From the NCBI GenBank assembly GCA_048013815.1, contig CM106586.1:20088001-20152000 (forward strand): a stretch of DNA of 64,000 nucleotides, read 5' to 3'. The translations under genes were made by a program, and so were the position numbers. A model generated the notes under the pieces. That model was not told the DNA's origin, did no database searches, and saw only the letters and a program-made list of their open reading frames with translations. Of this stretch, positions 1-64,000 are shown piece by piece. Source of the DNA: Setoptus koraiensis. Lineage: Eukaryota; Animalia; Arthropoda. Every line of letters starts with the position of its first letter. Position 1 is the first letter of the stretch.

Positions 1-2
1 GA

Positions 3-434
3 TTGCTCAGCCACCATCAATTGAATAATCATGGAATCACACCGGTGACACCCAACAGCCCCTCTGTAAGGGCGGCTGCTGCTGTTGGGTATTCTCACTA
101 TCCAGGACCTAGTTTGGGACCCATCGATGCTTTACCTCCTAGTCTTGATAACGGCGACACCGGATCATCAACCAGTAGTGCCATGGATGTAGATCTCTAT
201 CAATTACAGGTTAATACTTTGCGAAGATATAAACGCCACTTCCGTGTACAAACTCGTCCAGGTTTGAACAAGTTACAATTAGCCGAGTCTTTGAAACGAC
301 ACTTCAAAACAATGCCCATCATTGAGAAAGAGGCTATCACGTACTTTGTTTATATTGTAAAGTGTAAAAAAAACAAGTTAGATCATAATCTTAAAAATTC
401 TAATGCATCCAGCCAAATGAACAATGATGACTGA
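3..434 (+). CDS. SAP30: SAP30/SAP30L, C-terminal Sin3-binding part (5' end outside window)
   Basis: [19 protein letters not shown]...[13 protein letters not shown] matches the SAP30 Sin3-binding domain. The frame is open at the window edge and the N-terminal zinc finger is not present. Confidence 0.9.
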
Positions 435-1112
435 AAGCATCCGTCAAACCCTATGATCTGAGACATCTTATGTCTCTATATATCCCCGCTGATTAATTTT
501 TTCAAGAATAAACTATTACAACCCGAGTTGATTGATCAGATTAGCTTTGGACTACGACGAGAAGTGTTTCTAACATGGTAGCCGATTTCGATCATGCGAT
601 TACACATGCATGGTCAATACTTCTTCTAGCTCTAGATTAAATCAGTATATTTATTAAGTCTCATTCAAGTAATTGCACACTACATGTATATGTTGTTATT
701 TCTCTATTGTGACTGTAGACAAATAAAATTCTTACTTTCTCTTGGAGAACCCTTTGTACAAAGTAACAATATTTAGAAACAAAAAAACAGTTCTCTTTTT
801 GAAAAATGCGCTTTCACAACGCATCCCACGTGATACATTTCAACCCAAACAACAAAATATACGACGAAAGATCACATGTAACAAGAAATATACAGTAAAG
901 TGTGTCTAAACGTCGCTTTTTGGGACCCGAATCTATGCGCCAAGAGTAGGAATGTAATTAGGTCACATGGCCCAATCATGTAATCAAGTGAATGTAACAC
1001 CTGAAGAGTTTGCCGTAAGTATCCACGCTTCGAACAATAATATTCAATTAATGAGAAAATTTCCCCTTCATATTCCTACTATCTGATGGACCTTTTTTCT
1101 CTGTAGCATCTT

Positions 1113-1468
1113 ATGCATTCCATTTGTGATAATCTGGACTGTAGCAAGGAAGGTCTAAGGGACGTAATCCGCTCTAAGGCGAGAGAATCCGTCAAGACCA
1201 AACAAGGGTATTTGTCCACTACGCCACTTAGTATAGTAAAGAAAGTCATCTCATCAGGAAACATATATATATCTGACGAAGACAAGGATGACCTCTTAAA
1301 GAATCTCATAAACACTCACGATGTCAGAGACAATGTATACGAAGGAGGATTTAAAACTTGGGAAGGTTCAAAAGACCTCGTCACCTTCTTGGATAGTAGC
1401 CAAGTCTTAAAAACCATATTGGAAAAAACAGAGACAATTAATATCCTCGAACTTGGCGCAGGATCGGC
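1113..1468 (+). CDS. METTL18: Histidine protein methyltransferase (METTL18/Hpm1-like), interrupted by an assembly gap; 3' end unresolved
   Basis: VYEGGFKTWEGSKDL followed by SAM motif I ILELGAGS runs into the N gap. No frame after the gap (from 1969) is clearly METTL18-like. Confidence 0.75.
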
Positions 1469-1968
1469 NNNNNNNNNNNNNNNNNNNNNNNNNNNNNNNN
1501 NNNNNNNNNNNNNNNNNNNNNNNNNNNNNNNNNNNNNNNNNNNNNNNNNNNNNNNNNNNNNNNNNNNNNNNNNNNNNNNNNNNNNNNNNNNNNNNNNNNN
1601 NNNNNNNNNNNNNNNNNNNNNNNNNNNNNNNNNNNNNNNNNNNNNNNNNNNNNNNNNNNNNNNNNNNNNNNNNNNNNNNNNNNNNNNNNNNNNNNNNNNN
1701 NNNNNNNNNNNNNNNNNNNNNNNNNNNNNNNNNNNNNNNNNNNNNNNNNNNNNNNNNNNNNNNNNNNNNNNNNNNNNNNNNNNNNNNNNNNNNNNNNNNN
1801 NNNNNNNNNNNNNNNNNNNNNNNNNNNNNNNNNNNNNNNNNNNNNNNNNNNNNNNNNNNNNNNNNNNNNNNNNNNNNNNNNNNNNNNNNNNNNNNNNNNN
1901 NNNNNNNNNNNNNNNNNNNNNNNNNNNNNNNNNNNNNNNNNNNNNNNNNNNNNNNNNNNNNNNNNNNN
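1469..1968. other. Assembly gap, 500 N
   Basis: Run of N. The round length suggests a placeholder, so the true size is unknown. Confidence 1.
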
Positions 1969-2319
1969 GTGCTCAATGTTTTAGCGCCAAGGAACTAGAT
2001 TCAATGGCACCATTGAGACAACACAACTGAGATATAGTCTTGATTTATAGGATATTAGATTTGGCAACGCCCTGTCTAACATGGTCATGTCATTATCATC
2101 AACATGGTAAGGACGATAGGAGAGACCCTCACGAGGCATTGTACCTAATGTTTCATAATGATGCTACTATGTAAGATTCGCCATTTGCCAACTAGGTTGC
2201 ATGAAACATATTACACAAATAATGACAAACTTTTCGTCCAATATTGGTAGTAGTTCAAGTTACGTATATTCCTCATCACAATCTACTACTCTAGTAAATA
2301 TCAATCAGCAAGATGTTGA

Positions 2320-3375
2320 TTATTTTTTGTTGTCAATTCTACCACGATCATATACATACCACCAATTAGTCGACTGTCTACTGATAGAATTGTATTCTGG
2401 ATAGTCGAAGCTGGTACTTTTAATTGCGGGTGCTATATCCGTGGAGCCTTCAAATGTCTTAATGCTAGTTAATTTGATCGTCGATTGTTGATAATTTTGT
2501 TGACTATTATAAATGTTGTTATTGTTGTCTTTGGATTCGTCAGTGATTCTTGATGAATTTCTTGATGCGTTGAAAAGGCCTCTGTCGAATTCATCCTTGT
2601 TGTTAGCTGTGTTGTTGGCATATTGCGATTTCGTCAGCAGGTGGCCACTGGGCCTTGTAGTACCGTCGTGAGTATGTTGTGACTGATAAATAATAGGATT
2701 GTGCAAATCATAGCTCTGATAGTTCGCCAGGCTAACATCGGGGTTAGCTTTCGAATTTAGATCTTGATAACTGTAATTGGTGGCTGGTAGATTAGAGTCA
2801 TAGGTGAATCTTGTCGTTGTTGTTGTTGTTGTTGGCAGTGTTGTTGCCTCAAATTCAATCTCCGACGGTGGCCTGTATGTTGTCCTAGCTTTGCTGACGT
2901 TTTCTGTCGAATCGTCATGCTGGGTTCCGCTGTAATTGGATTGATTGTCGTTTTTGTTGTTGCTCGAAGGTTGAATGCTGGTAGAATCGCCGCTGACAGA
3001 ATCAACGAAAACTTCATGCGATGGCCATTGTATGGGAGAGGCTACTGGATGCTGCTGGAACCATGACGAAGAAGAGGTCCTCCTATAGGGAAAAGAATTC
3101 TTCTGGTCATGATGACTTGGTACCGATGACTGGTCGCGATAATTGATTGGCTGATCAGTGATGAATGAATAATCTTGTTGGCTGCCATCTTTGCGCACTA
3201 ACTGATGAAACGGTTTAGTATAGTGACTAATTCTTTCGGGCGTATGAAGATTGCCGAGGAACTTTTTCTCGTCGAACACTCTAGTTGTAGTTTGACTAGA
3301 TGAAAAATTAAAGCAAGACAATAAGCTTGCAGTTACGATGACAAAAAAGTACAGCGAATTCATTGTGAAAATCAT
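2320..3375 (-). CDS. Orphan secreted Ser/Thr-rich protein (~350 aa)
   Basis: Long intronless ORF. The first ATGs (3375, 3363) precede a hydrophobic signal peptide (MNSLYFFVIVTASLLSCFNFSSSQ). The body is low-complexity with a poly-Thr tract and ends NWWYVYDRGRIDNKK. No family recognised. Confidence 0.7.
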   Translation of the reverse strand: MIFTMNSLYFFVIVTASLLSCFNFSSSQTTTRVFDEKKFLGNLHTPERISHYTKPFHQLVRKDGSQQDYSFITDQPINYRDQSSVPSHHDQKNSFPYRRTSSSSWFQQHPVASPIQWPSHEVFVDSVSGDSTSIQPSSNNKNDNQSNYSGTQHDDSTENVSKARTTYRPPSEIEFEATTLPTTTTTTTRFTYDSNLPATNYSYQDLNSKANPDVSLANYQSYDLHNPIIYQSQHTHDGTTRPSGHLLTKSQYANNTANNKDEFDRGLFNASRNSSRITDESKDNNNNIYNSQQNYQQSTIKLTSIKTFEGSTDIAPAIKSTSFDYPEYNSISRQSTNWWYVYDRGRIDNKK

Positions 3376-3929
3376 TTGCGTGTGTTCTGTTGCATTGGAA
3401 GGATTTATTCTTGTAAAAGTTTGAGAGGATATAGTACATGTTGATGAGCACAAACTATAGAGTGATTGGAATCTATGCGGAAAATAACTTCGGTTGGTCG
3501 GTCGGTCACCCAAAGAGCCTATTCTATCCAGCTTATTGAGATGCGCACAACTTTAGACAGATCTGCGCATTTGAGCATTTGGCATCGTCAAGTAGGACTT
3601 TGTTGGATCTCTGTATGTTTGTTTCATTCTTCGCGAATGTTATGTGATACCCGTTGCATTGTTGGATTCTGACTTATAAGGCAGATCGCACGAACCTATT
3701 AAAAATCCATGGCCAAGGAACTGAAACTCAATGTAATGTTTGTGTCATCGATGGTCATGTTTATTAGCATCGAAATAAATACATCAGTTGTGGTGATAAT
3801 ATAGTTGGTTCATACGGAGCACCTATATGGTTCCAAAATTTCGATACTACTCGGCCACACGTACTAAAAGTTATGCAGATATCAATTGAACATCCATGGA
3901 ATAACTTACTTGGCTGAACTTCAAAATGT

Positions 3930-5849
3930 CTATACAACAACATCTTGAGAGCCCTCTTCAACGCACTCCTTCTTCTTTGGTAGCTCTGACTCTTCGTCAC
4001 ATTTACGCTTAGCATTTTCTTTTACTATTGTTTGTTTATCTGATACGAGATCATCTTCTTTGTGGATTGTGTTTTCATCGATTTTAATTATGATACAAGT
4101 CATATTATCACATCCCGTTCCATCTCCTGAAGTGTCGTCCGCTAGACAATGGTGGAAAATCTCCTCGCAAATTGTAGAAAGTTTTTCAGCTTTTTCTATT
4201 CGCGGCTTTATAAAATCAACTACGTCTTGGCTACTCATAGAATTCCATATTCCATCACAGGCAAGGACAACAAAAGAATCTTTTTTGGGATCTATTTCGC
4301 ATTTCTTGACATCTGGCAGAGCAGTAATCATTTGCTCACGGTAGGATAATTTTTCGTTACATTTGTATGAATAGTCACCGATTGCCCTTGATAGATTGAG
4401 ACCTCCATTAACTCGACCGTCCTCTGTAATCTTTCCACCCGCATGAAGTATACGGTCAGATTCAATCTTGTCTTCAGGTTTATGGTCCTGGCTCATTTCC
4501 AGAGCTGCACCATCGCGACACACAACACAGCGAGAGTCTCCGGCATTAGCCACATACAATGTGTTTCCTCTGAATAAGGCAACTACAGCTGTACATCCAC
4601 TATCTTTTCCTGGAGTAGCAGTATATCTAGTGGGATCAGGGCCGTCTTCTTCCTCTTCTTCTTGATCTTCCCATTGATCTTCCTCGTCCTCGTCGTCCTC
4701 TTGTTCATCTTCGTCTGAGTCTTTATTTGTGTTAGTGCCCTTTCTTTTAAATTTTCTCAATCTGTGTCGTGCTGACTCGAACATATCGTCAATATCGTCA
4801 TCATCCTCATCGTCTCCGTCATCATCATCGTCGTCATCGTCATCATCATTGCTTGAATCTAGATCCTCGCTATCGAAATCGCTGCCCTCGCTAGAATCAT
4901 CATCATCGTCATCACTTGACATGAGCAATGATAGTGCCAGACGGGTTGATTCGGCGTGGTCAGAAGTAGAGGTGGAAGACGAAGGACCCTCCCCGGGCTT
5001 AGATTCAGAGCTCTCGCCTGTCATCTCCTCGTCTTGATTGGTTTCTTGTTTTGATGAAGAGGACCCCGAGGGCTCGTCACTAGATATTGTGTTCGACTTA
5101 GAGGCAGTTGAAGACTCCTGCTGATTAGAAGTCTCTATTGAGCTTCCCGCTGCGATTTGTACATCTTTTTCTCGAGTAGTGTCACCACCGACACTGGAGG
5201 AGGAACAAGCTGATGATTTTGAGGATGCTGATGAAGTATTTCCTTTTACACTCTTAATCATGGGAGAATTGGGTATTATTTTTTTAGCGATAATATTCTT
5301 AAAAAGGGGTAACATTTTAGAAGTGTTCTTGTCGCGAACATATTTGCGAAGCAACTCTTCTATGGGCAGTTCGGCCTCCTGCTTGAGGACTGAGGCGTCT
5401 ACGTCTTCGACGACTGAACTTCTACCGTTAAGTTTAGAACCCGATGGCCCTGGGTCGCTCGTGCCAGGTTGATCATCATCATCATCGATTGTGGCTTGTT
5501 GTTCTGCTATCTCAGCTAATTTTTTTGCCACGACTGGATCCTTCAAAGAGTAGTCAAACTCAACAAATGACTCTTGGAGGGCCTTCTCAATGTTGCCCTC
5601 CTGATAGAGTTCATGACTTTTGATGTAGTTAGGTAAATTCTCTGAAGTATAAATGGCCACCTCGGACCCTCCGTGCCCATCATAGACGGCAAATAATGCT
5701 GAGCCTTTGTCGTAATCTAATATACAAGAATGGGCGTCCTCATTGGATATTCTCCAGCCCTGCATCGACGATGCCCCGTATTTGAATCTGGTTGATTCAT
5801 CATCAACCGAGTGAGTTGCTTTGTCAGGCTCGCTTAGATAGGCGCCCAT
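3930..5849 (-). CDS. PPM1G: Protein phosphatase 1G (PP2C-gamma), intronless, 639 aa
   Basis: MGAYLSEP myristoylation-type start, QGWR, DGHGG, a long acidic insertion, SGCTAVV, NAGDSR, LACDGIW and GCDNMT. Confidence 0.96.
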   Translation of the reverse strand: MGAYLSEPDKATHSVDDESTRFKYGASSMQGWRISNEDAHSCILDYDKGSALFAVYDGHGGSEVAIYTSENLPNYIKSHELYQEGNIEKALQESFVEFDYSLKDPVVAKKLAEIAEQQATIDDDDDQPGTSDPGPSGSKLNGRSSVVEDVDASVLKQEAELPIEELLRKYVRDKNTSKMLPLFKNIIAKKIIPNSPMIKSVKGNTSSASSKSSACSSSSVGGDTTREKDVQIAAGSSIETSNQQESSTASKSNTISSDEPSGSSSSKQETNQDEEMTGESSESKPGEGPSSSTSTSDHAESTRLALSLLMSSDDDDDDSSEGSDFDSEDLDSSNDDDDDDDDDDGDDEDDDDIDDMFESARHRLRKFKRKGTNTNKDSDEDEQEDDEDEEDQWEDQEEEEEDGPDPTRYTATPGKDSGCTAVVALFRGNTLYVANAGDSRCVVCRDGAALEMSQDHKPEDKIESDRILHAGGKITEDGRVNGGLNLSRAIGDYSYKCNEKLSYREQMITALPDVKKCEIDPKKDSFVVLACDGIWNSMSSQDVVDFIKPRIEKAEKLSTICEEIFHHCLADDTSGDGTGCDNMTCIIIKIDENTIHKEDDLVSDKQTIVKENAKRKCDEESELPKKKECVEEGSQDVVV

Positions 5850-7135
5850 GACTCGCTAGTGTTGATGAGTTTTTAATGACTTGATGTGCGGCCAAGAATG
5901 TTCGTGTCAATGTTAGTATTGTTGTTGTTTATGCTGTTGTTGATTACAGAATAGTAATAGGTGACGATGACAACGATCCTCTTCTTAGTTCGCCTGGAGA
6001 AGTCTTGTGTCAGTCAGATATAGATCAATTGGATTGTTTGGACATTATCTTCGGCATGTGATAAATGTTGTTGTTAGATGATAAATAAATGTTTTAGTAG
6101 TTGTTGGTGTGTATAGTCTGAACGGCGAATGATCTGGTTGGAACGTAGGCACTTGACAAAATGGTTTTGGGTGGCCACTGTTTAGTTTCAATGTGAGTGA
6201 GTGCGTAACGTCGTGATTGGCAAAGAATTATAAACGTGCATGCCAACAACTTTGATTGGTTTTAAGCAAAAGGATTCAAGCTTTACAAATCCAAAAAATA
6301 AATGTTTTTACTTCCGAATCACAGCCCGAATCCCCATGTGAATCGGAGGCGCCAATTTTGAATGTTATCGAAATCAGATTTCGGAAATCTGTGTAGATTG
6401 TGCAGTGGAAGTCTTATTATAAATCGAACATTTTTATAGCATATGGTTTGTACGGGAGTGATGCCACTGCCAAACCAAGAGACAGATGTTAACTCTATTA
6501 TGGTTAGATCACAACTCTCTTGTTTATTCTAATGAGCAATAAATACAAGAATAGAATAAGTGATAATATTATTATATAAATATGATGTCACCTAATAGTC
6601 TCCTGGAGAGCACGCTCAATAATCTATAAAGAGCGCCAGACCTTGAAACTAGTCATCTTACAAGGTCATCTTGTTAGTCTCTCTTGCGCGAGCTGGACAC
6701 TTTGTTACTTGTGCTAAAATGGACGACATTTACACGTGCAAAATGGAGAGTGAGACGCGCAGTGGGATTCAGTTCGATAATCGAATGGCACTCACGTGTT
6801 GTAATATCTGAAAACAACGTGTTCACATATTTGTTCTACAAAGCTTTCGAAGGGGCGACCCCTGGTGCAAGACCATCACAGATTTCGATATTACTCAAAG
6901 TTGGCGCCTCCATTTATTTTATGGATTTGTCAAGCTCAAAAAGTTTTGGCAAAAATCGCTCAAAGTTATTGGCATACACGTTTGAAAATCATTGCAAATC
7001 ACGGCGTCACCCACTCGAATAAACTAATACTAAACCGTGGCCACCCAAAACCATTTTGTCAAGTCCATACATCCCAATCTGACCATTCACCGTTCAGACT
7101 ATACACACCAACAACTACCGGAACATTTACACAAT

Positions 7136-7387
7136 ATGGACAACTCTAGTAATGAGAAAACCAAAAACAAGTCTATCGATAGATTTCTTCGCAGAGGAGA
7201 GCCATTCTTGCTGGAGGAACTAGCTAAAAAAGATGACACTGTATATTGTCTCGTTCGTTGGGGAGTCCCAAATACAGGTAAATACAAAAAATTATATCTC
7301 GACTATCAACATGTTTCGAAGAAATGGCCTGAGCTGCTCATCGACTATCTAACCAATCGTTGCCAGTTTGTAGACATTCCTGAATGA
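7136..7387 (+). CDS. Small HP1-like protein consisting only of a chromo shadow domain (83 aa)
   Basis: From ATG 7136: DRFLRRGEPFLLEELAKKDDTVYCLVRW...KKWPELLIDYLTNRCQF aligns by eye to the HP1 shadow domain (RGLEPERI...LMFLMKW...KCPQVVISFYEERLTW). Confidence 0.65.
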   Translation: MDNSSNEKTKNKSIDRFLRRGEPFLLEELAKKDDTVYCLVRWGVPNTGKYKKLYLDYQHVSKKWPELLIDYLTNRCQFVDIPE

Positions 7388-7518
7388 TTCCTTAACAACA
7401 TCGATATTTAGTGATAGCAATAAAATATCTGTGACTTGAAAACTCATAGCTACATGGAAGATGTCAAATTGAATATAGTTGACAAAATTTATTGTTTATA
7501 ATTCAACTTGTTGATCAA

Positions 7519-9591
7519 TCAGTCAGAGGGTACAAACTCAACATATCTCGGTCCTTTGTTTATAGATATTTCACCATAGCTGTCACCGGTGTCGGCTTGG
7601 CATAGGCTGACGGCTTGTTGCTTTTTTAGAACTAACAATGAGAAGAAATGCTGAGCAACCTGCTTACGTCGATAGTTGCGGCATAGATTTGAGAATTGCA
7701 GGGTTCCTTCGTTGAGTCTTTGAGCCATCAATTGCAGTAGGATATGTGTACGTCTATTTCTTATTCTTTCCTCATATTGTTCTTCTGTCTCTCCAACATT
7801 CATGGCATCTTCCACAGGGCCATCATCCTCTTCTTCCTCATTATTGTAGGCAGCAGGCTGCTGAAATAGATCACTATTCTGGTCTCTGAGGTCATCTAGA
7901 TCGGATCCTTGCGTTTCAAACGGCAAGGGGGATGCTGTGCGCTGTTGGGATACCTTTTTAGTTGGTGATTTCTGTTTCTCAGAGGGCTGTTCTGGTTCAG
8001 TTCGCGCCCTTTTCTTCTTTGGCGATGTGCGGTTTTGTTGTTGTGTGGTGTTTTCGCGGTAAGCTGCTGGGGTCTTTGGAGTTTTTGGTGGCAAAAGGTC
8101 TGTACTGAAGTCTGATGATTCTAAGTAACTAACTTCAGGCATTTGACCAGGAAGATCTCCTTCGAATCCGAAACTCGGTGCTGCAAATGAATCCATATTG
8201 TGTCCATTGAGTGTATTGTTCACGAAACTATCTGGGCGCGCTACAGAAGGCAATTCGCCCTCTGCGGCGTCGTGGTCTAGCTTAGATGATATAAGGTTTC
8301 TCGAGTAATGCTCAATTAAGATTTTTGATAAAATATGACACTCTGGCATTGAAAATAATTTATCTACATTTGCCGATCTTTTAACTTCCATAAGTTGTTT
8401 GGATGGTGGCGCTAGATCAAGAGCCGTGACAATATCTTTAGTATCGGACAGCTGTGCCTTAATCTCTTCTCCGGACAATGTCTTGATGTCATCAACAACA
8501 ATACCGAGTTTTTTCCTTCGTTTCCTTCTTGGTGCTAAGCCATGGCCGTCTTGAACCACAGGATCTAATACCATGGAGTCTGGCAGTTGATTTTGATCGG
8601 CGGGTTGATTTGCGGCTGATTCTGGTCTATCCTCTTCTGGAATGGTTGGTAAGTTGCCGTTTGTCCTAACGTCATCAGCGACATTATTTAGTAAGTTTTC
8701 ACCTGCACCACCGAGGTCCGGTCCCATATCCATCGGCAGATCACGCATCGAATCGAATGGTCCTTGGACATTATCTATATCTGCATTATCAAAGGCCCCC
8801 ATGCCACCTGGTGTTGATGGTGGACCTGAGTCTGCCATAGAGGGGGCGGCACTCATGTCAGAACCGATACTAGCTCTAGACATGGGTCTTTCTTCTTCAT
8901 GGGCCATATCGTTCTCTACAGGATCCTCGCTTAATTTTGGAGCGCCATTAGCATCTATATCGACTTGGAAGAATTCATCATCAGGCAAAGGTGGTGCACC
9001 TAGTTCTCCACCAAATCCGTCATCATTGACATTGGCATCAAGCTGTTGTAGAGCTTTGGCACCAGAAACATTGCTAATGTTACGTGCGGTGGACACCTCA
9101 CAATGGTTACCCCATTGATAGTCAGACATAAAGGTGTCATCTGCCATAGCAACATCTTCAGATAGTGTGATATTACGATGATTTGTAGTGTTGACTACTG
9201 GATCAATCAATGCGGGTGGTTCAATAAGATCGAAGTTGGCAACAAAATCCAACATTTCTGGTAGGGTGATAGCTGTAACAGCGGCCTCTTGTTTTCCTTC
9301 TGGCAGATCAACAGCACCTGGTCTAAAGGCCGAGCGAATCTTGTATGCCGCATCTTGGCAATCCTGTAATAAATAAACTGTCTTCCTGGCATAAATTCTG
9401 ACAATACCGAGCAACAAATGTGATGATGTACGCAATGACAATTTTATTCTCGGCTGTAATATGGAGTCGACACTTTCCACAATATTTGTCTCTTGGATCT
9501 GTGATTTGGTAATTTTTTTGTCCCAATGAGCGGCCAACCAGACACGTGCTAGCGGGCCCTTTTTGCCCAATACAAATACTGAGTAAAACAT
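7519..9591 (-). CDS. RAD21: Cohesin kleisin RAD21, intronless, 690 aa
   Basis: MFYSVFVLGKKGPLARVWLAAHWDKK N-terminal domain, central RKRRKKLGIVVD region and C-terminal winged helix (KQVAQHFFSLLVLKK). Confidence 0.97.
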   Translation of the reverse strand: MFYSVFVLGKKGPLARVWLAAHWDKKITKSQIQETNIVESVDSILQPRIKLSLRTSSHLLLGIVRIYARKTVYLLQDCQDAAYKIRSAFRPGAVDLPEGKQEAAVTAITLPEMLDFVANFDLIEPPALIDPVVNTTNHRNITLSEDVAMADDTFMSDYQWGNHCEVSTARNISNVSGAKALQQLDANVNDDGFGGELGAPPLPDDEFFQVDIDANGAPKLSEDPVENDMAHEEERPMSRASIGSDMSAAPSMADSGPPSTPGGMGAFDNADIDNVQGPFDSMRDLPMDMGPDLGGAGENLLNNVADDVRTNGNLPTIPEEDRPESAANQPADQNQLPDSMVLDPVVQDGHGLAPRRKRRKKLGIVVDDIKTLSGEEIKAQLSDTKDIVTALDLAPPSKQLMEVKRSANVDKLFSMPECHILSKILIEHYSRNLISSKLDHDAAEGELPSVARPDSFVNNTLNGHNMDSFAAPSFGFEGDLPGQMPEVSYLESSDFSTDLLPPKTPKTPAAYRENTTQQQNRTSPKKKRARTEPEQPSEKQKSPTKKVSQQRTASPLPFETQGSDLDDLRDQNSDLFQQPAAYNNEEEEDDGPVEDAMNVGETEEQYEERIRNRRTHILLQLMAQRLNEGTLQFSNLCRNYRRKQVAQHFFSLLVLKKQQAVSLCQADTGDSYGEISINKGPRYVEFVPSD

Positions 9592-9706
9592 TGCGATATC
9601 TTTTTAATCTATTGATAGTGATTATATATAGTATTATATAATATAATAATATGATCTACAATATAAATATATACGTTAGAAAAGATTATTCTCAAATTGT
9701 AAGCAC

Positions 9707-9707
<1 letters not shown>

Positions 9708-9737
<30 letters not shown>
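9708..9737. repeat. (AC)15 microsatellite
   Basis: Perfect dinucleotide run ~120 bp upstream of the RAD21 ATG. Confidence 0.95.
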
Positions 9738-9744
<7 letters not shown>

Positions 9745-10979
9745 TATGTATGCGCGCGATCGAACAGCAAATGCTATGTATATTATGGAAGAAGCAACTA
9801 TTCGACCAGCAATATTCTTAATTTCACCCCCTCCCCCCTTCTAGGAGACCAGTAAACAAGCGTATATGTATAGGGTGATGCAAACAACTCTTGTGACTGC
9901 AGCACACACTGTGCAGCACACAGTCACAGGATGTTAAACGAGCGCTCTGTGTGCACCATTAGAGGATGCATAGCCGTTGAGTTTCCGTGCTCTCATACCC
10001 GTACCACACCCCAAAACGTCTCAAGGGCAATAGACATCAGCAACATCGTGTACCCGTCACAACTGCAGACTAGTGAACCAAACACTGTAAATGCCCAATC
10101 CGGACAGTTGCGGGTTTGGGCGCGTCAAGTTTGACTAGACCATCTCTTGCCGTGCCCGCAACGAATTCCGGACCCCGTATCTAGATATCTGAGGTCCCGA
10201 GGGGGTATGGTGCATGTCGTGCGCCTGAGCATGCTCCCTGTGCCTCAGATAGAATGGTATATTAGAATTTGCTATTCGTTCTGCACAGCCCACACTTTTG
10301 AATCACTGTGTATCGCCTCGAGTTCCTCTTTCGCTGTCAACTGCAGATTGCCCGCGCCTTTGCTTTCTGTATATCTGCATCTTGTTACTGGATTCTTGTA
10401 TCATCACCAGTACTGCCAATACTGCGCTGCACATGAGACCTGTGCGCTGTTTTGCAGTCGTCAATGTAGTGTGTCTGTATTCAAGTGTGCATGTTATACG
10501 TGTATACGGTGTTGCAAAATTGAGATGCTGTGCGCATCCGCACAAACATGACGATATTGGGTGTGTGCAATGAATGCTACAACTTGCAAGGAGTGTAACG
10601 GGTACTCATTCTCGCAGAGTTTTCCAACTGAAATTCTTTCAATAGAGCAATGTAATGATTGGGTACACAATGTACCCCGTACCCTAGTCTTGTGCTTGAA
10701 ATCCCGCGCTCGTCGCTATCAGCCTACAGGCTTACGTTCTTCTAATGTGTCTACACCAGTTTATGGAATATCCGCCAGAGGCGCTTGCCTCGATATGGAA
10801 AAGGACAACCGAGCCCCAAGTGTTCTAATAAATGTTTCTTCTTTAGGATTACCCGCGTAGAGATAGGATTGGAAACCGTGGCGGATTTCTTTATAAAACA
10901 GTGCAGAAACATTAGAAAAAGTTAACACAGTACATGGAAATTAGTGAAGAGTTGCAACTAAGTCTGATTGCAAAAAGCT

Positions 10980-11051
10980 GGGTCCGGCCGGGGATTGAAC
11001 CCGGGACCTCTCGCACCCAAAGCGAGAATCATACCACTAGACCACCGAACC
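10980..11051 (-). tRNA. tRNA-Pro(TGG)
   Basis: Reverse complement GGTTCGGTGGTCTAGTGGTATGATTCTCGCTTTGGGTGCGAGAGGTCCCGGGTTCAATCCCCGGCCGGACCC: 72 nt, full cloverleaf, TGG anticodon, TTC T-loop, and a T5 Pol III terminator 3 nt downstream (10972-10976). Confidence 0.97.
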
Positions 11052-11322
11052 TGGTGAATGCATAATGATAATAAACCAGGTCGTCATCACAGAGTTGCTC
11101 GACGCACATGTACCAAATCATGTTGTGTCTAGTTTTGTTCATCAAACATACAGAATAACATAAACAAACAAATAAATAATTAATGAAAAGGAAAAAAGAG
11201 GTAATCTTTCATTTTATCACTTCGTTGGCCGTCGGCACTTATACTTGAAAATCATGTTAGAATATTCTCTAGTCCAACAATTCCCTTCTAGTCAATGAGT
11301 TGATGCGATCGGATGCGACCCA

Positions 11323-12045
11323 ATGGATCATCAAGATTATTTTCAGAAACAAACACCTATGTTTGTGATGCAGATGAACGGTTCATCTACGCAAAATCAT
11401 GACTCTAGCCAGGATGATTTATTTCACTCTTTGAATTTGGACAACAATATTCTCGTGGACGAAGATATCATAAGCACAAACCAATTTCAATCGAACGACA
11501 ATCTATTAACTTCTACTGTACCAGCGCCCACAAATACCAACACAGATTCTTGTGATGATCAAATGGGCCGCAGAAGTCCAATAGAAGAACACAACAAATC
11601 CGCTTTGAAATTTTCAGTATTTACAGCTGATTCCATACGATTGATAGCCGAAACGTCGGGTGTCACCGAACCTCCTCTAGAGGTTGTTACTTCACTAGCT
11701 GAAGATGCAACTTACAGGCTGAGACAAATAATCAATGATGCCATAAATTTTATGCGACATGCGAAACGCAATAAACTTAAATGTTCTGATATAAACGCCG
11801 CTTTAAAATGGTCTGACTGCCAACCAACATATGGTTATGAATGTCACCCAAACAAGGATCTCAAGTACAAATATATGGAACATGCGGAGGTGTTTGCATA
11901 CATTGATGAAGAAGTTGACCTATCCATTTTTTCAAGTGATACACACAACAGCCTACGCGATCAAAATTTAGGAAAGCAACCAATGCTCAGTAAAGAAACG
12001 ACTCTGGAACGAACCCCTAGAATTACAATAAACTGGCTTAGGTAG
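11323..12045 (+). CDS. TAF6L-like protein: histone fold plus short tail only (240 aa)
   Basis: SIRLIAETSG...LAEDATYRLRQII...FMRHAKRNKL...ALKWS...YGY is a TAF6-family histone fold; YRLR and ALKWS are closer to TAF6L (SAGA) than to TAF6. Confidence 0.75.
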   Translation: MDHQDYFQKQTPMFVMQMNGSSTQNHDSSQDDLFHSLNLDNNILVDEDIISTNQFQSNDNLLTSTVPAPTNTNTDSCDDQMGRRSPIEEHNKSALKFSVFTADSIRLIAETSGVTEPPLEVVTSLAEDATYRLRQIINDAINFMRHAKRNKLKCSDINAALKWSDCQPTYGYECHPNKDLKYKYMEHAEVFAYIDEEVDLSIFSSDTHNSLRDQNLGKQPMLSKETTLERTPRITINWLR

Positions 12046-12081
12046 ACTAATAGCAGTCGGTGAAAATGATCATCATGTGTT

Positions 12082-14376
12082 CTATTTTGTTTTGAATATA
12101 ATTGTGTTGAAACTCTCATCCAAGAGAGTTAGTTTCTTCACTAGTGTGTCCCCAAGTACTATATTTACAGATATTGAGTGTTTGTTGTTATTATAACATA
12201 CAACAACAACATATCCACTAGGAGTTAGAAAGGTCACAGAATCGAGCGGATAATCGTATCGATAATTTGTTAAATATTGTCCCACTCTGATGGACCCGGG
12301 TTCAACAAACCTACTGAAATGTCCTATAGCGTAATACATCGGACTTTTATAGTATTCGTTCCTATTCAGATTGACTATGATTGGTGAATCAACTGATTGT
12401 TATTGTTTGAAGTGATTGTTGAAGAGCGATAAAGATGTAGCTAGAAGTTACTCGACCAATCTCACAATAAACATAAGATTAAACGTAGCTTTTTCAAAAG
12501 TCAGACTGATACCCACGATTGTTTTTAGCCCAAGATGGTCCACCATCAGGGTCTAAAGCCATATTCCAGTCTATCCATCCTACGGAAGATTTATGCATCA
12601 TCTATTGTGGATAACCGGTGCATATAACGAGATTGTTTTTTACCTTATCTAGATGACTTAGAATACAGAAAAATCTCTATGATCAGTTTAACTTACATTA
12701 ACTATGTCCATCATATAAGAAACTCCTCGTTCCCAGTTACCTGGTTGAGCGTGCCTTTGAAATGGTAGATGACCGGTGCAAGCCTCTGTAGACAATATAA
12801 ATTTGTCAGGATAGTGCTCTGGAATGAAATTCAGATTTTCGTATTCATCATTCATGTACCAGTGTATGGCGACCCCGTCTACATATCTTGATGCGTCTGG
12901 ATCTTCAAATACTGCACGAACCCATTTAGGTGCATAACCTTTGTTGTCATCGAGAATCAAGAGTTTAGTACTGTTGAAACCCCTTCGTTCGAGTAAGGGA
13001 CCCAAATGTACTTTGATATATGTCACATAATCATCAATTGTAAAACCTAAAGAGTTATGGAAAATGAATGGTTTTATTCCAGTAACAGGTTCATTGAGTA
13101 CTGTGAGCCCCCAGAAGTCGATGCCCTGTTTCTTATAAGCCTCTAGAAATTTTACAGTTAATTCTGCTAGACCATGATAGTATGGACCGTAGACGTCTCC
13201 TTTAAGAAAACCATGAACGATATGGCTATTATTTTTCATCCAAACCGGCGGTGACCACATGGAAGCTAAGAATTTGACTATTCTTCCTCTGGCAAAGGAT
13301 TGCACTAATCTAGCTGTTGGTATTTTTTGCTCATAATCATCTTTAGTCAGATGAAAATTTCTCATATCCACATCATCATCTTCAGTAACGTTTTCTCGGG
13401 AGTAGACCTGATCATTGTTTGTATATGGTGTAGTTGAAAAATCGCTACTTCCTATCGACATTCTCACAAAGGTATACCTGAGTCCGTTATCGCCAAAATA
13501 ATCCTCTATAAGGCTCTTTGACACCTTACCTGAAAGACCTCTTATGTTCAGACATGTTGAGTCTGACAAGGCACCTCCGAATCCCATGATTGTTTGATAT
13601 TTACGATTTATATCAATTTTAATTGTTGTAATTAGGTCTTTTTCGCGATCTTCTTCATTTTTTTTCTTGTCGTCATCCAATTTGGTAGGGGTCGATTGCG
13701 TTGTGGTTGGCACATCAGTCTTGGCCTCCGTAGTGCGATCATCAGGTCGCTTAGTTGTTGTAGTGGGCCTTGTTGTAGGCTTGCGAGTTGGCTTAGGTTT
13801 AAATAAGTCAAATATATCGAAATTCAGACTACTATCGGGTTTATTACGGTTAGTTGGATTATCTTTGGAAGAATTGTAGTGTACTTGATGAAAACGCATC
13901 CCATGTTTAGTTGTCTGTACAATAGTTATCTGATTGTCATGTCCTGGCCAATCAAACTTCAGCTTATCACATTTGTCTTCAGTACATAGGACTGCATCTC
14001 GACTATCAAGCTTTGCTTGGTCGCATTCATCACTGAAAAATTTCGAGTATATCCAATTCACACCTGATTTGTAACGATGCCCTTCGGATTGATTTGAATA
14101 TTCTCTTCCGGGTACTTCCGGGTATTGATCAACACTTATACCGATGTCTGAGAGATCTTGATTTTCGATTTCTTTCGCCACTGAAGTCTCTTTGACTTTC
14201 AAGTCATCAACGGTGTAGTGCCATGTTCTAGGTTCATAGATCCAATCCTGATATTTCGACTGCTTGATTGGTTCTTCTTCACCACTCACAATCACAAGTA
14301 AAGTGTAGCTCACAGCCAATCTGATAGCCACAATTTTGAGCTTGTTGAGGTTGATTAAAGTGTGTCTCACAACCAT
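12082..14376 (-). CDS. GBA: Lysosomal-type glucosylceramidase (GH30), 3 exons, ~691 aa
   Basis: Exons 14376-12697, 12601-12517 and 12392-12082 with GT-AG introns of 95 and 124 nt join in frame. Motifs YQTIMGFGGA, SSDFS, TVLNEP (acid/base), STEAC (nucleophile), GWIDWN, DSPIIV and GHFSRFV. Confidence 0.95.
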
Positions 14377-15045
14377 CTGGACCTTGAATAAAGCGAATGG
14401 TGTATACTTGCTAAACAGGTAGTAGTTGCGAAAGAAGATTATCTCTCTCAAGACACAATTCAACGGTGTTGATTTTTGTAACTACTCTTTGTTTGATTAC
14501 ATTCGGACTCATTTCATTCATTTTATGATTTCTATGAGTTTTGACAATGTTGAATCGAGTTGAATCAGTGAATCGATACATAATGGAAGTTAGCCAATAG
14601 AAGTTCAGGCACAAATTATGACAAATCACGCACCGGATCAAAGACCCCAAGTGACGTCATACTAATGACTTTGCAAATCGAGTTTGGGGCTAAGTCATTA
14701 GCCTCAAACTCAATCCGCAAATCCTATACTTCGACTCCTACTCTAGGTGAATCCTTGCGAAACTGCTGACTTGATTGCCATCAACTGAAAAATGTATTTT
14801 ATCACCGGAATCACAGAGATAATTGGTGAGAAACTTGCCGACTCACTCTAGCAGAGAGACATGGATCGATGTTTTATTTGGTTTATTTTTCTTGGTGATA
14901 TGATGATTTTTGTCAGAATATCTCAAAGTCTGAGATGCCAACGATAGGAGTACAAGTCGATAGTCATACTAAAATTCAAATAGAGCCGATAGTTGAAAAT
15001 TAGTTTGTACAATGTATATTTGTAGATTAAGTGCAAGTCACCAGT

Positions 15046-16881
15046 TCAACCCTCATCGCCTAGATCCTCAGAGCTCTCTTCAGTTAAATTGTGTGAGTTC
15101 TTCTCATCACATTCTGTAGGCCGAAAGGCCAGAAACGTCAGTATATCTGATAATGATATTATACCCTTGACTTTGTCCTCATCATCGACCACAACTATTC
15201 GGTGGACCTCTGCCCTAACTATTCGATGTATTATAGTTCCCAAAGTTTCATCAATTTTACATTTAACAACACCCTCACACCAATTGTTGTGCCGTTCAAT
15301 AGCCCGACCCACGGTCAATGATAGATTATTATACGTTTTTTCGGCAGCCATGTTGATTACATCGTGCTTGGCAAATATATCGATAACTTTATCAGTCTTT
15401 TCGTCCACCACTGGCAGAGCGGATATTCTCCTCTCAATGAATTTATCGAGGGCAGTAATGGCAAGAGAGTTTCTGGTCGTTGTAGCTATCGAATCATATG
15501 TACCGATTTTGAGTTCACGTAAAGTTCTGAACAAAAAACCTGGCTGAGGCAATTCATGGTAGAATAAAAACAAAAACTTCAAGATCCTCTTATGAGTCAA
15601 TATGTACAACACATTTCCTGATTCTGGGTCAATAATCGGTAATCTGTGTACTTTGTTTTGTGTCAGAGTTTGTATCGCATCCATCAAGCTAGTGAGAAGA
15701 AAGAAAGATGCAAAATGATTGAAAATTTCCGCTTTCTTCGGAGAGGCTTCTTCGTGATGATTTATCTTGATCAAAATACTAACCAGCAGTCTGGCCCTAT
15801 GCTGACCAGGGGTCCCACTTCCTTGTGTAATAAGGCTGAAAGAACAAGTATGTATGCTATATTAGTATGTGTCGTTAAGAACGATCTAACACGTGTTTGG
15901 AAAAAAGTTTTTTAACGCTCATCTTACATCTCCAAACTTCGATCTTTTGATCTTCGACATCTTCCAGTTTTATTGTTGGAGATTTGTGATATGTCCTTAT
16001 AATGTTAATGAAATCCGTAATAGAGAGCATCCCCACAAATTTTTGTGCTGCACTATCCCATAAAGGGGCCGCTCTACAACCTGTTGAACAGAAACATCAT
16101 TATACTAGTATAGTCAGATGGAGAACATAGTGTGAGCGGAAATTGTTTTAAGGTGGAAATCAACGAAACTAACGTACCATTGTTTATGAGAGCATGAAAG
16201 GCTTTCTTTACTAGTATTTGGGTGTCTAGCACTACTAATCTGGCACTGCCGGGTATGAGGTCGTAACAGCGGCGTTTGTTGAAAAAGTTGACGTAAATAA
16301 GGTTGATGTCATCTATTGTGATAAGAGAGGAATGAGGGTATAAAACATCAGTAGCTATCTTGAGTGAGATATTTTGCATTTTTCCGAATACAATCTCATT
16401 TACCTTGGTAAGAAGAAGATGTTCCAAACGAGTTAGGTATAGAGTGAGAGCGTTGGCCTCTGATTAATTCAATGACACTGAGGATGAGTATAGTAGACAA
16501 GAAGGTTAGTTTTGAAAATAATATACGCTATAGCTTAATATAGTAGTGATTTTGTTTATATCAAACGCACCTTTTGTGGACTGGTGCGCTACCGTTGGCC
16601 GAGCTACTGTAGGAACGAGGTCTAGCGCTGACTGGACTAGGACTATCACTATTGGCATTATTAGTATCACCATGACTATCTTCATTTTGTATCTGACTAT
16701 AGCTCAAGTCTGATCCTGGTGAATTTGATTGGTGCTTGTTACCACTGTTTGTCAGCATTTGCATTGAATGTTTAATTGTGGAAAGAAGATTACTAGCTCG
16801 TCTGCCGGCCTTACTCTCTGATTTTGATCTTGGCCGAGAGCAACCCTCAGCAGAATCATCATCATCAATAACAGGATCCAT
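15046..16881 (-). CDS. PRKAG: AMP-activated protein kinase gamma subunit (SNF4A-gamma), 6 exons, ~449 aa
   Basis: Exons 16881-16571, 16459-16404, 16312-16178, 16080-15928, 15835-15784 and 15688-15046 are all GT-AG and phase-compatible. CBS motifs CYDLIP, RAAPLWDS, HRLPIIDP, ISALPVVD and VHRIVVVD. Confidence 0.95.
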
Positions 16882-17325
16882 ATCACTTGTTGTTGTTGTT
16901 GCTGGTGATGCTGTTGTTGTTATCGTTGATGTTTTTAGCTAGTACACATATCCGGCAATTGAGGACAAAATCTTAATCTGTGATAGAGTCAAAGCTACCA
17001 CTTGATGATGATCAAGTGCATGTAAATAACAATATAACAGGACCTAATGGTTATGAAAACACCATATGAGAAAGCATCATGATGATAGAGAGAGAGAGAG
17101 AGCAACACAGAGCCGAATCTAAAGGGTGGCCGCAAATGGTTAGCGTTTTGAATTGATAAGCCTACGCCTAGCTTACACACAGCGAATTATATTCACTTGA
17201 ATACTGCATCCAGCAGTGGTGTGTTAGCAGCTGTTTTGTAAACAACAATAAATAAAGCTCCCGTTTTGAACCTAACTATAATATTATCATTATTATTAAT
17301 CCATCATCAATTATTTATCCTCAAT

Positions 17326-17887
17326 ATGATGCACTTTATGCTTTTGTTTAGCCGCCAAGGCAAATTGAGGCTTCAGAAATGGTTTACAGCCTATCCGGAT
17401 AAGCAGAAAAAGAAAATTGTCCGGGAGCTGGTTGGTCTCATACTGGCGAGAAAACCTAAAATGTGTGCCTTCCTCGAATGGAAAGACCTAAAGATTGTTT
17501 ATAAAAGATATGCAAGTTTATATTTTATGGCTGCAATTGAAAACCAAGACAATCAGTTGCTCACTCTGGAAGTCATCCATCGCTATGTTGAAGTATTGGA
17601 CAAGTACTTTGGAAGCGTAAGTTTTTTACCATCTTCATTTGATCTCATAGCCACTCCTTTTGATTCAATGCCCTAATTTCTAGAATTTACAATCATTCTT
17701 TCAGGTTTGCGAGCTCGACATCATATTCAACTTTGAAAAGGCCTACTTCATATTAGACGAGCTGGTGCTCGGTGGAGAAATTCAGGAGACTAGTAAAAAG
17801 AGTATTTATAAAGTAATATCTTCGCAAGATATCCTCCAAGAGGAAGAGACACCCCAGAGTTTCTTTGACGAATACGGACTGGGCTAA
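17326..17887 (+). CDS. AP1S: AP-1 adaptor sigma subunit, 2 exons, 157 aa
   Basis: Exons 17326-17616 and 17705-17887 (88-nt GT-AG intron). [25 protein letters not shown] and GS|[19 protein letters not shown]. Confidence 0.96.
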
Positions 17888-19053
17888 TAAAAGCGTATAC
17901 TTTGTAGAACAAACGAGAATTTTGCCTTAACATTTCCAGCAGTCATATTTTGTTAACTTATTGCCAGATAGATTCTCATCGGAAGCTCTAATAAAAGATC
18001 TCTTCATCAGGAACTGGATGACTTTTTCAAAAGGATCCTGATCGGACTTGATTTCTATTGTCGCACCACCGTAGACTGATTAAAGTGGGCTTGGGAGAGT
18101 TATCTATCGATCTCGAACTATCTCGGTCCCGTGAAGTTCAACTGATTTCTAGTAGAAAAGTCTACTGCAACCGCAAGTTTTGCTCAAACTGATTCTATCG
18201 AAGATTTTCGTTGATCCTGGTTGAAATTTTATCTCAATCATCATAAACTCTGAAAGAGGGTGATTAGAGTTTGATTTTTGGCATTCGGCCCAAACATTTT
18301 ATTGCAAGTTGCGACATTGCTAATCTCAGATCTGAGAACTTCTTCATTCTTTCCAAGCAAAAGACTTCAACCGCTAGAAATTAAAATTAGTGAATGTTCA
18401 TGGCTGCCAGAGGAAAGGAGTGAATTCCGGCTGATACGCCCAATGACTCAATGTTAATCAGATATTTAGAGAATAAAATTTCGAAAAGTACAATGAGGCT
18501 TTTCCATATTGTTATTATGCCGCTGGCAGCGCGAAATTCAGTCCGGCGTTGTGGAAAAAAGCTGCGCCATTAATTGTAATCTGATGAAAAGCGCGCACAC
18601 GGCTGCGCATTATTCACCAAATGTTCACATACTCAACGTGAATACTTTGGCCGCGGAAATCCTGCTGACGAGATTCACCGTGTCAGTATCCGATTTAGCA
18701 CCGGGCACAGGCAGCGCATAGAATCTGTAGAGAACTGGACGAACATCTGACAAGTACTGTGTGAGTATTAATTCACCAGTGAACACGTTGTGAATATTCA
18801 CATGAGAACAATATTTTCGGCACAACCCAGGAGCACAGCAACATGAAAGCGATTGGGATCCTGCATTGAACTTGATACAATTCAGTGGGTGAAGAGATTT
18901 TATTTACTGTTTGCGTTTGCCACGGTGTGTGCAAAATGTCAATTATTTTATTTATGCCGTGTCAGAGAAAAAATAAATTTATCCTTCCACTATTCTATGC
19001 TTATTATTATCAACTCTGGTGCAAGTTGTATTTGAGGCTCTAATAATAAAATT

Positions 19054-20097
19054 ATGAGCTCCGATTTAGACAGACAAATTGAGCAATTGCGGCGTTGTGA
19101 GATTATTACAGAAAGTGAGGTCAAAGCATTATGCGCTAAGGCTAGGGAAATTCTAATTGAGGAATCCAATGTACAACGTGTTGATGCCCCTGTAACTGTA
19201 AGTAAATTCCACGAATAAATGTAAGCATGTAATCTTTCCTTCTATCAATATAATCATCATCATCTCATTTATCCGTTTATATTCATGTCAAACATTATTA
19301 TTATATTGCCTCGTTTCTTCCAGGTTTGTGGTGATATACATGGCCAGTTTTATGACCTTAAAGAACTTTTCAAAAGTGGAGGCGATGTTCCAAACACCAG
19401 TTATCTGTTCATGGGTGATTTTGTTGATCGAGGCTTCTATTCAGTGGAGACATTTCTTTTGCTACTTGCGCTCAAAGTAAGATACCCCGATCGTATAACA
19501 CTTATTAGAGGAAATCACGAAAGTAGGCAGATTACTCAAGTTTATGGATTTTATGATGAATGTATTAGAAAATATGGATCTATAACTGTTTGGCGTTACT
19601 GTACGGAAATATTTGATTACCTTAGTCTGTCCGCCATTATTAATGGGCGCATATTTTGTGTTCACGGCGGACTGTCTCCCTCGATAGAGAAATTGGATCA
19701 GATAAGAGTAATAGATAGAAAACAAGAAGTACCTCACGATGGGCCTATGTGTGATCTATTATGGTCGGATCCTGAAGATTCTAGCGGTTGGAATGTCAGT
19801 CCAAGAGGTGCCGGATATCTCTTTGGTAGTGACGTTGTAGCCGCTTTCAATTCAACAAATAATTTAGACATGATTTGTAGAGCACATCAACTTGTGATGG
19901 AAGGCTACAAATGGCACTTCGACGAGACAGTTCTCACTGTCTGGTCAGCACCCAATTATTGCTATAGATGCGGTAATGTTGCCGCAATTCTACATTTGAA
20001 TGATAACCTTAAAAGAGATTTTACTATATTTGATGCCGCACCCCAAGAACAGCGCGGTATACCATCTAAAAAGCCACAACCTGATTATTTTCTGTAA
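19054..20097 (+). CDS. PPP4C: Protein phosphatase 4 catalytic subunit, 2 exons, 305 aa
   Basis: Exons 19054-19197 and 19324-20097 (126-nt intron). [14 protein letters not shown] start, GDIHGQ, GDFVDRG, RGNHE and C-terminal DYFL. Confidence 0.96.
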
Positions 20098-20329
20098 ATA
20101 AAAACTTTAACCAACATTCACAACAAACCAAAAATTATGCATCGATATTAAAAAACCTAAAAGCATGATGACACACAGTAATTCTTCCCTATGCTGCTTT
20201 AAATTTTTTAAGATTTTCGTATTCACCTATCAAGCGGAATACAGATTACTACATAATATTTAAAGATAATTAAGCTAACAATATCTTATGAACTAATAAT
20301 TTTGAGGTTAGTTTGATGCATAGCTCCAT

Positions 20330-20572
20330 TTATTCGGCAGCCTCCTTCTCGGCTAGCCTCTTTGCACGCATGATGTACCACTTGTTTGGAATAGCACCAC
20401 CCCTGTAATCGGGTAAGTGAAGTAGTGTCCAAGCTGGGAAGGCCATAATGCCGATAAACATGAAACATCCCCAGAAATTCTTCTCCCACCTTGGTATCTT
20501 AGTGAAAGGTGGGGTAACTTGAATTAGTTCCTTTCTCGGCTTCAATGTGCTAACGGTAAGATCGCGAACCAT
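20330..20572 (-). CDS. COX8: Cytochrome c oxidase subunit 8-like protein (80 aa)
   Basis: TPPFTKIPRWEK - single TM helix - PAWTLLHLPDYRG resembles invertebrate COX8 (PP..I...EK...PAWVL.H...Y.G). Confidence 0.6.
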   Translation of the reverse strand: MVRDLTVSTLKPRKELIQVTPPFTKIPRWEKNFWGCFMFIGIMAFPAWTLLHLPDYRGGAIPNKWYIMRAKRLAEKEAAE

Positions 20573-21518
20573 GATTATCCAAATTGTTGACTAACAACGG
20601 CGATGAATTGATTATTGTGCAATTACCTTGATAAATTATCGTATAATAATAATAGCGTTGCAATAACAACTACTTTTATACCACCCTAAGTAGATGATAG
20701 TATATTTTGTTTGTGAACAAATATCAATTTGACCTACGGAGATCATGTGAGAGATGCCTCACAATGTGAATCGAGACGCTCCATCTCTCACCTTTTCACT
20801 CTCATAAGTTTCTCATGTAGAGGTCGCTTTCGCACTTGAATTGATGGTAAGTGAAATACAGTACAGACTCTATGCGAGGACTCGATAACTACTGTCTAGT
20901 TTGAGTTACTACACCCAGGGACCGCCAAATGTATTTCAAGAGCCGTTCGCTTCGGTTCAAAAAGCGACCTCTAGGTCTGCAGAATAAGAAATAAAAATGG
21001 TCAGAGATCAGTGTGACCCTTTGGACGATGTTGAACACAAAATAATTTGATACTCCAAGAGCATGTGCGAGAAATGAAGCGCTCGATTTGAACGCATTCC
21101 GTCCCGCAATTGACGCGCCAACTGAGATAAACGATCAGCTTTACGCACAACTCGCACCAACATCGATTACGAGCGCAGAATGAACAGAATCCACTGGTAC
21201 AGATGGAGCTACTTATGTTATAATGAAAGATTCGCGCGATACCCAACACTTCATTACAGCAGACTAATCTCCTGTGCTAGAAACTTCTCGAAACAACAAC
21301 AAACAACTTGACACAACTTGCAATGACCGCATTATTTACGTTTCGTCGCACTATTTTCAGAACTAATTGTTAATTAGCAAAATAACTCGTTTTATCAAAT
21401 TTAAGGAGAAAAATGGTCAACAAAGTTATCGTGTAAACTGTTGGGTGCAGTTGCCGATGAATTTTCAAGACATGTAAGAATTTAATTCACAATTGCTCAA
21501 CATTACCCCAGCACCATA

Positions 21519-22391
21519 ATGGACTCATTCTCAGAGAAACAATACAAGTTGTTCGCTGTAGACTTGCATGAGAGCTTTATAAAAGCGGGATTCACTGTCC
21601 TAATTGAGCCATATATTGACATCACCTTACCTGGATTCAAATCAAGTTATTTGAAAAATCAACTCTTACGTAAGCCCACGAGATACAGCGATGGAGTTCA
21701 GAAAAGTTTTGTTCACGTGACTGGTTTGCCGGTGGGAATCAGCGGGAACAAAATGATAGTTCTCGCTCGCATTCAATTGCACCCTGAAAACATTTGCATG
21801 CAAGAAGTCTTCAAAATGAAGGTAAATTTTGAAGGAACTGGACTGCCCAACATGAGTTCCTCCCCAGGCGCAAGCTATGACAACCATCATAGAGATGTAA
21901 TTCTCGATATTGATTTGGATAGATTCGTACTGAATATTCTCGAGTCCTTGTCACCAGGTCTAATACAACTTCCAACGGAGCTCAAATTAGAGATTCTGAA
22001 GAAAATGAGCATTCAATCTATAATGGAAATGTCTAAAGTCAACAGTGAATTCAGGAGGCTCATATACTACGAGGACACATTATGGCGCTATTTGTGTCGA
22101 CGCGACTTCAAGTTGACCATTCTCAATAGGAAGGTGCACGCTACCTGGTTGGAGCTTTATAAAGATCGTTACATCAAGTACCTAGAACAGTTGGTACAAA
22201 ATGGCAGAGCCCTGCCTCCGACCCCCATCATTCCAGCACTTCCACCTGCTCCCAACTATTTACCAATAGCGTGGATTCAAGAAGAGTTAGAACCTATCTT
22301 CCCACTCGATGTCGTAGACCATCAAATCAATCAAGTGGATGTCTATGAAAGAAGGAGAAGTATAGAAAGTCTGGACAATATCATGTTATGA
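21519..22391 (+). CDS. F-box protein, FBXO7/Nutcracker-like (290 aa)
   Basis: LHESFIKAGF resembles the start of an FP (Fbxo7/PI31) domain. F-box LPTELKLEILKKM...LWRYLCRRDF and a Pro-rich C-terminus follow. Confidence 0.7.
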   Translation: MDSFSEKQYKLFAVDLHESFIKAGFTVLIEPYIDITLPGFKSSYLKNQLLRKPTRYSDGVQKSFVHVTGLPVGISGNKMIVLARIQLHPENICMQEVFKMKVNFEGTGLPNMSSSPGASYDNHHRDVILDIDLDRFVLNILESLSPGLIQLPTELKLEILKKMSIQSIMEMSKVNSEFRRLIYYEDTLWRYLCRRDFKLTILNRKVHATWLELYKDRYIKYLEQLVQNGRALPPTPIIPALPPAPNYLPIAWIQEELEPIFPLDVVDHQINQVDVYERRRSIESLDNIML

Positions 22392-22828
22392 TAAATTTAA
22401 TAGAAGCCGTATACAGAGACTGTTACCGACTGTGTTTAAGACCTATATCAGGATATTTAGAAAGCAAGTCATAGATAAGTTTTCTCTTTCGCTGCATTGG
22501 ATCATTCTACAATCAACACAATAATTTAAATACTGCAATCAAATTAGACCTACAGCAATAGAATAGACAAGCGTATCAATCAACTTGCTTAAAATTGAGA
22601 ACAATCAACAAATGATATAATATGATGTTAAAAACTCAAATCCTCTTGTCCTATCGACTAGATTATAAATATGTGACGAACAAGCGATGTTGACAGACAT
22701 AAATAATTAATTCAATCATATTACCATCAGTTTCTTGTTCATGATAGATAATGTAACTATGGAACAATGTACCATGATTGAGGAATAAATTTATCTGTCT
22801 ACAATGATGATTTCTCTGTAGTTACGCA

Positions 22829-24058
22829 CTAATGATTAGCTAATATGCCTTTGCCTTTTAGTCGATCTCTATCCTCACTGTTCTTCAAAACTTCTCTATT
22901 TTTTAGATCTTCAAGTAGCCTGGTCACAACTTTTTCCATGTTTCTATCAATAGCTAAGCATCTCTTGAAGTCCTTCTTAGCATTATTAAGGTTCCATGCT
23001 CCAGCGTGAGCTTTAGCTCGCCTGTTCACAGAAGAAAAAAGATGTTTTATTGTTGGGGTGTGAGATTACAGTTTCAGTATAACTAAGTATGTCTTAGTTT
23101 ATTGTTTAGGTCGTATATCTGAGTCGAAACTTTACCTAAAGAGCGCCTTTACATTGGTTGGATCCCGATTGAGAACTTTATCTGCATTCTTGATGCAATC
23201 GTAATAGTCACCCTGGATTAGTTTGATCTGAGCTAAATTTAACAAAAATGGGATCTTCATATTATCTAATTTGATCCAGTCATCATCTCCGGCCTTTTCT
23301 TTGAGCATCAGTGAGTCAATGACGCCTAAACCTGATAATATAATAAGAGACGGATTAGTTGTTGACATTGACAGTACGACAATCAGTTCATGACATCATT
23401 TAAATAACTCGAGCTAAAATATTAACACTATATTACCTTTATCATAGCAATTTACTGCACGATCGTAACTACATTCTTTGTAATACTGATTGCCTTGTTC
23501 TCTCAAAATGGACAATATGTCCAATTTCTCTTGGTCACTCATTTGCCATATTTCTTTCTGATAGTCTTCCGGTGGTTGAATAGAGATCAATTCAAATGTA
23601 AACTCAAATATTTCCGGAGGATTCTTGACCAAGTCATTCAAGTCCTCATATGGAGAATCTTGTATTGTCATACAGCACATATTAACGCCATTGATTTCGC
23701 CATCGTGGTTACAACGATCAGGTTTGATACCGCAATGTTTGCGAAAACACTTTGAGACAACGACGTAGTTGAGACATATGAAATGGGTGACAGGATCATC
23801 ACGAATGGTCAACCTGCAGACCTCGCCCACCCTCATTGACCTGAGACAGGATTCCCAAATTGGTAGTTTAAATTGTTTACCATAGATTGTCTCCATTGGT
23901 CTATCATACATGTCGCGACTATCCTCCACTAAGAATGGCCTGCCTCCTAACTCCCTCATAACGACAGTTCTATAGTGGTAACTTAACTTGGTGTCCGGTC
24001 CAATAGGTCCCGGGTCTGTTTTACCAGGATAAATAATTTCTCGCTTCAAGATGGACAT
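22829..24058 (-). CDS. AIP: AIP (AH receptor-interacting protein; FKBP-like plus TPR), 3 exons, ~336 aa
   Basis: Exons 24058-23437, 23331-23136 and 23021-22829 (GT-AG introns of 105 and 114 nt). GKQFKLPIWE, YQKEIWQMS, LREQGNQYY, PFLLNLAQ and NVKALFR|RAKAHAGAWN. Confidence 0.93.
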
Positions 24059-26724
24059 ATTTGATTGGCAAGTATTTGGTAATATCAAAGCTAAATGATT
24101 ACCCTACGAAGTTCGGAGTTTTGATAACAATTAGAATTCAGATGCGCTATGACTATATTGAAGTAACTTATTGTATCTATTGACATCAACACCTTATCAC
24201 ATATTAGAGCGACTGTTAAAGAGGCGACAATATTATAATTATTCACATAGTGTAGATCCAAAAGATATATTCTTTACCAACTTTTTATCTTTTTACTAGA
24301 GCGAACTAATAATATAGGTGATGCTACTTTGAATCAATTTTGCGAATATCTGATAGCAATGTTCTATGTATTCGCATATCTTTGTTATTAAGAGCTCAAT
24401 ATTGTAAATAATGGTGTGAAAATGGTAATTTTCCGATCTCTGGATTCAAGTTAGTAGTTGTTGAACAGATTTCCATTCATCCATTCATCAATTTATTATT
24501 GGAGACCAATGTACTGGATCATGGTGCAGATATTTGATGAGGTGAGTTTTTCGGTCCTATTATAGAGAGACTAATAAATTTAATGCTTGCCCAGTTAGCA
24601 ATAAAGAGACATTTATTGATTTATAAATAACACTAACCAATTCAGTAAGAATAGTAATGTCAATGATTAGAAAAATCGATACGAGTTATAATCATGATCA
24701 CTTTTTGTCTGAGATTATATTATGAGTTCACTAGTGAAATAGTAATAGACTTTCACAACCACCAACTACTAGACTACAACTAGACTACAACTACTTCTAC
24801 TACTACTACCGCCATTACCACAATAAGAACTATTTAGATATAATATAGCCTGCTGATGTACACATAACAATAAAAATCATTTCTTTGTTTCACTTTCTAT
24901 ACATGTTGGAATGTTTATAGAGGTACCTATGGTGGCAGTCGGCAATTTTAGTTTGCATTGATGTACAGATAGATCTCTCTATTATAATGTTCTCTTTTGC
25001 TAGGGCAGTTGTATGGTAGCTGCAATAGTTTTGGCTTAACACCAGAGTCTGGCAAGCTCCTATTTGTTGTTGCTGTTGTAATTGATAGCGATGATGATGA
25101 CTACGAGTGTGAATATAATAGTTTTATATGAAGTGCTGCATGTCTTTGCAGTAAATGTTGTTCAGATTCATTCAGTCAACGAGTGATAACAGAAACTATT
25201 TGTAGCTATTGTATAATAAATAAAATTTTGTGTATGAATGCATTTAGATATATATAAATTTATATATGTACAAATCAATTGTCTTGATAGGTAGTATATG
25301 AGTTTACCACCAACCAACTAACTAGCGGTAGCGCAACCATAGACTATATAGAGTGCTTTCGCTTCAACTATAAAAGTTTAGTGACAGAGGGAGAGAACAG
25401 ATAACAACTCTGATAACTAAAATATTACATAAATGCCAATCAACAGCCTAAAGTTTTTAGGACACAACTCCTAGAAGTTTGCACCAGAGACTTTATTTTC
25501 TGACAACATCATTAAATGTTGATTAGTGTTTCATGAACTGTGGACAGTGTAAGGCGAACATCTATCATCAATTACAGCAGTAACTGATTGCCGTTAATTA
25601 GGGCTGTCAGTTTGGGGAAGCGCGCCTATCAGACCACTACGGATCTTTGTTCTTTTCATGTGCAAATAAGAGCCTATATGCCACGATCAGGTCATCTGAT
25701 TCAGCACACTCAATGAACTCTTCGATATCGAGGCAAAGTGAGTGCAAAAGCCAATCATTCAGTGGAGAGAAACTTGTGGAATTAACCTGATATAGGCCCT
25801 GTAGGTGGCAACTCAAATGACGATTCGGACATATTCAGCATAACTCTCTACTCTTGCCTCAATGGACTTTTATCCTTAGTTTTGCCCTTCTCTGAACCCT
25901 TTGCCCTTACTAATCTATCTACTCTAATCAGGTCAAAAATTCAGAAGAGAAATATTTGACCGATGAGTTCGGAATGCGGAAACCTACAACACTGGCCAGT
26001 TATCAAGTGTAGTAAAAAGTATACAAAAAAACTCGCGTGAAAATCCGCTAGAGGCGCAGCGAGACTGCGGAGCGACCGCTAAGGCAACCCGATCAATGGG
26101 TGTGTCTGAGCGGACCGCAATAGCCGAGTTTGCTTGCATTTTGCGGTAGTCTTTTTGTTCGAATGGTGCGTCTATGGTGTAACATATTTATGGACAATTT
26201 CGCAGTAACATTAAAAGCGGAGTTTTATCTGCGACTCAGCGCTCAGAATGGCCGCCCAAGTGAATGTTTCACTATGGCCACCGACAACGAAAACAACAAC
26301 AACAAAATTTGTGGAAATTGAAATCAACAACAACAATGGATGATCATCTCTCCTCCATTGTCTCTTTCTCTTCCAGTACCAATCACGGCAAAATTGTTAC
26401 CATAAACGCCATGGTCGACGATGTTTGAAGATGGCAGTTATTAGCATATTTATTATTGATAATAAATATATCTAGATTTTCTCCATGATTAATGTTCATG
26501 TATGAGTCATTGAAACAACAACAAAAACAGAATTACACAGTGCAGTTTTTGCAAAGAAACAACTACAACAACAATAACAATTAGTTAGAAATAGCAAATT
26601 ATCTTGCTATAGAATAATATTATTGTAGTATTAACCAATAGACCACAGAGTGACAAAATTGCAAACCTCAATTGCATTTTTGTTTACGTGATTGTATTAT
26701 TCGATTCATTAATATAATCACATC

Positions 26725-29484
26725 ATGACTACCGACCAATTTCCATCCGATGGAAATGGATCATTGAAAGATTTGGATTTAGTTGCTATTAGAAACATCG
26801 TGAAAGAATCCGTCACCGAGGCTATCAGTCAATTAAGTCGATCAAACTCAATTATAAACACCAATGGTACAATTGAGACTAACAATGAGCATCGACATTA
26901 TATCGAGCATCTATTACAACAAAAGTATAGTTCATTGTATAAACAAAGCATCAGTGACCCTCGCCCTGGGGCCGCAACACAATCCAAATCTTACAATTTG
27001 GGTCTTGTTAGAGGAGCCACTCAACGAATAAAAGGTCAGCCAGTATTGATGTCTCCTGATGGAAGGCATATACACATGAGTATTTATTGCGATATTTGTA
27101 ATGAACAAATCTTGGGCGCAAGATATAAATGTGTCGTATGTCATGATTACGATCTATGCTCCAATTGCAAGACGACATCCAGTCATCCTGATGACCATCC
27201 GCTTCTTATATTGAATCGTCCATTATGGGACAAATCACGCATTACTATTGAATCGGAGATTTATCAACAACCCGATTTAACCAATAATGTTCTAAAAGAA
27301 ACGGTAAATATTTGGGATTACATGTTGCCCATATTCAGGAGCGACAAACCACAAGAAAAAAAAGAGTTTTACCTAAAACCAAGATCGAAAGCATGTCAAT
27401 TCTTGCGCCAATATCATAATTTTAGACAGCCAATCAGATCAATAGACGCACGTCATCCTAAAGGAATACCACTAGAATCGTTAATCAAGGACAAACACCT
27501 TCAAGGAACAAATGTCAAACGAGGATTCTTTTCTAAAGACTATGGATGTGGTATGGCTTACGTGTGCAATTTGACCGCAAATCCGCCACCCTGTTCAAGA
27601 GAATACACTTCAACTATAAATGGCATCGATTCCGGTAGAATATGCTATCACAGATTCTCGATCAAAAATGAAACAACAAAGACTTGGAGGATCATTTCAT
27701 TGCAAATGCGACGAGTATTCCAAACCTATCACACAATCATCAAAAATACTTACATTGTTGACTGGTCTATAACAAGATTGGTTAAACCTGGTGATTGTGT
27801 CGAAGTCGAAATTGTTTACGAACTCGATAATGTCGATAGTGTCTTCTCGAGCAAAAACTCTTTCCAACAAGATTGGCTTCTTAAGAATGGCAACACTTAC
27901 TTAGCCGACATTAAATGTGTTATGAATTTTGAGCGTCCTATGTCGAAGAGATTCTGCCCAGACACACAAAATGGCTCCACCGACCCAGTGCCATCAACTA
28001 GTTCATCTCAATCGATCGATGAATCTGCACCTAGTATGACTGACGACAAAAATGAGGAGACATTGAACCAATTCATGATGAAAACGAGATCAGAACTTTA
28101 CGATATTGACTCTACATTCAAACGACGCTTTAGAAATTTTAAACCACCAGGTACAACTCCGACTAGCACTCCAGCTGGAGCCATGTCGCCGAAATCATTA
28201 GATCTAGTGGCGAACGCCTTGGATATAACTCCTCTTGAACAAAGCAAAGTTGAAGAATCCTTTGAACTAGAACAATCAGCAGCTGTACAGAACGTAGAAG
28301 AACTGCTTATTCGGGATACTATCGATGCAAATCCGGTGGAACGAAGCGACAAATGTTCAAACGGGCCTACCACAGCTTTAACAGAATCTACCAGCACTGA
28401 TCCCAACGCGACAAACTCAATAGAGAACTCTGAAACCAAAAGCGAGTCGTTTTTCTTTTTGCAACCTGATGAAGCTAAGACCTCAGTCGAAACCAAGAAA
28501 AAAATTAGTGATAGAATTGTTGGATCAAATGCATCAACAAGATCGAAAGCCGACGTTGTAGCAACAATCAGACGATCACTGGATGCTTTGAACTTAAGTA
28601 AAGAAAGTTCGGATTCTTCATCAATGGAAGACCTATCAAGTGATTTTGTTGTAGTTAAATTACCTAGTTGCTTTGATTTGGACGTGCCCTTCGATGTGGA
28701 CAAGAGCGTCGACAAAGATCGCAACGCTCCTTCACCATCAATATTAGACGCTATTCCGTGGCCGAAATATGATGGATCGTTCATTGGGCCAGATAGATGG
28801 ACTGCTGGAAATTCATCGAGTGAGGTAAAACCAGATTCTCTGGCATGTGAACAAGGGGATCTGTCCTCTGATTGTCATGCGGGAACTAGCACGATAGATC
28901 AGCCGCTAAATCTATCTACAGCTACTGAATTGTCAAAACCATCTAGCGATAGTGCCGACGACATTGATGGAAAATTAATCCTACCAAGTCCTATCAGATC
29001 GCAACCTTGTCCCAATGCTCCTTTGTATCCTAACCTGGAGTCGTTTGAGATTGAAGGGAGCAACCAAGAGCCTCCTCAATTACCACCTAAACATGGAAAA
29101 AAGATTTCGAGCTTACATTCATTTATTTTGACACAAGGCAGTGACAATGAATCCGAGTCTTCATATAACTTGGATGATCTTTGCGTGTCAGGGGATGAGG
29201 ACTCAAGTGGTAAAGTTTGGTTGAAAGTCGAAAAGCCGGAAAATAATACTGTTCAAACTAGGCAGCCGACTAATGCTGTCGGTAGTAACGAACTGCCTCA
29301 CGACCTCAGACCTTTAATCAGACCAGATAGTCCGAATAGTCCCGAGGCCTCTCCAATGATGGCTAATCTAAGTATACTCTCTGAGATGGGTTTCGTTGAC
29401 CGTGAAGCTAACGGGTCTTTACTACTGAAACATGAGCAGGACCTCGATAAAGTAATAAATGAGTTATTGGGCGAAAGCCTATGA
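26725..29484 (+). CDS. NBR1: NBR1-like selective autophagy receptor (ZZ finger, FW-like region, LIR, UBA), intronless, 919 aa
   Basis: ZZ finger CDIC...YKCVVCHDYDLCSNC...H...H; SSDFVVVKLPSCFD resembles the NBR1 LIR SEDYIIILPECFD; C-terminal LSEMGFVDREAN...LLKHEQDLDKVINELL resembles the NBR1 UBA. Confidence 0.8.
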   Translation: MTTDQFPSDGNGSLKDLDLVAIRNIVKESVTEAISQLSRSNSIINTNGTIETNNEHRHYIEHLLQQKYSSLYKQSISDPRPGAATQSKSYNLGLVRGATQRIKGQPVLMSPDGRHIHMSIYCDICNEQILGARYKCVVCHDYDLCSNCKTTSSHPDDHPLLILNRPLWDKSRITIESEIYQQPDLTNNVLKETVNIWDYMLPIFRSDKPQEKKEFYLKPRSKACQFLRQYHNFRQPIRSIDARHPKGIPLESLIKDKHLQGTNVKRGFFSKDYGCGMAYVCNLTANPPPCSREYTSTINGIDSGRICYHRFSIKNETTKTWRIISLQMRRVFQTYHTIIKNTYIVDWSITRLVKPGDCVEVEIVYELDNVDSVFSSKNSFQQDWLLKNGNTYLADIKCVMNFERPMSKRFCPDTQNGSTDPVPSTSSSQSIDESAPSMTDDKNEETLNQFMMKTRSELYDIDSTFKRRFRNFKPPGTTPTSTPAGAMSPKSLDLVANALDITPLEQSKVEESFELEQSAAVQNVEELLIRDTIDANPVERSDKCSNGPTTALTESTSTDPNATNSIENSETKSESFFFLQPDEAKTSVETKKKISDRIVGSNASTRSKADVVATIRRSLDALNLSKESSDSSSMEDLSSDFVVVKLPSCFDLDVPFDVDKSVDKDRNAPSPSILDAIPWPKYDGSFIGPDRWTAGNSSSEVKPDSLACEQGDLSSDCHAGTSTIDQPLNLSTATELSKPSSDSADDIDGKLILPSPIRSQPCPNAPLYPNLESFEIEGSNQEPPQLPPKHGKKISSLHSFILTQGSDNESESSYNLDDLCVSGDEDSSGKVWLKVEKPENNTVQTRQPTNAVGSNELPHDLRPLIRPDSPNSPEASPMMANLSILSEMGFVDREANGSLLLKHEQDLDKVINELLGESL

Positions 29485-29755
29485 TTCATGACAAACAAAA
29501 GAATGTCAGTTACTTATTCTCGCTCACTTAAGTTTTTGGTATAGACGCTTATATCCGAATGAAGGATATAACGTGATCACACTATCATACCTATGTTATG
29601 GATATATTCATGTAATAATAATAAATAAAATCACTGTTCATTAAATTGTCAAGCATCAGATACATAATATAAAACAACAGCTACCTGTAGTTGTAAACTC
29701 ACCGTTGTTGCTATAGAAACCGAGTGAAAATTGTGCTCTATCAGGATTCTTGTCT

Positions 29756-31144
29756 ATGTTAAAATCGATCGTCTATGATATGGACAGGCTGCTCTTACAC
29801 CCATTTAAAGATTTTGACAACAATATAAAAGGTGCAAACAAAGTTTTAATAAGAAAAAATGTTCCCAGAATAGGTTCTGCCTCAAATTACAACAAAACAA
29901 GAATTATGGATTCTCACTTGAGACCCCACAACGAGCTTGAAACTTTAAGTGAGGTTACCGAAGAATTAAGCGAAGAGTGGTCCGCTGTAGATCATCCAGG
30001 TGATATTAACAACAAACATAATGAGAGAACTGGTGGTAATTATGCAACATCAGTTGAAGAAATTGGTCATATGGTGGATGAGGACTTTGAAAATCTGTCG
30101 ACAAACTCGATAAAGTTAGATAGAAATGTTTCAACAGAGAGGGACTCATCGCCCGGAAATGAAAATGAGGCACTACTTGAATTCGCAAACGATAATCTGG
30201 TAACGAGATCGACCAAACAGATGAATGATTTGATCGCTGAGCTTGGAAGTTCTAGAAGAACTGATGCGGAGTACAATGATGTCGATTATGAGACAGATGA
30301 GGATGTGAATATATTCAAAATGGTCAATATTGTCAGTGAGTTAGAGGATGATAATATAAGTGCCTGTAGCACTTCTGGTTCGCAATCAGTCACTAGAGTA
30401 AGTCATGATTCCGAACACAACGAAGAAACTGGGTCACCTTTTGAAAACTCTAGTTTCAATAAAGCTGCATATAGTGTCAAAACAAATAGAGCATCAGAGC
30501 AGACTTCTCATGGAAAGTATATACAATCGGTAGATAAGATAAAAACAAGTATCGATAGTGCAATAGTTGATCATTTAGATAAAAAATTCAGCAATATGGC
30601 GATGCAATGGGAAACGGCACTCAACGATAGGCTCAATCCGTTGATAACTTCCGTTAACAATTGTCAAAGTACACTACATAGCTACTTGACCAGCAATAGT
30701 GATGAACGTAAACAGGATGAGCTTCATTCGAAATTGAAATCATTACTCAGTGAACTATTGTATGATTTGGAAACAAAATTAGAAAGACGAGATGAGCAGC
30801 TCGGACATTTATTGCAATCATTACATGCTTTCAAAAAAACAACTTCCTTGAGCCCTAAAAATAACTGTGAAGATAGATCCGTTCAGGTAAATCCTGAGAC
30901 AGCACCATTCTTGTTAGCACCCAAGGCAGGAATGGATAAGAGTTCGTTTTTGCTCGAGCTCGAGAAAGCAAACCTTTCGGATAGAAGAACACAAGAAGTG
31001 GTCCATTCGATAGATTATCGTCTCTTCTTGAGCAATCAAACTGGATATCATCCTAGATCTGCTATAAAATATATGGCAAATATGTTATTGTCTGAGGTGA
31101 AAGGCTCATATGAGGCGCTCGACGCGGAGATGAAAAAGCTATGA
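29756..31144 (+). CDS. Uncharacterised protein with acidic N-half and coiled-coil-like C-half (~460 aa; start codon uncertain)
   Basis: 1.4-kb uninterrupted ORF in AT-rich DNA. Heptad-like helices in the C-half. No family recognised. Confidence 0.7.
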   Translation: MLKSIVYDMDRLLLHPFKDFDNNIKGANKVLIRKNVPRIGSASNYNKTRIMDSHLRPHNELETLSEVTEELSEEWSAVDHPGDINNKHNERTGGNYATSVEEIGHMVDEDFENLSTNSIKLDRNVSTERDSSPGNENEALLEFANDNLVTRSTKQMNDLIAELGSSRRTDAEYNDVDYETDEDVNIFKMVNIVSELEDDNISACSTSGSQSVTRVSHDSEHNEETGSPFENSSFNKAAYSVKTNRASEQTSHGKYIQSVDKIKTSIDSAIVDHLDKKFSNMAMQWETALNDRLNPLITSVNNCQSTLHSYLTSNSDERKQDELHSKLKSLLSELLYDLETKLERRDEQLGHLLQSLHAFKKTTSLSPKNNCEDRSVQVNPETAPFLLAPKAGMDKSSFLLELEKANLSDRRTQEVVHSIDYRLFLSNQTGYHPRSAIKYMANMLLSEVKGSYEALDAEMKKL

Positions 31145-31365
31145 TTTTGAACTCAGAATATCTTGAGTCTTCAGACAGATGGATATCAAAAAAGGCATCA
31201 GAAGGTCTTGGGTTCCAAACCTGCCTAAATACAGAAGAGGCAAATGTTTGTCTATTCAGCGGTGCTTATGTGTATTGCATCATAGAATTGAGATTTTTTT
31301 GTAAAACCATAGCGCACACATATCGAAGATACAAAACTTTATAATTGGTAAACAATTCTGTAATA

Positions 31366-31947
31366 TTAAATGTATCGCCTAGACTTTGTGTCCTCTTTAA
31401 ACCATAATTTTAATCGTAGCGCGTCGACACCATTCAGATAATAGCGAAAAAGTCGCTTATCGCGTAAGAAACCTAAATTTTCATACAATTTTAAAGCAGG
31501 AGTGTTGTTGACCTCTGCCTCCAAAACTACCTCGTCAGCCCCCAATCTCTCCATTGCTTTGACTGCTTTGAGCACAAGATTGGAACCAATCTTCAATTTT
31601 CTATACTCTTTTTCCACAGCAAGCATGGCGATATAGCCTCTGTAGGATCTATTTCTATGGAGATCCAATTTACAAACTATTGCACCGATACAATCGGACT
31701 TATGGTAGGCGAGGAAGCAAAGCTCGCTCCAATTGTTTATAAAATATCGATAGGTGTAAATGGAATAGGGTTCTGATAGATCCTTCTGAAACAACTTGAT
31801 AATATCTGGCATCTGCTCCTCTGATTGATAGTTCACATAGGTGATGTCGTGGGCCTTTTCAGCAATATCCGATTTATCACTAATTGTCAATGATTGTGTA
31901 TCTTGGAGCACTTGAGTGCAGACAGTCTCCGATGGATTCGACGACAT
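31366..31947 (-). CDS. NAA30: NatC catalytic subunit N-alpha-acetyltransferase 30 (193 aa)
   Basis: [39 protein letters not shown] and [20 protein letters not shown]. First ATG is at 31947. Confidence 0.96.
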
Positions 31948-32339
31948 TACTGGTATTATATATTGGAAGCGATATTTGGACGAGAATTCACTCCAGGACC
32001 CCAGACAAACAATATTAAATAATATTAACAATATCTCACATCGCCGGCATGTGATGGTACAGGGGGACTATTAATTTGTTGATGACCTCTTGTGATATTG
32101 CGTGTTTCTTCGAGGGGAGGCGTTTGTGTATCGGCGAGATGTTTTTTGCCATCGGTGTAAATTCAGAATTCTTTCTTGTTTATATCTTGTTAACAATGTG
32201 CATTGCAGCACACTAATGCAGTTGAGTTGAATTATTCGGCAACTGTTGTGGTCTGGCCCATCACCGGTAGAGGCGCTGGCATCGTTCAGATAATGTGCAT
32301 CCGAGCGTAGACTGTTTCATTAGATATTTTATTTTTTTG

Positions 32340-32790
32340 ATTGCTCGCTTTAGATCGCCCCAAATCTCATGCGAGAGCGCACGTTTCAACGCAATGACGC
32401 ACTGCCCATTTGCTCGCAATCCTGCAGATAACTATGACTGCTTATGGAAAGCTGAGTAGCGCCGCCCTGTCGGATTCTTTTGAACCAGGTGTAGGGGCTT
32501 TGGAGAATCCGCGCACTGACTTTATCAAGTCGACTCGGTCGCGGGTACAGTGCGGCCGACGCTGGGCTAGTCCGGACGATGACCGGACGTCGCAGAGGGG
32601 CACCGCAACTCTCGCCATTGCAGGGGATGAGGTGACTCAAAGATCAGCAATAACAGCGGCATTGTCCGGATTGACAAAGGGCGCCTCGATGGGTATGCCT
32701 CTTGCGGCAAGCGACACGGGCTGAGAGCGGCCCGGGCCTCCCAGTTCGCAGCACAGCTAACAAGCTTGACCAAACGATTTGCGTCGTTTG
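32340..32790. other. GC-rich, hairpin-rich island; candidate structured ncRNA or structured 5' exon
   Basis: Spot GC counts 37/60 and 41/60 versus 17/60 in the flank at 33181. Several perfect stems (see findings). Identity not recognised. Confidence 0.35.
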
Positions 32791-34612
32791 TAGCGTCCGA
32801 TGAATGACCTGAGTCGCATTAATAAACTAAAGCGCTGCCCATTGTAAGTGTGAGTTCATTGTAACGTGAGTCTTTCGAGAACATTTTCGCTAACGCTATG
32901 GCATTCCCTCCCAGAGAGGACCCCTGAATTGTATTAGATTCATCATCATCACAAGCAAGCCTCCTGTGAGCTCAATGTTGCCAGACAGAATTATGACGAC
33001 TGGCAATGGGATGCGGCGGAACTCCCTCTTGCTTCTCTTACCCTGTTTGCGTGTATCCGCCTCGTTGGATAACCCAAAACGATGCGCAGCGGAAAGAACA
33101 AAATCAATTGATTATGCTGTTAATGCGTATTCTATGCGATTCCCTGAGCCCATAAAATCCACTGTGTTTGTTCATTTTTTTCTCAGAAGACTCCAAAAAA
33201 CTCCCTATATGAAATTTTTTGTTTGAGAAAAGAAGAAAAAAAAACGCCTGACCAAAGTGATGATGAGAGAATTGATAAAGATAAAGGCATAAAGAAGCCT
33301 GTTTTTTCTACTTCAATGTTGGTTTTTGTTGTGAGCCGGGAAAAATGATATCAATTGCAGTTTGGGATGGTTCTTTAGTTGTGTAGTGTGAAGTCGCTGC
33401 ATCAATTTAAGTTGCTGCAGTTCTCATTTTCTTGAATTGACTAACTATTAGCAACAGTCAGTGGTAGTAGCAAGGATGATGCTACTTTTGCAACTTCTAA
33501 CAATCCAGTAATAATAGTAACAGTGACTCTGTGGCTGTAGTAAAGCCAAACCTATGCGCTAGTAGTTATGGTAGTAGTAGAAGTAAGAAGAAGAAGAAGA
33601 AGTAGTAGACCAACAAGGAAACAAGAAACCACGAATGTAAAGAGAAGATAGCAACAACAACAATTCTCGGCAACAACTAGATTACAACTGCGAATGGGCA
33701 GCCAAAAGAACTAACGTACGTAAGAACGAAGAACAAGCGAAAAAAAAACGAAAGAAAGAGATAAAGAAAGATTATTATTAACTATGCCAGTGCACAAGAA
33801 AAGGGACATAATTCCTTACATATTCATTATTCAAGCTCACTCGTATTTAATTATATAATAATCAATGCAAATCACTTTAAAACGCTCAAAAGTTAAACCT
33901 CGAACTGGTCATATAACTAATGTCTCTATAAAATGTCTTAAAGAACGTAACTTGACTCGCCTCTGGTGCAACGAACGACCTCACTACACAATAGGCTTGG
34001 AGTATGCTAACTCAATAGTAATATTCTAATATTGTTATTTTATTTTATTATTTATTTGCATATTCACATTCAGATACATATTATATACACAACCCATTTA
34101 CTATTATCATTATTATCATATGAATATTTTTCCTATGAATATTCCTTCAATACATTTTATTATAAATACGAACAATATATATTTTCACATATTTATTCAC
34201 AATAACAGCACAATTTATTTATACCAGTGATTATTGACAATCAGCACAACACTCACCTGGGCTTACCGGTGGACGATTTTTAAACCCAAAGAACACTATT
34301 ATCGGTTTCATCAATATTCCAACTGTCATTCGTTTATTAATGACCTACTTTTGAGACATATCATAACAATCATATCATTTGGATATCATATTATCGTAAC
34401 TTAATTGATAATAATTATTGCCAAATCAACGACAATCATTGTTGAGGTATTGAAATGTACACGCTTATCTGATAATACCGATAATAATCCTAATTATCGA
34501 GCTCACCATTAGAGCTGGGAATATTACCGAACCTAGGACATTTTGATCGCCACCTACTACATTTTGACTGTACTTACATCTAGGCTAACGTCTCAAACCT
34601 TAACGAAAAATC

Positions 34613-36010
34613 ATGAGCGCTAGCAAATGTCCCAGGTGTGAGAATACCGTTTACGCGGTCGAAGGTCTCAAATGTCTGGACAAGGTCTGGCACAAAGGAT
34701 GCTTCAAATGTTACGAATGTGGAATGACATTAAGTCTGAAAAATCATAAAGGCTTCGACAAAAAACCATATTGTAACGCTCACTGCCCACAAGCCAAGCA
34801 CACCTCAGTGGCCGACACGCCAGAAATTAGGAGACTTGCTGAAAACACCAGGATACAAAGCCAAGCTAGATATCATGAAGACTTTGAGAAATCCAAAGGC
34901 AAAGGATTCACACCCATTGCCGATGACCCTGAAACATTGAGAATCAAAAATACGTCCAAGATAATAAGTAACGTCGCTTATCACGGAGAATTAGAACGAA
35001 AAAAACAAATGGAAGAAAAGAGAAACTTGGTAGAAGAAAACGGCTCTATTACAAGCGACAACAATAATCACCTAGATTACATGTCTCCTCAACATCAGCA
35101 ACAACAAAAGCCAAGTCCCCAGTCGAATCAAACATCACATCATATCAATCAGCAACAGTCGAATTTGCAGAATTCGACTCCTCATCAACCATATCAGCAA
35201 CAGCAACCACAGTTACATAAGCAGCAACAGATAATAAAACAACAGCAACTTCAGCAGCAACAACAACAGCAACAACAGCAGCAACTACAAATACAACAAC
35301 AGCAACAGCAGCAACAACAACAGCAACTACAAATGCAACAACAGCAGCAACAACAAATGCAACTTCAGCAACAGCAAATTCAACAACAGCATCAACAAAC
35401 TTTGCAACAGCAACAATTGTATCAGCAACAGCAAATGCATCAGAAACAACAGATGTTAAAACAACAGCAACAACAGCAGCAACAACAACAGATTATAATG
35501 TCGGGTAATACATACGGTGGAGATGTATCTTTAGCCCCCTATTCAGGCATGAGATATCCATCAAACCCATATAACAACATGAAGCAATATCCTACACATC
35601 AAGTGCCATCCCATCATCCTACAACTGTTCATCCTGGGACTCAAATAATCAATAGAATACCCATGACTCAACAAACTATGATACCTGGTGGAGCTATGCT
35701 TTATAATGCTAATGGTATGGTAGCCCAACAGCCGCATTATGTAGGGCCAAATCCGAGAATGATGCCACCTCCGATGCAATATATGCCCCAAGCAAGACAC
35801 CCACATCAGCATCCAGTTACTCAGCGCGTGTTCCGAGCTATGTACAATTATACGGCCAGCGATGTTGATGAAGTTAGTTTCATGGAAGGAGACCTGTTAG
35901 TAAATTGTGTCAATATTGATGCCGGTTGGATGACTGGTACTGTACAACGATCTGGCCAAACTGGTATGCTACCCGCAAATTATGTTGAACAAGTAAAACT
36001 GAGAAATTAA
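34613..36010 (+). CDS. LASP1: LIM and SH3 domain protein Lasp with long polyQ linker, intronless CDS, 465 aa
   Basis: N-terminal LIM (CPRC...WHKGCFKC...YCNAH), two nebulin repeats (SQARYHEDFEK, SNVAYHGE) and a C-terminal SH3 (AMYNY...GWMTG...PANYV). Confidence 0.97.
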   Translation: MSASKCPRCENTVYAVEGLKCLDKVWHKGCFKCYECGMTLSLKNHKGFDKKPYCNAHCPQAKHTSVADTPEIRRLAENTRIQSQARYHEDFEKSKGKGFTPIADDPETLRIKNTSKIISNVAYHGELERKKQMEEKRNLVEENGSITSDNNNHLDYMSPQHQQQQKPSPQSNQTSHHINQQQSNLQNSTPHQPYQQQQPQLHKQQQIIKQQQLQQQQQQQQQQQLQIQQQQQQQQQQQLQMQQQQQQQMQLQQQQIQQQHQQTLQQQQLYQQQQMHQKQQMLKQQQQQQQQQQIIMSGNTYGGDVSLAPYSGMRYPSNPYNNMKQYPTHQVPSHHPTTVHPGTQIINRIPMTQQTMIPGGAMLYNANGMVAQQPHYVGPNPRMMPPPMQYMPQARHPHQHPVTQRVFRAMYNYTASDVDEVSFMEGDLLVNCVNIDAGWMTGTVQRSGQTGMLPANYVEQVKLRN

Positions 36011-36190
36011 ATCTTTCACTATCACAGACACCAAAGATTGTAGTGACTTACTATGAATAAATTTTTTTATACTTGAGAACTAACAAACATAGAAGAATCT
36101 CGATGAGATTCGCTTTGGTAGATTGGTCTGAATTGTTTGAGAGGCGCTTTTCTCTGTCAAGATCATGTAATAATTTAGTTTAATTTCCAT

Positions 36191-37278
36191 TCAATCACAA
36201 AATTCTGGTGTGAATAGAACACCGAGGCTTTCACCAGTATGGTTTCGTCGAATGGCCTCTGCAAATAAGAGGGAGACGTCAACACACTTTACAGTGGAAC
36301 ATTCCTTCATGATTTCGTCCTGTGGGATGGTGTTAGTTACTAATAGGGCTACAAATGGACTTTTGTTTATGCGTTCAACTGCAGGTCCTGAAAATACACC
36401 ATGAGTTATAACGGCATAAACACTTTTTGCTCCCGCTTCCGCCAGTGTCTGGGCGGCATGAACAATGGTTCCACAAGTATCAGCCATGTCATCGACCAAT
36501 ATGGCCACCTTGTTTTCTACATTACCCATGAGTATCATCTTGGAGATCTCGCTAGCTTTGCTTCTTTCTTTATGCATGATCGCACATTGAACATTTAGTT
36601 TGACAGCAATTGATGTGGCTCGCTTGGCACCACCGGCATCGGGTGAAACCACTACGCATTGATCATAATCAGGTATGTTATCTTTAATCCATTTAAGTAA
36701 CATTGGCTCAGCGTATAAATTATCAACTGGTATATTGAAGAAACCTTGAACTTGATTTGAATGCAAGTCCATAGTGATAATGTGGTCAGCTCCTGATACA
36801 GATAACATGTTGGCTACAAATTTGCAACTAATTGGTGCTCCAGATTTGTCCTTTCGGTCTTGTCTAGCGTAAGGCAGAAGAGGGATGACCGCGGTGACCT
36901 TCTTGGCCGAAGAAAGTTTGCAAGCGTTTATCATCAAGCAAAGTTGCATGAGATTGACATCAATTGGTCCGCATCCTGAGCATTTTAATTCAGTGTGCGT
37001 ATGTTACATGACAGCAGATAGACAGATGAGGTAATCAAATCTTCATATTTGTATTTGCCTACAACGAAATGATAACAACTATTATATGATTGAGATAACT
37101 TACCCGATTGGATTATGTAGACATCCTGTCCCCTCACACTTTCTCCTATTTGAATATTCGTCTCTTGATTTGAAAATGTGTCTAGGGTGACTTTGCCTAA
37201 ACTAATGCCCAATCTATCAACAATCTTGTTGGCCAAATCTAAATTAGAATCTCCACTGAATACTTTGATGTTAGGCAT
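36191..37278 (-). CDS. PRPS: Ribose-phosphate pyrophosphokinase, 2 exons, 319 aa
   Basis: Exons 37278-37104 and 36975-36191 (128-nt intron). [27 protein letters not shown] and [11 protein letters not shown]. Confidence 0.95.
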
Positions 37279-39013
37279 CTTGGTCAATGTGTCAATGTGT
37301 GTGAAAACAAAGTCTTCAGGTCAAAATGAGGCGACCGATTCGTTGATGTTGTCAATGGCGAAGTAATGTGCGATTGTAACTAGAAACGATTGACTCTTTG
37401 CTAGTATGTGGTGAATATCTAGTCTAATATGTGTTTCTGAGCGGATGCCAGTACAGGTCTTGAAAATGAGGCTGACGATGTGGGATATATATGGTTGGTT
37501 TGTAACAGAAAATGTATGAAATGAGAAAGCTTGAATTAAGCTGTGTGGACGATGAATGTGTTACTTTGAATATGTTTTGAAGATATTAAACATATGACGA
37601 TAATGATCTTGTTGATGGTATTTCATAGTTTATATGGCAACTTGTGTATAACAATAACAAACAGTGTGACGAGAGCTGGGTTATAAACGCATAGTGATAC
37701 ATGTGCAACGCTTTGTAAAATGTGGGATTTGAAAAGTGTCCACCCCTTTATGCCGTACCCGAAACTACCTATATACTAACTATGCTTTTGTTTGTATATT
37801 TGATACAAGCGTGACAAACCGGCAGTCTGGTTGTTGATGATTATTATTATTTACAATGATAAGCTTTTATCGATTGCTATATCAATCGACGGCAGAACAA
37901 ACTGATGTATTAACTGTTGACAATGAATTTTATCTCCAACTTATCTTTCATGCTTCGAAATCAGTTGTTTGTCTCTCTTCCACACCAATGACTGTAATCC
38001 CTTGATCTAACGATAGTAAAAATTCCATATGTTGCTGCAGATTAATGTTGCTGTGAATCTACAATGTACAGTCTCTATGTTGTTGCCGAATGGAGCCTGT
38101 GTCGATGAATTTGATATGATGTTGATAACCATCTAATGTGACAAACTTTCTTGCCAGACGATACATGTTTTTCACAAACTATTGTGGCACTTTTATAGCC
38201 ATGTTTATGTCGATATTCACATTTCTTTCTGTCTGGTGATTTCTTTCCTAACTCATTATACTTAAACCGGCAACATTTAGTGATTGATGGCGTTCTACTG
38301 CACTATATGGGTCTGTTTGATTGGTTAAATATGGCCCACGATGAAACATGATTGATCACATTGCCAATCTAGCTAAACATTGACAAGTTCAACTTTTATC
38401 CTCTGTTTCTTGGCCCATCAGGCTAATAAGCCACACGAACACAAATTGCAGCGCTTGTGGTGATTGATTTCGTTGATTTGATGGATTTTATTCATATAGC
38501 GTGCCACAGAATGAAATTCAACAATTGATTGTTGGGATCGCTGATGGTTTGAGGGGTGAAATAGCGGAAATGATGTGGTGCAGAAACAGTTTCAGACAAA
38601 CTTGATTTCCACTTAAGTACCTGACTCCGCCATATTTTCGTTAGCTTGATCCTGACAAGGTTCAATGTGGGATATGATGAATAAACCATGATCTTCTTGT
38701 TACGACTAACCTCTGATACCTGATGTGAAGATTACTCTTGTCTGATCCCCCGGCTAAAAGGCTCTGCCATCGTAGCAAATAAAATCCGGTCCCCACCAGA
38801 GGCCTGCGATTACTCCGACTTCTGGCCTGTTCGAATAACGCGCGTCTGTCGGCTGCGTGCCTCGCTTACAGATGAAACACATGTCTGGTCTGCTAGCGCT
38901 AATAATGTTGTGGCTTAAACACTCCTCACCTCAATCTTGTATTCTTCACCATTCGGCAAACAATACCACCTAAACCTGGATAAATATCAACTTACCTGAT
39001 ACTGTCGTCACAA

Positions 39014-39451
39014 ATGGCCACCAATAGATTATTGTCAGTTGCTGAGGAGGAAGATGCGGCCACTTTGAAATTTCCGAAAGAGTTTGAGAATGCCGAAACT
39101 CTGACGATAAGCGAAGTACTGAAAATTTTGGAGCAACGCAAAGAGCAATATGAGAGAAAGAAGACAGAATCAAATGAATCAGAAAGCATGCACAGATTGA
39201 ACGATGTATTCCTCAAGACACTAGAACACTGTAACACCTTCGATAGATTTGGTGGAAACAAAGAAAGAATTGCCGCTGTGAGGCGAATCCTGCAGACCCA
39301 GCCGAAAAAATTGCACAAATTTGAGTTAGCCCAGCTGGCCAATTTGTGTCCCGAATCTGCCGAGGAAGCTAGAACGTTTATTCCTAGTTTGGAGAATAAT
39401 TTTCAAGACGACGAACTGACGGAAATATTAAAGTCCATGCTATCCACATAA
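39014..39451 (+). CDS. POLR2D: RNA polymerase II subunit RPB4, intronless, 145 aa
   Basis: [53 protein letters not shown]. Confidence 0.97.
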
Positions 39452-40412
39452 TAATTGTATAAATAAATACTACATTGCACATAATTACTCAGCTAAATAA
39501 AGCTCTGCTCCCTTGTTGGCCTCTACACTGTATCAACCTTATCAATGCGATCATTACGATCGCGAATTAGCTCGAAACAATCGTTATGGCCGGGTTTTAC
39601 CTATTCTAATGGCACGCTAAAGCAGGCACGCTAACAGAGGGTGGCACCATCCGGGCGATGTTATCGCCATTGGTGAGATACATTCACCTTTGTATGAAGA
39701 TCACAAAGCCTTACAAGCCGATCCCTGTTAGTGCCAATGATTGCTTATTTCTTGGCTCATGAAAGGCCAGTTGCTCAACAGCCATTTCAGAGCTGAGTCG
39801 AGCAAACTCAACTAACGACTTCGATGCAGGCGCTGACCATTGCCTGTTACTCGCTGACTGTTGTTCGTTTCAGAGAAAGAGAGAGTCTAGTTTCGTCTTT
39901 GTTTCACTTGGAAATTCCCAAGTGAGACAAACAATCTCGGTGAGACCGGACTAAGCAATAGATAAGATGAAACAACTACACTGTATGCAAGCCCGAATGC
40001 CAAACACAATCGGCAGCCCGGAGGTACATGAAAAGAAGTCGTGTGCTCGGCTTAAGAACTTGTAACGCTCTGACGGTCTTTCTTCTGGGTAATTCCTAAA
40101 CTACTTCTACTAGCTTACCAAGTATTTCTATTATGGCTCGGCACTTAGTTAACGTCACGATGGTTTTTTCTTCTTCCAATTCCGCTCTCCAGCGGATAAC
40201 TTTCACTTTTTCGAATGAGTATAAAATACGGATGGACACGAGAATGTTCACTCATTCATCGGACAGAGACACATAGTAAAACAACAATACAATACAATTT
40301 CTATTCGCAACAGCAATCTGATCGTTGTCAACCATTGAAATCCTTCAATTTAGGTAGTTGAAGCATCAAAGAAAATCTGCCCCACACATAGAAACATATA
40401 AAACAAGTCAAG

Positions 40413-43385
40413 ATGTCAGCTAATAGATGCAAATCAAAACACTCGCAAACTGTCCATTTGGCACTATCCACATTGGCGGTCATGCTAATGCTTGTTGCGT
40501 CATGTCACACGATCACCTCGAGCGAGTCCAATAATGAAGAATCTCCTCTAATAGAAACAAATAAAGACAGTTATGAAATTCTATCGCCACCAACTAATGA
40601 ACCGCCGTCGCAAGCTAACAATGTATCCGATGTCAAAAGAGACAGCGAAAGATCTAGTAGAGGTAGACCGAGTGACACGAGAGCTCGAGCAGGCAGAATG
40701 ATGGATTTAGACCTATTAGTTGGCGACATTGAAAATAGCCAAAAGAATAAGCTCGAGAGTGTAAGTGGTAATAGACAGTCGCGTATACTCAACGAGGACA
40801 TTGATATATCTGCGCTGACTGGCGATGAAGATACCTCAAAACAACGAAAAAAGAAGAGCAGCAGTAACAAGAAAATGTCCATACAAGGTTTCATTCCCAT
40901 CGTGACACTAAATAAGGATTCAGACAATCGCAACAACAACGATAAGAGAGATGACAACGAAGACGAAGAATCAAACTCCGAGTCACCCTCCGCGTCTGGC
41001 GCAAGTAACACCAGACAACAGCAACAAGATTATCTCAATCAATTGGCCCAATATCAATTGGAGCAAGCTGGCTACGGCCAACAAACTTCTACCGGACACG
41101 CATCGACCGGTATCCAACCTCTGTACAATCAGCCAATGGATCAAAATCAGCAGATAAAAGCGAAATCTTTGCTGAATGGACTCCAGTCTTCGTCGTCTAT
41201 AACAAGTAAAAAACTTTTAGGTCCATCATCGTTACTTGGTTCTCTAGTCGGATCACATTTGGCACAAGGGCGCCCACAGACGGCCCCCTCGATGGCCTCG
41301 GCTTCCTTTCTATCGCCTTTGAACAATATTTATCCGCAACAGCACCAAATAGAGCAGTCTGCCTTTGATAACGCTGAATTGGACTGCATTTGTGTGCCAT
41401 TTTACATGTGTCGAGCTGGCCAGCTGAGTGAATCAGTCATCGGCAAGTCACAGTTGCAAAAGTTAGTTGAGCAGCATCGCCAACAACGAAATGCCAATCA
41501 GCAACAACAACACCAACAGCAAGTTCAGCAACTGCAACCAGTATCAGGCAACATGATGACTGATTCGTCGGCTCCCACTACCCAGCAACAGGATATGCTC
41601 AATGAGGCCATTTACGAGCAGTTGAGACAGTCAATCGAGAGTGGCAAGTATGGACAGTTGTCCACCGAAAACAATAATAGCAATAACAACCAGTATCAGC
41701 AGGACGAGAGTGGCATGGTTGATGAACGAAGCAACAGCGATGTCACGAAACAAGCAAATCAAGAGAAGCCCTCAAATATAAGGCAGACAACAAATTCCAC
41801 AAAGGCCTCTAATGGTCAACAAATGGACAGAGGCGAAAGTCATGGCAGAAGTTTATGGAAAGGAATAGGCAAACGCGCTCAAAACAACGTTTGTGGCATG
41901 CTGAGAACTTGTTGCAAACTACCATCCCAGCCTTTCAATCCATTCATGGCCAGCATTCCTGTGGGCCAGCCTATAATGACCCCACCCTCCGGCCAGTATC
42001 AAGGCTACCTGCCTCATCTAGCCCAGCAAACCCATCAGGCCAAGATGGTTGCCGCACCATATGTTAACATCAACCACCAATCTCAGCTTCAGCAACAACC
42101 TCAAGTGGCAATTGGCCAGTATAGTCAAGCTTTGTCGCAACAACAACCAGCACCTTATCAGCCCCAGAAATCACTTCAGCCTGTTCAATATCTGACACCT
42201 GTCAATTCGAGGCCCACCACTAGCGCTTTCATTGGCGGACAATCTGCGCCACGTGAAGAGTATGCGCTCGCCCAGAGTGTATCATCGGCGGTGACAAGTT
42301 ATCCTCAGCAAATGATAAATCACAAACCCATAGGACAGTCCAACAATCAACACTCGCATCATCTAGGCAAACAGAGAATTCTTGAGGGACGTTGCGGTAT
42401 GCGACAATCTTCAGGTATTTCGGGTCGCGTTCAAAATCTGCAATACCACGATAATTCGGCAGAATTTGGTGAATTTCCATCTCAAGCGGCCATACTGAAA
42501 CGTTTGGGTCAAACAGAGAGCCTATATGCTTGCGCTGGCACCCTAATTAGTCATCAATGGTTGGCTACGGCTGCCCATTGTATCAGAAAGTTCAACAAGG
42601 ATGAGCTCAAGGTGCGCTTAGGCGATTGGGACGTACACAGAGACGACGAATTTTATCCTCATGTGGAGAAAAACGTCAAAGATATTGTCATACATTCAGA
42701 TTTTGTACCAGGAACATTACTAAACGACATAGCCTTAGTTCGTTTAGAGAGTCCGATAGACGCTCAATTGCCTCATATTAGTCCAGCATGTCTTCCTGCA
42801 TGGAATGAGACATTCACTGGCCAAAGATGCTGGGTTACGGGCTGGGGCAAGGACGCCTTTGGTCAAAGAGGCACATTTCAGAGTGTATTGAAGAAAGTTG
42901 ACCTGCCTGTCATAAGTCAGGCAGAGTGTGAACATTCTTTGCGCCAAACTAAACTAGGCCCATACTATAGATTGCATCAGGGTTTCATTTGCGCGGGCGG
43001 AGAGCGAGGCAAAGATGCCTGCGAGGGCGACGGAGGTTCCGGTTTGTATTGTATAAACCCAGTCACCGGTCTAATCAAGGCTGCCGGTCTCGTATCATGG
43101 GGCATAGGTTGTGGACAACAAAATGTACCAGGTGTTTATGTTAACATAGCCAGATATGTGTCATGGATTGAGGATATTATCTCTATCGACGAAGATTTAT
43201 ATAGTGGCAGTCCGATGTCTGCATACCATTTGAATAATTTAATAAGCGAAAGAAGCAACAATGCCACAACAGCAACAGCCACCGAAACTAACTCAACTGC
43301 CACAAACATTCAGCCACAATTAGACAATGTTGAGATGAGATCGAAAGAAGGAAACAACTCGACAGTGTCCGCTAACTCCTCTTGA
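40413..43385 (+). CDS. Secreted clip-domain serine protease homolog (masquerade/PPAF-II type), intronless, 990 aa
   Basis: Signal peptide; clip cysteines CICVPFYMC ... C.....CC; trypsin domain with TAAHC and NDIAL but catalytic Ser replaced by Gly (GDGGSGL), so predicted non-catalytic. Confidence 0.9.
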   Translation: MSANRCKSKHSQTVHLALSTLAVMLMLVASCHTITSSESNNEESPLIETNKDSYEILSPPTNEPPSQANNVSDVKRDSERSSRGRPSDTRARAGRMMDLDLLVGDIENSQKNKLESVSGNRQSRILNEDIDISALTGDEDTSKQRKKKSSSNKKMSIQGFIPIVTLNKDSDNRNNNDKRDDNEDEESNSESPSASGASNTRQQQQDYLNQLAQYQLEQAGYGQQTSTGHASTGIQPLYNQPMDQNQQIKAKSLLNGLQSSSSITSKKLLGPSSLLGSLVGSHLAQGRPQTAPSMASASFLSPLNNIYPQQHQIEQSAFDNAELDCICVPFYMCRAGQLSESVIGKSQLQKLVEQHRQQRNANQQQQHQQQVQQLQPVSGNMMTDSSAPTTQQQDMLNEAIYEQLRQSIESGKYGQLSTENNNSNNNQYQQDESGMVDERSNSDVTKQANQEKPSNIRQTTNSTKASNGQQMDRGESHGRSLWKGIGKRAQNNVCGMLRTCCKLPSQPFNPFMASIPVGQPIMTPPSGQYQGYLPHLAQQTHQAKMVAAPYVNINHQSQLQQQPQVAIGQYSQALSQQQPAPYQPQKSLQPVQYLTPVNSRPTTSAFIGGQSAPREEYALAQSVSSAVTSYPQQMINHKPIGQSNNQHSHHLGKQRILEGRCGMRQSSGISGRVQNLQYHDNSAEFGEFPSQAAILKRLGQTESLYACAGTLISHQWLATAAHCIRKFNKDELKVRLGDWDVHRDDEFYPHVEKNVKDIVIHSDFVPGTLLNDIALVRLESPIDAQLPHISPACLPAWNETFTGQRCWVTGWGKDAFGQRGTFQSVLKKVDLPVISQAECEHSLRQTKLGPYYRLHQGFICAGGERGKDACEGDGGSGLYCINPVTGLIKAAGLVSWGIGCGQQNVPGVYVNIARYVSWIEDIISIDEDLYSGSPMSAYHLNNLISERSNNATTATATETNSTATNIQPQLDNVEMRSKEGNNSTVSANSS

Positions 43386-44305
43386 GTTATGCTTGAGAAT
43401 TATGTTTATAATTATGTATCAAAGCTTTTAACCAGCCAAATACAATTCCACACTGATATATTTAAAGCATTACACAAAGAAGTAGTCACAAAGATTGTCA
43501 TGTATAGAGATTTAATTCACAATAGTCGAGATACTGTAAATATGTTGTGCACAAGTATGTAAATAAATGTTTGAACATTGATTACCTGAACGAAGCTCGT
43601 CGGGGTCTCTATTTCTTTTGTTTCCAACCATAATCAACTCATAAGTGCACACTACCCCCTCGAGTTGTCACAAGCTTCGGAAATAAATTACAGGTTTGCA
43701 ACACTGATTGATTTGCTGCATATCACAACACACCATCTCTTATTATATACACATGAGGGAATCGTTTGCATAATACCATATTTGGGATAATTTAATCATA
43801 CTCGCACGCTAGATTTCCGGTCCGAGATTTTTCGTAGTTAGTCCGTTCAGCCAACTACACGCACATCCTCTCGACTATATGCGATCTCAGCTAGTGGCTT
43901 ACACTGCCACCCAAGGCAGATTAACTAGTGTCTAGATGACTTTTTCAACAAGACTTTTTTGTATTTGCCTTGCAGTGGTTCGATGATGAAATGACAATCA
44001 AGACAAAAGGGATACAAGTTCTTCGAAAAGACAAGTTTGTCTAATGGACATTTCGGTCGAATGAATGAATATCTCTCTCGACAAAAATATGCATCCGACA
44101 GACTTGTCTATTCGACAAAAATGCAGTCTCCGAGATGAGAGATTTCGAAAATGGGCGTGGGTGCGCTCGGACGCGGTTGCCCGGGCAAATGAGCACAGTC
44201 TGTTTACATCCAGAAACCACATGGAGTTGCGTTTGTTATTATGATTTTATCACAGTTGACCATGTGGCGACAAAGTTTTATTGGTACAAATGATTCTCAC
44301 CTAAT

Positions 44306-45458
44306 ATGGCTCAATTATTTAAAACTAGAATATTCTCGGGTATTCAACCTACAGGAGTACCTCACATTGGAAATTATTTTGGGGCCATCAAACAATGGGT
44401 AGATTTATCAATGATGTCTTGCCAATCCGATGGAACTGAATCAATGGAGAAACCAATATTTTGCGTCGTTGACTTACATGCCCTCACCAACTGTGACAAG
44501 TCTAATTCGTTACTCGAAAACATCTACTCTACCGTGGCATCACTTCTAGCCTGTCAAATTAATTTGAATAACTCCATTCTATTCAAACAATCATCTGTTC
44601 TGGAGCACACCTACCTCTCATGGATTCTCGGTTCTAATCTACCAACTAGTAGGCTGAACAATTTGTCACATTTCAGAGTAAGTAGCAGCTGGCTTGATCT
44701 CTTTCGTCGAGCTCAATTAGACATGATTGCCTATGTATCATCAACTCTTCTATCCTTTTTATTACTGTCTCTATAATAAAATCACAAAGGAAAAAGCTGA
44801 AAAATATGCAAAACAGAGTGTTCCTCTGGGCTTATTTAGTTACCCAACTTTGCAAGCTGCTGATATACTCTTATACAAGGCCAACAGAGTACCCGTTGGA
44901 GCTGACCAAAGTCAGCATATTGAACTAACTAGATATATTGCAAGAAAATTCAATGTCACCTACGGGTGTGAACTTTTTCCGGAGCCAGAGGCCATGTACG
45001 GCAAGTCTGACTTCAGCCACAGAGTGAAGAGTTTGCGTGACCCCACGAAAAAAATGAGCAAATCTGATCCTGATAAAAAGTCTAGGATAGAAATCACAGA
45101 CGAGCCAGATGTTATACTAGAGAAATGCAGGAAGGCCATAACGGATATGATATCGGACGTCTACTATGATCCAGTCAAGAGGCCTGGTGTTTCAAATTTA
45201 TTAGTTATTTACAGTCTTATCACTAATGATCCTATAGAGGTTATAGTTGAACGACACAGAAAAATCAATACAAGTGAGTTCAAGGTGATACTTGCTGACC
45301 TCATTGTGGACCACTTCAAATCTGTTAGAGAGAAATATAAACAATATAGCGTAGAGAAAGGGTATCTAGACAAGGTGATGTTTGAGAATAGTCAATCAGC
45401 GCAACACATCGCAAGTAAAACAATTTCGGAAGTTAATAGGTGCCTCGGCATACCTTGA
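44306..45458 (+). CDS. WARS2: Mitochondrial-type tryptophanyl-tRNA synthetase, 2 exons, ~346 aa
   Basis: Exons 44306-44677 and 44790-45458 (112-nt intron, GTAAGT donor, AAG acceptor). RIFSGIQPTG.PHIGNY, YPTLQAADIL, VPVGADQ.QH and KMSKS. Confidence 0.92.
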
Positions 45459-45716
45459 GAATTGATTGAAATTATTAAATTTGTCTAAGATTTATTATCT
45501 CTTTGTAGCTTGACAATGGTTAACTAAACTGATTGCAAATGTTATCATTCGAATCGACAGACCTGAGTTTGGATGTGATTTGATAAATAATGACGATAGT
45601 GAATGTACGTTGCAATAGTTGTTTGTATGCAGCAGTCCCTATCGTGATCTGTGGACTGAGAGATTTGTATTTGCTTGATAAATTCAGGATACATATAAAA
45701 CTAACTGTAAATTGTG

Positions 45717-46562
45717 TCAATCATTCCTATGGTTCTCCCTCGTTTTACTCATGATCAATTTGTAAATAGTAGTCCTTGACACTTGTCCATTAAGTATCTT
45801 GTTGATATGATCACAAAATTCTGTGTCCGTCTTATCTTCGCACATGATAAGACTGTAGGCACGATAAGGCGAACGAAGAAAGTAATTACAATAGGCAAGT
45901 ATAAATATACCACAGTCGTAACCGTTTTTTTGTTTAGGGATAGTGGGCCAAATTTCAGCAAGTGAATAATGGTCGAACTTTTTCACAGGCTGACTATCAT
46001 CAGCCAGCAATCTGTATCTCCATTCGTGATACAAGAAATCCCTGATAGGCTTAGTGAAGTTCTTAACTTCTTGGGTCCTCAATGAATCTAGGACAATAAT
46101 ACCTGGCGTTTTTTTGGTGGTGGCTATTTCATCCTCTAGCTCGTTGTTCACGACTTCAACATGTTGCACGTCATTTGGGTAACAAACGATCACTAAAAAC
46201 CAATGGTTATTTTCGCAGACTGGAAAAACTAGAAAATCCTTTTCAAAAACGTTGCTACTCTGGAACCATTTTCTGATTTTAGAATAATCGTCATCATTCT
46301 GCTTCTGAATGTCCTTCGAGAAGAAGCTCTTGATTTTGAAGAAGAAAAAGCTATCAAATAAAAGAACCTTCTCAAATACATCCTTTCCTATTAGCTCGTG
46401 CTGTACGTAGCGTAAATAGAATGAGACCACATTGTCATTGAGAAAATTTTGTCCTTGCAAACAAAGAATATCACCTTTTCTAATTTGTACAGAATCGTGG
46501 GACTTTTTATTGCCCACCGGCTGTGGGTAAGTGAAAAGAACCACACTCAGCTTGTCGCTCAT
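45717..46562 (-). CDS. SENP6/7-like SUMO protease, catalytic domain (281 aa from first ATG)
   Basis: LFTYPQP, FLNDNVVSFYL, FDSFFF, FEKDFLVFPV..NNHWFL, IIVLDSL and KQKNGYDCGIF give the C48 peptidase His/Asp/Cys triad. Confidence 0.85.
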   Translation of the reverse strand: MSDKLSVVLFTYPQPVGNKKSHDSVQIRKGDILCLQGQNFLNDNVVSFYLRYVQHELIGKDVFEKVLLFDSFFFFKIKSFFSKDIQKQNDDDYSKIRKWFQSSNVFEKDFLVFPVCENNHWFLVIVCYPNDVQHVEVVNNELEDEIATTKKTPGIIVLDSLRTQEVKNFTKPIRDFLYHEWRYRLLADDSQPVKKFDHYSLAEIWPTIPKQKNGYDCGIFILAYCNYFLRSPYRAYSLIMCEDKTDTEFCDHINKILNGQVSRTTIYKLIMSKTRENHRND

Positions 46563-47534
46563 CTGATTTGCCGGTGAAATTTCATGGAATAATATAAAAC
46601 TAACTGTAGGCTGAAATTTTGGTTGATAAGGTAACTTGAGCACATGTAATATAGAGATGACTAATAAAATGTGATCCGGATATTTTTTTCATTATCAATA
46701 GAGTGATTGCACTAAAGGGTTGTGTAATTCGATATTATCTAACATATTATCTATTTCTTTGAGAGCGCCTTGCCCAAACGACAACACATGATTACACATT
46801 GCTTGGTGTGTGCGGTTCGCGAGATGGCGCCGTTGGCTACTTTCTTGTAACGGCCAATGTCGTTTAGCCCTACAAACCAATGATGAGCTAGCTGCCGTGA
46901 AGCATATTCTCACGTGAGTGTTTTTTATAAATTCAGCGCTACATTCAAAAACAATAACAAACCAAGTTCACACGTGGTCGCCATTGCAATTGGTAGACCA
47001 GTTGACAACCGACATGTAAATCTTGTGAGTTATTGATAAATTCTAGCTAAATCTAGCAGGTCGGGCAAAATGCAAAAATGTCACATGTATCTGATATACA
47101 ATTTTGGAAATCCGAGATTCAGCTCACAAGGGATCGAGCTTCGCTGATGAGCTGTCATGTGCTTGTTTGCGTGTGCTGAAAGGTTACGTCAGATTACTTC
47201 GAGGCTGCTTTGTCGCAACGAAACGTGTTACGCAATTAAAGTAAAGTTGTCACAAAAACTCACATTTTTTGTATTCTCTAACTCTACTAAAATGTTTAAT
47301 AGATGGCGCGAATCTATCCACGCTAACAGCAATAACAAAACTCGTCTGTAGCTACGCGACAGCACTCACGTAATTGTTTATAATCTCTGCACTTGTTGTT
47401 GTTGGTCATTATCATAATAGTCATCATTATCGTTGTCACATGGTCATTGCAGGACGGTGACAATTATTAATTATCATCAACACTTAAATCACTCATTATA
47501 CAGATCGGCAATAATATCGGCCTACAGTAATACA

Positions 47535-47965
47535 ATGCTATCTAGGTTCAGAAAAAGCAGACTGTGGGCCAAGATGAAGCAAGGGGCCAATTCTAACAAA
47601 GATCTTGTATTGGCTATTGCGCTGGCCTCAAGCGCAACAATAAACTTTCTTAATGAGATTGGATTTGTTGGCGAAATCGTCGGCACGTCAATGCAACCCA
47701 CCTTCAACAAACATCTGCCAGACATATGGATCTATCAAACACCTCCGCCGGCCAGCGAAATTGAGAGAACGAACGAAAGCTCAAACTTTCTATCAAGCCT
47801 GAAGAAAACTTTCGCCATGTCATCGTGGTTGCCAGAAAGCTTGCAGCATTTGATGGGCAATGAAAGTAAACGTAACATTCAATTTAGACACGATCGGGTA
47901 TTGTTCAACAGGTGGTCAGTGAAGGATAAGTCCAAGATAAACATCGGAGATGTCGTTATACTAAT
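47535..47965 (+). CDS. IMMP2L: Mitochondrial inner membrane peptidase IMMP2L-like, first coding exon only; downstream exon(s) not found in window
   Basis: TM segment, GTSMQPT (catalytic Ser), DRVLFNRWSV...IGDVVIL (compare IMMP2L DVVLLNHWKV...RGDIVSL), then a phase-2 GTAAGT donor at 47966. The catalytic Lys (IKRV) exon is absent nearby. Confidence 0.8.
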
Positions 47966-48504
47966 GTAAGTAGAACACTTTTTTACTCTTCTTAGGCTAG
48001 TTTTTGGTTTCAGTCTCCTTTCAGCTAAAACATTCGTGTTATGTTCGAGTTTATTTACACTTTCAACATTAGAGTATTATTCTATTTATATGTATCTGAA
48101 TGTTGTTACATTTGTAAATAATAGAGATAAAACTTGGTATATACATTTGTTGTCAAGCTAAAAACAAACAAGAAAAAACAATATATACATGAACGTGGTG
48201 TGTATTTTTGTGTTTATGGCACCAAATATTGCATCTTAGTTGGTATTCTATGAATAATTATGTCACGCTAACAGACATAGCTTGATATTCGTATCAATAC
48301 CCTCAATTGTAAAAATTTTCTTTCCTCGTAATGCAATATCCCAGATACGCTCATAGTATCTCTTCATGATGATCCATATACTTTTGAGTTCGCAAAGAAC
48401 CATTTCACGATGGACATTGTACCCTATTCACGGCTCTTGCATAACGCTTTCTTTGCATTATGTAAGCAGTGTGATTGTGGAAGTAAAAAGTTGGCCAAAC
48501 TATC

Positions 48505-51500
48505 CTAATAATAGTCATAGGAATCAAAATTTGATGCTAAGTCAGCAAAATGTAAGGCAGGACCAATCGAACTGTAAAAGTGCGTACAATTTGCATGACC
48601 GTAATCATAACCCGCTGCTAAAAGTTGCCTATGCAAATCATAAGTTATAGGTCCATTGAGATTATAATGTGGTTGTTGATGATGATTATTATCATTTTGG
48701 TTGTTGTTGTTCATGTTAGCGGCAAAATAGGCTCGATCGGGCGCTCCCACTTCCGTGTTGATAGTGTTGGCTCTGTTCCTAGAGAAGCAAGTTTTATTTC
48801 TATAACAATCACAGAGGGTCAAATCTTGTTGTTGTTTATTGTCACAAGAGAAATGATTTTCTTCATCGCAGGGCTGAGAAATATTTTGATAGTTTGGCAT
48901 CATACTAGACGATGATATTTCTTGATTTAGTTCATCATTATTTAGTACTTGTTGTTGTACGTCATCAGTTCTAGAATAGTTGTTGTTATGTATATTCATA
49001 TCACAATCATATGGTAACTGGCAATCAACATGGGGAGGAGGAGGAGAATGATGTAATAGATGTGATATTTTTGAAGGTGAGGTGGGCTCTGAGCGGGTTC
49101 TTGAGTAAAACGATTTCACACAATCGAATCTATTTTGTTGGTCCGACAATGACGATAACTCATTCTTTTTGAATATACTCTCGATAGAATGCCTCCTAAA
49201 TAATTTTCTTTGACAGAATAGATGAGTGTTATTATCAGTGTAACTGAGCGCCAGCTCATTACTGTTGACATTACAATCGAGATCCAAAGAATTGTGGTTG
49301 TTGTCGTTGTTGTTTACAATGTCTTGACCACTAACTTCTATCATATCATCACTACACATCTTTTGGCAACCACTAGCAGCGTCTTCGTGGACAATATCTG
49401 GACAATCGTCAGAAATTGTAGAGGTAAAACTAGGAATAGACATGGACAATTCCGAAGATAATTTACTGCTCTTAGACATATCACTACTAAGTGGTGGTAT
49501 ATGGTGCTGCTTCCTTCTTTGTTGATATGTTCTATTATTATCTACAGTAGAGGATATGGTGGGCAAAGTATTACTATTATTTTGCGGGTCATAAATATTG
49601 ATATTCAAACTTGTCATGGGTGTTTCGGATTCATAATGATCTCCATCGTAGCTTCGACTTGCAATGGTGTTGTCGATAGAATTGTAATCATCTTCGATAC
49701 AGCTATCCCTTTCATTGGGATCATTTGATCGTGTTGTGGTTGTTGTGACTATTTGACTGGCTTGGTAAACACGTCTCCTGCGTCTCGCTTGAGCATAATA
49801 TTTTTCACTTGTGAATGTATATAATAACTTAATAATGACCAATACAAAAGTAGATATAACAATGCAAGATAGAATTGCATTAAAATCAATTCCTGACGAT
49901 GGTTCCAATGATGTGTCTCGTTGTTTTCCAACGTCTACTGACGATAAAAAATTGTTATGATTACGATGAAGTTCACTTGTTATAGGCTCTGGCAGTTGAT
50001 TTAAATTGGCTACAGTCATCATTGGTGATTGTTTATGATGATGAACACCTTGAGAGTAGAGATCCAGCCGAGATTTTTTCGAAAGATTCAACAGCGATGT
50101 GTGATAATTTGGATTGTTGATCATGTCATGATGGCCCGACTGTGTTCCCATCGATGAAAAAGCTTTCTGAAAAGCCGGCGATAACTTCTGGTAGTTTCTA
50201 ACCTTATGTAGTGGTCCACTATTGTTGCTCAATGATAACTTTGTCTGACTAGTGCTGTTTGTCTCTAAATTTGTTTGTTGTTGTTGCTCCTTGTTGTTAC
50301 TATTGATGTTAATGGTTAGCTGTTGTTGTAATTGTTCCAGTTTTAACATTCGGACAGTGTTTGCCATTGTCATATTATCTAAGGTGTGCTTGTCCGATAT
50401 AGGCAGTGATGTAGTATTGTCGTAATTGATGTTATGTAGTAAATGTGTGCCCACAAATGCCTGATTGTTGATTTGTGTCAATTGTGGATTATTATTGAGA
50501 TTAAGCTCTCTCAAATAAGGCAAATCCCAGAAAGCACCACTATCTATGAGAGTGAGCTCCTCCAGGTTGTTCAGCCATAGCCTTTCTATAGTAAGATGGA
50601 AAAATGTTCCTGCGATTTTGAAAAATAATAGACATTTTGGCGAGATATGAAAACGAGATTATTGTTATAATATAACCAATTGGCAATAATCAGTAGGTGA
50701 GATGTTTTTTATTGTTCGGTGGACTTACCTGGCGCCAATCTCACAAATCTGTTGTAACTAAGGTCTAGATCCTTCAATCGTTTGAGTGGATGCAGAGCCG
50801 ACGAGGGTACGTGAATGAATTTGTTTTTGCTTAGGTCCAGCCATTCTAGCGAATCCATTCCAGCGAAGGCATTGTTCTTTATCAATCCTAGACTATTTCT
50901 TGATATATCCAACCGTTTTAGATTGACTAACGAGGAAAAGGTGCCTCCTAATAGATAAGAAATGTCATTGGCTCTCAACATCAACGCCTGGCATTATGAT
51001 CAAGACGGGAATATTTGGATGGGTTGAATAATGATAACTGTTGAAGTATATGTTTCTCCCAGGTAATTATAATCAGAATTTGCAAAGAATACTCACCAAA
51101 AGGTTGAAATTGGTCTGGAATTGTTGTGTGAAGACAACCTTGATATTATTGTGGTTTAAATTGAGAAAACGTAACGATTCCAATCCATTGAATGCGTGCT
51201 GGTGAATATATTTCAGCTTATTGTGGTCCAATCTAATTGTTTGTGCGTGCTTTAGAACCTTGAATTGATCATTAATTAATATTCTCAATTTATTAAATGA
51301 TAAATCCAATGCTCTCAAATTCAATACAATTGGATTTTGATTGATATTGTTACTTATTTTGAAGCCACCACCAGTCATCTGATGTTTGGCAGCGTGCGTA
51401 ACCAGCGCCAAATGATCGCCCACCACAGCTGGTAAAGGGGGCCCAGCGGCAGCAGTAGCGTCAGTATGGGGCGAAGTGGATAATTTCGTGGTGTCGTTTT

Positions 51501-52347
51501 TGCTATTATTATTAATATTAGCATTGCTGGGATCAATTACAATGGTGTTGTTGGTGTGATTGTTTGTTTGTTGTCGCTGGTGCAAACTTGCTCTACCCAA
51601 AGCCATTAATAATTTGTTGTTGTTTGTTGTCGTTGCTGTAATTATGGAAGAAGCGAGCATATTGGTTGTGAACGTGTTTCCCAATTTCTCAATGGAATTC
51701 TTGGACAAATCTAAATGTATTAATGACACTTTCATGTGAGGCATGATAGTGTGCTCTATTTTGAGCCAATCAGCATAATCCATATTGTTGTTAGCCAACA
51801 CCAACGATTGAATATCTTGCTCTCTTAATTGATTATCCAGTTGCACTAACACAGTCTCATTGTGCTGGCACTGGTGTTGGTTTTGATGGATATCACTTGT
51901 CTTGTTGTTGTCGACGATTCTTATATTAAGAGCGCCACTCATATTGAGAGTTCTTAAAGCCACTAGACGCTGGTCAGAGGCCAACTGAAAGCCGCCAGCA
52001 CCATTTAAGACACTAGAGGCCTCAGAAAATATTAAATTGTCTGTTATGGTGGGCATCATTGAATGTTCAAAGCCCGCTGACATTTTGCCATAATTTTTCA
52101 TCCAATGGTGCCTATAGTTTGTGACATACGGGTGGACATAGGGTTTGTTGCTGTTTGTGCTAATCAAAGATGGCTGCTGCCACCTGTTTGTCGGGGCATT
52201 GTCCGTTACATTTAAATTGACAACTGTGTTATTGGTGGCGTTAATATTTGTTGTATTAGGTGGCGAGCGGTTAATTGTTGATGGAGAGCTATTATTGGAC
52301 AACAAAGAAGAAAAGTTTATCTGGTCTGTGATGGCGGTATTGTTTGT

Positions 52348-52416
<69 letters not shown>

Positions 52417-55400
52417 TAGGCGCGTTGAATTGGTTACGTGATGCAACTGCTGTTGTTGTTGTTGGTGATGGTGGTGGTGATGATACCTGTTTGGGGCGAG
52501 AGTTAGCACGGCCTCTAGCGGCGATGCGGATATCTCAGCCATTTCGGCAAGATTATGACTATGATGACTAGAGAGCATCATCTCCTCTAATGCGTTCGTA
52601 CCAGTTACTGGCTTAATTGGCGTCTGCTGACTATTGTTGTTGTTGTTGTTGTTATTGTAATTGGCTTGGGTGTCCCCCAGCCAAGCCGCGCCAAAATTGT
52701 CCGAGTTGCCAGTTGAGGTGACTAGTAGCTGTTCATCGTCTAGATAAGTTGTAGTTGTTGCTATGTTGTTGTCGTGATTATTGTTACTATCGGCATTGCT
52801 GTCGTCATCAAACGAATAATCCTCATAGAAGGAAACAACATCATTTGAGTTGTCATTGACTGTGCCAGAATTATGAGCATTCGCCATCCCTTCTGTTGGA
52901 CCTTGCTTAATCTCAGACGATGATATATTGTTATTATTGTTTGTTATTATTGTACCACTGCCACTTGGCTGATTGTCAATAATCACGCAATTACACTTAC
53001 TATTGCATAATACGTTCAATCTGGCCGCTGAGGCAAAAGTGTTTGTTGCTAGTTTGTGGCTGGCAGTTGTCGTTGTTATGATATTGCTACTGTTACTATT
53101 GTTGTTGCTGTTGGTATTATTGTTGTTATTGTTATTCATGTTGTTGCTAATATTGTTGTTGCTGTTAACATTATTATCAATATTATCATGCTGATTATAG
53201 GTTATAGACGACTCTGTAATTGGTGTAATAGCTGTTGTGCTGTTGCCGTTGCTGTTGTTGTTGTTGTTGTTGTTGTTTGTTTTGTTGTTTGCTGGCGTGT
53301 CTTGCTGATATAAATCGTTGCTAGCTTGTCGTTTTTTATTCTTGTTTGGCTCGGATTTTTCCTGCAACATTGATGCTGATACAGATGCTGATTTCTTAGT
53401 TACGGCCAGCGGTCTGGCCACAGGAAGTGATTGTTGCAGAAAGTTTATTCTGTTGTTGTTGTTGGCGCCATAAGTGTTGACTTCGTTGTTTAGCATCATG
53501 TTATTTAACAATTTAGATCTTGTTTGCCTGTGAAGCAGCAGCAGCCGCCGCTTGTCGTGGCTTGGCGATCTAGTGATCACTGTTTCACTTTTGGATTCTT
53601 TTGACATGATGATTGCCTGTGTGAGTTGTTTATTTTTCTCTTCTTTCTCTTCTTCTTCTTCTTCTTCTCCTTCTCGTTTATAATGTTTGCCACTTGGTGG
53701 GGCCGGCGTGCCCGGCGCCAAATCATGGTCAATGGCATCAATCACTCTGGTTTGTTGTTGCTGTTGCGTGGGCGACCATGTCCGTGCGCCATGTGGGGAC
53801 ATTGTTTTTATCTCTGTTGATCGAGTAAATATGTTAGTAGCTGGTGATGTAAGAGATGTAGCGAAACACGGCGTGGATTTAGTTAGACAGTGGACAGTTA
53901 GACAGAGAGAGTTAACGGCGAATGGTTTGTTTCCATGCCAACTTGCTTTGTATCTAGCTTTGTTGTTATTATTATTATTATATCTGGCTTGGTTATATGT
54001 TAATAAAGAGAATGAATTATCGCGATACTCACTGTTGTTGACTTGTTGTTCCATTGGCCGACCAGTGGCTGATGGCGATGAAAAAGAATTACCACTGGCC
54101 CCTCCTGTTCCCCTTTCCTGTTCTGTTGCAACACTGTTCAACTGTCTTATTGGGCCCGGCACTAAATGAATAATTGCCTCTTGGTGAGCCACTGCCATCC
54201 TCACATCCAACGGCCCCGGCAATAGGGCCTTTTTGCTAGCCTCGCGCGCTGATAGATGATGATCAATCTTGCTGGCGTTGCTGTTGTCGCCAGTGAATAT
54301 ATTCTCGGCAATTACCGCTGCTTTGGTGCCAGCACCTTGCCTTTCAGGGGCCTCTATTATTGGACCTTTAACAGCTACTTGTGAATTGTTGTTGTTGCCG
54401 CTGTTGTAGTTGTTGTTGTTGTTGTAGTTGTTGTTATTGTTGTGGACACAGCAACTATTCTTTTTGGCGCCACTATTGTTGTTGTTGTTATTATTATTCT
54501 GGCGCCAGCCAACGGAATAAACTTTGCCTCTACCTTGGCCGCTTATTCTCTCCTTGTTGTTCTCATTCTCGCTGTCTGGCCCCTTCTTCTTATTTTGTAA
54601 TAATGTTGTTGTTGATGCTGATGATTCAACCGTGTAAGAGGCGCCAGGCTCGCGCAGGGCGCGCTCTTGACCACCGTCCAGTTTGAACTTCCTTATAGAC
54701 ATAGAAACTTGGTTGTTGTCGCTGGTGCTGTTGTTGTTGTTTTCGGTGTTGTGCTCGGCTGGTTGTACAAAACCCGTTGTTGTTGTTGTTGTTGGTGCTG
54801 GTGCTGCTGTTGGTGTGGTTGTTGCCGTGGTTGCCGTTGCCGTAGTGCAGTTTGAATTGAAATCTGGCAAAAGTGATGCTGATCCATCATGCCTGATCTC
54901 AATTGATTTATGCCTCTGTCCCTTGATGGATGATGATGTGTCTAAATTCAAATCAATTTTGACTTTGCCACCAACACCGGCGGCGCCGCCAACAGTTTGA
55001 ATTGTAGCTGGGCCCCAAGAGCGGCGAGCAAGCTGACCGGCGCCCGCTACGGACCCCAACCGAGCCGGGATTGTTTCTGGACTGGACGGAGGTGTGATGG
55101 ATTTGTCTTGACTTTGGTCGCTCTGCTTATCATGCACTTCACCTTCTTTGTTCGAATGGTTCTTTTGGTTGGTGTTGCTGGTGTCTCGGTCGCTCGCTAC
55201 CAACTGTCTGGGACGGCTTGTCGTTGTTTGTTTTCGCTGCTGCTGCTGCTGCTCTATTGTTGATAATGGCAAACGGGTCGATATGTAAATTTTGCCCTCT
55301 GCTTCCTCTGCTTTATTGGGGGCCCCATTCTTTTGCTGTCGCTGCTTGTTGTGGAGTTGTTGCTGGTGGAGCGGTTGTTGTTGTTCGGCAATGGCGTTGT

Positions 55401-55599
55401 TGTTGTTGTTGTTGTCGTTTGTTATTGGGCTGCTGCATTGTCGCTGATGAGACTTTGGGCATTGAGAGTGGCCAGCCTGCGGCCGGACCGGCTGAGCCAA
55501 TGTTGACGATAGATTGACGACGATTATCAGCGTTAGAGCGAGGGACAATAGCAGCGACAACAACAACAAATGACAACTGAAGATTATATTCATAATCAT
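48505..55599 (-). CDS. Giant LRRN-like type I transmembrane LRR protein, 3 exons, ~2,288 aa
   Basis: Exons 55599-51097, 50987-50729 and 50609-48505 (GT-AG introns of 109 and 119 nt) join in frame. Signal peptide; CNSKCNC cap; ~13 LRRs, the last reading LWLNNLEELTLIDSGAFWDLPYLRELNLNNNPQLTQI (LRRN-type); one TM helix (ILSCIVISTFVLVIIKLLY); long cytoplasmic tail. Confidence 0.8.
52351..52416. repeat. Perfect (CGA)22 microsatellite encoding poly-Ser in the LRR gene
   Basis: Uninterrupted trinucleotide run, read as TCG codons on the minus strand. Confidence 0.95.
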
Positions 55600-55748
55600 A
55601 TAGTTGTATGCGTATTGTGTGGCCTGCTGCGTTTATTAGATGGCGCGCTATTTGGGGCCGCGAGCATTATCCGCTCGTGCGACCAGACACCTGCGACCAG
55701 GCTGCGACCAGCACCAACGATGATATTGCCTGCTTATTGACCGCTAGA

Positions 55749-55813
55749 TTGACCATTGACGTTGACCAGTGGCGTTGACCAGTGACGTTGACCAGTGACG
55801 TTGACCATTGATG
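55749..55813. repeat. 13-bp tandem repeat x5 (TTGACCAGTGACG consensus)
   Basis: Units ttgaccattgacg, ttgaccagtggcg, ttgaccagtgacg, ttgaccagtgacg, ttgaccattgatg. Confidence 0.9.
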
Positions 55814-56552
55814 TTGGCAATCTGCAATGTTTAAAAAAGTGCCCGCGCACCACAGGTAGAGGATAATGGGGTGACACAAACAGATATTGCCGTTAGTGAG
55901 CTTGCTCGCCGGACTTTTTTGCGTTTGGTGTTTATATATCTGTGTGTTTATGTGTCCATATATCTACGTGTTTATGTGTCTTTATGTCTATGTGTTTATG
56001 TGGTCGCCGGGCTAGAGTTACTAATGCCAAGATTGTGCGCGCTGCAACCGTAAGCTGTCAGCGGCCGGCCGAGATATAAAAGCCCGCTCGAAATCTTATC
56101 CGCCTTGTGTGACTTATGCCGGCGTTGGGCCCGCGGCTTACTGGCCGGCCACGGGCCGACAACTGAGAGGCGCCAACAAAAAGCGGCGCTTGTTTGCTGT
56201 TTGTCAGCGCGCTCGGCCCAGTCGCTCGGCCCGGTCGCTCGGCCCGGTCGCTCGGGGCCCGCTAAGACACCGAGATGAGTTTGGCGGGATTTGGTTCATT
56301 GTTTGCGGATTGTGTGCAGCTTGTTTTAATGCCCGGCGCGCTCGTATATGTCATCATAAACTAGTCTAGCATAACTGTGCACTTATGTCTTATATACTAT
56401 TTCAAGTTGCTCCCGAGCCTTGTGCGCGCTCCGCTCCCGACGCTCTGGGCACCGCGCCGAGCCCCCGACGGCCAGAGCTCACATTTAATTTCATCAGCTC
56501 GGCCCCCATTTATGGGGGCCCGCAACTGCACTATCACTGTGCATTATCACTC

Positions 56553-56624
56553 TGCAAGCAACTGTGCAAGCAACTCTGCGAGCAACTCTGCGAGCAACTG
56601 TGCAAGTGACTGTGCAAGTAACCC
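56553..56624. repeat. 12-bp tandem repeat x6 (TGCAAGCAACTG consensus)
   Basis: Direct inspection; the last two units are degenerate. Confidence 0.85.
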
Positions 56625-56903
56625 TGTGAGGCCGACCAGTAACGGTAACCAGCATTGACTGTGGCTCGCGAGTACCTTGGCGTCCGGCTCGCCGCGACCA
56701 GCCCGCGCCAATACGCAAGCCCGCGGACCCGCCGCACTCGGCCCAGTGGCCGGTTGGCCGGCGGCGGCACGGGCTGCTCGCGAATCGGCGCCCATAAATT
56801 GTGCGGATGCGGCCCGACGTCACGCCGGGCTAGCTGTTATTATTATTATTTTCGTCATTATCGTGGCCGCATGCGGCCCGACAACGCTCAATCCGCCGCT
56901 GGT

Positions 56904-56957
56904 CAGTGTGGCGGCGCTGGGCAGTGTGGCGGCGCTGGACAGTGTGGCGGCCGCTGG
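56904..56957. repeat. 18-bp tandem repeat x3 (CAGTGTGGCGGCGCTGG-N)
   Basis: Direct inspection. Confidence 0.85.
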
Positions 56958-59547
56958 TCAGCCAAGAGCGGGCCACGGCCGCGCCATACTGCACCCGGTG
57001 CCCGCACTGGCACAACATGTACGCCGTGCACCAGGTGTAAGCCCCGCGCGGGGTACATGCGTAGGTCGGGTGCACGGCATGCATAAGATAGCGTTCGCTG
57101 GTCGGCAGTGTCACAGTTGAATCAACTAAGCCGGCCGCAATTCTGGGGCCCCGACGGTGGCTGTTGGACAGGTTGCAGTTGTTGTCGGCTGGCATGTTAA
57201 TGGTGCGCGCTGGCTGCCGACCAATCGGTAACGATGCACTTGTTTATTGCCGAGTTTGCATTGTCTAGTTGTGTTGTTGTTGTTGTTGTGTTGTTTGTCG
57301 GGCCGCTCGGGCCGCTCGGGCCAATTGTATCAAGTTGCGCGGGTCGTGCGCGCGGCGCCAAATGGAAACGCAATGAAGAGAACAGTTATCGATTAACTGT
57401 CCCAGCTCGCCGCTCGTCCGGCCCGTGCGGCCCGTGCCGCCGCTCGTGCGGCCACCGCCGGCAGCGGCAACAGCAACGACAACAACAGCGACAACAACAA
57501 CAACAGCGACACCAGCGGCAACGACTGCGCGCCGAAACAAAATCCGTCCGAATAAAACTTTTCAGTGCGCTCGTTGGCCTCACGGCAGCAGCAGCGGCAA
57601 CAGCAGCGGCAACAACAACGGCAACAGCGACACCAACGACAACATAAAAAGAAACAAGAGATAAAACACCGCGCACCTCGGCGCCCACTCTGTGCACGTA
57701 CGTACACGTGCCACGGATATTTTGTGCGCCCATGTAGCGCGTACACGGCAATTGCACCAGCGGCCAACGGTATATCCATACATATACGTACACGTACATG
57801 TATATGCGTATGGGTATGTACACGGGCCGCATGGAAGGGTGCGCGGGTGATGCGGCCGTCGGCGTATGTAGAGACAGTGTATTATCCGGTGCGCGGGGGG
57901 GCATAACAAGGCTGGGCGGCCGTTTTATGCTCGTCGGCGGCGCCCGTCGGATAAAAGTGCCAGCGCCAAACGTTGCCAAATGAATGGCAAATGTTTTCGC
58001 TCAGCCAGGCTCGTTCGCTCGCTCTGCTGCACTGACTACTATTTGATCATCAGACAGGCATAAAATGATGAAGCCGTTTATCATTGTTGTTACGTAACTT
58101 CTTGATGGTTTTAACGCGCCCAAAACAACCAGCCAGCGCGCTCATTTGCTGGCTGGCTGGCCGTCGTTGGCGCCATCATGCAAAGATGCGCTGAATTGGC
58201 CCTTTTTAGTTTAGTTACCAACTGACTGGCTCGTGGTTGCTGGCTGGCTCGTGGTTGCTGGCTGGCGAGCTGGTTGTTGTATTGGCTGGCTGGCTGGCTG
58301 GAATAGGCCGCTCACCTCCGAGCGCCACTCTAATGCAACGGCAACGCGCCATTAGCAGCCTCTTTGGGCCTCGCCCGGCCCCAAAGAGCCCCAGCGAGCT
58401 TCTGTTGAGGCTGTGGGGGCCGTTCGAGGCCTCGTTGTGCTGGCCCCCGCACAACGTCTCGGCTCGGCTCGGCTCAAGTTGCCAGCTCAACTCTTAACCT
58501 AACAACTCGTAAGCCGGCAACAATGTTAGCAATGGCAAGCCAACGAGAATAATATTCGACAGGGGCCAATATAAGCGCGCACTATAGCCACCTCAGGCTT
58601 GTTTATGTGCCCTCGGTCGCTTGTTTACATCGCCCGTTATGTGGCCCCGATGGCCCGTTTGCCCGTCGGCCGGCCTCCCCTCTCCGCCGACCTCCCGTGC
58701 CCGCGCACGTTTATCCTGTGGCTCGCGCGCAGGCACAACTACAATGGCACTCGCTGGCTTGCTCGGCTTGTGCGCGGGCCCCCGCCCCGAAAGACGCGCT
58801 CGCCACGAGCTCGCCAAACGAACGCTGTCGCTGTGCAATGCGCGCCATGCGCACAAATTGTCGACTGTGCGGCTTGGCGACTGTGCGGCTTGGCGGCGGC
58901 CGCAATTCAAACTATTTCGGGCCAGCCAGTCAGCCAAAATCCGCTGCCGTCGGTGCCCGCGTAGGTGGCCTCACGAGCCGGCTGTGCGCATACAACTTTT
59001 GCAATGTGCGCCCGGCCGGCTCTTTGGGGCCCCTTCGTCTGGCCGGGCGGCGTCTGGCTGACAATTTGCTAATGACCGTGGCAACTAGTGACATTTGCGC
59101 AACGCTGACCACTGGCCAGCCGCCAGGGGCCCTCTGGTGTCGCCATCGTGATGCCTCAAATAGCGAGCGAGTCAGATATTAGATTAGTATGCACGTATCA
59201 CGTCATTGATTAGCTTGCGCGCTGCCTGTCGCGCTTGTGCCGACCGAGCGCTGGCGCTTGCCGCGGGCCGGTCGGCCGACTCGGCCGGGTGCACCAACGA
59301 AGCACGCGCCGCCGGCGGCCGCGTCCGGCGACGTGCGCCAACCGAACCGAACCGGTCCGGCCCAGCGACTGGCCAGAGAGTCGGCGGCCGGAAACGGCCT
59401 GGCTGGCCCTACGCCCGGCAACGGGGCCAGCCTGTCCGGTCATCGGTGAGGCGCGCGCAAAAAAGCGCGCGCCCGCTCAGCCGACAAGACGGCGGCGGTC
59501 TTGCCAGCGACAGGATGTTGGCCAAATGTACGGCCAAGTATGGCGAC

Positions 59548-59607
59548 ATGAGGCGATATGAGGCGATATGAGGCGACATGAGGCGGCATGAGGCGATATG
59601 CGGCGAT
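59548..59607. repeat. 10-bp tandem repeat x6 (ATGAGGCGAY)
   Basis: Direct inspection. Confidence 0.9.
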
Positions 59608-60069
59608 ATATAGAGCGTCGCCGGTCCGAGTGCGCGAATCAGAACGCGCTGATCGAGCGCATTGTTTCTGCACCTAGCTCCGCTGGCCGTCGGTTGTCGG
59701 TGTTGCCCGTTATTTGATATTTTCCGTCGTCGCCAAGAGCGCTTCGGTGATGCACCCTGTCGGCCTTGTGTGTTGGCGCAACTTTGTTTATACGCCGCAA
59801 ATTGGCAACGAGTTGGCTGTTACGCAATCGTGAGTGCTGTTGTGTCATTAACAGTTGTCGGCCGCAGCGGCGGCAACAACGGCAACAACAACTGCCACGG
59901 ACAACCACAGCCAATTGGTCACCCTCGAGTCGGCGCGACTTGATTAAGCGTCTGGCCAGCGCCACAAATAATGTATCATTACTTTCGCGGCTCGTTGTTG
60001 CGCGTTGTGTCGTTGTTGCTGCCGCTGCCGTCCGTTCCACGCCGCCAACAACGACAACAACGGCAACGG

Positions 60070-60070
60070 C

Positions 60071-60117
<47 letters not shown>
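60070..60117. repeat. (CAA)16 microsatellite; similar AAC/GTT tracts at ~60740-60810 and ~62095-62190
   Basis: Perfect trinucleotide run in non-coding DNA. Confidence 0.95.
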
Positions 60118-61410
60118 CGGCGACAACGGCAGAGGCAACAACACCGACAGCGACACTAACTCAACTCGATCCGCTCGTTACCTGTTGTCGCTGGGCCGTG
60201 CCGTTGTTGTCGCCGGCCGTGCGCTGTTGTTGTCGTTGTCGTTGTTGTCGCTGTTGTTGCTGTCGTTGTCGCTGTTGTTGTGACAGTTGTCGGCCTGGCC
60301 ATTATGTGTGTTTAGTAGCGTAGCTGACAGTCATTAGGTCATTTTAATAACTGTGGCTCCCCCGTTTGCTTCCTCTTCCTTTCGCCATTTCCATTGTGCG
60401 CGCCACAGCCACTGAGCCTCGCACCGACTGAGCCTCGCACCGACTGAGCCAGCCAGCTAGCCAGTAAATAAGCCGCGGCACAACAAGACATAGCATGGGG
60501 CCCCCGTGAGTGTATGTGCGCTTTATTGATGGTTGTTCCATTTACTACTACCGCTGGCTTGGCTATTAAACATACATACACATTACGCTGTTATATAACG
60601 GTACATCATGATACTACGACGGCTACATGAATGTGTTAACGCACTGGCGGCCAGCCTCCAGTTGCGCAACCCGCTCGCTCGATAGCTTGGCCGAGCTGGC
60701 CAGCTAGCGAGTGATGCAATAAACTGTGTAACTGTACAGCAACAGCAGCAACAACAACAGCAACAACAACAGCAACAACAACAACAACAACAACGACAAC
60801 AACGACAACCGTTATATGTCTGACTGTTTGTAGTTACGTAACGTGTAACGTGTGTGTGTGTGCCAAGTGCAAGTGGCTAGCAGTGGCGAAACATTTGCAT
60901 TTTTTGCCCATTTCACCCGCTTGATTGATGAACAACTCGCCAGCGCAACAGCAGACATAACAAGCGAACAAACAAACACAAAAATGAGACACACACACAG
61001 CGGCGATGATTCCTCACCTGGCCGCCGCTCGGTCGCTACCTTTTGTTGCTGCTGTTGCTGCTGCTGCCGTTGTTATCGTTGTTGCTGCTCACCTTGGCCC
61101 CCTCTCTCTCTCTCTATCTTGCCAGCCTTTGGGTCATTTAATCCGGCTGGCTCTTTAAGTGGCGGCGCGCACAGCGCAAACGATTACATGATGCCCGCTA
61201 TCTTGTCTCTTGTTTGTGCCTGCGCCCCGGCGCCTATCAGTGTGTCTATCAGTGTGTCTATCGGTGTGTCGGGCGCCCCTCGAGTGTGCGGCGCAGTGCG
61301 CCAACCGCCGCCACATGTGCCAACAGCAACATGAATCAATTGCGCTGGCCGAAATTGCACACTGTGCGCGCGCCCATAATTCATACCAGGCCAGCACCGT
61401 TAGTCGACAC

Positions 61411-61478
61411 CGCCAGCCGAAACGACGCCAGCCGAAACGACGCCAGCCAACACGACGCCAGCCGAGACGCCGCCAGCC
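61411..61478. repeat. 15-bp tandem repeat ~x4 (CGCCAGCCGAAACGA)
   Basis: Two perfect and two degenerate units. Confidence 0.8.
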
Positions 61479-62115
61479 TAATCTATGGCAGCTCAGGTGA
61501 GGCCCAGTGACAGTTGCTTGGCAGCCGGTTGTTGCGTAACGCTGTCGTTGTGTCGTTTCGGCGTCGTAACGTTACGCCGCCGCCCTTATAAACGCTCGCT
61601 GGCCTGTCTACGGCAGCCCAAACTTTTATTAAAAGTCCTCCTCTAATTCACTTTGGGGGCAACTTTTAGATCGCAATTGTGGCGCCACCGTCCGCCATCT
61701 GCCCGTGCGCCCGTCGCCGCCGCCGCCGCTCATATTCGGGCCCCATATTGGCTCGCACTGGCGCCTCAAGTGACACTGACAATGCAAACAGTGTGCGCAA
61801 TGTTACAACGCGCGCAACAACCACCCCGGCGACGATTACGACAAGTGTGTCGCTCGCAAGTGTGACAAGTGTTTACAGAGGCGTAAAAAGGCGCCCCGCG
61901 CGCTCCTCCGAAATGCAGCTCGCGGCTACACACGGTACAAGGGTATAATTAGATGGGGGCGCACTAATCGAGCGCGGCACAGGTGGCGCTATTAGTCACT
62001 TCTGGTCTGTGCGGATAATTCGGCTCGCAGTGTGTGTCTGTGCGAGCAAGAATGTCAGCGACCAAATGTTGCAAACAAATTTTGTGTCGCATTCTTCGTT
62101 GTCGTTGCTGTTGCT

Positions 62116-62171
<56 letters not shown>

Positions 62172-62920
62172 CGTTGTTGTTGCTGCTGCTGCAGAGCGGC
62201 CCGTTAGTAACGGGCCGTTACAAATCGCCTAACTCACCTGATCAAATCGGGCGATATCAGCGCGTCAAACGGTTGCAGACGACGCAGCCGAATGATACAA
62301 GCTCGCACTCGGACTTACTTAGCCGCGACGACGACGCCGACAACAACAACAACAACGACATTAACGACACTGGGCCATTAGCCGAGCCACTGTCGGCACA
62401 TCCTCCCAATGCGGAAGTCGGGCACAACAATGAGCTAATCAAGTCTAACTGGTTCAGCACGCGCAACTTGCGCAACTTGTGCGCCGATCGCGATGTGGGC
62501 GACTTGTTACCCGCAAGCCGCGGCCAGCCCGTACCGCGGCCGCCGCCGCCGCCCGCCGCGCTACTTGTTACGGCCGCGTAATGGGCCCCACGGACGGGCC
62601 TAGGCGCCCCCATGGCCCGTGTGTAGTAACAGTTTGCGCGGGGGCGCTGTCGCTAAACTGGCTGCGCTGTTTATAATCACACACACACACACACAATGAG
62701 AGAAATATTTACCACTTGCAACAAACAACCAGAAGCGACAGATCAAATGATGACTTTGCCCGCTTAAATGGGCTTATCTTGGCCCCCCTTTGTTTGTTCT
62801 CTCGAGCCGGTGGCCTCGTTTGGGGCCGCTTTTCGCTGCACTGACTTTGTCTCGAGCTTATCAGTGTTTACACTGGCCACATTAGTGAAACAATCATTAG
62901 GCCAGCGGCGCAGCGGCGGG

Positions 62921-62978
62921 GCCAATTCTGGCCAATTCTGGCCAATTCTGGCCAATTCTGGCCAATTCTGGCCAATTC
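62921..62978. repeat. 10-bp tandem repeat x5.8 (GCCAATTCTG)
   Basis: Five perfect units plus GCCAATTC. Confidence 0.95.
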
Positions 62979-64000
62979 GTTCGAGCCAGCGAGCCGGCCA
63001 AAGTCGCCCGGCTGGCTGGTCAGTGCACTTTGGCCAGCGGGCCGGCGGCTCGGGCGGCCGTGGCCGCCGACCAGCAACAAACGATACGCGCCGATATGCA
63101 GTCAGCGTCTGGCCAGTTCGTTAGAGAGATAACGCTCTGCGGGGCGACCTCTTTGGGGTGCCCGCTCGCGGCACCGGCACCGGTTGTCCGTGTCTCGCTG
63201 TGCGGCCCGCTGCCAGCCGCACAGCGAGCACGGCCCAGAACTCAATTGAACATGAAGCCGCTGAGCAGCTAATTGATCCATCCATCGGGGCCCCTCTCTA
63301 TTTATGCTCGTGTTTTGCGTGCGCTCGTGATTTGCTCGTCAGTGCACATCAGTGCTCAATTTTCGCCCGGCTGGCCGGCCCGTCCGGCCCCATCGAGCCT
63401 GTGAGTCGGTGAGCAGTGCGCCGTTGCAGTGCGCGAGTCGCTATGTATCGCGCTCAAGCGCGCAATTATGGATCGCAATCGATCTTATCGAGTCCGTCCG
63501 TGGCTGCCAATGCACACTGAGTGCGCCCCATTCCCCCCCCCCAAACCAAGAGATAAAGTGGACGATTTCTGGTGCCTCCGGAGCGAGCGAATAAAATTAA
63601 TCTAGTCTATCTAGTCACGAGTGGCTGTTTTCAACTGGCGCCGATAGGTGCACAGCACGCGCCGCCAGACATCCGCAGCCAGCGATATGGCAGCCGGCGG
63701 GTAGATGGGACGTGGCACAGCTCGGTCGCGGAATGGGGCCCGCTCGGATACACGCGCTCGTGGCGGGCGGCCTGCAGCGGGTGTCGGCGCGCTGTGCGGC
63801 CCGTGCGCCGTTGGCAGCGTGCGACCCTATGCGCGCCAGGTCTCGGCAGCGCGCGCAGCGTCAATTTTCAATTTTCGATTCTCGATTCGCGGCTCTCGAT
63901 TCGCTGCAATTCGCCAATCGCAATTCTCCATTTCGCCCCCCAATCTGGCCGCTTTCTAGCGTGCTCTGCCTCTCCCCGCGTCTGGCATTCTTTATCCGCG

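Follow-up and report, generated by a model that had tools for sequence, protein, structure and literature searches.

A selected IMMP2L-type peptidase exon and an antisense leucine-rich-repeat gene lying beyond its splice donor in the mite Setoptus koraiensis

The window analyzed here, a stretch of 64,000 nucleotides of Setoptus koraiensis DNA, carries on its plus strand at 47535..47965 a 431-nt coding exon, read from the ATG at 47535, that can be assigned to a mitochondrial inner-membrane signal peptidase of the IMMP2L type (family S26, type-I signal peptidases). A probable 5' untranslated region precedes it at 47426..47534 (plus strand), as similarity to an intronless second copy of the gene, discussed below, starts near 47426; one contig matches 47426-47483 and differs from the window before 47426, and a variant contig spans 47469-47624. 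The exon encodes a hydrophobic anchor, followed by the catalytic-serine box GTSMQPTF (residues 50-57), a lineage-specific insert of 57 aa and the GD box GDVVIL, which lies 86 residues beyond the Ser box and closes the exon. GTSMQPTF is invariant in the related-species protein P0001, and in E. coli LepB its counterpart in the alignment is SGSMMPTL. The 5' splice site GTAAGT at 47966..47971 (plus strand; exon end AT/GTAAGT) cuts codon 144 after its second base and therefore opens a phase-2 intron. An earlier note on this DNA had described an IMMP2L-like frame with a phase-2 donor at 47965/47966, and the frame, the GTAAGT and the intronless copy all agree with it. Read without splicing, the frame terminates at the donor (ATG-TAA), and the overlap of this in-frame TAA with the donor makes a truncated product formally possible. 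Neither AATAAA nor ATTAAA is present on the plus strand of 47900-48510, so that the peptidase exon has no poly(A) signal nearby.

Exon 1 on its own found no match in Pfam, NCBIfam, the PDB or by plasmid tblastn, even at E = 10, while HMMER against 1.8 billion proteins returned a close relative as the sole match and two large protein searches gave no significant S26 match. It should be noted that the exon represents half a domain plus the 57-aa insert, which makes it a poor query for family profiles. A feature search of a protein atlas led to S26/IMMP2 clusters (score 0.90, a lead only), and p was no better than ~0.03 in a shuffle test with E. coli LepB. SP..P stretches precede the Lys box in S26 peptidases; the intronless copy reads I-SPRRPEARL after its GD box, and LepB has the same box order (GDIVVFKYPEDPK). 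As no profile match was significant, the family assignment rests on the motifs, their order, the recovered start of exon 2 and the atlas lead.

On the minus strand, the coding region of a second gene begins 540 nt beyond the peptidase donor. Its model has three exons and encodes 2,288 aa without an internal stop; the two introns, of 109 and 119 nt, have GT..AG borders. Exon 1 (51097..55599) encodes a signal peptide, approximately 1,260 aa of N/S/T/Q-rich low complexity, an LRRNT-like CNSKCNC (52989-53007) and the first leucine-rich repeats (LRRs) from 51807. Exon 2 (50729..50987), bounded by splice sites, holds four LRRs (Pfam LRR_8, E = 1e-17), and exon 3 (48505..50609) the last LRRs, a transmembrane helix (49809-49875), a 433-aa tail and the stop codon. 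The tail has a conserved C-terminal 45-50 aa and is 51-64% identical among orthologues. The AATAAA signal of this gene, at 48050..48055 on the minus strand, lies ~450 nt past its stop and ~85 nt from the peptidase donor. With this model and its LRR_8 matches, the opposite-strand transmembrane LRR gene that had been proposed beyond the donor is substantiated. The coding introns of the window had also been described as short (15 were claimed), which is true of the two that were checked, both in the LRR gene. The genome is intron-poor and has shed most of its introns, the peptidase intron being the contrast. Upstream of the LRR gene, a gene-free, GC-rich (49-62%) stretch with microsatellites occupies 55600..64000, and a comparable GC-rich desert of at least 22 kb lies upstream of the LRR orthologue in L003/L007/L009. 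One contig of 4,441 nt runs from 47936 to 52337 with one difference, and the exon and the LRR gene are thus truly adjacent.

LRRN1-3 (NLRR) proteins are characterized by LRRNT and LRRCT cysteine caps around ~12 LRRs, followed ahead of the transmembrane helix by an Ig C2 and an FN3 domain. The mite protein has ~10-11 LRRs, and its CNSKCNC (aa 865-871) lies 400 aa ahead of the recognizable repeats. Cysteine is absent from the stretch between aa 1245 and 1835, which leaves no LRRCT, and the 200 aa from the last LRR to the transmembrane helix are cysteine-free and of low complexity. Pfam, run on all three exons, detected LRR families only, and neither an Ig C2 nor an FN3 domain ahead of the helix, and the LRR orthologues likewise yielded LRR families only. 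The closest relatives are nine orthologues from other samples, probably mites; beyond these the matches are to generic LRR proteins, and the PDB matches are equally generic (IGFALS, LRRTM, LRRC15, LGR4/5, TLR3, LINGO-1). The LRRN identity that the earlier note gave to this gene is therefore not upheld: the 'LNNLEEL...NNNPQL' repeats on which it drew are present but are not diagnostic. Drosophila Tartan, Capricious and Fish-lips share with the mite protein a signal peptide, an LRRNT-like CxxxCxC, a series of typical LRRs, one transmembrane helix, a cytoplasmic tail and the absence of Ig and FN3 domains; however, the mite protein has no LRRCT cysteine cap and contains large low-complexity insertions.

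Two versions of the peptidase exon are carried by all three DNA runs (a pair of them probably from one data set), one being that of the window and the other differing at 25/361 sites (~93% identical). The differences fall mostly at third codon positions. They form an identical set in all three runs and the flanks differ, which marks the versions as paralogues rather than alleles. The contig of the second version departs from the window exactly after 47965 and runs on for 163 nt; the initial 30 nt of this continuation read in frame as I-S-P-R-R-P-E-A-R-L. Contigs of the same runs retain both introns of the LRR gene. Judged from these contigs, the second version fits a processed, intronless copy of the peptidase mRNA, and its divergence exactly at 47965 followed by an in-frame continuation indicates that the splice donor is real. 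Such a copy, of which the earlier note had no knowledge, alters the account of the locus. The copy is without the parental ATG and has a 1-nt deletion within the first 13 codons, its frame being otherwise mostly kept, and its word depth is somewhat above that of the window version. At ~7% divergence it arose after the lineage had parted from the L001 species, the nearest seen.

This related species also provides evidence of selection. The exon 1 product is 80% identical to P0001/L001, with an overall dN/dS of 0.13 (dS 0.84) that drops to 0.03 over the N-terminal part and to 0 over the final 26 codons. After the copy split off, the window lineage accumulated six synonymous and two non-synonymous changes (p ~0.004 under neutrality, which is our own binomial estimate and not a tool output). 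Purifying selection on exon 1 that continued after the copy arose suggests that the parent gene is most likely alive, with an intron of >16 kb. The earlier reading of the frame as the first exon of an IMMP2L-type gene is supported, and the exon is genuine and under selection. Among the loci in reach, L001 alone has both the exon and the block downstream of it, and the donor GTAAGT is conserved there too. This non-coding block at 48100..48200, which is LRR 3' UTR and also peptidase intron, is 92-96% identical to L001, compared with ~58% for the non-coding sequence that precedes exon 1. The exon thus already adjoined the LRR 3' UTR block before the L001 split, and the copy is younger, which argues that splicing from 47965 worked with the LRR gene already next door.

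No further part of the peptidase is visible in the window. When all 64,000 nucleotides were scanned in six frames for the Lys box KR[VIL]..GD and a GDN..S.DS box, nothing plausible emerged, and the first 30 nt of exon 2, taken from the intronless copy, do not occur in the window with up to three mismatches. The earlier observation that no catalytic-Lys exon is visible in the 16 kb downstream is therefore borne out, and either the intron (47966..64000, plus strand, its 3' end not reached) exceeds 16,035 nt or the gene no longer has its 3' exons. Neither an Rfam family nor a tRNA was found within it. We consider it probable that exon 1 belongs to the parental IMMP2L-type gene of this eriophyoid-type mite, that the Lys-box exon or exons lie >16 kb downstream, that the intron holds the complete antisense LRR gene and that a processed copy resides elsewhere. 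Exon 1 would supply the membrane anchor and catalytic-Ser box, with the Lys box contributed by one or more exons beyond the window. The intron would hold the complete guest together with 8.4 kb or more of the GC-rich desert upstream of it, and with the guest antisense within it, transcription of the host would have to run antisense through the whole guest gene. An intronless copy of the host mRNA would later have inserted elsewhere in the genome, and both copies still appear to be under selection. We infer that exon 2 is still present downstream on the same strand and that the parent gene is still expressed.

An unlikely but credible alternative is that the parent gene lost its 3' exons or was severed from them, for example by a rearrangement that placed the LRR gene alongside, leaving exon 1 as an intact remnant or as the source of a non-catalytic 144-aa product while the processed copy supplies the enzyme. 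The 16 kb without exon 2, the in-frame TAA at the donor, the greater word depth and mostly kept frame of the intronless copy, and the LRR orthologues that do not lie beside a peptidase exon would all suit such a history. However, exon 1 carries no disabling change, its dN/dS is low over a considerable dS, the synonymous excess continued after the copy arose, no plus-strand poly(A) signal follows the exon, and the donor was in use when the LRR gene already adjoined it. The known replacement of intron-containing parents by retrogenes offers a comparison, in that there too an intronless copy bears the exon 1-exon 2 junction, but the mite parent has not decayed and the synonymous excess is seen in both copies.

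The mite intron interrupts the protein just past the GD box, which we take to be the same place as in human IMMP2L. The earlier note went further and regarded the pair as a nest that goes back to the bilaterian ancestor, occupies the same phase-2 intron and has been kept by strong cis-regulatory constraint; we judge such inheritance to be quite improbable. LRRN3 lies antisense within IMMP2L intron 3 (PMC3565204, PMC4255718), or intron 4 by mouse numbering (PMC4215389), and has been proposed as the target of a regulatory block in which IMMP2L is a bystander (PMC6906185). One paper (PMC3084456) has also described Tartan and Capricious, LRR-only proteins of the fly, as orthologues of the Lrrn family. 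In favor of descent are the same host family, the antisense transmembrane LRR guest, the large, gene-free and regulatory-looking desert in a compact genome, and the presumed agreement of the intron site with that of the human protein; the literature searched gave intron numbers only for human IMMP2L intron 3, and not its codon position. Against it stand the domain composition of the guest, without Ig, FN3 or LRRCT and with generic LRR matches alone outside its nine orthologues, and the absence of a fly member from the Lrrn1-3 cluster (Dolan 2007; PMC2235866). LRR genes are moreover the commonest nested guests, in many hosts (PMC3933685, PMC3565204), and a snail LRR-Ig gene was found inside a different host, a PWWP/NAD-binding gene. 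The literature searched contained no report of the IMMP2L/LRR pair outside vertebrates.

The orthologous loci bear on the claimed constraint. In five other samples (L002/L003, L004, L005, L011, L013) the LRR orthologue has unrelated neighbors; no S26 exon lies 3' of it in the 8-10 kb flank of three loci or in 1.6 kb of L013, the 3' flank of L011 being just 536 nt and too short to tell, and none lies within 30 kb upstream of it in the L003 organism. With different neighbors at all five and no peptidase exon in reach, the claim of strong cis-regulatory constraint since the bilaterian ancestor finds no support; we infer an origin of the nest within the mite lineage. The least probable account by far, a misjoin of exon 1 to the LRR gene or haplotypes mistaken for two exon versions, could draw on the short contigs and bubbles around the exon and a 500-N gap elsewhere in the window, but the independent 4,441-nt contig over 47936-52337, the 25 shared differences with distinct flanks in all three runs and the same exon and downstream block in L001 argue against it, and the misjoin foreseen as a refutation of the earlier reading is very improbable.

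On present evidence, then, the preferred reading is of a nested pair that is restricted to its lineage and whose splice site has been validated. Antisense LRR genes in long introns are well known in vertebrates, where IMMP2L/LRRN3 (human 7q31) is disease-linked and has been read as a regulatory block. The two arrangements appear to share an IMMP2L-type S26 host, a single-pass antisense LRR transmembrane guest and a very large intron that splits the enzyme between its Ser box and its Lys box, with gene-poor DNA around the guest. The mite differs in its guest, which is without Ig, FN3 and LRRCT and has the 1,260-aa low-complexity N-terminal region and 433-aa tail, in the processed host copy and in the absence of the arrangement, within reach, at the LRR loci of five other samples. 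The parallel is striking; none of the tests made here shows a shared ancestor. LRRTM1-3 in CTNNA1-3, LRRN1 in SUMF1 and LRTM1/2 in CACNA2D genes similarly place a compact antisense LRR transmembrane gene in a long intron, and the literature treats these nests as recurrent and convergent, but their hosts are others and they are taken to have originated in vertebrates.

An IMMP2L-type host with an LRR guest of this kind in an intron-poor arthropod would represent one of two things, a rare case of deep conservation or a clean case of convergence, and both would inform the question of why LRR adhesion genes repeatedly land inside other genes. If the nest were ancient after all, it would give independent synteny evidence for the orthology of vertebrate LRRN and arthropod LRR-only Trn/Caps-type proteins, and the mite would catch midway how a bystander host leaves a block by retroposition. 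An intron roughly a hundred times the local norm, in a gene that also has a young copy lacking it, amounts to a natural experiment, as their co-existence makes it possible to ask what the host is retained for, its protein or the effect of its transcription on the guest.

Exon 1 of the host gene, a forward-strand open frame that runs from an ATG at 47535 to GTAAGT at 47966, encodes 143 residues: a hydrophobic anchor comes first, then G-T-S-M-Q-P-T-F, an insert of 57 residues and finally R-V-L-F-N-R-W ... G-D-V-V-I-L. A Ser box followed by a GD box is the order found in type-I signal peptidases. The donor (AT|G) splits a codon after its second base, giving a phase 2 intron, and if left unspliced the frame terminates as ATG-TAA. 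In a related species the exon recurs on a Logan contig (L001) that keeps the TGTAAGT donor and, as in the window, has a C48 peptidase and a class-Ib tRNA synthetase upstream of it; the exon's protein (P0001) is 80% identical to that of the window. Between the two exons dS is 0.84 and dN/dS 0.13, the latter falling to 0.03 in the anchor/Ser-box part and to 0 in the last 26 codons. Scanning the window in all six frames for the motifs of the Lys box and the GDN..S.DS box returned nothing credible, in agreement with the earlier note, which had placed the next host exon beyond the remaining window.

The strongest evidence for this splice site comes from an intronless copy of exon 1, which lies outside the window in DNA contigs of the same organism. 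We aligned the contigs of three sequencing runs (X1-X3) on window 47001-53000. The runs behave as DNA, with even depth in X1 and contigs that retain both introns of the antisense LRR gene; X2 and X3 have equal size, contigs and depths under different organism labels and years, and are probably one data set rather than independent ones. Two versions of exon 1 occur in every run, one identical to the window and the other differing at 25 of 361 sites, with 15 of these differences on third codon positions. One contig matches the window to 47965; its next 163 nt are absent from the window, and the first 30 nt after the junction read in frame AT|C TCA CCC AGG AGG CCC GAG GCC CGT CTT (I-S-P-R-R-P-E-A-R-L). 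In S26 peptidases the SP..P stretch comes after the GD box and ahead of the Lys box, and E. coli LepB has the same order of GD box, SP..P stretch and Lys box, GDIVVFKYPEDPK. As the break falls exactly at a consensus donor and is followed in frame by the motif expected next, the copy looks like a processed copy of a spliced mRNA. The exon end at a phase 2 donor (47965/47966), previously read from the frame, is thereby confirmed and sharpened into a validated splice site. These first 30 nt of exon 2, as read from the copy, are GC-rich (67%).

Similarity between window and copy begins near 47426, which is probably the transcription start of the parent. The copy diverges from the window exon by approximately 7%, compared with approximately 18-20% for L001, and therefore arose after the split from the L001 species. 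In the copy the parental ATG is now AAA and 1 nt is missing where the window has 47552; its translation would thus need to begin at the Met that matches codon 14. In all runs its word depth is 1.4-1.6x that of the parental exon. When the 25 differences were polarised with L001, the changes on the copy lineage were 7 synonymous and 4-5 non-synonymous, and those on the window lineage 6 synonymous and 2 non-synonymous, with both non-synonymous changes within the variable insert. We consider it reasonably likely that the parent gene is intact, with an intron of more than 16 kb, roughly 150x the two introns measured here; exon 1 seems unlikely to be a relic that was orphaned recently. Two further explanations were rejected: the exon versions are not alleles, as their flanks differ and the same 25 differences recur in each run, and the “M-stop” is not a natural gene end, given that the donor is conserved, that neither AATAAA nor ATTAAA occurs on the plus strand within 540 nt past the exon 1 end, and that the copy reads through the junction.

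The identity of the host peptidase, which had been taken as IMMP2L, is less sure than was assumed. Searches of exon 1 against Pfam and NCBIfam profiles, and against PDB and plasmid (tblastn) sequences, gave no match even at E = 10, and the sole true match in word-index searches, and in HMMER run exhaustively over 1.8 billion proteins, was P0001 (80% identity); three further HMMER matches were bacterial beta-propeller or Ig-repeat proteins and were rejected as spurious. An AlphaFold2 model (pLDDT 36) was uninformative for fold, and a Smith-Waterman shuffle test against E. coli LepB reached only p ~0.03. A feature search of a protein atlas placed S26 proteins in 85 of the 100 nearest clusters, including “mitochondrial inner membrane protease subunit 2” (score 0.90). 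Within the family, Imp2/IMMP2L proteins have S-M-Q-P-T/S, and Imp1 proteins S-M-x-P-T with x = E or L. Judged by the exact Ser box, the GD box and the SP..PE continuation in the right order and frame, together with the atlas search, the host is very probably an S26 peptidase of the IMMP2L type.

Exon 1 and the LRR gene are adjacent rather than misjoined, as 47936 and 52337 lie on one contig of 4,441 nt. The block at 48100-48200 is 92-96% identical to L001, compared with approximately 80% for the coding exon and approximately 58% for upstream non-coding DNA. With the LRR stop (48505) on one side and the sole minus-strand AATAAA (48050-48055) on the other, it constitutes LRR 3′ UTR as well as host intron, and it could be a regulatory or microRNA-target element. 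L001 already has this 3′ UTR block beside the exon, hence the LRR gene adjoined exon 1 when the mRNA of the copy was spliced from 47965, and an intron spliced from that donor would span the LRR gene. With the donor validated and the adjacency predating the copy, the structural reading of the earlier note, in which the LRR gene lies inside the host intron, is probably correct. From 55.6 kb to the window end GC rises sharply, from ~38-42% in gene-dense DNA to 49-62%, and 55600-64000 holds only AAC/GCA-type microsatellite-like repeats, with no credible ORF, RNA family or tRNA. A GC-rich desert of at least 22 kb is also found upstream of the LRR-gene orthologue in another organism (contigs L003, 1-10000, L007 and L009), and its recurrence is consistent with an extensive regulatory landscape around the gene. 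At the other end of the window there is a 500-N assembly gap (1469-1968).

The guest LRR gene occupies three minus-strand exons (55599-51097, 50987-50729 and 50609-48505) separated by GT..AG introns of 109 and 119 nt. Its 2,288 codons contain no internal stop, and its end lies 540 nt beyond the host donor. The protein combines a signal peptide with ~1,260 residues of N/S/T/Q-rich sequence, an LRRNT-like CNSKCNC, approximately 10 typical LRRs, one TM helix and a 433-residue tail; exon 2 alone matches Pfam LRR_8 at E = 1e-17. The low-complexity region (51097-55599, minus strand) includes a run of 22 Ser, and CNSKCNC lies 400 residues ahead of the recognisable LRRs. A search with LRRs 2-4 recovered nine orthologues (63-72% identity) from Logan and JGI assemblies, followed only by generic LRR proteins, namely two unnamed beetle proteins and one snail LRR-Ig protein. 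An LRR block and a conserved C-terminus are common to these proteins, and L002/L003 and L004 also have the three-piece ORF layout, so the orthology is genuine. The last 45-50 residues form a conserved motif at the end of the cytoplasmic tail, with 51-64% identity in all the orthologues (window 48505-48650, minus strand; L002 14794-14943; L004 6855-6986; L005 7227-7331; L011 5526-5669; L013 5309-5467), and the remaining tail is not alignable. First-exon ORFs of the orthologues are far shorter than that of the guest (595-1,211 aa). In L005 the first and second LRR ORFs lie in one frame with 33 nt and a single stop between them (5772-5808); intron 2 is thus missing there, and relatives differ in the introns of the LRR gene.

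The guest was previously assigned to the LRRN family, and this assignment fails on the tested features. Ig and FN3 domains and a cysteine-rich LRRCT are absent, as judged by Pfam and cysteine positions, the best non-orthologue matches are generic LRR proteins, and the orthologue LRR block matches IGFALS, LRRTM, LRRC15, LGR4/5, TLR3, LRIG1 and LINGO-1 about equally. By architecture the guest resembles fly Tartan and Capricious, which are of the LRR-only kind. These fly proteins have been called orthologous to Lrrn by one group (PMC3084456), and in a clustering survey Lrrn1-3 cluster without a fly member (PMC2235866).

The match in host family with the vertebrate IMMP2L/LRRN3 pair, and a putative match in intron position, is still striking. 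LRRN3 lies antisense within IMMP2L intron 3 (PMC3565204; PMC4255718; PMC8835746), which is intron 4 in mouse numbering (PMC4215389), and coelacanth and/or zebrafish have the pair too (PMC3933685). A regulatory block has been proposed with LRRN3 as its target and IMMP2L as a bystander (PMC6906185). The literature searched yielded no report of an IMMP2L/LRRN pair outside vertebrates. Seven orthologue loci were compared, L002 and L003 being the same contig in two samples, and six of them reach the 3′ end of the gene (L012 stops before it). The 3′ flanks hold a protein kinase (L002/L003), TPR, BORCS6 and Erf4 (L004), unnamed ORFs (L005) and a TLD-domain ORF (L013), with no ORF called in the 536 nt available for L011. 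Neither tblastn nor a motif scan found an S26 exon in these flanks (0.5-10 kb available per locus), and none turned up in one organism whose 130-kb metagenome contig was followed for 30 kb upstream of the LRR gene; there the GC-rich desert gives way to a 645-aa ORF and DuoxA. As neighbours differ among all the orthologue loci, gene order around the LRR gene is not conserved at this distance. The snail LRR-Ig gene (889 aa; L006, Babylonia areolata CM085413.1) is likewise nested antisense, but in a different host, a PWWP/NAD-binding (GLYR1-like) gene, and adds an invertebrate example of a nested LRR gene. Old nested guests are mostly LRR genes, and their nesting evolved by convergence (PMC3933685; PMC3565204), so the base rate of an LRR gene lying inside some long intron is high. 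Common descent of the mite and vertebrate nests is distinctly improbable; the proposal of a block of bilaterian age was unsupported in each test run, with orthologue loci having other neighbours and lacking an S26 exon within reach.

Taken together, the signals suggest how the locus may work. From a promoter near 47426 the host pre-mRNA would cross at least 16 kb, antisense through the whole LRR gene and the desert, before splicing connects exon 1 with the Lys-box exon. By its signals the LRR transcript would end approximately 60-85 nt from the host donor, so that the two units would converge and overlap. The overlapping units may interfere with each other's transcription, or their transcripts may pair as sense and antisense, which has been proposed for IMMP2L/LRRN3 (PMC3565204); the young processed copy may supply the cell with peptidase outside the nested arrangement.
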